A stretch of DNA of 22,676 bases from an archaeon (GTDB lineage Archaea; SpSt-1190; DYHY01): contig JBBIPP010000012.1 in the NCBI GenBank assembly GCA_037442745.1, forward strand, positions 36,702 to 59,377, written 5' to 3'. A model generated the notes under the pieces. That model saw nothing but the letters and a program-made list of their open reading frames with translations. It ran no database searches and was not told the origin of the DNA. The translations under genes and the position numbers were made by a program. This document shows positions 1 to 22,676 of this stretch, in pieces; position 1 is the stretch's first letter, and each line of letters begins with the position of its first letter.

Positions 1-342
1 TTGCGGCAGCAACAAAAAAGCCAATTGGCGAGACTGCGCGGTAGCTAGAAATAATAAGCGGAATGCTTGATAACGCTTGTTATAAGGCAGACAAGGCTCA
101 GAAATACTGACTTGAGCCGAACTGTTTAGCAATTCACAAGAGTATGCAAGGTCCGTTCTAAAGGCTACAGTTCCTAAACTGCTCAGAATTCCTTATAAAC
201 TTTTACTAATATTTGCCACACAACTGGCGTATCAGGTTATTGTCAAAATAGTACCTAAAAAGGTCCATAGTCAGACAATTTATCACTAATAAATGATAAA
301 TATACAAGCCGAGATTGCTTATTAGTAACAAGGAGAATTAAC

Positions 343-930
343 ATAGCGAAAAAACATATCTGCATTGAAAATGCCGAACTCGCATCAGGCAAGGTTCCTG
401 TCAAATATATTCTTGAGAAAGATAGTTGTGCTTTTTCAAAGGAAAGCGTTCTAGGAGCAACAGTTCAATTGAATGGAAAGCCTGTTCCTGTTGAAGTGAA
501 GAAAGTAGGGTTGTTTAACTATGATGAGATTTTTGCGAAAATAGGAGGTTCTATAGTTTCTGTCGGATACCAGACAGTGAATTTTGGTAATAATCCGCAA
601 AAAGTCCTAGGAGTTCGGACAAAAGACGGAACTTTCAAGTATTGGCCTGCCCTTGACCGGGAGCTTGGAATAACAAGGCCAGATAAATGGGCTTAACTCG
701 AGTCTGCCACAACGCCCGTCTTACCGGATGGCACGAATGGCGGGACAATTAACTATGGTGGCGTTGACATAGCGACCGGAAAACGCTACTCTCACGCCTA
801 GAATCCTGACAATTTGAAGAAGGCAAAGGGAATTGTGGCCAATGAGCAGAGGGTTGCTTATTTCAAAGAAGGTCAGGCAATTGAAGCAATTCCACCAACA
901 ATCTATTTCAGTTATGCACCCAATTGTTAA
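343..930 (+). pseudogene. Decayed hypothetical protein gene (~195 codons; includes ORF 469-696)
   Basis: AGGAG at 331-335, then ATA GCG AAA AAA at 343 in frame with ORF 469-696. The frame continues as plausible protein through in-frame TAA (694-696) and TAG (799-801) to TAA at 928-930. Confidence 0.5.
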
Positions 931-1026
931 GCAAAGAAATAACTGGAGTTTCAGCCGTTCCGATTCGTTTCAGATTTCGCCAATTTTCCGTTAGCTTCAG
1001 CAACAGCTTTGCCGGATTTCGCCAAT

Positions 1027-3126
1027 CTATTTACTCCTGCTTCGTTCAACCCTCTCTGCAAAGAACCGCGCCAGCCATTCCGCCCCTTCTGCCTTCACCC
1101 CGTCAATATGGGAGATGTTCGATGAGGCGCCGGTGACTGTTGTAACCAAGACATCATAGAGCCCAAAAGGAACATCGAAATAGTCCTGGTCAACATTGAC
1201 TGTCTGGATGTTCCTGTAGGGAATAACAATCTCACTCCAACCGAAAACGCCCTTCCTGACTGACAGGCAGGACGGATTCTCATCATACCGGTATTTCCTG
1301 TAATATTCCCTCTCATAGAGGAATTTCAGGAGAATTCCGAAAAGGATTGCCCCAAGAACCAGGAGGGACGGAACAATTGATTTCCAGTTCCCCGAAATAA
1401 TTCCCGAGAGAATTGCGTAGAAAACGAGAGCTTTTCCCAAAAAGACCGGGACAAAAAAGGCGGAAATTGTTTTCTTCACAGGTTTAATCTCCGCCAAGTC
1501 AACCCTTGAGCGCAGGGATTGCCTGCCGAACGAATTGCTTACCCCCATTCTCAATAGGACTTCCTTTCTGAATTTCAAGGCGTCGGCCAGATTCAAGGAA
1601 GGAATCCTTTCAAGAGCCCCTTCCATTGGCGTCGCACGCTCCCCGTGCTTGTCGGAATAGACTTCCTTTGAGCCGGTCTCCAAGGAAACCGAGACAATTC
1701 CGAAGAAGCTCTGGGCAGTCCCGCAGTTAATCCTTACATCCTGTATTTTCTCGTATTTTATTGTCTTTGATTGGCGGGTGATGAAATCCCTGCCAATCAC
1801 GACCCCTTCCCCTGTCATGTGATAGAAAAGGGCGTAGCTCTCAATCAGGGCTCCTATTGCGGAGAGAACCAAAAAGAGCGCAGTTACTCCGAGCCAGCCC
1901 GCGAAAATAACGGCAATTATCAAGCCCTCCTCCCCAATTCCTGGAATATTCCAGACAATTGCAGAGCCAATTCCCGCAACCAAAAGAAGCCAAAGCGAGA
2001 AATAGGCTGTTCCGATAAGGTTGTCTGCAAGAAACCTGTGCGCGAAAAGGCGCTTTTCTCCGGGGAGCGGTATTTTTTCCTCAGCAACTTTTACCGGAGA
2101 AATCCCTCTTCCCTTTGTTGACAAAAAGCGCCTTGTCTTTTCCTTGACAATTCGCTCGATTTCCAAAGCGTCCTCTCGCGATAGAAGCGCAAGCCTTGTA
2201 GAGAGCGCGGATTCGAATGACATTGATTTCACTGAAACTGTCGCCAGAGAGAGGAGGCGCTCAATAATCCCCTCTGTTTTCTCCACATCCTGAATGTTTC
2301 CGTAAAAGACAAAGCTCTCCTTTGGGGTTAACCACCCTGACCTGCTCTTTATTCCGTCAGCCATTACGGAATAGCTTATTGAATCAATCTCTAACTTGAC
2401 GAAGAACGCTGCGACAAGGAGGATTCCTAGGGCAATCGGGACAAGGATTGCCGGATACTTGAAAATAACTGAGACGTTCAAGACAAGATAGATTACAAGG
2501 ACAAGCCATTGGAGGGATGTTCCCAAGAGTTTCGCGGAATATGCCCTGCCCCCTGCCGGCTTGAAGACCTGTTCCGCAAGTTCCGGAAACTGCGCCTTTG
2601 CGACAGTCGTTTTTTCAGAGACAATGCTCCTTTTGAGAACTTTTCTCAAATTCTCCATTGCGCCGAGAGACAATCCGTCAATATGGGACAAATTGCCAGA
2701 AGTCTGGCTCGCTGAGGAGAAATGGAGGTCATATATCCCAAAAATCCTGTCAAGAATGTCCTGGTCCGAATAAATGTCGGATATTTTCTCAAGGGGAATT
2801 GAGGCCGAGTTCGGGAAGAAAACGCCCTTCTTCACTTTGAGCGATTTTCCCTCAATTGAATAATAGTACCTGTTGTAATATTCGTTCGACCAGTACCAGA
2901 GGAAGGTCAATCCGCCTATTCCGATTGCTGGCCCGAGAAGGCCAATTAAGAGGCCGAGAAAGCCGAGGCCAAATGACGCAAGGAAGGATCCTAAGCCAAT
3001 TCCCGTCCCCATCAGCCAGAGTGAAAGGAAGCCGACAATTGGGACTCTTTCCAGGAATTTTTTCCAGATTTTCTTCCGGTCAAGGGGAAATTCCCTCCGA
3101 AGATTCCTTTCAGCAAGAGATGCCAT
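1027..3126 (-). CDS. YdbT-like membrane protein with four bacterial PH (bPH_2) domains
   Basis: 699 aa. Four repeats of a TM hairpin followed by Y-x8-10-G...IPxxKIQDV...Q..xxRxFGxxxxxxxT (IPLEKISDIYSDQDILDRIFG, YGNIQDVEKTEGIIERLL, IKYEKIQDV, IPYRNIQTVNVDQ). Confidence 0.8.
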   Translation of the reverse strand: MASLAERNLRREFPLDRKKIWKKFLERVPIVGFLSLWLMGTGIGLGSFLASFGLGFLGLLIGLLGPAIGIGGLTFLWYWSNEYYNRYYYSIEGKSLKVKKGVFFPNSASIPLEKISDIYSDQDILDRIFGIYDLHFSSASQTSGNLSHIDGLSLGAMENLRKVLKRSIVSEKTTVAKAQFPELAEQVFKPAGGRAYSAKLLGTSLQWLVLVIYLVLNVSVIFKYPAILVPIALGILLVAAFFVKLEIDSISYSVMADGIKSRSGWLTPKESFVFYGNIQDVEKTEGIIERLLSLATVSVKSMSFESALSTRLALLSREDALEIERIVKEKTRRFLSTKGRGISPVKVAEEKIPLPGEKRLFAHRFLADNLIGTAYFSLWLLLVAGIGSAIVWNIPGIGEEGLIIAVIFAGWLGVTALFLVLSAIGALIESYALFYHMTGEGVVIGRDFITRQSKTIKYEKIQDVRINCGTAQSFFGIVSVSLETGSKEVYSDKHGERATPMEGALERIPSLNLADALKFRKEVLLRMGVSNSFGRQSLRSRVDLAEIKPVKKTISAFFVPVFLGKALVFYAILSGIISGNWKSIVPSLLVLGAILFGILLKFLYEREYYRKYRYDENPSCLSVRKGVFGWSEIVIPYRNIQTVNVDQDYFDVPFGLYDVLVTTVTGASSNISHIDGVKAEGAEWLARFFAERVERSRSK

Positions 3127-3127
3127 T

Positions 3128-3667
3128 TTACTCAGTCCTCCCCTTGTGCTTTTCAGAAAGAGCGAGTAGTGTTCCCTTGAGATTTTCAGCTTCCGCGAGC
3201 TGAATGAACGGAACTGCTGTCGATGTCGCGGGAGTGGAAATCAGGAGAGTTCCAGTCCCAGAAATTCTCTCGAAAAATCCTTGGTTGAGAGAGACGTCCT
3301 GGACATTCTCATAGGGAATTAGCGTATAGCCGGGGCCTATTGTCCCCTGTTTTGTGAAAATGAATTCCTTCTCAAGAGAGAACCTGAAATTCTTCCGAAA
3401 GTTAATTGCCTCAACAAGCCCGATTATTGCAAAAGTCAGAAAAACAAGGCCGACAATCAGCCCCCCTGTTGCAAAGGAACTTGTCATGTCTAGGCTTCCT
3501 CCTGAAAAGACAAAAGAGAGAAAAAGGACAATTCCAGCGAGAAACGCCCCTATCATTAGGACGAACATTACCCCGAAGAGGAGAACGCCTGTCCGAAGGA
3601 TGGTGATTATTCTTCCGGGGATTACGAGAGTGTTTGAAGCCTCTTTTTCGAGAATTGCCTGCCCCAT
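3128..3667 (-). CDS. YdbS-like membrane protein with a single bPH_2 domain
   Basis: 179 aa, two TM segments then LIPYENVQDVSLNQGFFERISGTGTLLIST. Abuts the downstream four-domain gene (1 nt gap), like the ydbST pair. Confidence 0.75.
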   Translation of the reverse strand: MGQAILEKEASNTLVIPGRIITILRTGVLLFGVMFVLMIGAFLAGIVLFLSFVFSGGSLDMTSSFATGGLIVGLVFLTFAIIGLVEAINFRKNFRFSLEKEFIFTKQGTIGPGYTLIPYENVQDVSLNQGFFERISGTGTLLISTPATSTAVPFIQLAEAENLKGTLLALSEKHKGRTE

Positions 3668-3849
3668 CAGGAAGGCAAAACCCTTTTCGCTTTTTAACCT
3701 TTTTTTACAAATTCACAAATTTTGAAAACTGCTCTTTCCGGAGACTGCGGGGAAACTAGTCTCTTTCCCCCCTCAAAAAAGATAAAAAGGCCGAATAGGG
3801 ATTGATTGTCGGGCAAACTTCAGAGGACCTCGAACGGTCTGACCAAAAA

Positions 3850-3869
3850 GGGGATTTTGGCAAATCCCC
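3850..3869 (-). terminator. Hairpin GGGGATTT-TGGC-AAATCCCC flanked by A runs (T runs on the minus strand)
   Basis: Perfect 8-bp stem; A5 before and A7 after on the + strand. Confidence 0.3.
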
Positions 3870-3963
3870 AAAAAAAGCCAGAAGTGACGGAAAGCCCAAA
3901 ATGCCAACATATTTTAAGCGAAATCAGGACGGCACCTAGTCAAAAACTCGCAATAATACAAGT

Positions 3964-3983
3964 GCCAGCGTGACAGAACGGCC
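3964..3983 (+). repeat. Exact 20-bp copy of the tRNA-Cys 5' end (att-like duplication)
   Basis: GCCAGCGTGACAGAACGGCC is identical to 4090-4109. Confidence 0.9.
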
Positions 3984-4089
3984 TCGCTTTGAACCCGTTT
4001 TTTCTTTTGAAAAAAAATCCGTTCACGGGAGTAAAAGAAAAGATAAAAAAGGCCGTGATGTCGGGATTGACAGTAAGAAGAAGGAAAAC

Positions 4090-4163
4090 GCCAGCGTGAC
4101 AGAACGGCCATGTACCCGACTGCAGATCGGAGAAACCCGGTTCAACTCCGGGCGCTGGCTCCA
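4090..4163 (+). tRNA. tRNA-Cys (GCA)
   Basis: Acceptor stem GCCAGCG/CGCTGGC, discriminator T (U73, a Cys identity element), encoded CCA, anticodon loop CT-GCA-GA, T arm CCCGG-TTCAACT-CCGGG; no intron. Confidence 0.95.
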
Positions 4164-4234
4164 CTATCATAATTAGGTTCTTTTGTCAGCGGGTTTAAAG
4201 GGAGACTTGTAGAAGTAAGGAGGTCCGATGACAA

Positions 4235-5515
4235 ATGTCGGACCAAGGAAAACCGGAAGAAAACAACACCCAAAAAGAAAAGAAACCGAAGAATGTGAAA
4301 GACGAAATATACCAGTATGACGGGAGGCTCGCAAACCTGCGTAAGGACATTGCGGAAAGCACCGTCATAAGCGAGCGAAACAGGCAAGTTCTGCACGAGT
4401 TTGACACATACCTTGGCTGTCAGGATATGATCAAGTCAAGGGTCATAAAACTGCTGTATGTTGTAAAAATCCTTGGAGGGTGGCTTGGGAATGATTTTGA
4501 GGCTGCCGAGCGGAAAGACATTGAAGTGCTGGTAAGCAAGGTTGAGCAACACCAGAAGTTCTCTCCGTGGACAAAGCAAGACTACAAGTTGATTTTGCGG
4601 AAATTCTATCAGTTGCTGCACGGGCTTGACTGGAAATCAAAGACCTTTCCACCCGAAGTAGCGTGGATAAGAATTGGCATAAAGTTGAGCAAGCGGAAAC
4701 TGCCCAGCAGCCTTCTGACGGAAGAAGAGGTGGCGAAGATGATTGACTTCGCTAACGGTCCGTTCCAGAGGGCGTTCATTGCCGTCCTCTACGAGACAGG
4801 AGCAAGGATTGGAGAAATCCTCTCAATGAACATCAAGGATGTTACCCAATCAGATTTCGGGGCTTTCCTTGACCTATTCGGGAAGACGGGCTCACGGAGG
4901 GTGCCTATTGTGGTCTCGGCTCCCTATCTCCTTGAGTGGATAAACAACCACCCGAAAAAGGCTGACCCAGAGGCTGCCTTGTGGTATTCCAAAAGCCGCT
5001 ACAATCGCTACAGATATGCGACAGCGGCGAAAATGCTTGAAACGGTAGGAAGGAGAGCGGGAATTGAGAAGCCTCTCAACCCCCACCATTTCAGACATTC
5101 AAGGGCGACGAGGCTCGCAAACAAACTCACCGAGCAGCAGTTGAAGTTCTACTTCGGGTGGGTGGGCTCGTCAAAAATGGCAGAGAGATACGTCCACCTG
5201 TGCTCAAAGGACATTGAAGCGTGCTATCTTGACGTCTATGGATTGAAGCCACCCGAAGACAAACCGAGCGAACAGTTGAAGACGAGGACTTGCGTAAAGT
5301 GCCACAGGGACAACAAGCCCACCGACATTTACTGCGGATTCTGCGGGTTCCCTCTCGACAAGGAGATGGCCGACAAGATTGTCCAAGTGCATGAGAAGCA
5401 GAAAGAGAAGAACCTGCTTCTTGACAAGATGCTGAAGAACCGGGACTTCAAGGAGATATTCGAAAAGAGCCTGAAAGCCATGTTCGAGGAGGAAGAAAAG
5501 AAGGAGACGAACTAA
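4235..5515 (+). CDS. Tyrosine recombinase/integrase with N-terminal SAM-like domain and C-terminal Zn ribbon
   Basis: Catalytic motifs LYETGARIGE (R), GKTG (K), HHFRHSRAT (HxxR), FGW...MAERYVHL (W, Y); CVKC...CGFC ribbon; AGGAGG upstream. Confidence 0.95.
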   Translation: MSDQGKPEENNTQKEKKPKNVKDEIYQYDGRLANLRKDIAESTVISERNRQVLHEFDTYLGCQDMIKSRVIKLLYVVKILGGWLGNDFEAAERKDIEVLVSKVEQHQKFSPWTKQDYKLILRKFYQLLHGLDWKSKTFPPEVAWIRIGIKLSKRKLPSSLLTEEEVAKMIDFANGPFQRAFIAVLYETGARIGEILSMNIKDVTQSDFGAFLDLFGKTGSRRVPIVVSAPYLLEWINNHPKKADPEAALWYSKSRYNRYRYATAAKMLETVGRRAGIEKPLNPHHFRHSRATRLANKLTEQQLKFYFGWVGSSKMAERYVHLCSKDIEACYLDVYGLKPPEDKPSEQLKTRTCVKCHRDNKPTDIYCGFCGFPLDKEMADKIVQVHEKQKEKNLLLDKMLKNRDFKEIFEKSLKAMFEEEEKKETN

Positions 5516-5518
5516 ATC

Positions 5519-5536
5519 GGGGACTGAAAGGTCCCC
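5519..5536 (+). terminator. GC hairpin immediately after the integrase stop
   Basis: GGGGAC-TGAAAG-GTCCCC; no clear U tract. Confidence 0.3.
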
Positions 5537-5540
5537 TCAA

Positions 5541-5720
5541 CATAAACAACTAAGACTTGTTAGTCTTGTAAGAGGTTTATGTTTCGTATGTCATATTGAA
5601 CTCGGGGCGCGCCCCCGCAAGCGGGGACCCCGCGGGACGGGACGAGAAGAAGCGGACCGGACCGATAAAACAGGAGAACTTCAGGAACCACGCGTTCCGT
5701 TCCGATGAGAATACCGGAAA
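5541..5720 (+). repeat. Left composite inverted repeat (putative recombination/binding site array)
   Basis: Blocks match the reverse complement of 15219-15373: 5569-5584 (15/16), 5617-5644 (25/28), 5652-5673 (19/22), 5698-5720 (20 matches with 2 single-base gaps). Confidence 0.85.
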
Positions 5721-5767
5721 GCTGCACCGCGACCCTAAAAAAGCCATTCAAACAATGATTCGACGTT

Positions 5768-6895
5768 ATGTGGGCTCTGACGCGCAAATTGGAAAGGTTT
5801 ATCAAAAGGGCGCGTGGGCAAAAGGCAATGGTCGCAAGAGAGTATGTGGAGGTTCTTCAAGGGCTTTGGCCAAAAAACAAAGCAAAGGGGTTGCTGGCGC
5901 AATCGAGACTCGAAGAAGGGATTGCTTCGAGGAGATTCGGGCGTGACGCCGGCGAGAAATTCATGCCGGGTTGCTGGCTGGTCTCCCCAAAAGAGCCCAA
6001 CTTTCATCAATTCAGATTCTGCTTCTTCGTTCATCCGACTCATCTGCGCCCCGGCGCCAACTTCGCCATCCGAGACCTCCTTGGAAACAAGTTCAGACCG
6101 TTCAATGCGCTCGCCGAGTTCATGAACAACGCGGCCATAAAGGTAGTGTATGCTGTGCCCTTCTGCGAGGAACTTCCTCTTCAACAACTGGCTCAGAAGA
6201 ACTATGGCGGGCTGGAATGGCGAATCTTCTTCTTTGAGAACGGGAACTTTGTCGAGACTACGCCCCGAGAACTATTTGACTCTTGGCCCGGAAACAGAGG
6301 GAGACCCGGACAAGGCAACCCGTGGGACGAAAGCACTATACGGGATTTCCAGACAGTTCCGGAAGAGCGCCTCGAATCTTTCGTTCTCAGCGAGGTTTTT
6401 TTCAGTGGGTTCTTGAAAGCCACACACAGAAAGCCAACCTCCGACCCCTATGATGTCGACTTCTTCTTGGTCAGCCTTTCACAAAAGCACCTATTCCCAA
6501 TCTAGGTAAAGGAGAAAAGCCCCTTTGGAGACGAAGATGAGCGATTTTTCGGGATAGATGCAGGAAGGATAATGATGCTATTGCGGGTATGCCTTCCTAA
6601 CGATGCGAATGCGGTTTATCTTATAAGAGAACTCAATGACAACGGGGATTTCGTTGACTGGAAATACATAACCCTCGGAGATTTGATAATGTCTGCCGGG
6701 TGGAACCTTCAAGCGGGTGGCCCTGGTATGGGAGGACAGGCCACACAAACTGTCAAGATTCCTTACGGAGAATTTCAGACTCTCGACGAGCGGGCCCTTT
6801 CGGAAGAGAATCTCAAAAGCATAGGAAACCTGCCTAAGGAAACCAAGGCAATTGCCCAGAGACTACGAGAAGGATTGGACGCGAGGTTCGGTTGA
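5768..6895 (+). pseudogene. PD-(D/E)xK type II restriction endonuclease interrupted by one in-frame TAG
   Basis: ORFs 5768-6505 and 6572-6895 are in the same frame. Read-through gives PYDVDFFLV...LFPI*VKEK, with TAG (6503-6505) at the E/Q-x-K catalytic position. Directly upstream of a C5 MTase. Confidence 0.75.
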
Positions 6896-6896
6896 T

Positions 6897-7892
6897 TTGA
6901 CAAATGAACCGAGATTCATCGACCTATTTGCGGGAATAGGCGGGATACGAATAGCGTTCGAACGTGCCGGGGGGCGGTGTGTCTTCTCGTCAGAATGGAA
7001 CAAAATGGCCCAGAAGACCTATTTCGAGAACTTTGGCGAAGTTCCTGCGGGGGACATCCACGAAATAAAGTCTTCGGAACTTCCTGAGTTCGACATCCTG
7101 TGCGGAGGGTTTCCGTGTCAACCTTTCTCCATAGCAGGAGTCTCGAAGAAGAAGAGCCTAAACAAGCCGCACGGCTTCGAGGACCAAGCACAAGGAACCT
7201 TATTTTTCGAGATAATCCGATTGTTGAAAGAACGAAAGCCCGCCGCCTTCTTTTTGGAGAATGTCAAGAACCTCGAACGGCACGATAAGGGAAAAACCTT
7301 CAAGGTTATTCGAGGCGCCCTTGAAGAACTCTGTTATTCATTCTACTACAAGGTAGTAGACGGCGCCCTTCTCGTCCCACAGCACCGGGAACGGGTATAC
7401 ATGGTCGGTTTCCGAGACAGGACCCTCGATTTCGTGTTTCCGGACATTCAAGACACCCATCCGAAATTCAAGGACATTCTTGAACATTCGATTCCTGAGA
7501 AATATACTTTGACCGACCATCTCTGGGAATATCTGCAAAACTACGCGAAGAAACACAAAGAAAAAGGCAATGGTTTCGGGTTCGGCCTTGCGAATTTAGA
7601 GGGAGTCACGAGGACCTTGTCGGCGAGATATTACAAAGACGGTAGCGAAATACTCATCCCCCAAATCGGGAAGAATCCTCGACGACTGACGCCTCGTGAA
7701 TGCGCTAGGTTGATGGGCTTCCCCGAGACTTTCAAGATAAAAGTATCCGATACCCAAGCATACAAGCAATTCGGCAACAGCGTCGTTGTGCCTGTTGTTG
7801 AAAAGATAGCAAAACAGGTTGTTTGGACCTTGAAGGAGAAACCAAAACGAAAAACGCCCTACTCAACTCAAAAGAGCCTTTCGAATTTGTGA
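6897..7892 (+). CDS. dcm: DNA (cytosine-5)-methyltransferase, Dcm/M.EcoRII/M.SsoII-like (CCWGG or CCNGG probable)
   Basis: Motifs [49 protein letters not shown]; [11 protein letters not shown]...[15 protein letters not shown] typical of the Dcm family. Start taken as TTG at 6897, just after the REase stop (ORF track begins at 6852). Confidence 0.93.
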
Positions 7893-8271
7893 GATATATT
7901 TTTGTGGCGTCTTTCTCAAAGAATGCTCCCTTATTCTGATGACCTTCCATCCTGAACGCCTAAGGAGGGATGTCTGCTTGCGGTCCCGCCTAACGTTTGA
8001 ATCTACCTTATTTTTCCAAAAATCTCGCCTCGTTTTCGGTAAAAGGAAGCATTTCAGACATTTGTGCCAGAAGCAACCGTCTACAAATACCGCCACCTTT
8101 TTTCGCGGGAAAACAATGTCCGGGCGCCATGTGATTCTTTTAGGGTGAGTTGAGAATTTTAGGCCGTTTTCCCTCAGAACTCACTCTTTGGAAGCGCCGT
8201 TCGAGTTCCGTCTAAGAGCGTATGTTGGACATTATCTCGCTGCGCTTCTTCTTGGATAATATGTCGACCAT
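7863..8271 (-). pseudogene. vsr: Very short patch repair endonuclease Vsr, with a nonsense codon and a frameshift
   Basis: ATG at 8271 gives MVDILSKKKRSEIMSNIRS* (TAG 8212-8214). After a frameshift near 8180 the sequence reads RPDIVFPRKKVAVFVDGCFWHKC...FWKNKVDSNVRRD...GWKVIRIREH. Confidence 0.9.
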
Positions 8272-8339
8272 GACCTTTATTCTAAATCGCTGGTTAAATT
8301 CCTTTTTCTAAGATTACCTCCACGCGCTTCAGGGTTTGA

Positions 8340-9701
8340 TTAAACGAGCGTTCTTTGGCTCTGCTCTTTGATTATTCTCGGGATGAAATAGTTCAAAACA
8401 TCCCCGTTCGAGCCTCTGAGTTTCGGCTGGTATTTCACCTCATACGTCGATGCGCCCGGTTTCCTTGCGAGTTTTATGCGGACGAACATTTCCATGGCGT
8501 CGGAAACCCAGCGGTTCTGCGGTATTTGCGGAAGGCGCTCTCCGTTCTGAGCGGGGGCGAAGTTGGCCAAGGAGGCCGTGACGGCGCCGAGTTCGACCTC
8601 CACTTCTATTGTCTTCCGTCCTCCCACTTTCCTGACTTTTGGATTTTCCTCTACTTTTATTCTCTTTTCTGTAAGTCGTATTGTCTTGCCAAGATAATTC
8701 TTGTAAATAATCCCGAGGAGTTCGACGCCAATCACTGAGAAGTCATAGGCGCTAAGGGGATGGTAAAGTTCACGTATAATCTCGGCAACCGCCTGAGTCA
8801 TAATTGGCGGTTTCGCAAGGATGGTCCTTGAAAATCTCGCCGTTAAAGTCATTGTTCAGCTGCTTGAAGAGAGCGTTCAACTGCGTTCTTATGTCCCTGT
8901 GCTTGGCTTCTTCCCAAGCGTCAACTATCTCTCTGAGCGTCTTCGCCTCTATTATCTTGCGGTCTTCCAATATTCTGATGAAAACAAGGCTGTCAAGAAG
9001 TTTTTGGACAACATCATTAAGGGCGCGAACGCTCAAATCTGGATTGTTCTTGTAGACATCTTTTGCGAGCTTCTCGCGCTAGGTAGTCATCTGCTCTAAG
9101 AACGCCGAGTCAACGGGAACCCGTAGGCGCCGAGAAGCAGGGTCCTTTGAGCTAAGGGAATCTAACCCGCCGTGGTATACAGTTTCCCGCGAGAACATCA
9201 ACAATTTTTCAAAATCGCTCGATGCGAACCTATCAGAGCTCAGCTCAAACAGAAGGCCGACATTCGGTTGGTTGACGTTCGGTTTGAGCGATGAATCAAA
9301 AACTCTGAACTTTTTAAAATCTGTGAGAACCACAACATTTACTTTGCGTGTGTTCAAGCCGTATCTTTTCGCTTGAAATATGTCATCTGGCTTTTCCACT
9401 CCTTTCGAGGGCGCCTTTGCTTCGACAAAGAACCTGTCCTCGTCATTTACCCTAAATGTATAATCGGGGCGCCCCTTTGTGTCTCCCTTTTCCACAAGAA
9501 CCTCTCTTTGTAGGGGGACAACCTTCCTTTGTTTACGAGGTCCCAGCCGAGTATCTTGAATAGTTCATCCAAAAAATCGGTTCTAAGTTGGCTTTCGAGA
9601 TAACCGTTTGACTCATATTCGGATTGGTGAGCACTATACCTATCAACTAACTCTTGAATCGCTTTCTTGATAGCGTCTGTCTGCGGACTTGTGCCACCCA
9701 C
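8340..9701 (-). pseudogene. Fragmented type IIG (Eco57I/TaqI-like fused R-M) enzyme; MTase core deleted
   Basis: Fragments ESQLRTDFLDELFKILGWD / RPDY...FFVEAKAP...LTDF / QKLLDSLVFIRILEDR...FNGEIF / YDFSVIGVELLGIIY...RKVGG. Two frameshifts plus TAG at 9079-9081. The expected YYTP, DPACGSG and NPPY motifs are absent. Confidence 0.85.
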
Positions 9702-9859
9702 AGGGGTTCGAAGTTCTGCGTTTTTCTATAGCTTTTGAGGAGGATTCAAGCAGAACTTCCTTGACTGACTGCGGAGCACCCGATATTTGATTCTTGACGG
9801 AGAGAACACATCTGGGTGACTTGAATCTAATTAACTAACGTAGTTGTGCGGCAATATTC

Positions 9860-10612
9860 GTGCAAAGCAATATATGTGAAGAATTTATGAATCAAACTAA
9901 TGCCGTGCGATGTTCCAACTCATCTGAAAAACGAGATATACAAATTGAAAGAACCTTATTTGTCAAGACTGTTTTACTATTCTCTGTTCGACATGGCAAC
10001 ATACGAAGAAGATTTTGTGCCTTCCTTTCCTTGGAAAACTCTGAAAAAATCTCTCAGGAAGTCGATAAAATTCTCAAGAAGAATCTCGGAGATTTTTCGA
10101 AACAATATTTGAAGTTAAGTCACGACGATAGAGAACAACAAAGGAAATTGTGGGTGTTTAGCGGAAAAGTCACACACGCCATACTTGAACGCATTCTAAA
10201 AGAAAAAGGTGTTTATGCAAAAAGCAACGCACACTCAGACAGTGAATTAGATGTAATTCTTCTCGAAAAAGGTGTGGAAATAGGTCATATAGAGGTCAAA
10301 CGACTTCTATCGACCAATAACCTCCATAACGGGCTGAGTGAGCACATAGACAAAGTCAAAAGGTGCAAGGGAAGTAAATTCTATTTTCTATGCATCTTTC
10401 CCTTGCTGCCTGCAGACTCTGCCGATAGAGTTAATGATTTGACAATAGGTTATCGTAATATCATAAATGAAGAACACCAACGAATGAAACGCGAAGGTAT
10501 AACATTCCTTTTAGGAATATCTCCTGAAAAGGACTCAGTTAAGCAAATAGGTGAAGCAATTGATTATCTTTGCACCCATATAGCAAAATACCGGAAATTC
10601 AATGGAAAATAA
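9860..10612 (+). CDS. Hypothetical protein, possible PD-(D/E)xK nuclease (true start uncertain, possibly frameshifted)
   Basis: SELDVILL...HIEVKRL fits D...ExK; AT-rich. The alternative N-terminus MATYEEDF... from ATG 9993 joins via the A6 run at 10044-10049. Confidence 0.5.
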   Translation: MQSNICEEFMNQTNAVRCSNSSEKRDIQIERTLFVKTVLLFSVRHGNIRRRFCAFLSLENSEKISQEVDKILKKNLGDFSKQYLKLSHDDREQQRKLWVFSGKVTHAILERILKEKGVYAKSNAHSDSELDVILLEKGVEIGHIEVKRLLSTNNLHNGLSEHIDKVKRCKGSKFYFLCIFPLLPADSADRVNDLTIGYRNIINEEHQRMKREGITFLLGISPEKDSVKQIGEAIDYLCTHIAKYRKFNGK

Positions 10613-10657
10613 TATATTTGAGCGGTATATAATACATTCAGAGGTGTCTGAATTACA

Positions 10658-11167
10658 ATGAATTTGTTTGTTTCAAAAAGTCTTTCAGACAAGGACCGCG
10701 GCTTACTTGAGGTAATAAATAGTTTATCTGAAAGTTCGGTCTATAGTGGCGGAAGAAAAAAGCTAATGAAAGTCGTTTTCCTACTTGAACACCTCAGAGA
10801 CGACCTCGAAACCTTAGTTCCAGAAGAACAATTTAGGAAAAACAGTTTCACCATATTCAACTTTGGTGTTTTCAGCACAGATGTAATGGATTCGTTATCT
10901 AAATTAATAGAATTGGGACTTGTCGAGGAGAAAAAGAAAGACTTTACATATGTTATGAAGATAACTGACAAAGGCCTAAAAAACACCGGAATGTTACAAT
11001 GTAAGGACAAAGAACGTCTTGAAAAAATAGTCAATAAATTCGGAAAAAGGACAGGCAAACAGCTCGAAAACGAAACCTTAGGGATGCTTCATTTGACAAA
11101 AGAATCGAAGCAACAAAGTATGGGTGTTCCTGTGAGTTCAATTATTGTGGGACTCGGCAAGGCTTAA
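10658..11167 (+). CDS. YwgA/DUF4065 (Panacea/SocA-like) winged-helix protein, putative antitoxin
   Basis: GRKKLMKVVFLL...FNFGVFSTDV...LIELGLV...YVMKITDKG resembles the GRxKLQKxxY...YGPxS...GLI...YxLTxxG pattern. Confidence 0.6.
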   Translation: MNLFVSKSLSDKDRGLLEVINSLSESSVYSGGRKKLMKVVFLLEHLRDDLETLVPEEQFRKNSFTIFNFGVFSTDVMDSLSKLIELGLVEEKKKDFTYVMKITDKGLKNTGMLQCKDKERLEKIVNKFGKRTGKQLENETLGMLHLTKESKQQSMGVPVSSIIVGLGKA

Positions 11168-11209
11168 ACGAAGAATCGGCTATAATTAATAGACGGTTCG
11201 GGGCGTTTT

Positions 11210-11647
11210 TTAATTACGTCTCTTTGAAGAAACCGCTATCACTTGACTCGGCACCCTGAACGGCGCCACCGAGACAGACCTTATTAAGAAGGAACCCTTC
11301 CGTTTCAACATTTCAGTCGTAGTCTTGGGGTAGAACATTGCATTATCGTAAATCATTACTTGCTCCTTCACGTGCCTATCTTTCAGGTATCCGACCATAT
11401 CTTCCTGTGACTCGAAAACACCTGTCAGGTCATCAGGGACAAGGCCGTTTCTTGCCTCTTCATGAGTCGCGTTGCAGGTGATATACCAATATGCCCTACT
11501 TTTGTCGTTCTCTTGAAGCAGGTTACACAGGTCTTTCCGGCTCAACAAATCTCCGCCCACAATCTGAACGGGACCTTTCTTCGAATCCAGAACTTTGACA
11601 ACTTTTTCCCACTCGTCACGACTTACAACAACTTTCCCGCTTGCCAT
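11210..11647 (-). CDS. Hypothetical protein
   Basis: Open frame of natural composition (ORF track to 11665; MASGK start at 11647 preferred); no family recognised. Confidence 0.55.
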   Translation of the reverse strand: MASGKVVVSRDEWEKVVKVLDSKKGPVQIVGGDLLSRKDLCNLLQENDKSRAYWYITCNATHEEARNGLVPDDLTGVFESQEDMVGYLKDRHVKEQVMIYDNAMFYPKTTTEMLKRKGSFLIRSVSVAPFRVPSQVIAVSSKRRN

Positions 11648-11889
11648 AATGATAGAATAGTTCACTCTTCGTTTTAGGATTTACGAGACTATTTTGTAGT
11701 GAGGTGACCACCAGTCTCAGCTAACTGAAACTGGTCAACTCAACAAAATAATATTTTGGCATAAACTCCCGGGGTTGGCTGTCTATGCCACAAACACTAC
11801 GAAAGGACGGATTTAATTATTTTTCGTTAATATCGGCAATTTCTACAACCAAAGCAAACAATTAAATTCTTGACGCGGTCGTCTTCTTT

Positions 11890-12180
11890 ATGTCGAAAAA
11901 GCCTTCGCCTGAGGAGGAAGAGTCCTACTTGGCGTGGGCGGTTAGAAAGTTGTGGTTTAGAGGATGTTGGCTGGGAAACAAACATCTTGCTGTCGATAAT
12001 CTTACGCAGGGAATGGCTCATTCACGTTATCCAAAAAGTGTAATTGTCGATATTTGTAGAAAACGAGGTTTAGTTTTGTTTAAACCAGCAAAATACGGAG
12101 AACAATGCTGGCTGAACACAGAAAGAAAGCAGGAAATAAAGGAGCTGATATTGAAGTATTACCCAACTTCAAATATTTGA
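11890..12180 (+). CDS. Small basic winged-helix-like protein (putative toxin of an archaeal TA-like pair)
   Basis: 96 aa; RKLW..GCW..KH...NL..G...GLVLFKP..YG....LN..R..EI resembles a small family I recall next to wHTH genes in DPANN archaea. Confidence 0.55.
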   Translation: MSKKPSPEEEESYLAWAVRKLWFRGCWLGNKHLAVDNLTQGMAHSRYPKSVIVDICRKRGLVLFKPAKYGEQCWLNTERKQEIKELILKYYPTSNI

Positions 12181-12203
12181 ATTTGAACTTCAAATTAGTT
12201 AGG

Positions 12204-12211
12204 TTTATATA
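12204..12211 (+). promoter_or_regulatory. Archaeal TATA box TTTATATA
   Basis: About 23-30 nt upstream of ATG 12234; preceded by palindromes at 12168-12196. Confidence 0.6.
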
Positions 12212-12233
12212 TATAACGGTTCCTTTAATTTTT

Positions 12234-12710
12234 ATGGAAAACGGAAGCCTTTTGCTCGAAGAACTATCTGTCATTGGCAAAAGGAAAGAAATGAGTGTAT
12301 TGGATTACTTGATAGAAAACGACATCTTCGACCACTCAATTGCCAGCATTGCCGCGGACCTGAACGTCTCACCAAACACCGTAAAGAAGGTAGTTGTAGA
12401 ATTCGCTTCCAAGGGAATGGTAGTGGCGACACGGAAAGTAGGAAAAGCTCAACTTTACCAAGTGAACAAGGGGAACTTGTTTGTGAAACTGCTCATGGAC
12501 TTTGCGTTTGCGCTTGGTGAGTCATCCGCATTTGGGACAGAAAAGCCAGCGCTCAAACTCGATGTTCGTTCAGAGATTGAACTACTGTCCGACCATCCAA
12601 AGGTGATTTGGACCGACCCACAAGTAAGAATGCCGCTCCAAACTCCAACGTGCACAAGTTTCCCGTGTCAGAATCACCCAATTTACGAAGGATATGTATC
12701 ACCTGCTTAG
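12234..12710 (+). CDS. Winged helix-turn-helix protein with a ~60-aa C-terminal tail
   Basis: VLDYLIEN.IFDHSIASIAADLNVSPNTV...GMVVATRKVGKAQLYQVN; start ATG 12234 chosen from the TATA position. Confidence 0.75.
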   Translation: MENGSLLLEELSVIGKRKEMSVLDYLIENDIFDHSIASIAADLNVSPNTVKKVVVEFASKGMVVATRKVGKAQLYQVNKGNLFVKLLMDFAFALGESSAFGTEKPALKLDVRSEIELLSDHPKVIWTDPQVRMPLQTPTCTSFPCQNHPIYEGYVSPA

Positions 12711-12724
12711 TTAGGAGAAGAAAG

Positions 12725-13030
12725 ATGGCAAAGAAACAAGAATCGAAGCCGAGAGTCATGAGGGCACCTTTGTTTTTCAAACAATACGTAACTAACGTAA
12801 TAGGCGGCGTTACCGACCACGATTTCCGGTTGGAGGTCTTAAATGAAAAGTTCCAAGACGGAAAAAGCTGGGTATATGTTTCGGATGGGGTGTTGATTCT
12901 CTCCCCGATAGGCGCGAAGAGAATGTTTGTGAAACTCAAAGAGATGATTGATGCCTACGAAAAAGAAAAAGGTCCGATAGACATTGGCCCCGGGAAGAAA
13001 GAAAAGGGCTATCCACCGAACGTAGAGTAG
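12725..13030 (+). CDS. DUF3467-like protein
   Basis: YVTNV...TDHDFRLE...LILSPIGAKRM...L...IDAYEKEKGPI; AGGAGA upstream of ATG 12725. Confidence 0.7.
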   Translation: MAKKQESKPRVMRAPLFFKQYVTNVIGGVTDHDFRLEVLNEKFQDGKSWVYVSDGVLILSPIGAKRMFVKLKEMIDAYEKEKGPIDIGPGKKEKGYPPNVE

Positions 13031-13105
13031 ATACTTGCGAGATTGGTAGCGGTTAAGCGCCATTTAGCCGGAAATAGTTATTAAGCGCCCTTAGACTATA
13101 ATCCG

Positions 13106-14140
13106 ATGCCTTCAGCAATCTTCATAGATGGAAAAAAGTTCATTCAAAAGACATTCAAAGACGAAGAGCAGTTCGAACAAGTTATCAAGAGTAATTCTAA
13201 ACTCTTTTTCGGTCAAAGCACAATCTACATTGACTTGAAGAGCAAAATAGATGCACGAACACTCGGGGGAACAATCCCCGACGGCTTTCTCTTCGATTTC
13301 AAAGACAAGGAAAATCCAGAGTTTTACATAATAGAAGTAGAACTTGCTCGTCACGATTTCTTTGGGCACGTATTTCCGCAGATAACCAAGTTTTTCTCTT
13401 TCTTTAGGCGACCGGAAAGCCGAAACAAGTTGGCAGAAACTCTCTTTAGGGTCATACAGTCAGATTCAAAATTAAATCAAGAGTTCAAGAAGGCACTTGA
13501 AGGCAAAGAGCTCTACAAGGCGGTAAAAGATGCAATAGACGAAAGTCAGAACATTCTCTTGATTATTGATGAATATAAAAAAGAACTCGACGACATTTTC
13601 GGGACATACACAGATACTTGGGACAAACTCGTCACTTTGGAAATAATTAGACAATACGTTTCAGAGAGCAGGTCACTGTTCGTTGTTGAGCCAGACTTTG
13701 AGGACATAGGTATGATTGACCTCGAACTTCAAAAAGGTGAAGAGACGGCCTATACTGAACAATTCCATACCGAAGGCGTTATCCCCGAGGTTATTTCAGC
13801 GTATGAAACAATTAAGAAAGAACTCTTAGGATTCGACCAAGGAGTCAAAGTTAACCCTCAGAAATACTACATTTCTCTGAGGAAAACGAGGAACTTTGCA
13901 TTCATTAAAATAAGAAAGAAAAAACTGCGTGTCGTCATAATGCTACCCTTGGACACGGGAAAGGAGGTAATCAAAGCCCACGAACTGATTCCTCTACCCC
14001 AAGCAGTCCAGAATTGGTATAACGGTCCTTGTTTTAGAGTAGATATTGCGGATTCTAAAGAATTAGGTGAGATAGTGACTGCTTTGAAGGAAGCGCACAA
14101 ACGAAGCACTCAATCGAACGAAGCGCAGAACCTACCATAA
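13106..14140 (+). CDS. NucS-like PD-(D/E)xK nuclease fused to a C-terminal DUF5655-like domain
   Basis: E..FE...IPDGFLFD...FYIIEVEL at the N-terminus; YTEQFH...YETIKKELL...VKVNPQKYYISLRKTRNFAFI at the C-terminus. Confidence 0.7.
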   Translation: MPSAIFIDGKKFIQKTFKDEEQFEQVIKSNSKLFFGQSTIYIDLKSKIDARTLGGTIPDGFLFDFKDKENPEFYIIEVELARHDFFGHVFPQITKFFSFFRRPESRNKLAETLFRVIQSDSKLNQEFKKALEGKELYKAVKDAIDESQNILLIIDEYKKELDDIFGTYTDTWDKLVTLEIIRQYVSESRSLFVVEPDFEDIGMIDLELQKGEETAYTEQFHTEGVIPEVISAYETIKKELLGFDQGVKVNPQKYYISLRKTRNFAFIKIRKKKLRVVIMLPLDTGKEVIKAHELIPLPQAVQNWYNGPCFRVDIADSKELGEIVTALKEAHKRSTQSNEAQNLP

Positions 14141-14247
14141 CTTCCGAGTGTGACTTTATTCTATTTACCGGAAAGGGCCTGTGTTTGTGGTTGATTTTGC
14201 CGTATTATCGTGCAAAATTTAAATTCCGTGACGATTTCTCGTAACGT

Positions 14248-14634
14248 ATGAGATTAATTGTAAACAGCCGGGGGCTTGTAGATTTTGAAGCCCCAATTAC
14301 GATGAATGAAGAACAGAGGAAAAAACTCATTGCCTTCTTCAAAGCCAGATTCCCAGAAACAGAAGTAATAGACGTTGCGGAAGTGAGGCGCTATGCCGGG
14401 GAACGCGAACGCACTTTGAAAAGCTGGTCTCCGAAAGAGTTTGCGTTAATACTTTCATCGAAGACAAACGACGAAATAGCCCAAATAACGAACCGAACTG
14501 AAATGAGCGTCCGGATGAAGCGCGGAGATTTCTTTCCGGCGTTTTTGAACTGGATGCGCAAAAAGGGGCTTTCTTACGTTCCCGACAAGAATTACGAAGA
14601 TTTGATAGCCACATATCTCAAGGAGGTAGCGTAA
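14248..14634 (+). CDS. Hypothetical protein with a Myb/SANT-like HTH; paralogue of the next gene
   Basis: WSPKE...EIAQITNRTEMSVRMKR Myb-like pattern. Confidence 0.65.
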   Translation: MRLIVNSRGLVDFEAPITMNEEQRKKLIAFFKARFPETEVIDVAEVRRYAGERERTLKSWSPKEFALILSSKTNDEIAQITNRTEMSVRMKRGDFFPAFLNWMRKKGLSYVPDKNYEDLIATYLKEVA

Positions 14635-14635
14635 G

Positions 14636-15217
14636 ATGGTCACAATAATGATAGGGGACCGCCAAAACGTTGATTTTGATGCGCCTGTTGAGCTCACACC
14701 CCAGCAAAAAGAAGAGTTTGTCTCTCTTTTGAAGAGTATTTTTGATGTTGTTGAGGAGGTAACTTCTGACGAAGTTCGACTTGACCGACTCGGAGACAAG
14801 AACTTTTCCAAAGGATTGTCCGAATCAGAGCTTGAGTCTCTGCTATCTGATAGCACAACTGAAGAACTGACCCAGAAACTCGGAAGGTCGTGGATGAGTG
14901 TTGATATCAAACGAGGGTGGTTTGTTCAATATTTTCTGGAATGGCTCGGTAAAAAGAAGCTCACAATGACCAAACAGAACCTTCGCTCACTTGTTTCACA
15001 GTTTTTGAAGGAACGCGAGGAAGCACAAAAGAGCGCGCGAGAAGTCCGGCGCCAGCAAAGACTAAACAAACGAGAGAAAATAGAAGATTTGGAAGCAAAG
15101 GTCAAACAGCTTAGAAAACTGATTTCTGCGGGATTCCATAAGAAGAACAAACAGTATGAGAACGCTGAGACTGACCTTTCTGACGCGCTCAAAGAACTGA
15201 AAATGGAGGAAGAGTAG
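14636..15217 (+). CDS. Hypothetical protein, paralogue of 14248-14634 plus a C-terminal coiled coil
   Basis: Shares VDF(E/D)AP, EVR, MSVxxKRGxF...FLxW..KK; AGGAGG at 14621-14626; charged helical tail. Confidence 0.7.
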   Translation: MVTIMIGDRQNVDFDAPVELTPQQKEEFVSLLKSIFDVVEEVTSDEVRLDRLGDKNFSKGLSESELESLLSDSTTEELTQKLGRSWMSVDIKRGWFVQYFLEWLGKKKLTMTKQNLRSLVSQFLKEREEAQKSAREVRRQQRLNKREKIEDLEAKVKQLRKLISAGFHKKNKQYENAETDLSDALKELKMEEE

Positions 15218-15218
15218 T

Positions 15219-15373
15219 TTTCCGCTATTTCTCGGAACGAAATGCAATTTTCCCGACTTTCGTCCCCTTTCCACGTACCGTCCCGCTGGGTCCCAGCTTG
15301 CTTGGTTCGGCTGGTTTTTCGGTCCGATCCGCGAGCCCGGTTTAAGAAAACTTAAACCTCTTAGTAGTTTAAG
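15219..15373 (-). repeat. Right composite inverted repeat
   Basis: Reverse-complement counterpart of 5541-5720; includes CTTAAAC-N9-GTTTAAG (15351-15373) and GCTGGG-T-CCCAGC (15285-15297). Confidence 0.85.
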
Positions 15374-15554
15374 AAAAGTTTAAATCTTCCAGATGCATAG
15401 GAACCCCAAGGAAATCAAGATAGGGCGCAAATGTATGCGCTTTTGATTTAATTGACGCTTGGGGCGCTTGCTTCACACCAATAGTTCGTCTCAGTACCTT
15501 AATGCGGGGCAATCTTATAACCAAACTGCCCATCCAACCAAAGCAAGATGGCAA

Positions 15555-15882
15555 GTGCCACTAAAAAAATTTCGAAAGAACCCAGGATTCAAACAAAATA
15601 TTCTCATTGCGTTGTGAATTCTGGCCCTATTGTCTCTGCTAGGATATGCTGAATATAGGAGCGGCGTCCTCCTGCCGGTTGTAGTGAAAGATAAACAAAA
15701 GCAATCAGTTCTTGCAAACTAGCTGGTAATAATGACCACTAGTCAAAATTGAACAAGTTGTCGGAGGATTGGGCGGAATAGTGACTGTCTCCGTCCTAGA
15801 AACAGGCACATATCAGGTGAAATTTCCAGTATCTAACCTAAAGGACCTTGACACGATTGCGCAGGAGATCTGGAAAAAATGA
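15555..15882 (+). pseudogene. Remnant of a membrane-anchored protein gene
   Basis: GTG 15555 reads PLKKFRKNPGFKQNILIAL*ILALLSLLGY...VLAN*LVIM; after a frameshift KIEQVVGGLGGIVTVSVLETGTYQVKFP...WKK*. Confidence 0.35.
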
Positions 15883-15925
15883 GTTTCAGTTTCCCCCGCA
15901 TATGTTGTTGCGCGTGCCCCCCGGC

Positions 15926-16111
15926 TCACCGCAATAGCCCTGTCCGGAGAAAGCTTTTCATTCCCCATTTGGCAACAATGAAGAACTCGTTCTCAAGGCT
16001 CACTTTTTTTCAAGTCAGAGATCTTCCATTACAGACAAGCCTGCCGTCCTTTATCCAGTAGCTTGTGCATATTTTCTCGGCAACCAAGAAATAATTTGAC
16101 ATTTCAGACAT
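15926..16111 (-). pseudogene. Possible C-terminal remnant of an ABC transporter ATPase
   Basis: MSNYFLVAEKICTSYWIKDGRLVCNG...SLENEFF resembles the post-H-loop end of ABC-2 ATPases; internal TGA at 16010-16012. Confidence 0.3.
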
Positions 16112-16138
16112 TCTCAGGGCTCACTCCTTTCCCTAAGC

Positions 16139-17605
16139 TCAGGAGGCATTGGGATCTTCAGGAACATAGTATGTAGAGAAGCTTTCGAACGCCTCCGCCC
16201 GCTCAAGAATTTTTATTATTCCTTCCGTTCGGTAGAGGCTTTCTTCAAACAAAGCGAGCTCTCTTAGCTTTGCCTCGTCAAGTTCGGGGGGCCTGCCAAT
16301 GAAAACGAGTTTTTTCCCGCCGGACAAGAGGGTCCCAGTTTCCGGAAAAAGGAACTCTATCTCGTTTCCCTTTCTCCAGTATTGTTCCGCCCGCTCGTAA
16401 TAATCCAGAAGGAACGACTTTCTTGCGAAAAGAAATTTTCGGTCGGGATCGAAAAAGCCGATTGTCCAATCCCCAGATCCAAAGTTTTCGGAAACATGCG
16501 CTTCCGCCTCGTATCCAGGGTGGAGAGCTTCCAAGGTAACTGAGCGCACTTTATCTACGTTTGAGAACGTTCCGAAAAGCAAAAATGATGAGAAAACTAT
16601 TGTTGCCGCTGGCCCGAGGAGGCGCCCTCCCGGCAACACGGCTGAAGAAGAAACAACAACAAGAACGAGCGGGATTGAGACTATCAGGAAATGGCTTATT
16701 ATTCGTGGATTTGCAACCGGAAAAGCCACGACGAACGACAGGGTCAGCAAGAACAAAAGAACGAACTGAAATGCCCTTCCAGAAAGGCCTGTTTTAATTA
16801 TCGCGATGGCAGAGAGAATGAAGAAAATCCAGAGGGCCCATGCAAGTGATGTTCCGCTCTCGTTTCCGAATACAAGCGAGTGCTTGGCAAGAGTCCCAAT
16901 CCGTTCAATGAAATATCCAGGAACATTGGCAGGCTCCCCTATTGCCTTTTGGACTGAAAAGATGCTTGCTCCCTCAGAAAAAGGCAAGGAGAGTGCCAGC
17001 GCAAGGGCCACGAACCCTGCGCTCTTGATAACTCCCCACCTCTTTACAGAAATTACTGCCGCGAAAGGGAGGAGGAAATAGAGGAAAATGAGCTTGATTC
17101 CTATTCCGACAGCGGCAATTGCCGCGGGAAGAAAGATTCCCTTCCCCGATCTCTGCCATACGAAGAGCACTCCTGCGGAAAGAGCCACGCACAAAGTCTC
17201 GACCCAAAGACCCCATGTGGACATTTCAGTGAACAATGGGAGGCATATTAGGAGAATTCCTCCCGAAAGGCCAGCTTCCCATCCGTATTCCCTCTTCAGG
17301 AAAAGGTAAATCCAGACTGCGCCGAGAGCCGAGAAAATAATGTTAATTATTTTGGCTTCCCTGAGAATCCCCAAGGTCGACTCGTGGAAAACAGGCAGGA
17401 ACGAGACATACAGGAGGGAAGTCCCCCTCCACATATACGGATGGGACGGAACATCCCCGGCAGTTGAGATTATGTGGCCCCTGACTGCGAAATCTATCTG
17501 CTCGTGCGTTCCAGTCGGTTGTGCGGATGAGAACGAGAGAAATACAAGGGCAGAAAGGGAAAGCAGAATCAGGATTGCTAGGAAATCGGAGCTTTTCTTC
17601 GCTAT
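16139..17605 (-). CDS. GT-C fold (ArnT/PMT-like) membrane glycosyltransferase; apparent ATA start
   Basis: Many TM helices, HPY, VETL, GIGIKL motifs and a soluble C-terminus. The frame is open 57 codons upstream of ATG 17434 to ATA 17605, adding a TM helix and HEQID. Confidence 0.7.
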   Translation of the reverse strand: MAKKSSDFLAILILLSLSALVFLSFSSAQPTGTHEQIDFAVRGHIISTAGDVPSHPYMWRGTSLLYVSFLPVFHESTLGILREAKIINIIFSALGAVWIYLFLKREYGWEAGLSGGILLICLPLFTEMSTWGLWVETLCVALSAGVLFVWQRSGKGIFLPAAIAAVGIGIKLIFLYFLLPFAAVISVKRWGVIKSAGFVALALALSLPFSEGASIFSVQKAIGEPANVPGYFIERIGTLAKHSLVFGNESGTSLAWALWIFFILSAIAIIKTGLSGRAFQFVLLFLLTLSFVVAFPVANPRIISHFLIVSIPLVLVVVSSSAVLPGGRLLGPAATIVFSSFLLFGTFSNVDKVRSVTLEALHPGYEAEAHVSENFGSGDWTIGFFDPDRKFLFARKSFLLDYYERAEQYWRKGNEIEFLFPETGTLLSGGKKLVFIGRPPELDEAKLRELALFEESLYRTEGIIKILERAEAFESFSTYYVPEDPNAS

Positions 17606-17623
17606 GCCACTCCCACCTTTCCC

Positions 17624-18841
17624 TCAAAATTCATCAGAGCTCGGCCTCTTCCTACTGGAGACGAACTCCATTTCTTCCGCAAGTTCAGGTCTTCCTTTTG
17701 AATACTCTTCGCGCGCCTGAACGAGCGCCCTTGCCCAGACTTTTGTCCATTTGGGGTGCGCGCGGTAGCCTGCGCCAATTGTTGTTATGAAATCAACCAA
17801 GCCAACAATGTCAATTAACGGCTTCAGGCCACCTGAGATTATTGGACAGCACTTTTTCATCCCGCTCAGTCTGTCGTCTTTCAGTATCAGGTGTCTTGCC
17901 GAATCCTCATCATTTTCCGGAATCATTCCCAATCCTTGCTCGAATAAATGATTTTTTCCCTTGAAATGGAGAATGTTCTGAGCGGCAGAGACTTCCTCTT
18001 CAGGGCTGCCTTTCATTTCCCGGTGAAAATGAGGGAATATTCCCGGATATTTCCTTCCGAGAGCCAGGACTGCCATCCAACCTGCGGTTATCCTGCCAAT
18101 CAAAAAGCAATAGCTTCCCGGCCTAAACCCTGCAGACCTTGTTATTTCACACCGTGCCACGATTGTGTCATAGTCGGGGGCGGAGACGCTGAACAAACGG
18201 ACATTCTTCTTTCCAGTCTCCTTTACTGCCTTGTCAATTGCCTCCTTCACATTGAGAACTATTTTGTCATACTGGCAGAAATAATTGTCCGCCCGGGGCT
18301 CGTTGTTCTTGACAAAATCCACTTCCAAGACTAGGAAAGCATAGCAGACCTCGGCATATTTGGCGGAGGTGAGGCCATTTTTCTGTTTTACTATTGTCCA
18401 GATTGTTTGTTTATCGAAGACTCTGAGATATTCCCGAAGGTCGTCAAGAGCGTAGGACTGGCCGTCGTATTTCTCTACCATTGACGGAGAAAACTGGATG
18501 TCAAGGAGCTTCAGTTCGGAGACATCCTTCATTCCGAGGATTTTTCCCACGACATATGTCAGGATTTTCTGCATATTTCCTCTCCTGTCAAAAAGGCGCA
18601 AGGTGCATGCAATCAATACTAGTGCGTTCATTTCCCGGGAGAAAGGGGTTTCCGTCGATAATTCCGCAGCAACCTTTGTCGCTGCTTGAATGAGCGAGAG
18701 TCTTTTTTCGGGAACTATCCCGAAGACTGGGAGCAGGCATTCCCCGTTTTTTTCGTCCGGAAGGGACAAGTTGACATTTGCTTTTTGCTTGTCATTCGGC
18801 GATGGAACAAATTTTTCAATTTCAGTCCCCTTTCCAGCCAT
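17624..18841 (-). CDS. rbcL: Degenerate form II/III RuBisCO large subunit homologue, probably inactive
   Basis: AAELST, LFDRRGN, TIVKQKNGLT, DFVKNNEP, HFHR, PIISGG, HP motifs; catalytic KxDE reads KNNE and the loop-6 region is missing. Confidence 0.85.
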   Translation of the reverse strand: MAGKGTEIEKFVPSPNDKQKANVNLSLPDEKNGECLLPVFGIVPEKRLSLIQAATKVAAELSTETPFSREMNALVLIACTLRLFDRRGNMQKILTYVVGKILGMKDVSELKLLDIQFSPSMVEKYDGQSYALDDLREYLRVFDKQTIWTIVKQKNGLTSAKYAEVCYAFLVLEVDFVKNNEPRADNYFCQYDKIVLNVKEAIDKAVKETGKKNVRLFSVSAPDYDTIVARCEITRSAGFRPGSYCFLIGRITAGWMAVLALGRKYPGIFPHFHREMKGSPEEEVSAAQNILHFKGKNHLFEQGLGMIPENDEDSARHLILKDDRLSGMKKCCPIISGGLKPLIDIVGLVDFITTIGAGYRAHPKWTKVWARALVQAREEYSKGRPELAEEMEFVSSRKRPSSDEF

Positions 18842-19095
18842 TATTGATGGAAGGAGTGGGAAATATTTAAGCAATTCCGATTGGGAGAGATTCTACAGGA
18901 CAGTCCAATTGAAGGGAACGAAAAAATCCCTCAATTACAATGCGAGAGGAAGGAGCTTCCCTGCAGTCTCAGTCACAGCCCCCAATTGTCGGAGCAGTTG
19001 CATTGCCAATCCCTTGATCCGCATAATTCCCTAAGAGTAAATACTTATGTGCAAATATAAGGTCAAATGATTATTTTAAATTGCTGATATAGTGT

Positions 19096-19135
19096 AAAAA
19101 AAAGGAACAAAATAAAACAAAAAAGAGAAAAAAAA
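19096..19135 (-). terminator. Oligo-T tract terminator after the surface protein gene
   Basis: Several T runs (up to T8) on the minus strand just after the stop at 19145. Confidence 0.55.
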
Positions 19136-19144
19136 GACCAATTT

Positions 19145-22100
19145 TTAATTTCCTCCGAACCACGACAGGAGAACTGCGAAAAAGTTCCCAGATGGCATGC
19201 TGTTTGCAGGTGGATTCGCCTTTAGATAGCCTGACTGGCCAACACTTCTGCAGTCGGCATATTCATTGTTCACCTTGTCAATCGCGTTGTTCAGGGTCGT
19301 TATTGTGATCCCTCTTGGAAGGTAGACAGTCCTATCCGCTCCAAGAGCGCTTTCTGAGAGATCCAAGAGATAGCGGACAGTCTTTCCGGCGAATGGACCG
19401 TACTGGATATAGAGGTCGCCTATTTTTGCGCCTCCAGTTTCCTTTCCGATTCCGGCGTCCGACGCAAGAACGTTCAGCTTCAGTGCAGTGACTTGCCCTC
19501 CGAAAACTCCTGAATCTGTATTTGTCGGGTTAGCGTAGGACTTGTCAAGGGGCCTTGCGCGCCCTCCGGCCGGAAGATAGTTAGCGACTGCTGATGCGCT
19601 GGAAAGGGTTATTGAATATCTTCCCTTTCCTACCCTGAGCGTCCCTCCGGTTATCGTCTGCCAATTGTTCGAAAGAAGCGCTCCTATGTTATGCCCTGCC
19701 GGATTCGCCCCCCATCCCCCCTGTGTTTGTGTGCAGTAGAGAGTTGTTGAAGGAGGGCTCGTGGTTGTAGTTGTGTTCTGCGGAGCCGTTGTGGTTGTTC
19801 TGGGAACGGTTGTAGTTGTTGTCGGAACTGTTATCATAGTTACTCCGCAGTTGACCTTGACTGTCTTGTTGCACTGGGGATATCCCGAAACTCTGGCAGA
19901 AAGCGTGTAAACTCCCTCGACTGCGGGGATGTTTATTCTTGCTGGTGTTGTGGGATAGGTAAAGTTCAGGACATTTGATGCGTTCTTCACTCCAAGAAGT
20001 CCTGACGAAGCTGTCGGAGTCCAAGAGAGAGTTCCTGTTATTGTGTAAGGGCTTGCTGGATACGGGCAGTAGAACATTGAGGCGGACGCCTTTGCGCAGA
20101 ACAACTGGGACACTCCCGTCCTGTTCGTGCTGTTAGTGCAGAGCCTTGCCGCCCTGTAAGCATTCTTACAAGTCGAGCAATACGCGTCGCAGAAAGTGGT
20201 CTTCTTGCATCCATTTACCCCTTCAATTTCGCACTCTACAGTCCCAGCAGGGCAGGGTGGCGGAGTGCATGCTGAAATGATGTCGTCGCAGTCGTCCCTT
20301 GGGACAAGTATTGCGTTCGCAGTAAAGTTGCCGTTCCTCTGTATGGGGGGGTTCCTCAGGACAATTTCCCTCTGCTCGTCAATGCTCTTACAGGTGCAGA
20401 CTCTTCCGTTCGGAGTCTCAGATAGCGTTGTGCACCATGCGGTTTCGGGCCAGAAACAAGTTGTTCCGCCGCATTCTCTGCTTGCAGTGCAGGCGGAGCC
20501 TGTCGGAAGCAGGTTTGCGGTTGGAGCAAGTCCCGTTGTTGCAGCTGCAGTGGCCCCAAGAGTCCCAGAAGCCGACGCAGCGGGAGCGTTGACTTGCTTA
20601 GCTTGCTTTTGAATTATTGAAGCTTGTTTGTCCTCGTCAAAATTTGGTTCCTTTGCTGGAGGCTTGAATGATCCTCCGTCAAGCTTCACCATCATTATCC
20701 TGACATAGAGGCTCCTAGCTGATTCGGGCGTCGTGAAATAGGGCCGGAGATTGAACTCCTTTGAGCATTCTAGGCCGTTCTCGATGAAGCCGTCGTCGTT
20801 GCAGAGCGTCTGCCATCCGGAGGGCGTCTTCACCTGAATTGTCATCTTTCCCCAGAGATAGGAACCGGTGGAATTCTTCTTCCAGAAGCTTCCGTTTCCG
20901 GAGAATGAGCTGTAGAGGTTTGAAAATGAGAGCTCTGAAAGATATCGTTCATATTGCGAGGTCGGGACCCTTCCTAGCCAGTCTCTGTATGAGACATATA
21001 CAACCCTTGTGGCGAGCCTTCCGTCAGGATTCCTCGCATCAAGGTTGAATGACGCGCTCTCGGCGGAACAGGCTTTCAGCAAATCATTTATCAGGCGCCC
21101 GTTGTCATCGGAATTTTTCTTCGTATAGTTGTTGGAGTTTTCGTCGTTCTTCTCCTCATAGAGATATGCCGCGCCCGGGCTGAGCGCAAAAGGAGAGCCG
21201 GGGAAACTCACGTTTGAAGGACAGACGAATGCCGAGCACTTGGCGTTCAGGTTTATTGAGCAAGCAGAGGGAAGCGCTTCACAAACAACCTGCTGTTGGG
21301 ATTGGCACCCGGGGATTTCTGCCGAGCCATCCTTTACAATCCCCTTGACGGAGAATGTTTTCGAGGAATATTGGGCCGGGGTTGTGAATTGCACCTTTAC
21401 CGGCGAGACTGCGCTCGAGTTCAACCTTCTTGTTTCGTTGCCGTCAAGAACAGTTATTGTCCCAATGGCCCTGTCATATCCGGAAACTGAGAAGGTCTTG
21501 TTTCCTGTGATTATCCAGCTGTTTCCGGAGGTTATGCACTTGGCAAGAACCTTTGACTCGCAGGTTTTCTGAAGATATTTGCAGGTGACCGGCTTTGTCT
21601 GTGTGCATCCGGGAATTTCGCCAGTAGAGTTTTTGACAGTTGCAACCAGCCTGTATTGGTTGTAAGCGCTCGCGGTCTGGTTTATCTGCGTTACTAGGAA
21701 CGGGTGTGTAGAGTTTATTTCATGGATGTTCATCCAATTTCCGTCAATGTTCTTCTCAATTTCAAGGAACGCTATTGCTCCGGAATGCCCTGTCGAATTC
21801 CACGTGGCGTTTCCGGAAACAGCGAAAATGTTGTTAACGGCGTCAGAAGAGCAAGAGGCGGACACTTCAACGGAGCAGGTCTTTGGAGGGATTGTTGTTG
21901 TTGTGGGAACAGTCGTCCCGGGGACGGTTGTTGTGGTGCTTGGCTTCACTGTCGTCGTTGTCTTGCAACTAGGGCAATCGTTGCCAGTGCATTTGCAGAG
22001 CGTTTCGCAGTTATCTCCGCTTCCGATTGTGGTGACCCCGTTGCTGCACGTGCATCTCATGTAGCCTGGGGGAGTTGTTGCTTGGCATTGGCCATAGCAT

Positions 22101-22498
22101 TTCTTTCCGTCATATGTGTAAAGACAGGTGTTGGTTCCGGGTATTGGATCGCAAGAATCGTAGTTTCCGCCAAGGTGGCAGGTGGCGTATCCGGAGCACC
22201 CTGCAGTGTTTATCGGGGTGCAGCTGTAGCTTTTTTCAACGCCCGGAGGGCAGGCTCCGATTGAGGTAGTTGTAGTTGGACGGATTGAAGTTGTTGGACG
22301 GATTGTGGTTGTGGTTGCAGGGGCGCAGCCCTTGCAAGGGCCGGCTGGCTGGTTAGGATTTGCGCATCCGCACTGGTCCCAACAACGGTCCTCGCATGGA
22401 AGTATTGCAAAGCCTTTGTCAGCAAGCATGAAGAAAAGGGAGAAAAGCCCGAGAAGAAAAATTGTGCTTAAAATTAACTTGGAGTTCCCCATAGCCAT
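19145..22498 (-). CDS. Large secreted/surface glycoprotein with Cys-rich modules, Thr-rich linkers and Ig-like repeats
   Basis: Signal peptide (MAMGNSKLILSTIFLLGLFSLFFML...GFA), PTTTT linkers, many NxS/T sequons, C-terminal YCTQTQGGWG...GQVTALKLN domain and amphipathic end GNFFAVLLSWFGGN. Confidence 0.85.
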   Translation of the reverse strand: MAMGNSKLILSTIFLLGLFSLFFMLADKGFAILPCEDRCWDQCGCANPNQPAGPCKGCAPATTTTIRPTTSIRPTTTTSIGACPPGVEKSYSCTPINTAGCSGYATCHLGGNYDSCDPIPGTNTCLYTYDGKKCYGQCQATTPPGYMRCTCSNGVTTIGSGDNCETLCKCTGNDCPSCKTTTTVKPSTTTTVPGTTVPTTTTIPPKTCSVEVSASCSSDAVNNIFAVSGNATWNSTGHSGAIAFLEIEKNIDGNWMNIHEINSTHPFLVTQINQTASAYNQYRLVATVKNSTGEIPGCTQTKPVTCKYLQKTCESKVLAKCITSGNSWIITGNKTFSVSGYDRAIGTITVLDGNETRRLNSSAVSPVKVQFTTPAQYSSKTFSVKGIVKDGSAEIPGCQSQQQVVCEALPSACSINLNAKCSAFVCPSNVSFPGSPFALSPGAAYLYEEKNDENSNNYTKKNSDDNGRLINDLLKACSAESASFNLDARNPDGRLATRVVYVSYRDWLGRVPTSQYERYLSELSFSNLYSSFSGNGSFWKKNSTGSYLWGKMTIQVKTPSGWQTLCNDDGFIENGLECSKEFNLRPYFTTPESARSLYVRIMMVKLDGGSFKPPAKEPNFDEDKQASIIQKQAKQVNAPAASASGTLGATAAATTGLAPTANLLPTGSACTASRECGGTTCFWPETAWCTTLSETPNGRVCTCKSIDEQREIVLRNPPIQRNGNFTANAILVPRDDCDDIISACTPPPCPAGTVECEIEGVNGCKKTTFCDAYCSTCKNAYRAARLCTNSTNRTGVSQLFCAKASASMFYCPYPASPYTITGTLSWTPTASSGLLGVKNASNVLNFTYPTTPARINIPAVEGVYTLSARVSGYPQCNKTVKVNCGVTMITVPTTTTTVPRTTTTAPQNTTTTTSPPSTTLYCTQTQGGWGANPAGHNIGALLSNNWQTITGGTLRVGKGRYSITLSSASAVANYLPAGGRARPLDKSYANPTNTDSGVFGGQVTALKLNVLASDAGIGKETGGAKIGDLYIQYGPFAGKTVRYLLDLSESALGADRTVYLPRGITITTLNNAIDKVNNEYADCRSVGQSGYLKANPPANSMPSGNFFAVLLSWFGGN

Positions 22499-22521
22499 AT
22501 TGGAAAGAAACTACTCACAAG

Positions 22522-22529
22522 TATATAAA
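22522..22529 (-). promoter_or_regulatory. TATA box TTTATATA for the surface protein gene
   Basis: 24-31 nt upstream of ATG 22498, consistent with a leaderless archaeal transcript. Confidence 0.6.
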
Positions 22530-22582
22530 TATTTGGACAAACTATTGGTCTGTTGAAACCCTCCTAGAAAATGACTGAAAGG

Positions 22583-22606
22583 AATATCCGGCCGAAGCCG
22601 GATATT
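22583..22606. other. Perfect 10-bp hairpin AATATCCGGC-CGAA-GCCGGATATT
   Basis: Seen directly; outer AAAATGA (22568-22574)/TCATTTT (22610-22616) may extend it. Confidence 0.4.
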
Positions 22607-22676
22607 GGTTCATTTTGTAATAAACAAACCTTTGTTTAACCTGTTCAGGAAGTATTTATTGAAAGCGGGCATCCCG

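Follow-up and report, generated by a model that had tools for sequence, protein, structure and literature searches.

[quoted passage not shown] The island is an ordinary integrated element of decaying restriction-modification cargo, its one oddity being an additional, inverted copy of its border. The genome that holds it is that of a small uncultivated archaeon and is compact (1,136,343 bases, ~1.14 Mb). Coordinates are collected in Table 1.

Table 1. Features of the island and its borders (window coordinates)
Feature	Position	Strand	Remarks
Displaced duplicate of tRNA-Cys nt 1-20	3964..3983	+	20/20; 126 bp upstream of the gene
tRNA-Cys (GCA), likely integration target	4090..4163	+	ARAGORN; Rfam tRNA, 47.9 bits
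Probable attL core, 3' end of tRNA-Cys	4150..4164	+	GGGCGCTGGCTCCAC; direct repeat with 15462-15476; family pattern
tRNA-int arm (P' side)	4165..4244	+	contains GGTTTAAA (4192-4199) and a palindrome across the int ATG
Tyrosine integrase (int), 426 aa	4235..5515	+	C-terminal Zn ribbon; Pfam PF00589 at 1.4e-22; Zn_Ribbon_1
11-mer GAGACGAACTA	5504..5514	+	covers the final int codons and TA of the stop; 2 copies in genome
Left palindromic site	5541..5581	+	CATAAAC-AACTAAGA-CTTGTTAGTCTTGTAAGA-G-GTTTATG, 27-nt spacer; letters read directly
S_L, inverted partial arm-module copy	5541..5745	+	after int stop; sequence comparison
Cargo	5768..15217	.	mixed gene content, several unknowns
C5 DNA methylase	6852-7892		cargo gene
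Type IIG restriction-methylase fragments	8340-9701	-	three ORF fragments, PADLOC PDLC03604
HTH protein	12105-12710		cargo gene
DUF5655 protein	13106-14140		cargo gene
S_R, full arm module	15215..15461	-	adjoins attR (P-arm side); sequence comparison
Right palindromic site	15351..15373	-	CTTAAAC-TACTAAGAG-GTTTAAG, 9-nt spacer; ~90-110 bp inside attR
Probable attR core, displaced tRNA-Cys 3'-end-like repeat	15462..15476	+	GGGCGCTTGCTTCAC; 13/15, direct
Inverted copy of the 11-mer	15482..15492	-	GAGACGAACTA; just outside attR

The tRNA-Cys gene is the only one for this amino acid among the 41 tRNAs detected in the genome, and int, which follows it, is the sole intact PF00589 member; a second match, on contig C10, is a fragment with a stop. 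The int reading frame is intact and in one piece. Pfam detected only the catalytic domain and the C-terminal Zn ribbon in its product, and no arm-binding domain. A search of the four sister genomes G001-G004 found no int. The cargo looks foreign, with its restriction-modification genes and fragments and a GC shift from ~0.49 to ~0.41 at ~9.5 kb, just past the type IIG fragments; these three ORFs fit successive parts of one PDLC03604 model, which indicates a single decayed gene. The last two cargo ORFs, 14248-14634 (128 aa) and 14636-15217 (193 aa), resemble paralogues, with N-terminal and central motifs in common by eye; neither has a family match. Directly outside attR, positions 15493-16138 form ~640 nt without a convincing ORF, to the right of which come a membrane protein and then a RuBisCO-like gene.

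The borders of the island are drawn from the end of the tRNA gene. When the 15-mer at the tRNA end was searched with at most 2 mismatches, the window yielded one other match, at attR, where 0.05 would be expected, and the whole genome yielded three places in all: the tRNA, attR and position 21402 of another contig, C14. The pattern GGGC.CT..CT.CAC is invariant among attL, attR, the end of a related sequence on C14 (see below) and the tRNA-Cys of sister genome G001. The longest exact run shared by attR and attL is 7 nt, and the window has no exact tRNA-derived repeat of at least 11 nt, unlike the relatives surveyed next. For archaea a review gives att identities that can be as little as 8-14 bp (PMC8371274), and another paper describes a regenerated target and a displaced fragment that marks island ends (PMC4383910).

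We surveyed 24 other loci of the same integrase family. Homologues of int occur in 58 of the 401 genomes searched, at 31-45% identity; a large protein database held 1204 relatives at E <= 1e-20, none above ~43% identity. A same-strand tRNA gene lies just upstream of int at 13 of the 24 loci. Five of these 13 carry an exact direct repeat, 11-13 nt long, of the extreme tRNA 3' end at 2.7-16 kb downstream, and one has a second near-complete tRNA copy downstream (6/13 with a repeat or copy). The window matches this tRNA-adjacent rule, which places attL at the tRNA-Cys end and attR at 15462-15476 and gives an island of ~11.3 kb. Two points count against this placement: attR, at 13/15, is weaker than the exact repeats of the relatives, and neither a repeat nor a second copy was found at the other 7 of the 13 tRNA-adjacent loci. 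An att site at the 3' end of int was considered as a family trait and dropped, as distant copies of that end occur at just 2 of the 24 loci; both are direct, consistent with tandem elements. In L024 (G006:C17), positions 264-432 and 10277-10445 form a 169-nt direct repeat (93%) that corresponds to the final ~55 codons of an integrase homologue linked to tRNA-Cys; the copy at 10277-10445, 9.8 kb away, has a stop codon and was probably left behind by a second element in tandem. A literature search turned up nothing published on the integrase family, nor on arms like these in archaea.

Upstream of the tRNA gene, the stretch 3918-3982, which takes in the displaced 5' copy, matches the promoter and 5' end of the true G001 tRNA gene at 83%. 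The G001 promoter and 5' end resemble this displaced copy and not the region upstream of the window's functional tRNA-Cys (3918-4109; L033 4975-5206), and G001 has two partial tRNA-Cys 5' copies of its own. In run X2 a short alternative contig connects 3973 with 3918 through 26 other letters. G001 keeps the left-flank genes and tRNA-Cys, and its contig stops 228 nt past the tRNA; its similarity to either flank was not significant (p=0.8 and 0.5).

Both palindromic sites are embedded in a longer non-coding module of ~170-280 nt, which we call S and which is present in three copies: S_L, S_R and one on C14, flanked by a radical-SAM gene on one side and by a truncated type I methylase with an hsdS fragment on the other. 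No fourth copy was found in the genome. The core regions of the left and right sites align (p=0.001, 3000 shuffles). Between S_L and S_R we found inverted similarity in block I1 (5617-5644 with 15274-15301; 28 nt, 89%), in block I2 (5652-5679 with 15305-15332; 28 nt, 82%), between 5676-5705 and 15232-15261 (30 nt, 70%) and in a further block of 28 nt (79%); the order of I1 and I2 is swapped between the two copies. Besides these blocks S_L contains its palindrome and a dyad, GTTCCGA..CGGAAAG (5699-5721), and S_R contains four GTTTAAR/YTTAAAC motifs (15340, 15351, 15367 and 15378). The closest pair of copies is S_R and C14 (79% over 140 nt, 76% over 74 nt), which have in common an outer block of ~110 nt (86%) that is missing from S_L. 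S_L is also without the tRNA-like core. The similarity of the two palindromic sites reflects common descent of the longer module.

The outer edge of S_R is sharp, and attR lies at it. Homology between S_R and C14 begins abruptly at GTGTGRAG, which on the opposite strand resembles the tRNA-Cys 3' end, and the C14 copy terminates in GGGCACTTTCTCCAC (12/15) at the same position as S_R does. Another tRNA-end fragment, with 12 exact nt and on the same strand, lies 7.8 kb off on C14. These tRNA-Cys-3'-end-like fragments, C14:21402-21416 and 29181-29195 (-), flank radical-SAM/SPASM genes on a contig with no tRNA-Cys. No orthologue of the gene or genes between them was found in the four sister genomes. 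The layout of C14 looks like stacked islands at a tRNA-Cys-type site, as far as sequence comparison can tell; no mobility protein common to the C14 island and that of the window was found. Apart from the end of int, the 11-mer GAGACGAACTA occurs just once in the genome, inverted and 3 nt beyond the S_R edge (p=0.0085), and at the equivalent place C14 has AGAAGGA..AAACTAAAT (p=0.2 by score).

Searches for S beyond these copies gave nothing more. Of the 17 genomes of the class, the one analysed here (G000) was alone in having a pattern conserved in all three copies, with 0 for the reversed control; degenerate patterns had 0 matches in two metagenome and two viral scans, and BLAST among 40 relatives found no homologue. 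A match at 12065-12086 was not significant, as a shuffled 172-kb contig gave 2 at the same threshold.

The sequence-only reading had described the two sites accurately. Their letters and coordinates are correct (left 5541-5581; right 15373-15351, minus strand), as are the inner palindrome AAGACT-TGTT-AGTCTT of the left site (5552-5567) and the extra arm pair GGTTTAAG-AAAA-CTTAAACC that overlaps the right one (15339-15358); deletion of 5556-5573 does give the left site a 7-9-7 geometry with 8/9 spacer identity to the right site and arms that differ at one complementary position. The motif CWTAAAC-N(5-30)-GTTTAWG occurs genome-wide only at these two sites. As bare palindromes they are unremarkable: perfect 7-N9-7 palindromes number 3 in the window, and perfect pairs of 7-nt arms with spacers of 0-40 number 144. 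Folded as single-stranded DNA, the left site forms a strong hairpin (-10 kcal/mol, z -4.5). The right site folds weakly, with a minimum-energy structure that uses other pairings (z -2.0).

Short motifs recur across the arms. GGTTTAA is found at 4192, 15339 and 15352, and GGTCCGA at 4222, 4238 and 15321. Within ~700 nt of arms, GGTCCGA occurs 3 times against 0.027 expected and GTTTAAG 3 times against 0.018, these motifs having been picked post hoc; GGTTTAA and GGTCCGA, likewise picked post hoc, are more than 100-fold over their genome rate. S_L carries the GTTTATG pair and CGGACCG twice, and the C14 copy has no GGTCCGA and just two of the AT-rich motifs. A perfect 7-N9-7 palindrome, GGTCCGA-TGACAAATG-TCGGACC, spans the int ATG at 4222-4244 and is a candidate operator for int autoregulation. 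Its GGTCCGA recurs in the attR-side arm (15321). Similar letters serve as promoter boxes in this genome: at -48 to -15, TTTAAA occurs in 72 and TTAAAC in 23 of 685 genes, against 19 and 2 further upstream. GTTTAAG is upstream of 0 of the 685 genes, and is thus not a usual promoter element here. For the arm motifs, the binding-site and the promoter/operator readings are inseparable on sequence, and both may hold.

We propose that the integrase inserted the island at the tRNA-Cys 3' end, with the tRNA end as attL and its degenerate direct copy as attR. The right palindromic site would lie within a ~250-nt P arm, module S, that adjoins attR and whose short repeats recur in the attL-side arm. These repeats are most likely sites for the predicted second DNA-binding part of the integrase or for an accessory or regulatory protein; they appear partly merged with a TATA-like promoter (GGAAGA-TTTAAAC) and would not be points of strand exchange. 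The left site would belong to an inverted, internally shortened copy of the arm placed right after the int stop. We conjecture that S_L, without its core, is the relic junction of a related element that probably entered the opposite way at an att-like sequence ending int; such an entry would make the cargo composite, with which the GC shift and the pseudogene fragments are consistent. A search for a second integrase remnant beside the right copy gave only noise. At present S_L may provide the first cargo operon with a promoter or leader.

An opposing interpretation is that of the sequence-only reading, in which the palindromes are inverted crossover cores of the loxP/dif kind, the 9.8-kb segment between them is or was invertible, and an 18-bp insertion in the left site is a recombination scar that locks it. 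The perfect 7-nt arms, the complementary arm change, the 8/9 spacer and the genomic uniqueness of the motif agree with this, as do the position of a site beside the only intact integrase and the ending of left/right homology near the outer edge of the palindrome. We nevertheless judge it very unlikely. The spacers, of 9 and 27 nt, exceed the 6-8-bp overlap that inverted arms enclose in the known cores covered in the review's account of them (PMC8371274), and partners in a crossover should have identical overlaps, where here the left and right spacers reach 8/9 only upon deletion of 18 nt. Lack of conservation of arms or spacer at homologous loci had been named among what would refute this reading, and the one such locus available, C14, shows it: the centre of the palindrome is the least conserved part relative to S_R (10/24, against 22/22 and 7/7 in the flanks) and its counterpart forms no stable DNA hairpin (z 0.0). 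The 18 nt need not be an insertion: a gapless alignment of left and right sites gives 22/28, and the supposed insert matches the loop of the C14 copy at 12/18 and sequence neighbouring S_R equally well (12/18). Inverted copies of the int-downstream region were found at 0 of the 24 family loci, and a palindrome after the int stop codon in 0 of 5 homologues examined. Contigs, to which the read-level evidence is confined, cover both sites in two runs, which may be the source samples, and show only the window's arrangement, with no joints at either site; this is weak evidence, as contigs hide minor forms, and those of run X3 give no cover of the sites. Nothing supports a locked invertible cassette, and the island is explained by the tRNA-type att pair, a better-supported core that fits the family habit. 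The sites lie in att-adjacent modules, with the likely joining points of the island elsewhere, and are not free-standing cores. A link to site-specific recombination does stand in the broad sense, in that the sites adjoin the only intact tyrosine integrase and lie inside an arm adjoining att; as crossover cores they do not stand. Our verdict, from sequence, is that the palindromes are probably accessory or regulatory arm repeats.

The inverted similarity could also reflect a ~10-kb transposon-like element at 5504-15492, with long imperfect inverted repeats, inserted in the last int codons. Its tips would be the 11-bp GAGACGAACTA and TAGTTCGTCTC, perfect, inverted and confined to these two genomic places, with subterminal homology on both sides and a possible flanking 2-bp AG duplication; such a duplication is, however, at chance level. 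We found no transposase family in the cargo, the left end is without 110 nt, I1 and I2 are swapped, and the tRNA-like attR sits between the right tip and the module, likewise in C14, all of which make this reading highly improbable. Unlikely, to a lesser degree, is the view that S is purely a transcription module (BRE/TATA, an operator palindrome, and a GC-rich leader or small RNA) spread by segmental duplication. TTTAAA and TTAAAC are promoter-box forms of this genome, the same box type precedes int and the ORF at 12105, GGAAGATTTAAAC is kept 22/22 between S_R and C14, and S_L lies upstream of a likely real gene, 5768-6505. Yet two of the three copies of S face the 3' end of a convergent gene; Rfam gave no match to S at gathering score, and only noise at E up to 1; RNA folds of the whole segments are weak (z -1.9, -2.4 and +0.6); and the tRNA-like terminus and the sharp edge are left unexplained.

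The tRNA-Cys island reading gives likely att sites and borders for an integrative island of a poorly known small archaeon, and a rule for an uncharacterised integrase family present in 58 of the 401 genomes searched: a tRNA gene immediately precedes int, and the far border is marked by a short copy of the tRNA 3' end. In the arm repeats we have concrete candidates for what would be an archaeal integrase's first accessory (arm-type) sites. The case also shows those who scan genomes that a neat palindrome next to an integrase is not necessarily its crossover site.

Among known systems, loxP and FRT have arms of 11-13 nt and a spacer of 6-8 nt. The window sites resemble loxP, FRT and dif in their inverted arms and asymmetric spacer, and differ in having 7-nt arms and a spacer of 9 or 27 nt and in not being conserved in the homologous C14 copy; a simple core of this type is rejected on both geometry and conservation. 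Integron attC sites were also considered and rejected: the integrase scores far below the integron integrase (IntI) cut-off (43 against 265), and the palindrome arms presumably do not fit the attC end consensus. Membership in XerA/dif was rejected on score as well (81.4 against a XerA_Arch cut-off of 220), and int falls below the curated XerC/D cut-offs too. The dif site itself is given as 11-6-11 in the review's description of it (PMC8371274).

Lambda attP, as outlined in the same review, spans ~240 bp and contains several Int, Xis and IHF sites (PMC8371274). Like such a complex attP, the window has a core-adjacent arm (~250 nt here) with short motifs, picked post hoc, that are distinct from the core and repeated in the other arm, where they overlap the int start; unlike lambda, its integrase has no N-terminal arm-binding domain detected by Pfam, and a cluster of motifs is 1.4 kb away from the core, past int. 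One may go further and see here an archaeal lambda-like complex attachment site, core plus arm repeats read by one Zn-ribbon integrase, which we consider quite unlikely. The catalytic part would read the tRNA-end core and the predicted second part GTTTAAR and GGTCCGA; with inverted arms flanking int and the core, the protein could govern int expression, or else invert or loop the module in FLP/FRT style; and the Zn-ribbon tyrosine integrase family concerned would be widespread in small archaea. By word counts, 'zinc', 'DPANN' and 'arm-type' are absent from the review of archaeal tyrosine recombinases (PMC8371274).

The proposed inverted relic has a parallel in TKV2 and TKV3 of Thermococcus kodakarensis, related archaeal elements that are integrated in opposite orientation according to the review's passage on them (PMC8371274); there, as in the window, paralogous element sequences are inverted in one chromosome region, whereas no second integrase remains in the window. 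An att-like sequence overlapping the end of int recalls the SSV-type 'suicidal' integrases as that review sketches them (PMC8371274). The window's int is one intact 426-aa ORF, not split, with att at the tRNA upstream of it, and SSV-type membership was rejected. The closest fit to the preferred reading is with tRNA-integrated islands (Islander-type, and archaeal elements with short att repeats). The window differs from these in that its far repeat is degenerate (13/15), its tRNA also has a displaced 5' copy, and an inverted partial arm copy lies beside int; it shares with them the intact tRNA next to a tyrosine integrase, foreign cargo and, at the far end of that cargo, a direct repeat formed by a displaced piece of the tRNA 3' end.
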